Source: Thermodesulfobacteriota bacterium
Lineage (GTDB): Bacteria > Desulfobacterota > Desulfobulbia > Desulfobulbales > SURF-16
DNA length: 38,870 bases
NCBI GenBank assembly: GCA_039715015.1
Contig: JBDLIE010000026.1
Location: 1-38,870, forward strand
Direction of reading: 5' to 3'
The notes beneath the pieces were generated by a model. The model was not told the DNA's origin, made no database searches, and worked only from the letters and a program-made list of their open reading frames with translations. The position numbers were made by a program, and so were the translations under genes. Shown one piece after another: positions 1 through 38,870 of the stretch (position 1 is its first letter; each line of letters opens with the position of its first letter).

Positions 1-492
1 GCTGGGCAACTCGCGGTAAGGGGCGTCCGTGGTCCAGATAGGTCCCTGCTGAGCATCAGGAAAATGGTTCTGCAACTTGGTCAACAAGGTAGTACTGGCT
101 TGAGGCTGCTTAGTTAACGGGTAATGGGCTGAAACCCCTTCTTCACTCTGGCCCCAGGTTGGCAGAAAAATATCGCCCACCGAAAGCTCAGGGACAAGGG
201 CGCCGCACCAGGCCATGACCAGCAGTTTTTGACAGCCAAGGGCAATGAGCTTTTCCAGGGTCATTACGGCCATGGGCGCACCCACTGTAGGGCCTGCCCA
301 GTAGGAAGGGGCTGCTCCTTCCTGGTTAAAGGACATAAGCTGACAGTGAAAGAGGCGGTGAATAGCTCCATGCTTTTTCTTCACCATGGTGGCGGCATAA
401 TGGGCCTCAAAGGGATTAACGAGAAGCAGGCAGGGGCCGTTGATATCTGGCTCACCAGGGGATTTTGTCGCTTGTATTATGGGCTGTTCCAT
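1..492 (-). CDS. Nucleoside phosphorylase (PNP/UDP family), 3' end outside window
   Basis: Manual translation from ATG at 492, open to the window edge: MEQPII...GPTVGAPMAVMTLEKLIALG...AWCGAL...VGDIFLP...SEEGVSAHY...IWTTDAPYRE, which are uridine/purine phosphorylase motifs. Absent from the ORF track because it has no stop in the window. Confidence 0.85.
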   Translation of the reverse strand, partial: MEQPIIQATKSPGEPDINGPCLLLVNPFEAHYAATMVKKKHGAIHRLFHCQLMSFNQEGAAPSYWAGPTVGAPMAVMTLEKLIALGCQKLLVMAWCGALVPELSVGDIFLPTWGQSEEGVSAHYPLTKQPQASTTLLTKLQNHFPDAQQGPIWTTDAPYRELPS

Positions 493-507
493 GCGGTGCT
501 GTCCAAT

Positions 508-548
508 AAAAAAAAGAGGCTACGGAAATAAATCCGTAGCCTCTTTTT
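508..548 (-). terminator. Intrinsic terminator after atpE (possibly bidirectional)
   Basis: aaaaagaggctacgga-aataaa-tccgtagcctcttttt: perfect stem flanked by A and T tracts. Confidence 0.85.
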
Positions 549-592
549 ACCTTAACCCCGCGGGACTCGTAAAGGTCCCGGGTAAAGAAATC

Positions 593-1042
<450 letters not shown>

Positions 1043-1068
1043 TTATTCGTTTCGGTTCATCTCCATGC

Positions 1069-1175
1069 TACTAAAGCTTTGCAGTGCCTTAGATTCGTTC
1101 ATTTGGGCTGCAAAGTATACTCGCGTATTCGAGCAGATCAGATGGACGCAGATGAGGTGCTGCGGAGCTTTAGTA
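1069..1175. repeat. 107-bp long palindromic (hairpin) element between atpB and atpE
   Basis: Terminal tactaaagct/agctttagta is a perfect inverted repeat. Nested arms ttgcagtgcc/ggtgctgcgg and cgttcatttg/cagatggacg pair fully when G-T is allowed on the + strand. Confidence 0.75.
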
Positions 1176-1181
1176 AATTTC

Positions 1182-1919
1182 TTAGTGAGCGTGCTCCAGA
1201 GAACCCTTGAAGTAGATCACGGTCAGCAGAACAAAAACCATGGTCTGAACAAAGGATACCAGCACACCGAGACAGAGGATTGGCAGGGGACCGAAAAAGG
1301 CACCGGCCAACAGGAATAAAATGGCAAGCAGGGTCTCTTTCGCCATGATGTTACCGAACAGACGAATGGAGAGAGAGAGGATACGTGCCAGGTTACTGAT
1401 GAGCTCAATGGGCAGCATCAGCGGAATGAGCACCGGCATGGGGCCGGTGAAGTGGTTTATGTATTTGATGCCATGGGTGCGCAGGCCCAGGTAGTGATGG
1501 TAGGACCAGACAATCAGGGTACAACCCAGGGTGATATTGAGGTTGGAGGTCGGTGACATGAAGCCCGGCATCAGACCCATGAGGTTGGCAACCAGAATAT
1601 AAAGGGCAAAGGTGGTGATCAGGGGAAAGAGCTTTTTAGCATGCTCAACACCGAGATTTTCCGCGTAAAACTCCTCGATGAAACCAATGATGGCTTCCCA
1701 GAAATTCTGGCCGGCGCCGGGGATCATCTCCATCTTGCCTACAGTAAGCTTGGACACGACAATCAGAAAGAGCATGACAAAGAATGTATAGCTCATATGA
1801 GGGGTGGTGAATGTCTCAATGCTGAGGTTGGTGTTCAACATTCCTTCAGGCAGGCCGTGGGGTACAGGCAGGCCCAGCATCTGCAGGATCACAGAAATAA
1901 ATAGTATTGGATGTTCCAT
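1182..1919 (-). CDS. atpB: F0F1 ATP synthase subunit a
   Basis: Hydrophobic; SPTSNLN, PIELIS, SLSIRLFGNI (essential Arg), QTMVFVLLT motifs. Confidence 0.97.
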   Translation of the reverse strand: MEHPILFISVILQMLGLPVPHGLPEGMLNTNLSIETFTTPHMSYTFFVMLFLIVVSKLTVGKMEMIPGAGQNFWEAIIGFIEEFYAENLGVEHAKKLFPLITTFALYILVANLMGLMPGFMSPTSNLNITLGCTLIVWSYHHYLGLRTHGIKYINHFTGPMPVLIPLMLPIELISNLARILSLSIRLFGNIMAKETLLAILFLLAGAFFGPLPILCLGVLVSFVQTMVFVLLTVIYFKGSLEHAH

Positions 1920-1962
1920 TTCTTCTCCTCTCTCCTAAAAAAATCGAAGTGGATAGCAGGCT

Positions 1963-2104
1963 AGTGCCAGTCAATAAATGGCCCTTTTGGCCGATCTCTG
2001 GGTCACAGTAAAATGAAAAATGCTCACATATACCTATATGCTGCGTTTTTTAATTCCACTGTTCCTTGATCTCGAACAAAATTGATCATTTATGGACAGA
2101 CACT
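1963..2104. repeat. 142-bp MITE-like palindromic element between atpI and atpB
   Basis: 18-bp terminal inverted repeats agtgccagtcaataaatg / catttatggacagacact (15/18 match), with nested arms closing on catata-cc-tatatg. Confidence 0.7.
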
Positions 2105-2105
2105 G

Positions 2106-2552
2106 TTAAATTAAGCTCCCATGCCTTTTGTCCACAATTTCAGCGTCAATGTTTTTTTTTGACCCCGAATACCTTATAAGTTCGCTTATTGCGGTGTAGC
2201 CAACGCTGAGTGCCACTGAGGACAGACCAACGAGCAAACCGCCAATGGCCAATTGGCCATATTTAATCACAAAATAAAGAAGCAAGGCCAGGGCGGTGAG
2301 CCTGGCGTAATACTTCAATAAAAAAGTTACTTTAACAGCACCTAAGGCCCCTTGCATGGCCTTGACGATATCGCGTTTCATCAGGGTGAAGCTAATGTTG
2401 GCGATAAGGCCGCCTGCCAGAACAGATTTGGCTGCCAGGCTACTGAAAATAAACCAGGCGGAAAGAGTCATCAGGCCGCTGAGCAGCCAGTTCAGTCTCT
2501 CAATTTTGGCAATCGAGATGTCGGCACTGGCCAGATCAATCTTTCTTGTCAT
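2106..2552 (-). CDS. atpI: ATP synthase subunit I
   Basis: Four hydrophobic segments, GGLIANISF and KYYARL motifs, position directly upstream of atpB. Likely start ATG 2552 overlaps the upstream gene. Confidence 0.8.
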   Translation of the reverse strand: MTRKIDLASADISIAKIERLNWLLSGLMTLSAWFIFSSLAAKSVLAGGLIANISFTLMKRDIVKAMQGALGAVKVTFLLKYYARLTALALLLYFVIKYGQLAIGGLLVGLSSVALSVGYTAISELIRYSGSKKNIDAEIVDKRHGSLI

Positions 2553-2778
2553 CTTTCCACTCCTTGCGAGTGGCAAGGTCATACAGGTTCTTAAAGGCCG
2601 CTGCTACACCAAAGGCCAAACCGATTAAGGTCGGCCATGGTTCGTACTTACCGGCCAGCACCTTCTTGTCTATGTAATGGCCGACGCCCACCCCGATAAA
2701 GATGCAGAGCGAGATAGTCATTCCAATGGTGCCGAAGTCTCCTGCTAACTTGATGATATACTTTCGTGTTTCACCCAT
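2536..2778 (-). CDS. atpZ: AtpZ/AtpI-family small membrane protein (ATP synthase gene 1)
   Basis: 80 aa with two TM segments and GxxxGxxID...P..TLIGLAFGVAAAF pattern; first gene of the F0 operon. Confidence 0.75.
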   Translation of the reverse strand: MGETRKYIIKLAGDFGTIGMTISLCIFIGVGVGHYIDKKVLAGKYEPWPTLIGLAFGVAAAFKNLYDLATRKEWKDDKKD

Positions 2779-2992
2779 GAAAATCCCTGTCAGCAGTTAC
2801 TGATGAACCATTCACTTTTTATACCTGGCGAAGGTATAAATAATGGCCGAAGCATTAGCACGGCCACTATTCTAAGTCAATTCATTTTTGGCAATTAGTT
2901 TAATAAAACAGCTCGTATAAATACAGATTTTTTACGAAGGGGGAAGTTTTATTCGCCTGTTTTTCCGACTTTTTCTCGGGGGCCTATTTTTT

Positions 2993-4276
<1,284 letters not shown>

Positions 4277-4495
4277 AACTTCTCCTTGGCAAAAAGTAAG
4301 CTGCGGCAATAGGGCGGAAAATGTCGATGATAATCAGTGCAAAAGAGCGACGAACTATAGCATGTGGATCTGTTGGCTGTAAAGCGATAGGGAATCGTTT
4401 TTTAATCAAAAAGAAATTTAATCTCCACGCCTGTCATGTTAAAATACCTCCGTTGCCCCAAAAAAGAAAATTTCATTTAAAAAACGAGTATTAAT

Positions 4496-5347
4496 ATGCC
4501 GCCATCACTTGTTGAACGCCTTGATGCCATTGAAGATTTACCCACCATTCCCCATACCATGCAGGCTGTTTTGTCAAGCCTCGATTCCGTCTCAGCCTCG
4601 GCTGATAAATTAGAGGATATCATCAAGGAAGATCCGGTATTGACGGCCAAGGTGCTCAAGATTGCAAATTCGGCAGCCTATGGTGGAGGCACAGAGATTT
4701 CCAGCCTGTCGCGGGCCATTGTTGCCATTGGTTTTGATGAGGTCCGCAATATTGTTGTCGGCCTTTCCCTCTCAGGAATTTTTTGCGACGATCTTGGTTT
4801 TGAGGAGTTTGATGCCGTGGATATCTGGCTCCACTCCATCGGGGTTGCCACCTGTGCCAAAATGATCGCGCAAGAGGTGGATGGACTAGATCCTGACGAG
4901 ATGTTCACCGTGGGCATGCTGCACGATATCGGCCGTGTTCTTTTTTGTCTCTACTTCCCGGATGAACTGCGCGATATCCTCGGCTCTGTTGAAAGCGACG
5001 GCATTTCTCTGGCAGAGGCGGAAGAGCAATATGGTTTGACCCATACTGAAATCGGGGCCTATCTCGCCTTTCGTTGGAAGCTGGGGAATTTTATGGTCCA
5101 TGTAATCCGCTATCATCATCACCCCCGTAAGGCCGGTGAGTATGTCCAGGCTGCAGCGGCCATTAACCTTGCTGATGCCATTAGTATTCAACTGCAGATC
5201 GGCTGGAAAGGAATGGGGCCGTCACCAAAGGTTATGGTGCCCAAGGCCCTTGGTCTGGACGGCGATAAGATCAAGATGATTGCCAAAAAGCTCCAGTCGG
5301 AGAAAGAGGAGATCATGAGCGGCTGGTCCAGCGTCATTAACGCCTGA
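4496..5347 (+). CDS. Stand-alone HDOD domain protein
   Basis: LPTIP, DPVLTAKVLKIANSAAY, WLHS, GMLHDIGR, THTEIGAYLAFRWKL, IRYHH. Confidence 0.92.
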   Translation: MPPSLVERLDAIEDLPTIPHTMQAVLSSLDSVSASADKLEDIIKEDPVLTAKVLKIANSAAYGGGTEISSLSRAIVAIGFDEVRNIVVGLSLSGIFCDDLGFEEFDAVDIWLHSIGVATCAKMIAQEVDGLDPDEMFTVGMLHDIGRVLFCLYFPDELRDILGSVESDGISLAEAEEQYGLTHTEIGAYLAFRWKLGNFMVHVIRYHHHPRKAGEYVQAAAAINLADAISIQLQIGWKGMGPSPKVMVPKALGLDGDKIKMIAKKLQSEKEEIMSGWSSVINA

Positions 5348-5538
5348 TTTCTGCCTTCTTCTTTTACTCTAGCCCCTGCCTGCCTTTTTGGTCAGGTCCG
5401 CCAGCCTATGTTTGTTTTGCTGGAGTTCGTCCTCCGGAATTCCGGCGAGAGGGATGATGAAAAAGCTGCCGGCTTATGGTAATGTTGCCGGGTTGGATGT
5501 TGTCAGAAACTAATTCTCAGCAAGGCGAATCCCTTCTT

Positions 5539-6720
5539 ATGCGGCGTACTCGAGGCTATCCTTTTCTGCTTAACAGCTATCTCGTTCGAGAGATGCTGGG
5601 GCCTTTTTTTGCCAGTCTTCTCATTATTAATTGCATCTTTTTCCTCGGTCGCCTGATTCCCTTTTTAAATGTTATTGTTGACATGGGTGTCGGCTTTGGC
5701 GATTTTATTCGCCTTTTTTCCTACCTTTTTCCCAATATGTTGCTCTACAGCATCCCCATGTCCAGCATGTTTGGCGTGGTGGTGGCCTTTACCAGGCTGG
5801 CCAATGATGGCGAGATTATGGCCATGAAGGCTGCTGGTATCGGTATTGGCCGGATGTTGCCGGCGGTACTCGTGGTCTCCTTGGCCACAAGCCTTTTGGC
5901 TGGCTACAGTGCCCTTGTTTTGAATCCGGCCTCTGATAAGGCAATGAAGAAAATGATGTTCAACCTGGTCAAGGAAAAGGTGAGCAAGGGGGTCAAGGCC
6001 AGAGAGTTCAGTGACGGTATGGGCAAATATGTCCTCTACGCCGATGAGGTTAACAAGGAAACGGGCCAGTGGTCCGGGGTCTATTTGGCTGACATGAACA
6101 TCGAGGGGACGCCGATGATCACCCTGGCCCGCCGCGGTCATATCTCCTCTGATCTGGAGAATATGTCCCTCTCCCTGGTTTTGGAAGATGGCAGTATTCA
6201 CCGAGCCCAAGGGGCGACCACCCAGACCATTCTCTTTGAAAATTATGAGTTGGACATACCCATACGTTTACCGCTTATTGTTGAGCATCGGAGTAAGAGA
6301 AAGATCAACAGGAGGGGGATGAGTTTACCTGAACTCAGGGAGCAAGCTGAAAAGTTGGGGGCTACCAGTGAACTGGGACTCCCTTTACTTATGGAGTTTC
6401 ACAAACGCCTTGTGCTGCCGGTGGGATGTTTTGTTCTCAGCCTTCTTGGTTTTGTCTTTGGTCTTGAGGCTGGGGTGGGCAAAAAAGCGATAGGTATTCC
6501 CCTTGGTCTTTTATCCTACATCGTTTACTGGGTCCTTTTTTCCTTAGCAAAGACCCTGGCTGAAAACCAGACATTGCCGGTGGAAATATCTCTCTGGCTT
6601 CCCAACCTCCTCTTCTTCCTAATTGCTATTTCACTCATGGACCTCGCAGCCCGCGAGAAATCAATCCTTGGTGGGGGGCGGCTGCTAACACTCCTTACCT
6701 TTTGGCAAAAGAAGAAGTAA
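5539..6720 (+). CDS. lptF: LPS export ABC transporter permease, LptF/LptG family (LptF-like)
   Basis: YLVREMLGPF, RLANDGEIMAMKAAGIG, EFHKRLVLP, LWLPNL; three TM segments, a periplasmic domain, then three TM segments. Start uncertain (5476 or 5539). Confidence 0.8.
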   Translation: MRRTRGYPFLLNSYLVREMLGPFFASLLIINCIFFLGRLIPFLNVIVDMGVGFGDFIRLFSYLFPNMLLYSIPMSSMFGVVVAFTRLANDGEIMAMKAAGIGIGRMLPAVLVVSLATSLLAGYSALVLNPASDKAMKKMMFNLVKEKVSKGVKAREFSDGMGKYVLYADEVNKETGQWSGVYLADMNIEGTPMITLARRGHISSDLENMSLSLVLEDGSIHRAQGATTQTILFENYELDIPIRLPLIVEHRSKRKINRRGMSLPELREQAEKLGATSELGLPLLMEFHKRLVLPVGCFVLSLLGFVFGLEAGVGKKAIGIPLGLLSYIVYWVLFSLAKTLAENQTLPVEISLWLPNLLFFLIAISLMDLAAREKSILGGGRLLTLLTFWQKKK

Positions 6721-6757
6721 TTAAGAAACTTGGTGAGGGTCTTTCAGCAGTAGAGAA

Positions 6758-7852
6758 TTAGGAATTTAAAAGAATAGCAGCATTAATGCCGCCAAAGCCG
6801 GAATTGCAAGAAAGGATGGAGGCAGCGGTTAAATCTTGGTTTCTGTCGCCCACTTGGTTTGGAAAGTTTTCCGGCTCGTGAAGACCCACGGTGGCAGGGA
6901 TCTTCCCCTCATGAAGGGAGGTCACGGCCAGGCAGGCCTCAATAACCCCTGCTGCACCGAGGCAATGGCCCATGGCTCCTTTGACTGAATGGAAAGGGGG
7001 AGGAGTGTTTCCCCAGAGATTTTTGAAGGCGGTGATTTCCATGGCATCGTTGTAAATGGTCCCGGTGCCATGGGCGTTGATTGCTCCCACCGTTTTTGTC
7101 GCACCGGCAGTAGCTTGGTGAAGAACGGTGCTTAAGCCACTTGCCTGGCGGCAGGGGGCCGTGATGTGACTGGCGTCACAGGCAATACCCCAACCGTTGA
7201 TGGTGGCCAGGGCAGGCCAATTTCGTTCGGCAGCTCTTTTCTTGCTGGTAAGCAGCAGCAGACCTATGCCCTCCCCTAGGCAGAGGCCGTTACGCTTTTT
7301 ATCAAAGGGCCTGCAGGTTCCTTCAGCCAAGGCCTGAAGCTGGCTGAAGCCAGCCAGCACAAAACGGCTGAGGATATCAATACCCACAACCAGCACCTGG
7401 TCCACCTCCCCCTTTTCAATCATCTGGCTTGCCTGGATAATGGCCACCGTTCCAGAGGCGCAGGCCGCGCTCACTGTTGAGCGCTGGCCGGGGTAGTTAA
7501 TTTCACGGGCAATCATCTCTGCCACCTGCCAGGCAAAACCACTATTTGGTTTTGTATGGTCGGTGAGGGGTTCGTCTGCCGCACCCTTTGTGGTGGCAAC
7601 GATGAGATGGCTTGATTCTGTGCCAGTGGTTATTTGCAGTTGGTTAATTCCGCGACGGATAAGGCTGACAAGCCGTTGTCTTGAGCCAATTTCATCTGGC
7701 AAATCAACGATCCTGCCAACATGACAGTGCAGGTTTGATAATTCAAGGGGGGTAAGAGAGCTGTGGTTTGCCATTAAATTATGCCAGCTTTCCGCCTGGT
7801 TTCCGGTGGCACAGATAAGACCGCTGTCAACTATGACGACCTCGCCAGCCAT
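6758..7852 (-). CDS. Beta-ketoacyl-ACP synthase (FabF-like, intact Cys-His-His triad)
   Basis: SAACASG, NAHGTGT, GHCLGAAG, NSGFGG. Confidence 0.9.
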   Translation of the reverse strand: MAGEVVIVDSGLICATGNQAESWHNLMANHSSLTPLELSNLHCHVGRIVDLPDEIGSRQRLVSLIRRGINQLQITTGTESSHLIVATTKGAADEPLTDHTKPNSGFAWQVAEMIAREINYPGQRSTVSAACASGTVAIIQASQMIEKGEVDQVLVVGIDILSRFVLAGFSQLQALAEGTCRPFDKKRNGLCLGEGIGLLLLTSKKRAAERNWPALATINGWGIACDASHITAPCRQASGLSTVLHQATAGATKTVGAINAHGTGTIYNDAMEITAFKNLWGNTPPPFHSVKGAMGHCLGAAGVIEACLAVTSLHEGKIPATVGLHEPENFPNQVGDRNQDLTAASILSCNSGFGGINAAILLNS

Positions 7853-7853
7853 C

Positions 7854-8606
7854 CTAGGCTTCACCCTGGCTGAGCTTGAGCTCCACCGTGCCGTAAGCAG
7901 CTTCTGCCTGCCATTTTTGAGGGAAATGGTGACGGGCGATAAGGGCTGTTAATTCTTCTGCAGCCGCCAAGGGATGACAAGCTTCTGTCTGTTGCCAAGT
8001 TTCTTGGCGGGCCAGCCTGGCTTCCGGTGCGCAGGGCTCTTCCAAGACAGATATATAGTCAAGGAGACATGGCCCATTATGGCTCAGGAGCCAGGCCGTA
8101 GCCCCGGCTGGCCAGGGGCATGAAGTGCCTGGCAACATGGCCGTTCGGGCATGGTGTAACAGAGTTGAGTATGTTTCCACCTGGAGAACCAGGGCATGGT
8201 CCAGGCTCCTTTCTTTGATGGCCTGCCAGCCACTCTGAAGAGCCCTGAAAAAAGGCCAACCGTAGGAGGTCATGGTCAGGGCCGGACCATAGATTTTGCT
8301 GATGCGGGCGATATAGCCGCTGGCCGCATTAAAAACCGAATGTGAAAAGAGGGTGGGAGAGATAGGTTCTTTCATCACCAGGTCATCCAGAACAGAGAAA
8401 TTGCACTCCATGGGGCCAAAAGCAGTACCAAGGTATATGCCGGTGCGGTGGCCATCCACCTGTGGCGCAGCAGCCAAGGCCTGTTGTGAGACAACAACCG
8501 CAAGTTGGATGAACTCTTCGGCCCGCCGCAAATCTCTGGCTAGATGGTCGGGGATGACCATGTCGGCCAACCGGAGCGATGAGGTGGCAAGAACAGCGAC
8601 TGTCAT
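7854..8606 (-). CDS. Chain-length-factor-like inactive ketosynthase
   Basis: KS N-terminal fold motifs (TGIYLGTAFG, SPTLFSHSVFNAASG, GPALT) without the catalytic ACxS Cys or the His motifs; lies between two KS genes. Confidence 0.8.
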   Translation of the reverse strand: MTVAVLATSSLRLADMVIPDHLARDLRRAEEFIQLAVVVSQQALAAAPQVDGHRTGIYLGTAFGPMECNFSVLDDLVMKEPISPTLFSHSVFNAASGYIARISKIYGPALTMTSYGWPFFRALQSGWQAIKERSLDHALVLQVETYSTLLHHARTAMLPGTSCPWPAGATAWLLSHNGPCLLDYISVLEEPCAPEARLARQETWQQTEACHPLAAAEELTALIARHHFPQKWQAEAAYGTVELKLSQGEA

Positions 8607-9817
8607 GGGGCCGCCTCCAGGATCAAAGCAGCGTTGCCGCCGCCAAAGGCCAAAGAATGGCTGAGGCCAATTCGCCCCTCGAGCTCTATTCTTTCTTTTT
8701 GGATGGTGGGCTGAAAGGGCAGGGACTGGTCTGGACTCAGGCAGCCGATGGTGCCGAAGGTCCGGCCTTCCTGGAGGGCACGCAGAGTGAAGACCGCCTC
8801 TATGCCGCCTGCCGCCCCTAAGGTGTGGCCGGTGGCACCCTTGGTGGAGATAAGGGGGGTGTTGCTAAAGCCCAGTTGAGCCAGGGCAGTGGTTTCAGCC
8901 AGGTCATTGGCCTGGGTGCCGGTGCCGTGGCCATTAATGAGAGCGATATCGGAAGCTGCCCCACCGGCCTCGGCCATGGCAGCTTTGATGGCCTGCTGAA
9001 GGCCCCGGCCCTCAGGGTGGGGTGCGGTTGGATGGTAGCCGTCAGAACTTGCGCCGTATCCCCGTAGCCAGCCAAGGGGCGCTCTCTCCCTCTTGCAGAT
9101 TTGGCTTTCCTTTTCAAGGAGAAGAACTCCGGCTCCTTCACCAAGGTTCAAGCCGCTACGATCTTGGGCAAAGGGGGTGCAGGGGGCATCCGAGGTCAGG
9201 AGAAGAGAGGCAAAGCCATGGAAGGCCAGGCGGGATAATTCGTCAGCGCCACCGCAGATAACAAGATCGCAGAGATCCTGGCGCAACCAGCTTCTGCCCA
9301 GGCCAATGGCATCGGTCCCTGAGGCGCAGGCATTGGTTATGACGGTGGTAGGTCCTTGGCTCTGCAAGATATCTTGGATAGCTGTGGCCAGATTCTCGTT
9401 TAGAAAGCGGCGCATGGCATCCTGGTTTAGGGATTTTCCTTCTTTCCAGGCCAGGTAATAATCGTCATCATGAAAATGGCAACGCACCGTGGTGCCAAGG
9501 GCAATTCCCACCCGTTTTGTGGCCAGTGTTGCTGGATTGATACCGGCCATGGCCATGGCCTCCAAGGTTGCGTGCAGGGTGAGGAGGATGGTGCGGTTAT
9601 AATTTTCAGGGTCGAGAGAGGGCAACCTGGAAGAAAAAATCAGGGGCCCAGGAACAAGAAAGACGGGCTGGGGATGGCCACTGGCAAAGGGAGGTGGGCA
9701 AGGGGATGGAATGTCGCTCTGCCAGAGGCGATCCCAGGCGCTTATGCTGTCGCTGCCGGCAGCACAGCAGCAGCCCATGCCGCTGATGGCAGTATTTAGA
9801 GAATCGGTCACCACCAT
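8603..9817 (-). CDS. Beta-ketoacyl-ACP synthase (FabF-like, intact triad)
   Basis: TNACASG, GLNLGEGAG, NGHGTGT, GHTLGAAG, SLAFGGGN. Confidence 0.92.
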   Translation of the reverse strand: MVVTDSLNTAISGMGCCCAAGSDSISAWDRLWQSDIPSPCPPPFASGHPQPVFLVPGPLIFSSRLPSLDPENYNRTILLTLHATLEAMAMAGINPATLATKRVGIALGTTVRCHFHDDDYYLAWKEGKSLNQDAMRRFLNENLATAIQDILQSQGPTTVITNACASGTDAIGLGRSWLRQDLCDLVICGGADELSRLAFHGFASLLLTSDAPCTPFAQDRSGLNLGEGAGVLLLEKESQICKRERAPLGWLRGYGASSDGYHPTAPHPEGRGLQQAIKAAMAEAGGAASDIALINGHGTGTQANDLAETTALAQLGFSNTPLISTKGATGHTLGAAGGIEAVFTLRALQEGRTFGTIGCLSPDQSLPFQPTIQKERIELEGRIGLSHSLAFGGGNAALILEAAP

Positions 9818-9861
9818 CCCTGAATGATAAAGCTTTTTCCTAAACTCAAGGGGGCCATTAG

Positions 9862-10113
9862 TTAACTCCGGTGTTGTTCAATATAGTCAGCCAGGGTTTG
9901 CACCGAGGTAAAGGCCTTCTGGCCCTCTGTCATATCTTTAATTTGGACCCCGAAATTTTTGTTAACCTGGACCACTAACTCCACAGCGTCAAGGGAGTCA
10001 AGGCCCAAGCCTTCGCCAAAGAGGGGGTCAGTGTCACCGATTTCTTCCGGCCTGGTCTGCAGGCGCAGGTCGCGCACCAGCAGTTCTTTTATCTCTTGCT
10101 TCAAATCACTCAT
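9862..10113 (-). CDS. Acyl carrier protein
   Basis: 83 aa, acidic; LFGEGLGLDSLDAVEL phosphopantetheinyl-Ser motif, as in aryl-polyene-type ACPs. Confidence 0.93.
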   Translation of the reverse strand: MSDLKQEIKELLVRDLRLQTRPEEIGDTDPLFGEGLGLDSLDAVELVVQVNKNFGVQIKDMTEGQKAFTSVQTLADYIEQHRS

Positions 10114-10115
10114 TC

Positions 10116-11000
10116 TTAGTGCTCCCAAATGTCAAAGAAATTGTACCATTGGTAAGGATATTCTTCGACATATTGTTCTAAGGCTCTACTAAATCGATCA
10201 GCACAGCGGCCCATCTCCTGGTCCCTGTTGCCGTGTCTATAATCTGGATGGATGATATCCCAAATTTTAAGGGTTTGATGGGTTCTATCATGTTTTGCAG
10301 AAAAGGCAATAAGCACGGGGCTCTTGGTGTTGGCCGCCAGGCTATAGGCAGCCACCGGCAAACGGATTTCAGAACCGAGAAAGGTTGATGTTGCCGTGGG
10401 GCCACCAGCGGTCCGATCACCCATGATAAGAACAACATCGCCCTGTTCAAGGGCATTAACTGCCTCTATCATACCGCCCATAAACCCAGTGACATCAATG
10501 ATATTAAAGTCCCGTTTGCGGCCCAGTTCAAAAAAGTGTTTGGTCACAGCTTGGGTGTCTTTGGCCATCATGAGATGAACATTACACTCTAAGCCGGCGA
10601 TATGGGCCAGGGCCGTCTGCCAGGTGCCGACGTGAGCCAGGGTAATGATGGCGCCGCTGCCGGAAACAAGAATTTTCTGGAGGCTGTCTAAACCTGCAAA
10701 GGCACCGTGGAGTTTGGCTTTGGGCTTAAGGCCGAGCCAACTACGGTCAATGAGCATCTTCCCCATGCCGATCACAATGCGATAGGCAGCCCACCATTGT
10801 TGCCAGGGGCTGTGATTTGGAAAGCGGCGCTTGAGATAGGGACGAAGCTGTTCTCGGGGTGTCCTGCTGAAGGTGATATAGACCAGAATCAGAGGGTAGA
10901 GAAAGAGATAGGCAAGGAGCTGCCCGCCAATCATGATGAGAGCATAGAAGAAGAGGTGCCCCAGATGCTCGCCTTTTTTTTTCAGGATATTCGCAACCAT
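10116..11000 (-). CDS. LpxL/HtrB-family (lipid A-type) acyltransferase
   Basis: AHVGTWQ, IMGDR, FLGSEIRLP, YPYQWYNFFDIW. Start uncertain (the open frame extends to 11192). Confidence 0.8.
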   Translation of the reverse strand: MVANILKKKGEHLGHLFFYALIMIGGQLLAYLFLYPLILVYITFSRTPREQLRPYLKRRFPNHSPWQQWWAAYRIVIGMGKMLIDRSWLGLKPKAKLHGAFAGLDSLQKILVSGSGAIITLAHVGTWQTALAHIAGLECNVHLMMAKDTQAVTKHFFELGRKRDFNIIDVTGFMGGMIEAVNALEQGDVVLIMGDRTAGGPTATSTFLGSEIRLPVAAYSLAANTKSPVLIAFSAKHDRTHQTLKIWDIIHPDYRHGNRDQEMGRCADRFSRALEQYVEEYPYQWYNFFDIWEH

Positions 11001-11250
11001 TTTCGTAATGCTATTTATACCCGACAACGGGGTATGAAAAAAGGCCGAGGTTATTTTTTCATGATTTTTCCATCGCACTTCCCCATTCGGCCCTGGACGA
11101 GCAGGGAGGCGGCCAAGGGAAAGAGAGTGGGGCCGAATGCCTGCGAAGGGGCCGACAAGCAATAAAGAGATTTTTACGAGAAGAAAGCCCATTGGGGAAA
11201 GAGCTTATCCTGGGTAATGCCTGGTGAGTTTTATCCAACCCCGTCTGTTT

Positions 11251-12420
11251 CTAGTTCTTGGCGGAGCTGTTTCGCTTCTTTAGAGCAAGGGCCGTGAAAT
11301 AACATACCAAGGCCACCACCAGCCCGAGAAGCGGGCCAAGGACAAGGGAGCCCAGGAGATACTCCCAGAGCCGAAAACCCAGCTGGTGGACCAGGGTCTC
11401 CATGGTGAACTCGCTGAGGAAATGGCCAAAGCGCAGGAAGAAGCCAATCTGAATGCAGAGAAAGGGGACCAGGGGCGGCATGCAGAGCTGGCTGGCTGCC
11501 ACGGCTGCCATTTTGTTGAGGTGAAGCTTATGGCTGGCATAGATGATGGCAATGGTATGGACGGCAATGAGGGGCAGAGCACCCATGAAAATACCGAGCC
11601 AGACAGCTGTGGCAATCTGCAGGGGAGTATTGTGTTGGCGCAGCAGGGTCTTGAAAAGCTTGATCGGGTGCAAGAGCAGGCTTGGACCCTCTTTTTTAAT
11701 GGAAAGGATTAGTTTTTGGTGGGGCCAGGGCCAGAGGGCGCGTAGGACAAGAAAGGTATGAAGCAGGCTCAGGCGGGCATTGTCGCGTAGTTGGTGAAAA
11801 TGGCTGACCCTTTCTTCTGCCGGAGGATAGTGGACAGCGATTTCTGTCGAAAGGATGGGGATATTGCCCCAGGCCAACCGGACCAGGGACTCAATCTCGA
11901 AATCATAGCGTTTAGTGAAAAAGGAGAGTTGGCAAAGCTCCTCCAAAGGATAGAGGCGCATGCCGCTCTGGGTGTCGGGCAGGCTGAGTCCTGTTTCCAG
12001 GCGGACCCAGAAGTTGGAAAAGACCCGGCCAAAGAGGCTGGCGCCGGGCACATGCTGGCCAGCCATTTTTCTGTTGCCGATGATCAGGGCTGGCCATGAT
12101 TCTTGACTCATGTTCAGGAGTTTAAGGCCATCCTCAGGGGCATGTTGGCCATCGGCGTCCATGGTGAGCAGGCCTGCAAATCCTTGTTGCCTGGCAACCT
12201 CTGCGCCTTTGACAATGGCCGCGCCCTTGCCGCAGTTTTTCGGAAGCCGCAACACCTCGCAGCCCAACTGAGCACCATCCGCCGGACGGTCAGAGCCATC
12301 ATCCACCACCAGTATCTGCCAACCTCCGGTGTGGGCCGCCTTAACAACCTGGGCCAGGCTCTCATCATGGTTATAAAAGGGGATGACCAGCAGGACTTGG
12401 TCTTGGCGCAGGCCTACCAT
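11251..12420 (-). CDS. GT2 glycosyltransferase fused to DUF2062 membrane domain
   Basis: VIPFYN, VVDDGSD, NCGKGAA, MDADGQH, DTQSGMRLYP, YDFEIE; hydrophobic C-terminal domain (TPLQIATAVWLGIFMG). Likely start 12420. Confidence 0.88.
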   Translation of the reverse strand: MVGLRQDQVLLVIPFYNHDESLAQVVKAAHTGGWQILVVDDGSDRPADGAQLGCEVLRLPKNCGKGAAIVKGAEVARQQGFAGLLTMDADGQHAPEDGLKLLNMSQESWPALIIGNRKMAGQHVPGASLFGRVFSNFWVRLETGLSLPDTQSGMRLYPLEELCQLSFFTKRYDFEIESLVRLAWGNIPILSTEIAVHYPPAEERVSHFHQLRDNARLSLLHTFLVLRALWPWPHQKLILSIKKEGPSLLLHPIKLFKTLLRQHNTPLQIATAVWLGIFMGALPLIAVHTIAIIYASHKLHLNKMAAVAASQLCMPPLVPFLCIQIGFFLRFGHFLSEFTMETLVHQLGFRLWEYLLGSLVLGPLLGLVVALVCYFTALALKKRNSSAKN

Positions 12421-12421
12421 T

Positions 12422-13681
12422 TCAGCTTGCCCAGCTTCTGCTGCTTTCCCTGTCAAGGGAAGAGCGGTAGGTGTTGTCAGCTACTTCCTTTTCGATGACT
12501 TGGAAGAACAGGCGGCTCATGCGTTGGGACTGAGGAAGGTCGCGGTAGAACGTCTCCCAGGCATAATGGTACATCTCCTGGAGCTCATCAGGGCTCATCT
12601 GTTTTGGCTGAAAGACCACCTCGGCTGTGTTGTAGCGTTTCCAGTCCTGATGAAGGATACGTCCCTCCTCGCTCATCTTGGCAGTGGCCGGGGTGTGGGG
12701 AAAGGGGGTGAGGATTGAAAATTCCGACATGTCCACATCAATTTCCAGCAGGAAATCCACCAGCTTCTTGATGTAGTCAACACTCTGGTTGTCGGTGCCC
12801 AAAAGCACCGCTGCTTCAACCCCGATGCCATACTCCTTTAATCTTCGCACCCGGTTGCGGATATGGTCGGAGGTGTCAAAAATAGCCTGATAGACGTACC
12901 AGCAGCCGGCCTCAGCCGCCTTGGCCAGCACCTCGTCATCATCAAGGATGGGATGGCTGATCCATTTTTTCTTAAGCGGGATCATGGCCTCAAAGAGTTC
13001 CAAAAGCCATCCCTTGTCCTGGGCCAGGGAGTTGTCCACCAGAAAGAGACGGTTATTGTCGATGCTTTCCAGCTCTTCCACCACCCGCTCAATGGGACGA
13101 GGCCGGAAGGTGCGGCCGCCGAGATAACTCGTGCAGCAGGGAAAACAGTTGAACTTGCAGCCCCGGGAGGCATGGGCCAGATCCACCATGGGCACGCCGC
13201 GGTAGACATAGCGCTCACGGTTTAAGATATCGCGCCGTGCCGGGCCTACAGCACCAATGGGGGGGTGGTCATGGAAATAATCATAGCGCCTTTGGAGCTT
13301 GCCATCCTGCCAGTCGGCCAGGGTTCTGGCCAGGCGGCCATCCTCCACCTCGCCGAGAAAGATCGAGTCCACGGCCTGGGCCACCTCGTCGGCATGGAGC
13401 ATGGCAGCAATGCCGCCGGCAATGACCTTGATGCCCTGCTCGCGGTAGAGGCCGGCAATTTCAAGCCCCCTCGGGATCTGGCAGGTAAGCATCATGGAGA
13501 TGAGCACCACATCGGTATGCGCTTTATGATCAAGGGGATCAACATTTTCGTCAATAAAGGTGACGCTAAACTCAGGCGGAATGGCCGCTGCCACGCAGAC
13601 CGGGCCATGGGGGGGCAAGTGAAATTCGGTCTGCTCAGGTATCTTGGGCCAGCTTGGATATATCAGGGTGAGATGGGTCAT
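12422..13681 (-). CDS. Cobalamin-binding (class B) radical SAM protein
   Basis: N-terminal B12-binding-like domain (IDENVD, VIAGGIAA, IFLGEVE) followed by ASRGCKFNCFPC (CX3CX2C) and ILTPFPHTP. Confidence 0.9.
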   Translation of the reverse strand: MTHLTLIYPSWPKIPEQTEFHLPPHGPVCVAAAIPPEFSVTFIDENVDPLDHKAHTDVVLISMMLTCQIPRGLEIAGLYREQGIKVIAGGIAAMLHADEVAQAVDSIFLGEVEDGRLARTLADWQDGKLQRRYDYFHDHPPIGAVGPARRDILNRERYVYRGVPMVDLAHASRGCKFNCFPCCTSYLGGRTFRPRPIERVVEELESIDNNRLFLVDNSLAQDKGWLLELFEAMIPLKKKWISHPILDDDEVLAKAAEAGCWYVYQAIFDTSDHIRNRVRRLKEYGIGVEAAVLLGTDNQSVDYIKKLVDFLLEIDVDMSEFSILTPFPHTPATAKMSEEGRILHQDWKRYNTAEVVFQPKQMSPDELQEMYHYAWETFYRDLPQSQRMSRLFFQVIEKEVADNTYRSSLDRESSRSWAS

Positions 13682-14184
13682 GGGGTCTTCAGGAGATGAA
13701 AGGTCGCTGTAATGGCAGGTTTGTGTGGAGTGGGTATCACGTCAAGCTCGCCGTAAATAATAAGGGCACCAGGCCCTAAATAGGAGTGCCAACGCTGGGC
13801 CTCAGTGCGGGCTGCCTCCAGGGGCGCCGGGTCAAGCAAGGCGAAAACAGGGCCGGTAATACCGTAATGGCTGGCTGCCTCCGCAGGGGCAATATTGGCA
13901 AGGGTATAGCCAAAAAGGGCTGGGCTGGCAAATTCGATACCGTCCTCTAAGGTGGCGGCATACTCTTTGTCGGTGGCGAGAGAGCCGTAGCAACTACCAA
14001 CTATAAGGGCACAAACGAGATCTTTATTAACCTTGCCGGTGGTGCCCTCCAGCTGACTGTGCCGGCGCAACAGCCTTCCCACCTCAAGCACGGCCACCTG
14101 GCTCATCAGGTCCATGCGCAGCCAGCGTTCTGGCAGTTCGCCGATCATGGTTTTTTCTTCTTCGTTGAGGTGTAATGGGTCCAT
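13678..14184 (-). CDS. Short ketosynthase N-terminal-domain (CLF-like) protein
   Basis: RMDLMSQ, GSCYGSLATD, ASPALFGYTLANI, YGITGP; no catalytic Cys or His; only 168 aa. Confidence 0.75.
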   Translation of the reverse strand: MDPLHLNEEEKTMIGELPERWLRMDLMSQVAVLEVGRLLRRHSQLEGTTGKVNKDLVCALIVGSCYGSLATDKEYAATLEDGIEFASPALFGYTLANIAPAEAASHYGITGPVFALLDPAPLEAARTEAQRWHSYLGPGALIIYGELDVIPTPHKPAITATFHLLKTP

Positions 14185-14207
14185 GGCCAGGGTGATGATC
14201 GTTGCAC

Positions 14208-14780
14208 TTAGTCGACGATATCAGCGACTCGGCCTTTGCTGTCAAAAAAGATATTCTGCTTGTCAAAACGGCTTTTCCAGAACGTCCATTTGTGGGCCTT
14301 AGGGGATGGAGTTAAAGCGGTGGGTGGATAGCCCCAGCTCACCAGGACAGCGGCCTTGGACATGCCTTTGGCAACTTGCCCCTGCTTAATGGCAGTCACT
14401 TCAGCACTTGAGAGACCACGGGTGAGTTCGCTGAAATTTTTGCTGCCAAAAAGCCTTTGCTGGAGTTCTTCAAGGCTGAGACCGGGATCAAATTTCGGGG
14501 CCAGGTAGAGCCAGTATGTTTTGTTGTCCGCCGTGGTAAATTCAATGGCGTGATAACGGCCTTTGTGCAGGGTGAGTGACGAAATTTTGGTGCCGGCCGG
14601 AAGGATGGATCCGGCCTTGAAGTTGCTCGACCATATTTTTGGTTGCTGATACCAGATGTTAGCCTTGGTGAAGTATGATTTGCTCAAGGGCAGAGAGAGC
14701 TGTACTGATTGCCGGCAGCCTGTTACGAGAAAAAAGCTGATGAGGAGAGCAAGTAGAAGGGAAGAAGATTTTAATTTCAT
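14208..14780 (-). CDS. Lipoprotein with C-terminal SmpA/OmlA(BamE)-like motif
   Basis: MKLKSSSLLLALLISFFLVTG-C lipobox; KGMSKAAVLVSWGYPP...WTFW...FDSKGRV. Confidence 0.7.
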   Translation of the reverse strand: MKLKSSSLLLALLISFFLVTGCRQSVQLSLPLSKSYFTKANIWYQQPKIWSSNFKAGSILPAGTKISSLTLHKGRYHAIEFTTADNKTYWLYLAPKFDPGLSLEELQQRLFGSKNFSELTRGLSSAEVTAIKQGQVAKGMSKAAVLVSWGYPPTALTPSPKAHKWTFWKSRFDKQNIFFDSKGRVADIVD

Positions 14781-14806
14781 GTTAAACTTTTCCTCTGTCT
14801 GTTGTT

Positions 14807-15844
14807 TTACTTGTCCAGCCAACAGGTAGGGTCAGGGGCCAGGTGATCACCGGTCACCTGATAGGCGTTACCGCGGCAGCCGTAGCAGAAGTCCCCATGG
14901 TCGCAGCTGCCGCATTGTCCCTTAATGGTGTGGCGGATATTGCGTAAGTCCTGAATAACGGAGCTGGTTCGGAGAATTTCCGCCAGGGAATGGTCACGGA
15001 CATTGCCGGTGCTGATGGAGACCCCTGGGCAGGGCTGGACATCACCGGTAGCAGTTATTGTACACGAATATTCATGCCGGGCACAATGGCTGCCGGCCAG
15101 GGGCGGGCGGGGAGACCAGTTATGACCGAATTCATTTTGGTCAATTTGGGCGAGCTGCTCAAAAAGTTTTTTCAGATCAGAAGGGGAGACTTCCAGGTCC
15201 GTATGCTCCAGAGCCCGGCCCTGGTTGGTTAGAATCTCGAAATAGGGGATGATCTCTTGTTTCCTGGCCCAGCGCCAGAGATCAGGTAAGTCTGCATAAT
15301 TCTGCTTGCAGATGATCGTTTCGATCCCCAAGGTATGGTGCTTGTCCGGATAGCCAACGGCCTGAAGGGCCTGCAATCCTTTTTCAATGGCTTTGAATGT
15401 CCCGGATTTTGCGGCAAGGGCGTCCTGAACATCCTCTCTGCGGCTGTTCATCTTCATGGAGATGGCCACCTCTCTCTCAAAAAGAGCCTGGGCCATCTTA
15501 TTGTCAATGAGGGTGGCGTTGGTGAAAAGGTCCACGCCAAGTTTTTGGCCGCGGATATAGTCGATGACGGTAAGGAGATGAGGATAGAGGAGAGGTTCGC
15601 CGCCGCCCAGGATGATGATTTTCCTGGCGCCCAACTCGGCAGCTTGGTCAATGGCGCCGCTGATTTCACTAAGAGTGAGCTCGTCCGCCAGGGCCACACC
15701 GGAAGAGGCATAGCAGTATATACACCGAAGGTTGCAGACACGGGATAGTTCTAACTCAAGGGAAAGAAGGCCTCTGGTGGCCTTGCAATCGGCAATCTCT
15801 GCAGGGCTAAATTCAAGACCCCAATATTCTTTTGTACAACCCAT
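14807..15844 (-). CDS. Radical SAM protein with SPASM domain
   Basis: CNLRCIYC, GGGEPLL, then SPASM cysteines (HC...PC...CGSCDHGDFCYGC...PTC). Confidence 0.92.
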   Translation of the reverse strand: MGCTKEYWGLEFSPAEIADCKATRGLLSLELELSRVCNLRCIYCYASSGVALADELTLSEISGAIDQAAELGARKIIILGGGEPLLYPHLLTVIDYIRGQKLGVDLFTNATLIDNKMAQALFEREVAISMKMNSRREDVQDALAAKSGTFKAIEKGLQALQAVGYPDKHHTLGIETIICKQNYADLPDLWRWARKQEIIPYFEILTNQGRALEHTDLEVSPSDLKKLFEQLAQIDQNEFGHNWSPRPPLAGSHCARHEYSCTITATGDVQPCPGVSISTGNVRDHSLAEILRTSSVIQDLRNIRHTIKGQCGSCDHGDFCYGCRGNAYQVTGDHLAPDPTCWLDK

Positions 15845-15924
15845 ATTGTTTAAACTTTGGTTTCTGTAATCCAAAAAAATAAGAATAGTAATAATAACGG
15901 ATAATGCTTTAGGGCGCCTCTTCT

Positions 15925-17223
15925 TTATTGCAAGCGTAAGTCAAAAAACTTTTTTGGTTTATGACCGCCGGCCATGGTTTTTTGGACCTTTTCCAACTCC
16001 TCGCTTACCACGGTGAGCCGTACGCGTAACTGGGCCTGGAGAAGGGCTTCTATCTCCTTTGCCTCCAGAGCTTGCCGGCTGCCAACAACGACCTTTACAT
16101 CATCGGAAAGATCATAGGCGGCCCGTACCTCAATATAGGCGGCCTCAATGGCGGAGATCTCCTGCAAGGTCTGGAAGATGATCTCCGGATAAATGGTGGT
16201 GCCTCGCACCTTCAGGCGCTGCGCAATGCGGCCCTCAATGGGCCCGATGCGCGGTGTTTGCCAGCCGCAAGGGCAGGGTTCTCGGTAAAGGCGGCTGATG
16301 TCGCCGGTTCGAAAACGAATCAGCGGAAAACCTTCCACTCCAAGCGGCGTCACCACCAACTCGCCAGGCTCACCATCTGCCACCAGGTTACCCTGCTCAT
16401 CAATAATTTCAACCAGGCTCAACTCAGGGTGGATATGGCCACCGCACCCTTGCTGGCATTCACTGATGCCGGTTTCAAGCTCTGTGGCCCCGTAAGAAAC
16501 ATAAATAGGGGCATTCCAGGCCTGGGTCAGTTCCTTGCCCAGCACAGTGAGGGAAAAGTCGGCCCGGCGGATCGGTTCACCAATGGTAATAAGTGACCTG
16601 ATCCCCATATCCTGAGGCGAATGGCCATGTTTCTGGCCCCACTTAGCCATGTGCAGGAGGAAGCTGGGCACGCCGATAAGTCCTGCTGGCCGCAGCTGTT
16701 TAATGAGCTGCCATTGTCTGGCCGGTTGGCCGGGGCCGCTGCGGATGGCCGTGGCCCCTAATTTTGCCAAACCGCTATAGTAGGCGAGGCCGGCAATGAA
16801 ACAGCGGTCCAGTGTGACACAGACCAAAAAACGGTCTTCAGGACGAACACCAGCCCCCCAAAAGGCAAGGGCTTCATTAAAGGCCAGTCTGGAGAGGTCG
16901 TTTGCGGTATAGGGCACCTGCACCGGCGGCCCGGTTGTGCCGGAGGTGAGGCTGAGGTCAACAATATTTTTATTCGCACTGGCCTGAAAGAGGTGGCTTG
17001 CCCCGTCAAGGTCCCGGCGGCTGGTCAGGGGCAGAAAACGAAGATCATCCAGGCAGGCCACCTCATCGATGGTGATCCCCAGGCCCTCGAATTTTTCCTT
17101 GTAGAAGGCGGAATGCATAGCCTGCCGGACATGATTCTGGAGCAGGGCAAGCTGCTTGCCGGCAATCTCTGCTGGCGGTGCAGTACGCCAGGCCAGGGCT
17201 GTGTTAAGCGAGGACTTCTCCAT
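15925..17223 (-). CDS. Phenylacetate-CoA ligase (PaaK)-like AMP-dependent acyl ligase
   Basis: TSGTTG P-loop, YGATE, PLIRFRTGD, GRIAQRLKVRGTTIYP. Confidence 0.9.
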   Translation of the reverse strand: MEKSSLNTALAWRTAPPAEIAGKQLALLQNHVRQAMHSAFYKEKFEGLGITIDEVACLDDLRFLPLTSRRDLDGASHLFQASANKNIVDLSLTSGTTGPPVQVPYTANDLSRLAFNEALAFWGAGVRPEDRFLVCVTLDRCFIAGLAYYSGLAKLGATAIRSGPGQPARQWQLIKQLRPAGLIGVPSFLLHMAKWGQKHGHSPQDMGIRSLITIGEPIRRADFSLTVLGKELTQAWNAPIYVSYGATELETGISECQQGCGGHIHPELSLVEIIDEQGNLVADGEPGELVVTPLGVEGFPLIRFRTGDISRLYREPCPCGWQTPRIGPIEGRIAQRLKVRGTTIYPEIIFQTLQEISAIEAAYIEVRAAYDLSDDVKVVVGSRQALEAKEIEALLQAQLRVRLTVVSEELEKVQKTMAGGHKPKKFFDLRLQ

Positions 17224-17980
17224 GCTGTTGTGTTTCTATTTCCTTGGCAATGATCTGGCGGCAATCATGGCATAATTGTTTAATGGCCTTTCTTTTGCCC
17301 TGTCCCAGGTCAGGCCACAGGGGTGGCAGCAGCACAACCTTGGGCCGGGCCGGGGAGAGAAGCCGGCAGCCAGGGGCAAGGACCTTGTCGGTGTCAATAA
17401 AGCAGACCGGCACCACAGGACAGTTTGCTTCAACGGCCAGGCGGAAGGCGCCACGCTGAAACTCCGCCAACTTGCCGTCCCTGGAGCGGTGTCCTTCCGG
17501 CCATATTATAAGCGAGCATTCGTCAGCCAGTAACTTGTGGGCCTGGATACTGATCGTCTCCCAGCCTCGGCGCGTGTCAACATACTGGGCAGATTTCATC
17601 ATCCATTTAAAAACAGGGATGTTAAAGGGCCAGGAGGTGAACATGCCATACTCGTCATGCACCACACCAAAGCAATAGGGGTCAATGGAGGAGAGATGGT
17701 TTGCCACGTAAATAACCGGCCGGGGCAGGGGGCCGGCCCTGTTGTCGAGCTGAACCGGCGCCATAAAGGGGATGAGGCGGCAGACGGCCCAGCCATATTT
17801 AGTAATACCACGCCGAAAAAAGGATGCTATGGATTTTCCCGGCACAAGCATGGCGGCCAGGGAAAAAAAGGGGATGCCCATGGCAAAAAGCAGGGTGACC
17901 AAGGCGAAGAAGGGCCAGAAGTAGAGATTGAGGGCTATTTTTTTTACAGGACGCAACTTCTTAACAACGCATGAAGGCAT
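17204..17980 (-). CDS. 1-acyl-sn-glycerol-3-phosphate (PlsC-type) acyltransferase
   Basis: ANHLSSID (HX4D), WPEGHRS, FQRGAF, PVVPV. Start placed at ATG 17980 because the longer frame overlaps the tRNA 3' end. Confidence 0.9.
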   Translation of the reverse strand: MPSCVVKKLRPVKKIALNLYFWPFFALVTLLFAMGIPFFSLAAMLVPGKSIASFFRRGITKYGWAVCRLIPFMAPVQLDNRAGPLPRPVIYVANHLSSIDPYCFGVVHDEYGMFTSWPFNIPVFKWMMKSAQYVDTRRGWETISIQAHKLLADECSLIIWPEGHRSRDGKLAEFQRGAFRLAVEANCPVVPVCFIDTDKVLAPGCRLLSPARPKVVLLPPLWPDLGQGKRKAIKQLCHDCRQIIAKEIETQQHGEVLA

Positions 17981-18009
17981 GGGGTAACAGCAAAACGAGG
18001 AAGAGGTCA

Positions 18010-18086
18010 TGGTACGCCCGACAGGATTCGAACCTGTGACCCTCGGCTTAGAAGGCCGATGCTCTATCCAACTGAGCTACGGGCGC
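18010..18086 (-). tRNA. tRNA-Arg (anticodon TCT)
   Basis: Reverse complement GCGCCCGTAGCTCAGTTGGATAGAGCATCGGCCT-TCT-AAGCCGAGGGTCACAGGTTCGAATCCTGTCGGGCGTACCA: 77 nt cloverleaf with GTTCGA T-loop and encoded CCA. Confidence 0.97.
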
Positions 18087-18098
18087 ACTCGTTGCCCT

Positions 18099-18127
18099 TA
18101 TATACCGTATCAGCCCCCATGAAACAA
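18099..18127 (-). promoter_or_regulatory. Possible sigma70 promoter for tRNA-Arg
   Basis: TTGTTT-N17-TATATA ending 12 nt upstream of the mature tRNA 5' end; imperfect consensus. Confidence 0.3.
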
Positions 18128-18204
18128 GATTTTTCCCTGGCAGGAATGGGGGTGCCGCGGACTTTGTGAAAGTTTCAGGATGGAGAGCACGGCGGCTTGT
18201 GCGG

Positions 18205-21003
18205 TTAGCGCTCGCTGTCCAGCATCTCGCGCAAGGCCTTTGCAAGGGTGTTAAAGGCCACCGGTTTCAGGAGAAATTTACGGATGCCAATCGCCTTGGC
18301 CCTTTCCTCGTTGGTACTCTCACTGTGACCGGTACAGAGGATAATCGGAATATCCGGCCGTATCTCCAACATTTCTTTGGCAAGATCAGTGCCATTTTTT
18401 TCCGGCATGGTCATGTCGGTGAGGACCAGGTCAAATGCGTTTGGATTTTCTTTGAATATTTTAAGCGCATTCAAGCTGCTGCTGGTGGTGGTGACTTGGT
18501 AACCAAGGTCATCCAATAAGAGTTTATGGATAGTGATAATGAGCTCTTCATCATCGACAAGCAGGAGCCGTTCACTCTTCCCCGGCAGAGCTTCCTCAAT
18601 GACTGGCTGCTCGTAATGGGCCTTCCCTTCCTGGACAGGCAGGTAGACGTGGAAGGTGGTGCCCTGCCCAGGCTCGCTGGTAACCGTGATCTCGCCTTGA
18701 CACTGTTTGATAATGCCACGAGCTACGGAGAGGCCCAGGCCGGTGCCTTGGCCCTTTTCCTTGGTGGTGAAAAATGGGTCGAATATTTTTGACAGGGTTA
18801 CCTGGTCCATACCGCAGCCAGTGTCACTGATTGCGAGATCAAGATAGGTGCCCGGTTCAAGAAGAGGCCGGTCGGCCATGCTTTCTGGGCTGGTGATTTC
18901 GATTTCTGAGAGGCCAACACTCAAGCTGCCAATTTCGTTGCCAATGGCATGTTTGGCATTGGTGCAGAGGTTCATGATAACCTGATGGATTTGGGTGGGA
19001 TCAGCGAGACATATGCCGCAGTTTGGAGCAATATTTTTCTTGATAGTTATGGTTGACGGCAGAGATGCCCGTAAAAGTTTTAGAATCTCATTGACGAGCA
19101 GGTCAATATTGACGAGGCGATAATCCTCGTCGGTCTGGCGGCTGAAGGCAAGAATCTGCTTTATAAGTTCAGCGGCCCTGTTGCCGGCGCTAATCACCTG
19201 GCTAAGATATATCCGCACCGGGTCATCGGCCGTCAAATGTGTTTGGGCGAATTGTCCATAGCCGATAATAGAGGTGAGGATATTGTTAAAATCATGAGCA
19301 ATACCGCCAGCCAGGATGCCGATGGCTTCCATTTTCATGGCCTGCCGTAATTGGCTTTGAAGCTGAACCTCTTTGCTGACATCAGACTTTACAGCCACAA
19401 AGTTGGTGATCTCGCCTTGATGATTTTTGACAGGAGAGACAGTGACATTTTCTTCAAACAGGGAACCATCTTTTTTTCTGTTCGTCATATGACAGCGCCA
19501 CACCTTGCCCTGGGTCAGGGTGCTCCACATTTTTTCATAAAATTGTGAGTCCTGATTGTCACTTTTTAGAAAACAGATTTTTTGACCAAGGGCTTCAGCG
19601 ATGGTGTAACCACTTGCCTTTTCAAAGGCTGGGTTGGCGTATTGGATGACTCCATTAGTGTCGTGGATAAGCACTGTTTCAGCGGCTTGATCAATGGCAG
19701 TGGCGAGCAAAACTCTGTCCGCCTCCAGTTTTTTGAAAGATGTTATATCTTTGGCAACATGGACAATTTGGATTAATTCACCTTCATCGTTAAGAACCGG
19801 TGAAGATGAAACCTGGAATGTTTTGTCAAATTTTTCCTGATAAATTTCGTTGGTATGGGGGGTGCGTTTTTTTATCGTTTTGTCGATTGGGCAGTCAGGG
19901 CAAGGAACATGTGAGTCAGCATAGATTTCATGGCAGTGGCGGCCCAGGATCTCTTGCTCTGTGAGGCCCACTGCCTCACAGCCGGCCTTGTTAATCTTGT
20001 CAATGCGATACTCGGGATCAAGAATCGTCACAATGTCGCTAAAAGAGTTGAATGTTCTCTGCCACTGCTCCTCGCTTTTACGCAGATCCTCCTCTATTTT
20101 CTTACGAGCCGTGATGTCCAATACCGAAAATATCACACTCTCAGGAAAATCTTGAAGAGCCACCTTGCTGGCGCTGAGATGGACGTCAATCACTGAGCCG
20201 TCTTTACGGCGCCACTTGGTGTCCATGGAGCCGGTGCCATATTTCTCCAGCGAACCGTAAATCTGGTGGCCCGCCTCCTCAAAGTTTTCATCATCGGCAT
20301 AAAGAAGGCTGGCCTTTTTGTCCTGAAGTTCTTGCAAAGAGTAACCAGTTATCTCGGCAAATTTCTCATTTGCCCAGTAGAGTCTTCGCTCAACCGCCAG
20401 GTGGTTGATTCCGGTGGGGGTGGATCTGAAAATACTTTGCAGGAGCGATTCTTTTTTTTCAGCCTCCTGGTGGCTTTGCAGATTGCTCAGGCCGGTTTGG
20501 GCAAAGAGGGTAACGTTTTTTGCCAGATAGCGTAGCATGGCATGAAATTTTTCCTCACTGCTGACTGGGACTTGGGCAAGGGCGCGCAGGTATTTCTGTT
20601 CATCAAAGCCGTATTTTTGGGCCTGGAGGCGGAAATGCTCTTTGTCGGCTGGGGCCAAAAGGACCTGTCCGGTGAACAGTGTTGCCAGATGGTGTCCTTC
20701 AATGATGATGGGAGTAAAGCCGTAAATAAGGCCGTTTGGACAATGGCGAATGAGGATTTGGTTGGCCTGATTGACTCCGGCCAAATCTGGCTTATTATGG
20801 ACCAGACACTGGTTTTTCGTCTCAGGATATGTATGATGGAATTCTGTACAAATATCACGCCAGCCCGTGTGAACAATGAACTCACCTGTTTTCGGGTCAA
20901 CGAGGCCGGCGGTAAAGTCTGTGGCCGTCGAAAAATCTTCGAAGAGGAGCCTAAGCTCTTTAAGGTCAATGATGTTTTGAATATTAACAGAATCAACGTG
21001 CAT
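18205..21003 (-). CDS. Cytoplasmic hybrid histidine kinase: PocR - 3xPAS - HisKA - HATPase - REC
   Basis: PocR pattern (FSTATD...WRDICTEFH...CPNGL...PIIIEGHHLATLFTGQ), PAS repeats, AGGIAHDFNNIL, NLCTNA, DTGCGM, FFTTK..GTGLGL, receiver LVDDE/TDMTMP/KP. Confidence 0.93.
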   Translation of the reverse strand: MHVDSVNIQNIIDLKELRLLFEDFSTATDFTAGLVDPKTGEFIVHTGWRDICTEFHHTYPETKNQCLVHNKPDLAGVNQANQILIRHCPNGLIYGFTPIIIEGHHLATLFTGQVLLAPADKEHFRLQAQKYGFDEQKYLRALAQVPVSSEEKFHAMLRYLAKNVTLFAQTGLSNLQSHQEAEKKESLLQSIFRSTPTGINHLAVERRLYWANEKFAEITGYSLQELQDKKASLLYADDENFEEAGHQIYGSLEKYGTGSMDTKWRRKDGSVIDVHLSASKVALQDFPESVIFSVLDITARKKIEEDLRKSEEQWQRTFNSFSDIVTILDPEYRIDKINKAGCEAVGLTEQEILGRHCHEIYADSHVPCPDCPIDKTIKKRTPHTNEIYQEKFDKTFQVSSSPVLNDEGELIQIVHVAKDITSFKKLEADRVLLATAIDQAAETVLIHDTNGVIQYANPAFEKASGYTIAEALGQKICFLKSDNQDSQFYEKMWSTLTQGKVWRCHMTNRKKDGSLFEENVTVSPVKNHQGEITNFVAVKSDVSKEVQLQSQLRQAMKMEAIGILAGGIAHDFNNILTSIIGYGQFAQTHLTADDPVRIYLSQVISAGNRAAELIKQILAFSRQTDEDYRLVNIDLLVNEILKLLRASLPSTITIKKNIAPNCGICLADPTQIHQVIMNLCTNAKHAIGNEIGSLSVGLSEIEITSPESMADRPLLEPGTYLDLAISDTGCGMDQVTLSKIFDPFFTTKEKGQGTGLGLSVARGIIKQCQGEITVTSEPGQGTTFHVYLPVQEGKAHYEQPVIEEALPGKSERLLLVDDEELIITIHKLLLDDLGYQVTTTSSSLNALKIFKENPNAFDLVLTDMTMPEKNGTDLAKEMLEIRPDIPIILCTGHSESTNEERAKAIGIRKFLLKPVAFNTLAKALREMLDSER

Positions 21004-21174
21004 TGTCTTGGGGTCCCTAAAAATGAAATTGCCTTACCCTATATGTGCTAAGACGCTCTGCCTCTACTTGCAGCTTTGTGTAACTAACATGTTCAGTATT
21101 TTTTTGCATCCGCTGGCTATGATTATAGCAGAGGGGCGCAGACCAGAGCAAAAAGAGGAAATTATAGACCTGCC

Positions 21175-21900
21175 ATGCCCATAAATCTTATTGTCTCCCT
21201 TATTTTTTTTAGCGCCGGTCTCCTTCAGGGCATTTCCGGCTTTGGAGCAGCATTGCTGGCTATGCCCCTTCTTGTCCTGGTGCTGGAGGTAAGAGAGGCG
21301 GTAACCCTCACACTCTTAAATACGTTGACTATCAATCTCTTTTTATCACTGCAGCTGAAAAGCCATCTTGATTGGCGCAAGATCTTGCCGTTGGCTGTCG
21401 GCTGTGTGCCGGGGGTTTATGTGGGGGTGACCATTCTTAAAAACGTTAATTCTGCTATGATTAAATGCAGTCTGGGTACTTTGATCATAGCTTACGGTCT
21501 CTCCTGTCTTTATGGGCGGCTAAGCCAGAAGTCGATCAACAAAGGCTGGGCCTATGCGGCTGGTTTTGCAACCGGCACCATTGGCGGCGCTTTTAGTGCC
21601 GGCGGTCCCCCCACTATCATCTATACCACCCTTACCGGCTGGAAGAAGGATGAGATTAAAGCGACGTTATCGTCCTTTTTTTTCTTTACATCTGCCCTGG
21701 CGGCGTCGGCCCATTATCTCACCGGCCTAATGACCCACCATGTTTTGACCCTCTTTGGGGTCGCAGCCTTGCCGGTACTTTCCGGGGTCTTCTTTGGTTC
21801 ACGTTTGTATAAAAAATTACAGAGCAACTCCTATCTGACAATCATCTATTATCTCCTCATTGTCCTGGGAAGTATGATGGTCGTCTCAGCTCTTAAGTGA
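21175..21900 (+). CDS. Sulfite exporter TauE/SafE family membrane protein
   Basis: GLLQGISGFGAALLAMP and internal repeat GTIGGAFSAGGPP; about 8 TM segments. Confidence 0.88.
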   Translation: MPINLIVSLIFFSAGLLQGISGFGAALLAMPLLVLVLEVREAVTLTLLNTLTINLFLSLQLKSHLDWRKILPLAVGCVPGVYVGVTILKNVNSAMIKCSLGTLIIAYGLSCLYGRLSQKSINKGWAYAAGFATGTIGGAFSAGGPPTIIYTTLTGWKKDEIKATLSSFFFFTSALAASAHYLTGLMTHHVLTLFGVAALPVLSGVFFGSRLYKKLQSNSYLTIIYYLLIVLGSMMVVSALK

Positions 21901-21907
21901 TTGGATT

Positions 21908-22240
21908 ATGTTTTTTTCTGGGCGCATGGCATGGGAAGCCAAGACTATAGAGGCCATGATCCGTCTCTATTGCCGGCGGCACCATGGGGGGGGCAGGGAG
22001 CTTTGCTCAGAGTGCCGGGAGTTGGAGGAGTATGCCCAAAAACGTCTGGCACTCTGTCCTTTTCAGGAGGGCAAGACCACCTGCGGCAACTGTCCGGTTC
22101 ATTGTTATAAGCCGGAGATGAGAAAAAGAGTTCGGACGGTGATGCGGGAGATAGGGCCGAAGATGATTTTTTATCACCCCATCATGGCATTAAGGCATTT
22201 GCTTGATGGTTTGCGGAAGACGCCTAAGAAGAAAAAATGA
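21908..22240 (+). CDS. YgbA-family ('nitrous oxide-stimulated promoter') Cys-rich protein
   Basis: E.KTI..MIRLYC..HH, LCSEC..L..YA..RL..CPF...K.TC..CPVHCYKPEMR, GPKMIFYHP..A..H. Confidence 0.88.
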   Translation: MFFSGRMAWEAKTIEAMIRLYCRRHHGGGRELCSECRELEEYAQKRLALCPFQEGKTTCGNCPVHCYKPEMRKRVRTVMREIGPKMIFYHPIMALRHLLDGLRKTPKKKK

Positions 22241-22314
22241 AGACCAACTGCACGATGTAGAGCAGGGAATTTTGAATTCCGAATGCAAAAAAAGAGGATG
22301 TTTTTGATCAGTCT

Positions 22315-22815
22315 TTACAGGTGCGCAACCCTGCGTGCCTGCCAATAATGCTTCAGCCAATGGGGATTGTCCAGGCGTGAGATCATCACCCCTTTGCTCT
22401 TTGAGGCATGGATGAATTTCTGGTTCTCCACATAGATAGCCACGTGTCTGGTTCCCATATTGACCTTGAAGAAAACAAGATCTCCTGGTTGGAGTTGGAC
22501 CTTGCTGACCGCCTCACCGGTATGGGCCAGCTGCGAGGTGGTGCGGGGCAGCCGGACATCGAAGAGCTCACGGAAGGAGCGATGGATAAAGCCGGAACAG
22601 TCAACGCCTTTTTTGCTCATGCCACCGTCGCTATGGGGCACGCCTTGCCAGTCTTTAAGTTGGCAGTAGAGCTTGTTAATGGTTTTATAGTGCTCTTCCT
22701 GGCTGAAATGGTAGCTGTTTGCCGGAGGGCTCTGGACAGTTTTTTTAGGGTCAGAACAGCTGCTCAGCATGAAAACAGCGCAGATAACAGCTATAAATCG
22801 GAGTGTACGTTTTAT
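22315..22815 (-). CDS. NlpC/P60 family cell-wall peptidase lipoprotein (start codon atypical)
   Basis: WQGVP, GVDCSGF (catalytic Cys), LPRTT, PGDLVFF, HVAIY, FIHAS. An in-frame lipoprotein signal (IKRTLRFIAVICAVFMLSS-C) lies upstream of ATG 22770. Confidence 0.88.
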   Translation of the reverse strand: MKRTLRFIAVICAVFMLSSCSDPKKTVQSPPANSYHFSQEEHYKTINKLYCQLKDWQGVPHSDGGMSKKGVDCSGFIHRSFRELFDVRLPRTTSQLAHTGEAVSKVQLQPGDLVFFKVNMGTRHVAIYVENQKFIHASKSKGVMISRLDNPHWLKHYWQARRVAHL

Positions 22816-25178
22816 TTTTTTTCACATTTTTCAGCGCCGCAGGCCTCGCAGACGCCATGGCTGAGACACCAGGCCGGCCCGGTGGCTGTGTCTGTAATGA
22901 TGATTCCTTTTTCCTCTAATTTAAGGCGGGCAGCATCAGCCTTTTGCCAATCTTTACTTTTTCTCGCCTCTTCCCGCTCTTTGATCAATTCGTCAATTTC
23001 AGGATTCAGGGGACATGCCTCCAGAACCATGACGTTTATAATGGAGTTGATCTTTTCCAGGGGCTCCAGGATATATTTTTTCTGGTCGCCATCAAGTTGA
23101 CCGCTGGCCAGAATGGGATTGACCTTTTTGATGAAATCAAAGAGAGCGCCCAAGGCCTTGGAGATATTCATGTCATCATCCATGGCCTCAAAAAAGGTGT
23201 TTTCAAGGCTGGTAAGATAGGTGGCCACCTCGGGATGGGGATTACCCGGTGACAGGCAAAGGAGTTTTTTGCAGAATTCATCAAGGCGGCGCAGACTGGT
23301 GCGTGCTGCCGTGAGCTTGCTATAGCTGAATTCGATGGGCTTGCGATAATGATGACGCAGCAGGAAGAAGCGCACCTCCCTGTTGCTGAAACCCTCTGCC
23401 CAGACATCATTAAGGGTAATGATGTTGGAATTTTCAGCGCTCATCATTTTGCCATCCACCAAAAGGAGTTCGGAGTGGAGCCAGTGGTTGGCCAGGGGCT
23501 TGCCGGTCAGGGCCTGGGCAATGGCATTCTCATTTTCATGGTGAGGGAAGATGAGGTTGCGGCTCGCCGTGTGGATGTCCATGGTGTCGCCGAGATGGCT
23601 CAAGGTCATGGCCGCACATTCGATATGCCAGCCAGGCCGCATATTGCCGAAATCGGTCTGGAAAAAGATGCCCTGCTTGAGTTCGCCCAGGGTGGAGCGT
23701 TTCATCAACGTGAAATCAAGGGGGCTGTGCTTGTCATACTCCTCAAGGTCCACGGACTGGCCGCTTCTGATTTTATCGAGATCCACCTTGGAGAGTTTGC
23801 CGTAATCGCTGAATTTGGAGATGTCGAAATAGATGGACCCGTGCAACTCATAGGCAAAGCCCTTGTGGATAAGATCATGGGAGATCTCGATCATCCGCTC
23901 AACATAGGCCGAGGCCTTGGGCATGGTGATGGGCTGTTTCATGCCCAGGGCTTCCATGTCGGAAATAAAGGCCTCGATATGGGGGGTGGTGAAATCCGCC
24001 ACTGACTGTGATTTATTCTCGGCCCCGGCAATGGTGTTATCGTCAAGGTCGGTAAAGTTCATCAGAAAGTCGACCTTATAGCCCTTGGCGGCCAAGGTGC
24101 GATGGATCAGGTCGGCGACGATGAAACGCCTGCAGTGGCTGAGGTTAGTAGCTTCGTGGGCTGTGGGGCCGCAGGCGTAAAAGGTTACCTTTTTTGAAGA
24201 AATGGGCGTGAAGGGCAGTTTCTTTCGTTTAAGGGCATTGTAGAAGCGCAGCTGCGAAGCCTCATCCGCATCACCCTTGGTTGTTTTTTTGGTAAAGAGC
24301 TCAGTGGAGAGATATCTTTCCCCGCTGTCAGGGAAGATGACAATAAGCACGCCCTCTTCCATCTCTTCCGCCCTTTTAAGTGCCGCAGTCATGGCACAGC
24401 CGGAACTCATGCCCACAAAAAGACCCTCTTCCCTGGCCAGGGTGCGGGCCATTTCAAAGGACTCTTCATCCTCAATATTAATGATCTGGTATGGTTTATT
24501 TTTATCGAAGATCCCAGGCTTATAGGACTCTTTCATGTTTTTGAGGCCTTGGATTTTGTGCCCAAGGTAAGGTTCCACCGCAGTAATGCGAACATGGGAA
24601 TGCTTGGTGGCATAATAATGACTGAGGCCCATGACCGTACCACTGGTACCCAAGGTGGCAACAATATCGGTAACCTTGCCGCCGGTCTGTTCCCATATTT
24701 CGGGGCCGGTGGTCTCGACATGGGTCTGCCAGTTGGCATTATTGTTGAACTGGTCGGTGAGGAAATATTTGTCCGGATGTTCCCGGACCATGGCGTAGGC
24801 CTGCTCAATGGCGCCATCGGTGGAACGTTTAGCAGGGGTAAGAAGTATCTCAGCGCCGTAAGCACTCATGATTTTGCGGCGCTCAATGGAGGCGGATTCA
24901 GACATGACCAGCATGCAGCGGTAGCCCTTTACGGCACAGACCATGGCCAGGCCAATACCAGTGTTGCCGCTTGTGGCCTCAAGAACGATCTTGTCCTTGG
25001 TCAGCGCTCCGGACTTCTCGGCTGCCTCGATCATGAATTTGCCGATCCGGTCCTTGACTGAGCCACCAGGGTTCATGGACTCAAGTTTGGCAAAAATCTG
25101 GACCTTGGGGTTCTTGTTTAAACGGCGGATGGGAACGATGGGAGTGTTGCCGACAAGATCAAGGATGGATGCGTTCAT
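22812..25178 (-). CDS. Fusion: cysteine synthase (CysK/CysM family) + degenerate cysteinyl-tRNA-synthetase-like domain
   Basis: N-terminal ~300 aa: NPGGSVKDR (PLP Lys), ATSGNTGIG, GTSGT, HKIQGL, PDSGERYLS. C-terminal ~480 aa: CGPT, RPGWHIEC, FPHHENE, HYR, DDDMN, ARKSKDWQKADAAR. One continuous ORF. Confidence 0.93.
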   Translation of the reverse strand: MNASILDLVGNTPIVPIRRLNKNPKVQIFAKLESMNPGGSVKDRIGKFMIEAAEKSGALTKDKIVLEATSGNTGIGLAMVCAVKGYRCMLVMSESASIERRKIMSAYGAEILLTPAKRSTDGAIEQAYAMVREHPDKYFLTDQFNNNANWQTHVETTGPEIWEQTGGKVTDIVATLGTSGTVMGLSHYYATKHSHVRITAVEPYLGHKIQGLKNMKESYKPGIFDKNKPYQIINIEDEESFEMARTLAREEGLFVGMSSGCAMTAALKRAEEMEEGVLIVIFPDSGERYLSTELFTKKTTKGDADEASQLRFYNALKRKKLPFTPISSKKVTFYACGPTAHEATNLSHCRRFIVADLIHRTLAAKGYKVDFLMNFTDLDDNTIAGAENKSQSVADFTTPHIEAFISDMEALGMKQPITMPKASAYVERMIEISHDLIHKGFAYELHGSIYFDISKFSDYGKLSKVDLDKIRSGQSVDLEEYDKHSPLDFTLMKRSTLGELKQGIFFQTDFGNMRPGWHIECAAMTLSHLGDTMDIHTASRNLIFPHHENENAIAQALTGKPLANHWLHSELLLVDGKMMSAENSNIITLNDVWAEGFSNREVRFFLLRHHYRKPIEFSYSKLTAARTSLRRLDEFCKKLLCLSPGNPHPEVATYLTSLENTFFEAMDDDMNISKALGALFDFIKKVNPILASGQLDGDQKKYILEPLEKINSIINVMVLEACPLNPEIDELIKEREEARKSKDWQKADAARLKLEEKGIIITDTATGPAWCLSHGVCEACGAEKCEKK

Positions 25179-25395
25179 AAAAATAACTGTAGATGTGAGT
25201 AAATGAGTAGACGCCAGGCTGATGGTCAGACTGGCAAGCTGCTGCGGTTAAAGGAATCCACCCAAAAGATACGGGCAGAAAAAAACTGCCTAGCACACTC
25301 TTAAAACGGAACATCTAAAACAGCAAATAAAAAGTGGGATATTGGACGTTTGGGCCTAGGCTGCGTCCGAATTTGCTAAGAACGATCCAAAAGCG

Positions 25396-25545
25396 CTAGG
25401 CAAAGGCGCCATCCCAGTCACTATTTTCTTTCATAAATTGCTCCATGGCCCCACCTATTTTTTTATCCTCGTTACGGATATGGTTGATAAGCCACTCAGT
25501 AAGGAAATCAATAAGTCCATAGGGGTGAATGGGCTTCCCCTCCAT
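25396..25545 (-). CDS. 49-aa ORF resembling the C-terminal helix of bacteriohemerythrin (mini-protein or remnant)
   Basis: FLTEWLINHIRNEDKK matches the hemerythrin W-L-x-x-H-I-x-x-x-D motif; AAGGAG RBS 8 nt before ATG 25545. Confidence 0.55.
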   Translation of the reverse strand: MEGKPIHPYGLIDFLTEWLINHIRNEDKKIGGAMEQFMKENSDWDGAFA

Positions 25546-25609
25546 AAAATAATCTCCTTGGCGGCTTGATGTCACTGAGGATTCATGATGAGTATAGTAC
25601 ATGATAAAT

Positions 25610-25649
25610 AAAAAAGGCAGGCTCCTCAAAAGAGGAACCTGCCTTTTTT
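25610..25649 (-). terminator. Intrinsic terminator of the dsrTMKJOP operon
   Basis: aaaaaaggcaggctcctc-aaaa-gaggaacctgcctttttt hairpin with A and T tracts, 50 nt after the dsrP stop. Confidence 0.85.
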
Positions 25650-25699
25650 ATTATACGACCTGAATGATCTGGAGTTTAAGGATATAAAATCCTGGCGCT

Positions 25700-26890
25700 C
25701 TAGGAGATCTTCAGGGTTGCTTCAGAGTCGCGCTTTACAGCAACAACCATCTTGTAGAGCAGGGTGAGAATGAAGAAGCCTGTGGACCAGACTCCGGCAG
25801 TCACGGTGAGTTCTACAACGGTGGGGGTGTACTCTACAACATGCTCCATGGGCGTGGGTACGAAACCACCAAGGACAAGGCCCAGGCCTTTATCGATCCA
25901 GAAAGCAACGAAAATCAAGATACAGCTGGTGGCCAGCATGGCATCTGATTTCTGGCGTCTGGAAATAAAGAGCATGCAGATGCCAAGAATACCCATGGCA
26001 ACAGAGGCGCGCATAAAGGGCACCAGGTTGTTGTGCATAACCCCTGTGCTGTGGTCAACAAGACCAAAGAACAGGTAATCCAGGGTGTGCATATGGCCGG
26101 GGATGTTGGAGTAGTAGCCAACAAAGACCTCACAACCGAGGAGGAAGAAGTTAATGATAGCAGCGTAACCGATGATGGTCACCAGCTTGTTTTTGGCAGT
26201 CTCACCCACGTCAAAATTAGCAGTACGCTTCATGATCAGCGCAATAACCATCAGCAGGGCCGGTCCGGCCGCAAAGGCCGAGGCCAGAAAGCGGGGAGCC
26301 AGAACAGCGGTGAGCCAGAAATGACGTCCCGGCAGACCACAGTAAAGAAACGCCGTTACGGTGTGGATGGAGATGGCCCAGGGAATGGAGATATAGATAA
26401 ACGGCTTCACCCAGTTGGGATACTTGACGCCTCTATATTCAGACGAGAGGACCACGAAACCACACAGTACGTTTAAGAACAGGTAGCCGTTTAAGACGAT
26501 CATGTCATAAAACAGCATGGAGTTCGGGGTAGGGTGAAGGATAACGTTCATTGCCCGCATGGGCTGACCAAGATCGGCAATAATGAACATCAGACACATG
26601 GCCACGGCAGCAATCGCCATGAACTCACCCAAAAGAGTAATACGACCAAAAGACTTGTAGTCATGCAGGTAATATGGAAGCACCAGCATCAGACCACCGG
26701 CGGCAACACCGACCAGGAAGGTAAACTGGGAGATATAGATACCCCAGGTCACGTCCCGGCTCATACCGGTGGCGCCAAGTCCGTAGTTGAACTGGACCAG
26801 ATAGGCAACAGCGCCTGCGCCCATAACCATGAGCAACAGGGTGAGCCAGCCCCAGTACAGTCCGTTTCCTTTCAATACTTTATCAACCAT
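25700..26890 (-). CDS. dsrP: DsrP, NrfD/PsrC-family membrane subunit
   Basis: GMSRDVTWGIYISQFTFLVGVAAG, WAISIHTVTAFL, APRFLASAFAAGPA, WIDKGLG; last gene of the operon. Confidence 0.95.
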   Translation of the reverse strand: MVDKVLKGNGLYWGWLTLLLMVMGAGAVAYLVQFNYGLGATGMSRDVTWGIYISQFTFLVGVAAGGLMLVLPYYLHDYKSFGRITLLGEFMAIAAVAMCLMFIIADLGQPMRAMNVILHPTPNSMLFYDMIVLNGYLFLNVLCGFVVLSSEYRGVKYPNWVKPFIYISIPWAISIHTVTAFLYCGLPGRHFWLTAVLAPRFLASAFAAGPALLMVIALIMKRTANFDVGETAKNKLVTIIGYAAIINFFLLGCEVFVGYYSNIPGHMHTLDYLFFGLVDHSTGVMHNNLVPFMRASVAMGILGICMLFISRRQKSDAMLATSCILIFVAFWIDKGLGLVLGGFVPTPMEHVVEYTPTVVELTVTAGVWSTGFFILTLLYKMVVAVKRDSEATLKIS

Positions 26891-26901
26891 GATGAATCAC
26901 C

Positions 26902-27735
26902 TCAGATGATGTAGAAAATTGACGGTTTTGTACCGAGAGAAGGCTTGCGCTGAATGGTGAACCGTTTCCTTAATGTCATGGAGACATCGGAATTCGGGTC
27001 ATTCAGGTCACCAAATACCATGGCGCCTTCAACTCCTTTATTGGCCTCTTCAACACAGAGCGGTTCTTTGCCCTGCTTGGTCCGCCATGCACAGAGCGAA
27101 CATTTTTCAACAACACCGCGCATCCTGGATGGGAAGAGGGGGTTGTATTTCTCAATGAAGGGCTTGCCATCTTCAGAACCACGGGGAGAACGCCAGTTAA
27201 AGGAGCGCGCTCCGTAGGGGCAGGCAGCCATACAGAAACGGCAGCCGATGCAGCGATGGAAATCCATCATGACTGCACCCTCTTTGTTTTTGAAGGTTGC
27301 CTTGGTGGGACAGGCCCGTACACAAGGTGGGCTGTCACAATGATTACACAGGGCCAGGATGTTCATGGAGCTGATCCGGTCATCCTTCTTGTAATGGCTG
27401 TGCTCAGGAAAGACGTTGGCGAACTTTTCAGTCCAGATCCACTTGATCTCGTCTTTGCCGTTGTTGAATTTCGGCACGTTATGATAGTCGTGGCAAACCT
27501 TCTGACATTTCTCGGCCAGGCCGGGATTGTCGTGGAATTTGCCGGTATCAATAACAAGACCGTGACGCACGCCAGTGGGGGCCTCTTCGTGGTGGCCACC
27601 GCCATGGGCAGCAGGCTCACCATGTGCAGCTGGGGCGCTGGAGGCCAAGGCCTTGGAGCCCAGCACGGGGGCAGCAACACCGGCGGCAGCTGTAAGGCCG
27701 GCCAGTTTTAGGAATTTTCTTCTTGTATTATCCAT
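26902..27735 (-). CDS. dsrO: DsrO, periplasmic Fe-S protein
   Basis: Tat signal TRRKFLK; CNHCDSPPCVRACP, CIGCRFCMAACPY, EKCSLC. Confidence 0.95.
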   Translation of the reverse strand: MDNTRRKFLKLAGLTAAAGVAAPVLGSKALASSAPAAHGEPAAHGGGHHEEAPTGVRHGLVIDTGKFHDNPGLAEKCQKVCHDYHNVPKFNNGKDEIKWIWTEKFANVFPEHSHYKKDDRISSMNILALCNHCDSPPCVRACPTKATFKNKEGAVMMDFHRCIGCRFCMAACPYGARSFNWRSPRGSEDGKPFIEKYNPLFPSRMRGVVEKCSLCAWRTKQGKEPLCVEEANKGVEGAMVFGDLNDPNSDVSMTLRKRFTIQRKPSLGTKPSIFYII

Positions 27736-28139
27736 TAGATGGCCTCCTTGCCGGCAGCAGGTTCAACCGGGGCAAGATGGCAGTCCCAGCAGTATGGCTT
27801 AACAGAGGCGTATTCGTGACAGGTGTCACAAAATTTCACCTTGCTGGTATGACATTTCATACAGCCGTTCTGCAGGCTTTTTTCTACCTTGAGGCTACCA
27901 TCGGCAGTTTCTACCATTTCACGTTTACCTTCGCGGATAACCTCATCCCGCCACTCATTCAACAGAACCATGTGGCTGGATTGCATGTAGTCAGTCTTTT
28001 TGACACAGGCGGTATATCCTTTGGGTTTTTCCGGTTTTGGCGGCTGATTGTCGCCGGCGGTCATATTGTAACCAACAACGGACAGGGCCAAAACGAGGAA
28101 AATAGCCAATCCGATCAGTACATTACTTTTGTCGTACAT
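27735..28139 (-). CDS. dsrJ: DsrJ, triheme cytochrome c
   Basis: CV....YMQSSHM.LL.EWRD.V.R; three CxxCH motifs (CMKCH, CDTCH, CWDCH). Confidence 0.95.
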   Translation of the reverse strand: MYDKSNVLIGLAIFLVLALSVVGYNMTAGDNQPPKPEKPKGYTACVKKTDYMQSSHMVLLNEWRDEVIREGKREMVETADGSLKVEKSLQNGCMKCHTSKVKFCDTCHEYASVKPYCWDCHLAPVEPAAGKEAI

Positions 28140-28143
28140 TTGA

Positions 28144-29808
28144 TTAGCCCTCCGTTTCCGCAGTTACCAGTTCTTCAAAGCGCAGGCCTTGATCCCTGTT
28201 TTCAATTTCACCATCCATAACCAGTGCATTACCGACAAGCTCAGAAAGACCGATGACGTCAACATCTGTTGTCCGCATTGGATCGTCAGATGTATTAGGC
28301 AGCCAGTATTCCATAAGGGGCTGGAGGGTGGCGCGGTCAATGGCGCAGACATTGGCCAGAGCGTTAACACCGAACCTCTGGTTGACATCCTGAACGGCAT
28401 TTGCACGAGGCAGACCGGAACGCATACGAAGTTCCATAATCTCACCGGTATTCAGACCGGTGCCGGAACCGCAGCAATAGGTCTTCTCGCGGATACAGTT
28501 CTCATTCATCTCATGCCACTTGGGTACGACACGGTCGAGGATGTAACGGGGCTCATCCAGGAGACCCATGGCCCGAGCCGGGTTGCAGGAATCATGGAAG
28601 GTGGGGACGCGGTGGGCATTACGCTGAGGATCGAGCTTGAGCTTATTGTGCTTGAGCAGGTCAGCGGTGAACTCGGAGATATGGACCATCTTGGTGGACT
28701 TGGCATTTTCAAATACCGTGCCGGTGATGGGGCTCTTGGGGACTTCCATGAAGTCCGTCGGGCCGTTCATGGTGTCCATATACTGATGGAGCACACGCCA
28801 CATATGGCCACACTCACCACCCAAGATCCATTTGACACCCAGACGCTTGGCCTCGGCATACATCTTGGCGTTCAGCTTCTTCATCATCTCATTGTTGGTG
28901 AAGAGTCCGAAGTTACCACCCTCTGAGGCATAGGTGCTGAGGGTGTAGTCCAGTCCGATATGCTCAAAGAGAAGCAGGTAGCCCATGAAGGTGTAAATGC
29001 CGGGTTCGGCAAAGACGTCAGCAGATGGAGTAATAAAGAGAACCTCGGCGCCCTTCCTGTTAAAGGTGGGGTTAATGTCGATGCCGGTGATTTCCTTAAC
29101 GTCATCCACCAGGTAGCCGATATTTTCTTTAAAGGTATGGGGCTGGAGACCCATATGGTTACCGGTGCGGTTTGAGTTGGCAGCCGGCTCCAGGATCCAG
29201 TTAATACCTACACCCACCAGATGGAGGAGCTCGCGCATCATCATGGTGACTTCCGCGGTGTCAATACCGTAGGGGCAGAACACGGAGCAGCGGCGGCACT
29301 CAGTACACTGGTATGAGTACATGAACCATTCCTTGAGGACCTTAACGGTCATGGGACGGTTGCCCTGCATCTTTGCCAGAATCTTGCGGCCAACAGAGTA
29401 CTCGTTCCGGTAAACGGAGCGCAGCAGCTCGGCGCGCAGAACAGGCATGTTCTTAGGGTCACCAGTGCCGAGGAAGAAGTGGCATTTATCCGCACAGGCA
29501 CCGCAACGTACACAGATGTCCATGAAAACCTTGAGGGAGCGGAACTTGTCCAGTCTCTCTTTAAGGCCTTTAAGGATGATGTCTTCCCAGCCTTCCGGCA
29601 GCTTCCAGTCATCCTCATCCGGGGACCAGACGCGTGAGTTGGGGAATTTATGATAGTCGACTATCTCTGGCTTGGCCGGATAGGCGAAATTACCTTCCTT
29701 GAATTCAGTGAAGGTGTCCAGCCAGTCCTTTTTAGGAATGGCGCCTGTCAACATGTTAGGCTCTGTAGCAACAGCAACCCTCAGATCTTCTACTTTTGGA
29801 ATAGCCAT
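28144..29808 (-). CDS. dsrK: DsrK, HdrD-like catalytic Fe-S subunit
   Basis: CVRCGACADKC, CTECRRCSVFCPYGID, GECGH, HDSCN, CCGSG, CAID. Confidence 0.97.
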   Translation of the reverse strand: MAIPKVEDLRVAVATEPNMLTGAIPKKDWLDTFTEFKEGNFAYPAKPEIVDYHKFPNSRVWSPDEDDWKLPEGWEDIILKGLKERLDKFRSLKVFMDICVRCGACADKCHFFLGTGDPKNMPVLRAELLRSVYRNEYSVGRKILAKMQGNRPMTVKVLKEWFMYSYQCTECRRCSVFCPYGIDTAEVTMMMRELLHLVGVGINWILEPAANSNRTGNHMGLQPHTFKENIGYLVDDVKEITGIDINPTFNRKGAEVLFITPSADVFAEPGIYTFMGYLLLFEHIGLDYTLSTYASEGGNFGLFTNNEMMKKLNAKMYAEAKRLGVKWILGGECGHMWRVLHQYMDTMNGPTDFMEVPKSPITGTVFENAKSTKMVHISEFTADLLKHNKLKLDPQRNAHRVPTFHDSCNPARAMGLLDEPRYILDRVVPKWHEMNENCIREKTYCCGSGTGLNTGEIMELRMRSGLPRANAVQDVNQRFGVNALANVCAIDRATLQPLMEYWLPNTSDDPMRTTDVDVIGLSELVGNALVMDGEIENRDQGLRFEELVTAETEG

Positions 29809-30857
29809 TATTCAGTGACCTCCTCTTCAGTTTCAGCTGCTGGCGCCGGAGGAAGTTCCTTCTCTACGGGGATACCGGCGTCAACCATGAACTCACGGAA
29901 CTCATCCTCATAGTCAGCATAGGAATGCGGCTTGATGTTCGGATCGTTCCAGGGGTTGATGTGGCGCTTGGCCCGAGAGTCATTTGCCATATTTCTGGTT
30001 GGGGAGAAGAGGATACCTGCCGCATGGGTAAGCTTGGAGAACGGAAAGTACATCATCAGCGCAGAAACCAGAGTGACGTGGATAAAGAAAATCGGGTGGA
30101 TATTACCCGGGTTGGTCCAGTCTAGGGTAACGAGACCCATGGTCAGCTGCTTAACATCAGTGATGTTAACACGGAAGTAGTGGCGCATGAGCATACCAGT
30201 GGCGCCGATACCGAAGATGAGCAGCAGGGGGAAGTAATCAGTCCCCAGGGAGATATAACGGATTTGCGGCATTACCAGACGTCTGACAAAGAGAGCGGTA
30301 AGGGCTCCCATGAAGATGAGGTCTGACTGATAGAGCACCGGAGCACCAATCTGGACAAATCCGTCAAAATACTCAAGCAGCGCAATGCCAGGAAACACCG
30401 GCTCAGTGAAGAGACGCAGGTGGCGAAGGACAATGGTCAAAAAGGTATAATGGAATAAAATACCAAAGAGCCAGAGCCAGAGGCTGGGACCATAATGGAG
30501 CTTGGGGAGATCCCCGCTTTTAACATCTGCATTGGTGTTGCGAAACAATGACCGGAACAGGAAGATCTCAAGGATCATTCTAACGATGACGTCAGACTTG
30601 GAGTTGGGACAATCGAAACGGTCTTCCTTGATAAAGGGAAGAGATTTCGCCTGTCCGCAGGTGGTAGTAATCTTGAATGGCACCGGGGATTTCGCCCAGT
30701 CAATGACTTTGCGAATCATGCCCACGATGAACACCAAGAAAGCAATGCTGGGCAGGATCACTCCGACCAGCATCTGGGTCCCTTTACCAAGGTATCCCAG
30801 TACCCCTCCTGCCACGATCAGCGCTAAGACTGCGATGATGGGTCTCAGGACTTTCAT
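29808..30857 (-). CDS. dsrM: DsrM, NarI-like b-type cytochrome
   Basis: WAKSPVPFKITTTCGQ, FRSLFRN, FHY...LRHLR, IH..L, YFPFSKLTH, PTRN. Confidence 0.96.
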   Translation of the reverse strand: MKVLRPIIAVLALIVAGGVLGYLGKGTQMLVGVILPSIAFLVFIVGMIRKVIDWAKSPVPFKITTTCGQAKSLPFIKEDRFDCPNSKSDVIVRMILEIFLFRSLFRNTNADVKSGDLPKLHYGPSLWLWLFGILFHYTFLTIVLRHLRLFTEPVFPGIALLEYFDGFVQIGAPVLYQSDLIFMGALTALFVRRLVMPQIRYISLGTDYFPLLLIFGIGATGMLMRHYFRVNITDVKQLTMGLVTLDWTNPGNIHPIFFIHVTLVSALMMYFPFSKLTHAAGILFSPTRNMANDSRAKRHINPWNDPNIKPHSYADYEDEFREFMVDAGIPVEKELPPAPAAETEEEVTE

Positions 30858-30863
30858 TAACCG

Positions 30864-31433
30864 TTACCTCTCTTCATTAGGTTTGGTGTTGGTTGTTCTG
30901 TTGCGAATGCTGTCAGCCATGTCTTCTCTCATAACCTGCGAGGAACATTTGGCATTATCAGTGATGATGTGTCTTCCGGTCTTAAACTCATTCATCCGAA
31001 TCTGATACACCTTCTGTCTGCAGTTACTGAAGATGTCAAACATGGCCAAGGCAGCCGCATCCACTCTGGCACAAAAGGCCAGAAACTCTTTATATAAGCT
31101 ATCCATTCCTTCTTTTTTGCATTCATCTTCAACAAGGGTCTTGAGGTCAAAGACAAAGGACACTGCCGTTGAGGCAGCAATAGGCTGAACAGCACGAACT
31201 TTCAGGAGATCCTCCAGGCCTGGAGTTTCCACCTCGTCGTCGCTATCATCGCACAGTACATCATAAAGTTCGGCCATTCCGATACGAATCTTATGGCCCA
31301 CAGGGTTAGCAAACTGGTCTTTCTGCTTTTTGAAAATGCGAATGGTATCCTTCTGATACTCTCCCAGGATGATGTCCTCCCAACAGCCCAGAAGATAATC
31401 GCGTTTTTTTGTCAGCAGCTCTTGAAGCGTCAT
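30864..31433 (-). CDS. dsrT: DsrT (RsbRD N-terminal domain protein)
   Basis: KDQFANPVG, KVRAVQ...S.AVSFVFDLK, AMFDIF..CR; directly upstream of dsrM. Confidence 0.88.
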   Translation of the reverse strand: MTLQELLTKKRDYLLGCWEDIILGEYQKDTIRIFKKQKDQFANPVGHKIRIGMAELYDVLCDDSDDEVETPGLEDLLKVRAVQPIAASTAVSFVFDLKTLVEDECKKEGMDSLYKEFLAFCARVDAAALAMFDIFSNCRQKVYQIRMNEFKTGRHIITDNAKCSSQVMREDMADSIRNRTTNTKPNEER

Positions 31434-31950
31434 TCCGTGTTTTTTCCTTACAAGCGCTCTACGACGGCATTAAAATGCCAGTCCCACACAGGTCAAAAAA
31501 GATGAATAGGTATTCATATAATAGCCGGAATGGTTAGCATGTTTGGGGTGATTGTTCAATGAAAATTGTTACCTGTAAGGGGCAATTTCCCATAAAGATT
31601 GACTTTTGTCTTGTCCTGTGTGGCCATACACCACCGGTGGTGGGCTGAAATGACGTCCTTCTTTTTTGAAGTGGAGAGGTGGGCCGAACAAATGGCAGCT
31701 GAAATGGTGGAGCTCAGTTGGGGAACGATTCTAATGACCAGCATGCCTGTTGCTTTGGGGGCTGGGCGCTTCTGATGCCAGGGGTGCCTGGAGTGGTAGG
31801 GCTGGTAATAACTTTAAAGGATGTTTTGAGGTCCCCGGGAGAGGCGCTCTGCCGCTATAAAGCTGGTGCTGCTCATGTCGTTCGAATTGGCAGGTATATG
31901 GGCCCAAACATTGATCATCATGGCACATGGTTGCATGAACGGCCTGATCT

Positions 31951-32011
31951 GCAGGAGCCCGGCCCTGCGGGCGCTAAGAGAAGACTTCGAATGCCCTTGG
32001 GGTGCTCCTGC
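31951..32011. repeat. Degenerate REP doublet
   Basis: gcaggagcccggccctgcgggcgct ... ggggtgctcctgc; left arm closely matches the REPs flanking the RAYT gene. Confidence 0.7.
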
Positions 32012-32049
32012 GGCACCGTGCCTGGAAAATGGCTGAAGATGAATGGTAA

Positions 32050-34503
32050 TCAGGTTGCCAATTGATTGAGGAGTTCTGCCAGGAGAAATTTTAATTTTTT
32101 ACAATGATCACGGATGGTCTCTTTATTATTTTCGCCCTCCATGGCAAAGCAGAGGTGGAGGGTCTGGTGCTGTAATGCTGCAATCCCAAGGCCTGCCGCC
32201 AATTTTTTTATGGCCTGGCAAGTCTCATCTATCTGTTTGCAGTTATTTTTGCCACATGCCATGTCCAGCTCGGCAAGATGATGTGGAATAGCAGTCCGGG
32301 CTTTGAGAATGATTTCTTTGAGCTTTTGCTGATTGCCGCCAAGGCGCTTGAGAAGGCGTTCAGGAGAAAATAGCAGTTTGTCCCGTTGGATTTTGTCCTG
32401 GCTAGGGACATTGGAAAGCCATTTTTTCAGGCATTCGGCTAGAGAGTCGGGGCGCAGAGGTTTGGTTAAATAATCAGCCATGCCGGCATCCAGATATTTT
32501 TGATGGGCGCCTTCGGAAATATCGCCAGTTATGGCAATGATAGGAATGCGGCTTTTTTTCTGTCTGTCAGTTTCTGGCGATGTGGCCCAGCTTTTGATGG
32601 TGGCGGTGGCTTCAAGGCCATCCATTTCCGGCATCTGGACATCCATCAAAATCAGGTCGTATGAATTTACGTGCAGGCGCTCAAGGCATTCCTTGCCATT
32701 GTGGGCAACATGGGCCAGGCAGCCAAATGATTCTAGGATGGCCTGGGCCACAACAAGGTTGGTGCTGTCATCATCTGCCACGAGAATCTGCTTTCCCGCA
32801 ACTTCAAAAGAAGGTTGTTCAGGGGGGCTGACTTTGCCCTCTTGATAAATAAGTGAGCGATCCTTTGAGGCAGGGATGGCCTCCTCAGCATAGTCTGATA
32901 TGCCGAATGTGGCGGTGAACCAGAAGGTTGAACCTTCATTCTCGGTACTTTCTACCTCTATTGTGCCCCCCATGAGCTCAATGAGCTGCCTGCTTATTGA
33001 AAGCCCCAGGCCCGTTCCTCCAAATTTCCTGGTTGTGGAGGTGTCACCCTGGGTGAAAGGTGCAAAAAGGCTTTGTAATTGATCTTTGGGGATACCGATT
33101 CCTGTGTCGCTGATTGAGAAGCGAATGGTGACAGCCTCTGCGGTGTTGCTCGTAACCTCAAGGCGGAGAGCCACCTCGCCTGATTCCGTGAATTTTATGG
33201 CGTTGCCGGCGAGGTTTAAAAGGACCTGTCTAAGCCGGCTGGCATCGCCCTGGAGCCATTCCGGGACAGAGGGGTCGGTGAGTGTGAAAAAAACAAGCCC
33301 CTTGTCGTGGGCCCGAATGGTAAGAAGTTCACTGATCTCGTCCATGAGCTTACGGGGTTCAAGATCACCGGCCTCAAGCTCCAATTTGTCCGTTTCGATT
33401 TTTGAGAAATCGAGGATGTCATTAAGGATGGTCAGCAGTGTTTCAGCACTGTGGCGGATAGTTGAGAGATAGCGCCGCTGGCTATCGTTCAGCGAGGTGT
33501 CAAGGACCAGGTTGCTCATGCCTATGATGCCGTTCATGGGGGTGCGCAGCTCATGACTCATCATGGAGAGGAACGCACTCTTGGTGCGCTTGGCTTTGTC
33601 GGCCTCCTCCATAGTGCTCAAAAGCTCATGTTGGGCATCTTTTTTTTGTTCGATTTTAAAAAGTAGCTGCTTGTTTGCCTTTTGCAGAATGTCAGTTTTT
33701 TTCTCCACTGCCTCTTCAAGGCGCTTATGCTGACCTTCCAGCTGTTGGGCCACTAAATTCATGGCTTTGGCAAGTTTACCAAATTCATCATTCTGGGGGA
33801 TGTCCAGCCTCTGCGAAAAATCGCCAGCAGCCATTTTGTTGGCCAGGACCACGGCTTTTTTGAGAGGCCAAATGGTGGATGTTGACAGGATGTAGGAAAC
33901 AAGAACCGCTGAAATGATAATAACGGCAACAAAAATCAACAGACTGGTCTTGTTGTTTTGCTGTGATAGGCTGCTGGTTTTTTGCAGTTCATCCCCTACG
34001 GCCTGAGACATGGTATTGGCGAAAAAGGTGAGTGAGGTGAGCAGGCTACGGCCTTGGCGAGCTATTTCAGCCCCCTTTTTCAGGGTGCTTTCATCCGCCT
34101 TGGATGCAAGAATGTCTTGGTAAAGAGTGGCGGACTCTTGGGTGAAAAGGCCGTGCTCAGTGCGAATTTTTTTGGCCTCTTCTGCCAGGGAGGGGTCTAG
34201 GTCAGGGACCGAGGCAATAAGGTCGAGATTCTGTGCAATGCTTGCCTGAATGGGCTCCGCTGTTTTGAGCCGTTCCGCTTTCGCTGCTAAAAGAGCCTCT
34301 TCAAACTTCTCAAGCTGGGCTTTATAGGCCGAAAGGGTATTTTGGGCCTTCAATGCAGCGGGAAAGAGATGTTCAGCGACCAAGGAGCGCTTGTCCTGGA
34401 TTGATCGCTCTGCCCAGCTTCCCTGGATCGTGACAATGAGATATCCCCCCCAAACAATGGCGACAACAAGCCATACTTTTTGAGAGATGCTGAGATTTTT
34501 CAT
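32050..34503 (-). CDS. Membrane hybrid histidine kinase: 2TM - HAMP - HisKA - HATPase - REC - Hpt-like
   Basis: FLSMMSHELRTPMNG, NLAGNAIKFT, DTGIGI, FTQGD.STTRKFGGTGLGL, receiver ADDD/MDVQMP/TKP, helical C-terminal tail. Confidence 0.93.
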   Translation of the reverse strand: MKNLSISQKVWLVVAIVWGGYLIVTIQGSWAERSIQDKRSLVAEHLFPAALKAQNTLSAYKAQLEKFEEALLAAKAERLKTAEPIQASIAQNLDLIASVPDLDPSLAEEAKKIRTEHGLFTQESATLYQDILASKADESTLKKGAEIARQGRSLLTSLTFFANTMSQAVGDELQKTSSLSQQNNKTSLLIFVAVIIISAVLVSYILSTSTIWPLKKAVVLANKMAAGDFSQRLDIPQNDEFGKLAKAMNLVAQQLEGQHKRLEEAVEKKTDILQKANKQLLFKIEQKKDAQHELLSTMEEADKAKRTKSAFLSMMSHELRTPMNGIIGMSNLVLDTSLNDSQRRYLSTIRHSAETLLTILNDILDFSKIETDKLELEAGDLEPRKLMDEISELLTIRAHDKGLVFFTLTDPSVPEWLQGDASRLRQVLLNLAGNAIKFTESGEVALRLEVTSNTAEAVTIRFSISDTGIGIPKDQLQSLFAPFTQGDTSTTRKFGGTGLGLSISRQLIELMGGTIEVESTENEGSTFWFTATFGISDYAEEAIPASKDRSLIYQEGKVSPPEQPSFEVAGKQILVADDDSTNLVVAQAILESFGCLAHVAHNGKECLERLHVNSYDLILMDVQMPEMDGLEATATIKSWATSPETDRQKKSRIPIIAITGDISEGAHQKYLDAGMADYLTKPLRPDSLAECLKKWLSNVPSQDKIQRDKLLFSPERLLKRLGGNQQKLKEIILKARTAIPHHLAELDMACGKNNCKQIDETCQAIKKLAAGLGIAALQHQTLHLCFAMEGENNKETIRDHCKKLKFLLAELLNQLAT

Positions 34504-34638
34504 AGTTAGAGTGTTTGTTTCCCGCTAACAAAGGGCGTGAAGCAGCAGGGCAGCAGATCCAGGAGTCCTGTAATTACCATCGAACTTCAGCCAGTCATTG
34601 ATCATCATGGCGCAGGGCTGCATGAAGAGTTTTGATTT

Positions 34639-34719
34639 GTAGGAGCCCGGCCCCCCGGGCGATAAGAGCCGATCTATGCTCAAGCCTCCACCTTATCGCC
34701 CGGAGGGCCGGGCTCCTAC
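34639..34719. repeat. REP doublet (REPIN), 81 bp
   Basis: gtaggagcccggccccccgggcgat-N31-atcgcccggagggccgggctcctac; 25-bp arms with 1 mismatch and GTAG feet. Confidence 0.9.
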
Positions 34720-34838
34720 AGCAGCGCTTTTTTTAAAATAATTGAAGTGTCTTTGGTGATCAAATTTATTTTAGCATCGGTCCCCGCCAAGGGGAAGGAT
34801 TAGTTGTCACAAGCATGACAGCGGTGTAGGGTGGTGCC

Positions 34839-37019
34839 ATGAGTATTGCAGCTACAACCAGCCTGCCGGAAACCCTCAAAAACATATTTGGTTTCACCTC
34901 CTTTAGGGCCAACCAGGAGGCCATTATTAAGGCCGTTCTGGCTGGGGATGATGTCTTTGCCGTTATGCCCACCGGCGGCGGCAAGTCCCTCTGTTACCAG
35001 CTCCCGGCCCTGCTTTTAGAAGGGGTCTGTCTTGTTGTCAGTCCTCTTATCTCGTTGATGAAGGACCAGGTGGACCATGCCCTGAGCGTCGGCATTAAAG
35101 CTGGATATCTCAACAGCTCCCTTCCGGCCGGTCAGCGCCGTGAGGTGGAACAACGCTTTGGCGCAGGAGATTATGACCTCCTCTACCTGGCCCCGGAACG
35201 TCTGTCCGCGGCTGGTTTCCCGGAATTATTACAAAATGCCCCCATTTCCTTTGTGGCTGTGGATGAAGCCCATTGTTTGTCGGAATGGGGCCATGATTTT
35301 CGGCCTGATTACCTCTCCCTTTCTTCCTTAAAAGACCTCCTGCCCCAGGTGGCCATAGCCGCCTTTACGGCCACGGCAACCCAGAAGGTTGAAGATGATA
35401 TCATTAAGCGCCTTCGCCTCCATGCTCCTTACCTGGTAAGGGCCTCCTTTGATCGTCCGAATCTCTTCTACAAAGTGGAGGCAAGGGAAAATGTTTTAAG
35501 ACAGATTGGCCGTGAGGTGGGGCGTCATCCGGGCCAAGCGGGGATCATCTATCGCCTCAGCCGTCAGGATGTGGAAAAAACAGCCCTCTATCTGCACGAG
35601 ATGGGCGTGGAGGCCCGTCCGTACCACGCCGGACTCAGCAGCGAGCAGCGCCATGCCAACCAAGAGGCCTTTAACCGTGATGAGATCCAGGTCATTGTCG
35701 CCACCGTGGCCTTTGGCATGGGGATTGATAAGTCCAATGTCCGTTACGTTATCCATGGCGACCTGCCGAAAAATATCGATGGCTATTATCAGGAGACAGG
35801 CCGGGCCGGCCGCGACGGCGAACCAGCCCATTGCCTGCTGTTTTACAGCCGCAGCGATATGGTGCGGCTGGGCAATTTCATCAATCAGTTAGAAGACCGG
35901 CGCGAGCAGAGTGCCGGCTGGCAGAAGCTCGGTCAGATGGCTGATTTTGCCGAAAAGCATAGCTGCCGCCGCCGTCAGCTCCTTGGCTATTTTGGTGAGG
36001 AGTATGGCCGCGATAATTGCGAGGCCTGCGATGTCTGCCTGCAGGGGGTTGAAGAGGTGGATGCCACCACCGAGGCCCAGATGGTGATGTCGGCAATCTA
36101 CCGCACCGGCGGACGCTTCGGCGCCGGTCATATCATTGATATTGTTGTGGGGGCGAAGACCAAGAGATTAAAGGAGTTGGGGCACATCAACCTAAAAACC
36201 CATGGCGTTGGCAAACACCTTTCTAAACCCTACTGGCGGCGTTTGGTTGACGCCCTGCTTGCCGCCCAATGTTTGCAGGCAAGCGGGGAGCGGTTCCCCA
36301 TCCTTGAGATCACCGGCAAGGGGGAGGAGGTGCTCTTTGGCAAAGAGCCCTTTGCCTTCTCCCAGCTTATCATGCCGCCTGAGCAGGATACCACGCCAGA
36401 AGCTGGAGCAGGCAAGGATTATGACCAAGAGCTCTTTGCCGTTTTGCAAGAGGTGCGGCGGAGCCTGGCTGATGAAGAAAAAGTGCCGCCCTATGTGGTT
36501 TTTTCAGATCGCAGCCTGCGGGAGATGTGCCAGTATTTCCCGGAAACCCCTGGACAGATGACCATGATTCATGGCGTTGGCATGGTAAAGCTTGAACGCT
36601 ACGGCACACCATTTCTCAAAGAGGTCAGCCAATGGCTGGCCGATCATCCTGATATCCAGAAAGCAAAATTGCCTACTGCCGCTCCTCCTGTCAAGAAAAA
36701 GGCCAAAAAGGGGAAAAGTGGTGGCAAAACCGTTCTGGCAAGTGGCGCTTTGGCCCAAGAAGGGCTGTGCCTTGCTGAAATTGCTCAGCAGCGTGGTCTG
36801 AAAGAGATAACAGTGGCAGGCCATCTTGAGAGTTTCATGGAGCAAGGAAACAATATTGATCTTGATCTTTTTGTCAGTCAGGGGAAACAAAATATTCTAC
36901 GCCAGGCTTTCAAAGAACACGGCTATGATTTTTTAAGACCGGTGGTGGATGCCTTGGCAGGAGAAGTAAGCTTCGACGAGGCACGCATCATGCGCGGCTA
37001 TCTAAAAAGTCACCCGTAA
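34839..37019 (+). CDS. recQ: ATP-dependent DNA helicase RecQ
   Basis: MPTGGGKSLCYQ, VDEAHCLSEWGHDFRPDY, TATA, YYQETGRAGRDG, Zn site CRR...CEACDVC, RQC and HRDC (PPYVVFSD) domains, C-terminal HTH. Confidence 0.97.
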   Translation: MSIAATTSLPETLKNIFGFTSFRANQEAIIKAVLAGDDVFAVMPTGGGKSLCYQLPALLLEGVCLVVSPLISLMKDQVDHALSVGIKAGYLNSSLPAGQRREVEQRFGAGDYDLLYLAPERLSAAGFPELLQNAPISFVAVDEAHCLSEWGHDFRPDYLSLSSLKDLLPQVAIAAFTATATQKVEDDIIKRLRLHAPYLVRASFDRPNLFYKVEARENVLRQIGREVGRHPGQAGIIYRLSRQDVEKTALYLHEMGVEARPYHAGLSSEQRHANQEAFNRDEIQVIVATVAFGMGIDKSNVRYVIHGDLPKNIDGYYQETGRAGRDGEPAHCLLFYSRSDMVRLGNFINQLEDRREQSAGWQKLGQMADFAEKHSCRRRQLLGYFGEEYGRDNCEACDVCLQGVEEVDATTEAQMVMSAIYRTGGRFGAGHIIDIVVGAKTKRLKELGHINLKTHGVGKHLSKPYWRRLVDALLAAQCLQASGERFPILEITGKGEEVLFGKEPFAFSQLIMPPEQDTTPEAGAGKDYDQELFAVLQEVRRSLADEEKVPPYVVFSDRSLREMCQYFPETPGQMTMIHGVGMVKLERYGTPFLKEVSQWLADHPDIQKAKLPTAAPPVKKKAKKGKSGGKTVLASGALAQEGLCLAEIAQQRGLKEITVAGHLESFMEQGNNIDLDLFVSQGKQNILRQAFKEHGYDFLRPVVDALAGEVSFDEARIMRGYLKSHP

Positions 37020-37020
37020 T

Positions 37021-37101
37021 GTAGGAGCCCGCCCCTGCGGGCGATGATAACGCCTAGATCGGTGGACATGCCACCAATCGCCCGCAGGGGCGGGCTCCTA
37101 C
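37021..37101. repeat. REP doublet (REPIN), 81 bp, upstream of RAYT
   Basis: gtaggagcccgcccctgcgggcgat-N31-atcgcccgcaggggcgggctcctac; perfect 25-bp inverted arms. Confidence 0.92.
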
Positions 37102-37126
37102 AGGGATTATTAGTTATAAATAAAGC

Positions 37127-37594
37127 ATGAGAGATAATTCCCTGAAAAATTTAGATTCCCATCCCCACGGCAAGAACCTGCGCACGGGACGTTTTTCCGA
37201 ACTTGGCCGGATATATGCCATCACCACCGTTACCCTTGACCGTAAACCCGTGTTCAATGATTTTTCGGCAGCGCGTACTTTGATACAGGTGTTGATGGAC
37301 CATGAGCGACTAAAGTTTGCCCAAACGCTCTGTTTTGTTGTTATGCCAGATCATCTTCATTGGCTGATGCAACTTGGAGAGGTCAAAAGCCTTGGCGAAA
37401 CGGTTCAGACCCTCAAATCCATAATAAGCAGAAAGATCGGTGGGCCAATCTTTCAAAAGGGATTTTATGATCATGCCCTCCGTAAGGAGGAAGATATTAA
37501 AGCATTGGCCCGCTATATCGTCGCCAATCCACTCCGAGCCGGATTGGTCGACAATATAAACGACTACCCCCACTGGCATGCAATCTGGATGTAG
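37127..37594 (+). mobile_element. REP-associated tyrosine transposase (RAYT/TnpA-REP, IS200-like Y1 HUH)
   Basis: LRTGR, FVVMPDHLHWL (HUH), FQKGFYDHALR, RYIVANPLRAGLV (catalytic Tyr); flanked by REP doublets. Confidence 0.93.
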
Positions 37595-37605
37595 GAAATC
37601 CCCCC

Positions 37606-37687
37606 GCAGGAGCCCGCCCCGGCGGGCGATATAAAATTAGGGCATTGATGCGGACCAAAAAAATCGCTCACAGGGGTGAGCTCCTAC
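37606..37687. repeat. REP doublet (REPIN), 82 bp, downstream of RAYT
   Basis: gcaggagcccgccccggcgggcgat-N32-atcgctcacaggggtgagctcctac. Confidence 0.88.
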
Positions 37688-37756
37688 AGAGATTTATTGG
37701 GGGGTATAGGTAGCCGCAGCTAAGAAGATAGCGTATTTCGTTGTTGGAGCGAACAC

Positions 37757-37797
37757 AAAAAAAAGGGGAAAGATCCAGATGGATCCTTCCCCTTTTT
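37757..37797 (-). terminator. Intrinsic terminator (possibly bidirectional) between RAYT and the DUF3373 gene
   Basis: aaaaaaaaggggaaagatcc-agat-ggatccttccccttttt. Confidence 0.85.
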
Positions 37798-37834
37798 GAC
37801 GTCTAAGAGAGTTTGTTATGTAACAACAAACGGC

Positions 37835-38870
37835 CTAGAAGTATGCCTCGAAAGAGAGGTATACCTGGTCCATGTCTTCGACAGGAGCGTAGAATTGGCC
37901 ATAAAGTGGATCGTCGGCAAGATCGTCGATCTTGGTTGGAGCACCGAGCCACATCCCTGAGTAGGTGTACTCATAGTCATAATGCTGGTAACCAAGACGG
38001 ACAAAGGCCTTGCCATACTTGGAGATGGCCTCGCCGCCGGGCAGGTCGTAGATCACGTACGCCTCGTAGACTGAACCGCGCGTCTGCAGCTTGCTGCCGT
38101 ACAGATCATCATGACCGGGGGTGAATGCCAGCCAGTCCTCGGAACCCCAGTTGTACTCAAGACCAAGCTTGAGGCCAAGGTCGTCCAGGTCGTAGCGGCC
38201 ACCAATATAAACACCGTAGCCATCCTTGTCTTCCGGATCGTTCCAGGAGTCATTGAGAAAGCTGATTCCCATTTCGTCGACGTCGTCATTGGGGTCTGTA
38301 TGACTCCAGCCCAAGGTGACAAAATAGTTGATGTTGTCAATCTTGTCCATGTAGACGGCGGCGGTGTGGAAGATGTTACCCATGTTCTGGCGATCCAGGA
38401 CACCGTTGGTATTCATGCCGGTGAGAGCTGCCGCAGTGTCTGCCTCAACTTGGGTCATCTCTCCTGTAGCAACAGAATCAGCCAATGCCAGCTCGAAGGG
38501 GCTGGGGAATTTGGTGTCGCCAGGGACGTTAAAGAGGTTAAAGGCGCCAAAGGACTGAACGTTGAAGAAGCGGTTGCCCTTCTTGTAGACATCCCAGCTC
38601 AGTCCGGCAAAATCGACATCGTTCACGCCGCCGTGGTCATCGATCTGAGAACCAGACTCAAAACCACGCCCATAGCAAAAACGGATGCGGCCGGGGCCAT
38701 CGGTGAGGCCGAACAGGTTGCTGTAGGCATAGCCCAGAGATATACCATCAAAGGGGTAGTCCATGTAGTTAACCGGGGTGGCCATCCGCTTGTCCGCACC
38801 GAGGCGGAGCTGGGCCGGGGGACCATCGGTGGTGGGACGACGACCAATGGAGAACCATACTGGCTGGCCG
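37835..38870 (-). CDS. DUF3373-family outer-membrane protein, 5' end outside window
   Basis: Frame is open to the window edge and reads GQPVWFSIGRRPTTDGPP..., RFCYGRG, GLEYNWGS..W..FT; ends in an aromatic beta-barrel signature (SFEAYF). Confidence 0.75.
   Translation of the reverse strand, partial: GQPVWFSIGRRPTTDGPPAQLRLGADKRMATPVNYMDYPFDGISLGYAYSNLFGLTDGPGRIRFCYGRGFESGSQIDDHGGVNDVDFAGLSWDVYKKGNRFFNVQSFGAFNLFNVPGDTKFPSPFELALADSVATGEMTQVEADTAAALTGMNTNGVLDRQNMGNIFHTAAVYMDKIDNINYFVTLGWSHTDPNDDVDEMGISFLNDSWNDPEDKDGYGVYIGGRYDLDDLGLKLGLEYNWGSEDWLAFTPGHDDLYGSKLQTRGSVYEAYVIYDLPGGEAISKYGKAFVRLGYQHYDYEYTYSGMWLGAPTKIDDLADDPLYGQFYAPVEDMDQVYLSFEAYF

Follow-up and report, generated by a model that had tools for sequence, protein, structure and literature searches.

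A cysteine synthase fused to a CysRS-derived module that probably links cysteine production to tRNA-Cys without charging this tRNA

Analysis of the window (the whole stretch of DNA examined, 38,870 nucleotides) revealed a gene in which a cysteine synthase of the PLP type is joined to a module derived from cysteinyl-tRNA synthetase (CysRS). The fusion protein probably makes a link between cysteine production and tRNA-Cys, and charging of this tRNA is probably not among its functions. With a probability of roughly 0.55, we favor the reading that a CysM-type sulfhydrylase carries a CysRS-derived pseudo-synthetase that couples synthase output to tRNA-Cys supply or charging state. The PLP half would act as an O-acetylserine (or O-phosphoserine) sulfhydrylase of the CysM type, and the pseudo-synthetase would have lost the activation of cysteine by ATP and would not serve as the tRNA-charging enzyme of the cell. 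Its C-terminal domain would read the GCA anticodon of tRNA-Cys, in all relatives, and in the present lineage the Zn-thiolate pocket may also hold cysteine or the cysteinyl end of Cys-tRNA-Cys. By binding tRNA-Cys (and here cysteine), the module would make the output of the attached synthase follow tRNA-Cys supply or charging state, a protein-level logic akin to that of the HisRS-like domain of GCN2 or of HisZ on HisG. Binding of tRNA, any gating of the PLP site and a sensor mechanism for cysteine/tRNA-Cys are inferences.

Domain anatomy and genomic setting

The initial annotation had placed a cysteine synthase-CysRS fusion at 22812..25178; this was confirmed by an open reading frame on the minus strand and by the Pfam domains within it. 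The gene is organized as follows.

22812..25178, minus strand: whole fusion gene, CysM-like synthase/CysRS-like protein of 788 aa (ORF list, Pfam and NCBIfam matches, 120 homologues)
24330..25163, minus strand: PLP domain, CysK/CysM family, residues 6-283 (PF00291, PALP, 240.9 bits)
25053-25055, minus strand: PLP lysine K42 (in SVKDR)
24258..24293, minus strand: linker of about 12 residues, residues 296-307 (AF2 pLDDT <50)
23304..24212, minus strand: CysRS-like Rossmann/CP core, residues 323-625 (PF01406, tRNA-synt_1e, 293.8 bits)
23049..23195, minus strand: helical DALR-type domain, residues 662-710 (PF09190, DALR_2, 33.4 bits)
22881..23009, minus strand: anticodon-binding domain, residues 724-766 (PF23493, CysS_C, 30.8 bits)
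22824..22868, minus strand: clade-specific Cys-rich tail WCx5Cx2Cx4C, residues 771-785 (low pLDDT)
22812-22814, minus strand: stop codon of the fusion gene

A homologue search returned 120 full-length relatives of the protein with identities of 66-91%. The PLP enzyme had been described as intact, and both SVKDR and the TSGNTG carboxylate-binding loop (residues 69-74) were indeed present. This half scored 358.2 bits against the cysKM subfamily model TIGR01136 (NCBIfam cut-off 344.15) and fell under the equivalog cut-offs for CysM (TIGR01138, 337.5 versus 394.2 bits) and CysK (TIGR01139, 322.5 versus 350.95 bits); the top structural fit of its model was CysM (2bhs_A, TM 0.94). The C-terminal module behind it comprises 480 residues. 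Its CysRS part (residues 310-770) reached 399 bits against TIGR00435, above the cut-off of 340, and forms a complete CysRS fold, the model matching 1u0b_B (E 3.3e-38) and 8qhp_A (TM 0.91). The linker region (297-309) showed a dN/dS of 0.28 compared with 0.08 in the flanking domains. The AF2 model (pTM 0.57) gave no confident inter-domain geometry and so no visible path or allosteric contact between the two sites; complex prediction for the PLP half versus the CysRS-like half yielded 0.49 compared with 0.37 for the control, a result that counts neither way. When 30 tails were compared (P0001-P0030), the Cys-rich form was found in all 14 homologues with identity of at least 74% (P0001-P0014), and the remaining 16 lacked it, bar a short CxxC in P0020.

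Neighbors of the fusion gene comprise dsr genes, NlpC/P60, YgbA and TauE, with dsrT-like, M, K, J, O and P lying directly upstream on the same strand. One further element was read by eye, having been missed by a consensus scan.

25610..25649, minus strand: GC-rich hairpin with U-run just past the dsrP stop, likely terminator between the dsr operon and the fusion gene

The fusion had been reported just downstream of dsrTMKJOP, which is correct; the suggested functional tie is not supported, given the hairpin with its U-run, the 522 nt between the dsr genes and the fusion gene, and the presence of dsrTMKJOP upstream in only 8 of the 21 loci compared. The dsr neighborhood is incidental. Upstream of the fusion in 9 of these loci was a 159-aa gene with glnA/glnD/glnB/amtB-like genes (named by eye), and no operon partner was conserved throughout the 21. 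An Rfam scan of positions 22000-26000 revealed no T-box or riboswitch in the leader, giving sub-threshold matches only, on the terminator hairpin.

ATP site, zinc site and anticodon reader

Motif states were read from a HMMER alignment with E. coli CysRS (1li5). CHIGHGR of 1li5 is replaced by TNLSHCR (HIGH = NLSH, 24135-24146), DDKIIKRA by DDNTIAGA (KIIK = NTIA), DIHGGGSD by DIHTASRN (GGGSD = TASRN) and KMSKSLGN by MMSAENSN (KMSKS = MMSAE, 23433-23447). These four motifs had been called degenerate beforehand; each substitution listed then was found in this alignment, and the coordinates given for NLSH and MMSAE agreed by arithmetic from the ORF start. The parent CysRS subtype of the fusion module typically carries HIGN, DDKTI and DIHTGG, so the T in DIHT and in NTI is not a loss. 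The module is derived from this HIGN/KTI/HTGG subtype and not from the resident HLGH/KII/HGGG cysS. The real departures are H345N, G347S, K381N, G538A, G539S, D541N, K578M, K581A and S582E, and the state of the motifs suggests that adenylation has been lost in the CysRS-like part. Persulfide synthesis by CARS is tied, in the available part of PMC5660078, to the PLP-binding lysines of KIIK and KMSK (K73, K76, K266 and K269). N381, A384, M578 and A581 occupy these four positions in the 1li5 alignment; the claim that the persulfide lysines are lost thus stands, with 4/4 gone.

The same alignment located the zinc and anticodon residues.

24171-24173, minus strand: Zn ligand C336
23616-23618, minus strand: Zn ligand C521
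23541-23543, minus strand: Zn ligand H546
23529-23531, minus strand: Zn ligand E550
22926-22964, minus strand: anticodon quartet R739, W744, D748 and R751 (E. coli R427, W432, D436 and R439)

C336, C521, H546 and E550 align with the E. coli Zn ligands Cys28, Cys209, His234 and Glu238, and YVCG, GWHIEC and FPHHENE are unchanged in the fusion. E. coli C28 and C209 are named in the part of PMC5660078 available. The quartet, mapped with a 312-residue offset, corresponds to Arg427/Trp432/Asp436/Arg439, positions mutated to re-target the E. coli CysRS anticodon according to the accessible text of PMC13449415. With all four ligands and the quartet aligned to E. coli, the earlier description of the Zn/cysteine-thiolate site and anticodon-domain pattern as intact was borne out. 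The tRNA-Cys of the genome is ordinary, with a GCA anticodon and U73.

Constraint, coexistence and retention

Within-genus dN/dS values were obtained for the parts of the fusion (PLP domain 0.077, CysRS-like core 0.083, anticodon domain 0.075) and for canonical CysS (0.090). Because the value for the CysRS-like part (0.09) matches that for canonical CysS, the motif changes are held under purifying selection and do not reflect decay. Strain-specific decay, which the initial annotation had named as a refuting outcome, is countered by these low values and by the occurrence of the changes across 121 relatives of the order, where motif loss at the ATP site proved systematic. Of these sequences, 15% kept the first His of HIGH and 99% had N at residue 381; in KMSKS, 2% kept the second Lys and none the final Ser (E in 64%). 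The anticodon quartet was kept in 121/121 (position 744 being W in 115 and another aromatic residue, Y or F, in 6), and the Zn ligands C336, C521, H546 and E550, together with W517 beside the pocket, were at least 98% conserved. Two new basic residues lie beside the old ATP site: R351, present in 100% of the order sequences and 77/78 phylum loci (including three duplicate loci), and R540, present in at least 107/121 order sequences. A set of 93 canonical CysRS has 73 positions with conservation of at least 90%, of which the fusion retains 55. An R540/acidic-582 pair was considered as a lysine-phosphate replacement; it is common in the order and weakly associated outside it, and was not relied on.

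The genome (99.99% complete) carries a separate canonical cysS (G000:C3:70-1035), whose truncated frame scores 481 bits and shows HLGH, DDKIIK, DIHGGGKD and KMSKS, and because of this gene the fusion is not the charging enzyme of the cell, as the initial annotation had supposed. A true cysK lies elsewhere in the genome (398.6 bits versus a cut-off of 350.95), which also holds a serine acetyltransferase-like gene. When 91 phylum genomes of at least 95% completeness were sampled, 33 carried the fusion, and all 33 also carried a higher-scoring standalone cysS. Fusion-grade matches were present in about 173/201 genomes of the order and 122/301 of the phylum. Three candidates were rejected: an apparent "split" two-gene form in G477, which has a frame break inside the HIGH region, and G298:C1 and G223:C85, which are ordinary CysRS with long upstream open frames. 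The names "cysteine--tRNA ligase" and "cysteinyl-tRNA synthetase" are given to the protein by its sources. In these cells it probably does not serve as the ligase, nor is it likely to be a plain synthase, and the annotation error affects about 40% of sampled genomes in a major sulfur-cycling phylum.

A census of the phylum yielded 75 further fusions, one per genome, after three duplicate loci had been dropped (these are kept in 78-locus counts). The PLP lysine, SGNTG and the anticodon quartet R/K-[WFY]-D-R/K were each present in 75/75. KMSKS was found in 0/75 and KMSRS in 17/75, the first His of HIGH in 42/75, all four Zn ligands in 42/75, and both Zn cysteines in 58/75 (lost in 17/75). By parsimony on a FastTree phylogeny, the KMSKS lysine position changed at least 19 times, the HIGH histidine 11 times and the Zn cysteines 4 times. 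After Zn cysteine loss, identity in the core dropped from 0.65 to 0.47, with the identity of the PLP domain (0.69/0.70) and anticodon domain (0.48/0.50) unchanged (including three duplicate loci in each case). Of the ligand sites previously described as retained, the anticodon residues hold throughout and the Zn/cysteine pocket does not hold in the wider family. Since that pocket was lost repeatedly and the anticodon reader never, binding of tRNA-Cys, and not of cysteine, would be the common denominator and durable role of the family; the cysteine pocket is, on the aligned residues, an extra retained in the present lineage. The family is a natural experiment in which an active-looking site gives way first to a dead ATP site and then to a dead Zn site, with the tRNA reader kept throughout. 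Ligase activity may persist in its least-derived relatives, which read HLGN and KMSRS.

A narrower version of the favored reading is tentative: the module may read the charging state of tRNA-Cys and so act as an on/off switch for the attached cysteine synthase. The C-terminal domain would hold the anticodon, and the former active site, with its Zn pocket, would receive the 3' end, whether free or cysteinylated. Such a protein, if confirmed, would be a protein-borne counterpart of the T-box riboswitch or GCN2, with direct action on a bacterial metabolic enzyme.

An unlikely alternative is a working but unusual CysRS. The fusion would then be bifunctional, placing the cysteine it makes directly on tRNA-Cys, with the relocated basic residues R351 and R540 replacing the lost KMSKS lysine and HIGH histidine. 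The score above the TIGR00435 cut-off, the core dN/dS, the intact Zn pocket, cysteine-contact residues and anticodon reader, the invariance of R351 and frequency of R540 in the order, the HLGN and KMSRS of basal relatives and the fully canonical motifs of a fusion in a Nanoarchaeota MAG (P0123) are consistent with it. However, canonical cysS stands alongside in every fusion-bearing genome counted, and H345, K381, K578, K581 and S582 are all changed, the last Ser to an acidic residue. R540 is only weakly tied to lysine loss outside the order (8 versus 2 with R, 39 versus 29 without, including three duplicate loci), and related lineages lose the Zn ligands entirely yet keep the gene, indicating that catalysis is dispensable for the family.

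Improbable, too, is a HisZ-like sensor of cysteine only, with free cysteine feedback-inhibiting the synthase and the tRNA-binding parts as idle leftovers. HisZ, a synthetase paralogue that is inactive but binds its amino acid, is a precedent, and the conservation of the Zn ligands and W517 in the order fits; the loss of both Zn cysteines in 17/75 further fusions and the persistence of all four ligands in just 42/75, against an anticodon quartet in 75/75, and an anticodon-domain dN/dS as low as that of any part, argue against it. Equally improbable is a CysRS-like body serving only as a structural or oligomerization scaffold, or autoregulating translation by binding an mRNA hairpin that resembles the anticodon loop. 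Many lineages do without the catalytic residues and several synthetases regulate their own mRNA via tRNA mimics, but a mere scaffold would have no need of precisely this anticodon quartet (75/75), and the leader scan gave no Rfam family or conserved structure. The TSGNTG loop clamps the free alpha-carboxylate in CysK enzymes, so its invariance (75/75) favors a free amino-acid substrate. Against this, and against a best SepRS profile match in the genome of 22.6 bits (cut-off 380.65; SepRS not found) and a model that does not confidently juxtapose the two sites, it is very improbable that the PLP domain acts on a tRNA-bound residue (Cys- or persulfide-tRNA) or a tRNA base, even though PLP enzyme and tRNA-Cys reader were never separated or lost (75/75) and SepCysS is a PLP enzyme acting on aminoacyl-tRNA (available parts of PMC5688128 and PMC8762117).

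Several observations speak against coupling of the synthase to tRNA-Cys, the reading we prefer. The CysRS part exceeds the curated cysS cut-off, the core is under constraint equal to that of a working enzyme, and the invariant R351/R540 could stand in for the lost lysine; a basic residue substituting for a lost lysine occurs in some ArgRS. The least-derived relatives are perhaps active, no operon partner is conserved, and inter-domain geometry is not confident.

Comparison with known systems

Canonical CysS (EC 6.1.1.16; TIGR00435; 1LI5/1U0B) shares with the fusion its domain order of core, helical and anticodon domain, its Zn ligands, its anticodon residues and its fold (1u0b_B, E 3.3e-38). 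The fusion differs in that HIGH, KIIK and KMSKS are replaced, in sitting behind a PLP synthase, and in coexisting with a canonical cysS in the genome (33/33 genomes). Likeness to CysM/CysK extends to the PLP lysine, the TSGNTG loop, the cysKM subfamily cut-off passed and the CysM fold (2bhs_A); unlike these enzymes, the fusion lies under both equivalog cut-offs, carries the 480-residue C-terminal module and has a separate true cysK in the genome. CysRS-derived proteins with functions beyond ordinary charging include MshC and CysRS* (PMC9437257, available part) and the persulfide synthase CARS (PMC5660078, available part). The fusion scored 200.1 bits against the MshC model TIGR03447, below its cut-off of 485.1, and lacks all four lysines needed by CARS. 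CysRS* of Desulfobacterales is described in the accessible part of PMC9437257 as without an anticodon-binding domain and linked to SelC*/SelB*, whereas the fusion has this domain and no SelC*/SelB* among its neighbors.

A search limited to open-access papers found no description of a cysteine synthase-pseudo-CysRS fusion. If the favored reading is true, a tRNA-specific pseudo-synthetase joined to the enzyme that produces its amino acid would give bacteria a new way of matching amino-acid synthesis to tRNA status, and the idea is directly testable, as in vitro production is feasible for the protein and for tRNA-Cys alike. HisZ is a HisRS paralogue without an anticodon-binding domain and the regulatory subunit of the ATP phosphoribosyltransferase HisG. 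The fusion resembles HisZ-HisG in that an apparently inactive synthetase paralogue is linked to an enzyme that makes the cognate amino acid, with the amino-acid pocket kept in the present lineage; it differs in that its link is covalent where HisZ-HisG is a hetero-oligomer, its partner is the last and not the first pathway enzyme, and its anticodon-binding domain survives as the most durable part. In GCN2, the HisRS-like domain binds tRNA and controls the attached catalytic domain, and by analogy a non-charging synthetase-like domain that binds tRNA to control its catalytic partner is proposed for the fusion. GCN2, however, is a eukaryotic kinase whose HisRS-like domain lacks specificity for a single tRNA, whereas the partner in the fusion is a bacterial metabolic enzyme and its predicted reader is specific for the GCA anticodon.

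Domain organization and setting of the fusion

The fusion protein carries four Pfam domains, and its gene lies among the features below.

Features of the fusion gene and its surroundings
22812..25178 (-): fusion gene, product of 788 residues
Residues 6-283: PLP-enzyme domain
Residues 323-625: class I CysRS catalytic domain
Residues 662-710: DALR-type helical domain
Residues 724-766: CysRS anticodon-binding domain
22824..22868 (-), residues 771-785: Cys-rich tail, WCx5Cx2Cx4C
25397..25545 (-): 49-codon ORF between the dsrP terminator and the fusion gene
22315..22770: NlpC/P60 lipoprotein gene, next after the fusion
18205..22240, downstream: PocR-PAS hybrid histidine kinase/response regulator (932 aa), TauE/SafE sulfite-exporter-family protein and YgbA_NO protein

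Against NCBIfam profiles, the C-terminal part reached 399 bits (curated cysS cut-off, 340) and the N-terminal part 358.2 bits (cysKM subfamily cut-off, 344.15); the latter fell below the equivalog cut-offs of both cysM and cysK. An AlphaFold model built from an alignment of 59 sequences was confident inside the domains (mean pLDDT 85.2), with a low-confidence linker at residues 296-307 and no confident relative placement of the domains (pTM 0.57). The model matched chain 1u0b_B of the E. coli CysRS-tRNA complex (E 3.3e-38), and the best fit of its N-terminal half was CysM (2bhs_A, TM 0.94).

The initial annotation had described an altered ATP site beside an intact Zn site, and alignment to E. 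coli CysRS (1li5) bore this out. Each substitution was seen: HIGH to NLSH (correctly placed at 24135..24146), DDKIIK to DDNTIA, DIHGGGSD to DIHTASRN and KMSKS to MMSAE (likewise, 23433..23447). The Zn ligands of 1li5 have C336, C521, H546 and E550 as their counterparts. The persulfide-synthase lysines were also lost as proposed, all four that passages of Akaike et al. describe as required for this activity of CARS (PMC5660078) being missing from the fusion protein. Among 30 homologue tails listed, the Cys-rich tail was present in the 14 closest relatives (>=74% identity), longer and with 6-7 Cys in some, and absent from the remaining 16 save for a short CxxC in one homologue (P0020); the tail may serve as a small appendage for metal binding or sulfur relay.

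The dsr genes upstream of the fusion were confirmed. The initial annotation had remarked on the position just downstream of dsrTMKJOP; no functional link was seen, as a GC-rich hairpin with a U-run directly follows dsrP, 522 nt separate the genes and the synteny was limited to 8 of the 21 loci that were compared. The 49-codon ORF had no match in NCBIfam; by eye it is similar to the C terminus of a hemerythrin-like protein.

Coexistence with canonical CysS, spread and selection

The source genome is 99.99% complete. Its contig C3 ends in a second cysS, which has HLGH, DDKIIK, DIHGGGKD and KMSKS. The objection that the fusion might be the only cysS therefore does not stand. A true cysK was also present, scoring 398.6 bits (cut-off 350.95) despite being truncated by a contig end, together with a serine acetyltransferase-like gene scoring under the cysE cut-off. 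Judged by gene content, the fusion is neither the cell's synthetase nor its only synthase. A profile search of this genome found no SepRS, and the single ordinary tRNA-Cys has a GCA anticodon and U73. A tRNA-Sec (UCA) at G000:C84:6801-6898 indicates that selenocysteine is used.

A protein search revealed 120 full-length homologues (66-91% identity), which their sources, where they give a name, call cysteine--tRNA ligase of Desulfurivibrionaceae, Desulfobulbaceae or Desulfobulbia. Among 201 genomes of the order, the 150 matches listed were all near-full-length and came from 149 genomes; by our own count from the table, the best E-value was <=1e-130 in 173 genomes, 27 had single-domain-grade matches only and one had no match. 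In the wider phylum, a match at E <=1e-120 was present in 122 of the 301 genomes sampled. Canonical cysS was found in 90 of 91 phylum genomes of >=95% completeness, and all 33 fusion-bearing genomes counted in this sample had a higher-scoring standalone cysS.

Within-genus dN/dS
PLP domain: 0.077
CysRS-like core: 0.083
Anticodon domain: 0.075
Linker: 0.28
Canonical CysS of the same genomes: 0.090

The fusion is thus a large conserved family rather than a product of strain-specific decay, its core being constrained to a degree similar to canonical CysS (0.083 versus 0.090). One copy (L077, G477:C15:205900-209300) is broken by a frame change in the HIGH region; either pseudogenization or misassembly could account for this.

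Changed and retained sites in the order and the phylum

We defined 73 reference positions, each >=90% conserved across 93 canonical CysRS representatives, and 55 of these were retained in >=90% of 121 order-level fusions. The alignment showed that motif change is systematic, with ATP-site positions altered across the 121 sequences.

Changed positions (numbering of the fusion protein)
ATP site: H345, G347, K381, G538, G539, D541, K578, K581, S582
CP domain and vicinity: R475, W492, W506, G513, S522, Q553

Fixed replacements in these fusions included N381 (99%), I553 (100%) and an acidic residue where KMSKS ends in Ser, and new family-specific invariants included R351, adjoining the HIGH helix, and a KRSTLxELKxG insertion within the CP domain. 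Comparison with E. coli slightly overstates the damage, since HIGN, DDKTI and DIHTGG are usual in the closest active CysRS subtype. For this reason, too, the module did not arise by recent duplication of the resident cysS, which has HLGH, DDKII and DIHGGG.

Among 1.84 billion cluster representatives searched, fused relatives occurred in widely differing motif states. A 768-aa fusion from a Nanoarchaeota MAG (P0123) is fully canonical (HIGN, KTI, DIHTGG, KMSKS), and forms with HLGN and KMSRS exist (P0121). In L117, L121-L123, L126-L129 and the 775-aa Desulfovibrio ferrophilus 'cysteine synthase' (P0126), the ATP motifs have disappeared along with most or all of the Zn ligands (three of four in P0126), with the PLP site and anticodon quartet intact. 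A FastTree built from the CysRS parts placed all variant-motif forms in one clade beside HIGN-type canonical enzymes. P0123 branched among canonical CysRS and so probably arose by a separate fusion event; it may be a truly bifunctional enzyme.

Motif states in the fusion gene of 75 further phylum genomes
PLP lysine: kept in 75
SGNTG loop: kept in 75
Anticodon quartet R/K-[WFY]-D-R/K: kept in 75
KMSKS: kept in 0
KMSRS: found in 17
First His of HIGH: kept in 42
All four Zn ligands: kept in 42
Both Zn cysteines: kept in 58

Motif loss with Zn retention held within the order but not phylum-wide. Parsimony on a FastTree required at least 19 changes at the KMSKS lysine position, at least 11 at the HIGH histidine and at least 4 at the Zn cysteines. 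After loss of the Zn cysteines, mean identity fell from 0.65 to 0.47 in the core and was unaffected in the PLP (0.69/0.70) and anticodon (0.48/0.50) domains, in a set including three duplicate loci. The ATP site was lost first and often, and the cysteine pocket later, in some lineages.

Two further kinds of CysRS-type gene were observed. One genus has a third such gene beside canonical cysS and the fusion (G298:C1:592800-595700, L061; G223:C85, L064), with HLGN, DIH[ST]GGVD and KMAKS. A divergent standalone frame of 498 aa (G005:C1:284633-285871), in an order genus lacking the fusion, scored 269.6 bits over model positions 1-402 only and may be of the anticodon-domain-less CysRS* type.

A putative tRNA-Cys-binding module

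In E. coli CysRS the counterparts of the quartet are Arg427, Trp432, Asp436 and Arg439 (offset from the 1li5 alignment), residues that passages of one study report as mutated so that another anticodon is accepted, with Arg427 touching G34 (PMC13449415). Passages of a 2022 review of duplicated synthetases name no CysRS paralogues other than CysRS* and MshC (PMC9437257). The main text of a review of cysteine-encoding systems does not contain 'cysteine synthase' or 'CysRS-like', and its passages with 'fusion' or 'fused', as displayed, include no CysRS fusion (PMC8762117). Searches of a collection of open-access papers gave no description of a synthase-CysRS fusion. Our analysis adds the order in which sites were lost across the phylum, a count of genomes where fusion and canonical cysS coexist, the derivation from another CysRS subtype and the clade-specific Cys-rich tail.

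The main rival explanation is that the CysRS-like part has been rewired and is still an active ligase, a reading kept viable by how strongly the core is constrained and by two new basic residues, R351 and R540. What is never lost is a working-looking CysM-type active site together with the tRNA-Cys anticodon reader; binding of tRNA-Cys is the most economical explanation for the lasting job of the module. Since the cysteine pocket is still fully conserved in the lineage of the window, the module may there accommodate cysteine as well, either free or as the cysteinyl end of charged tRNA-Cys. By analogy with HisZ and GCN2, we propose that binding of tRNA-Cys, and possibly cysteine, would tune the attached synthase.
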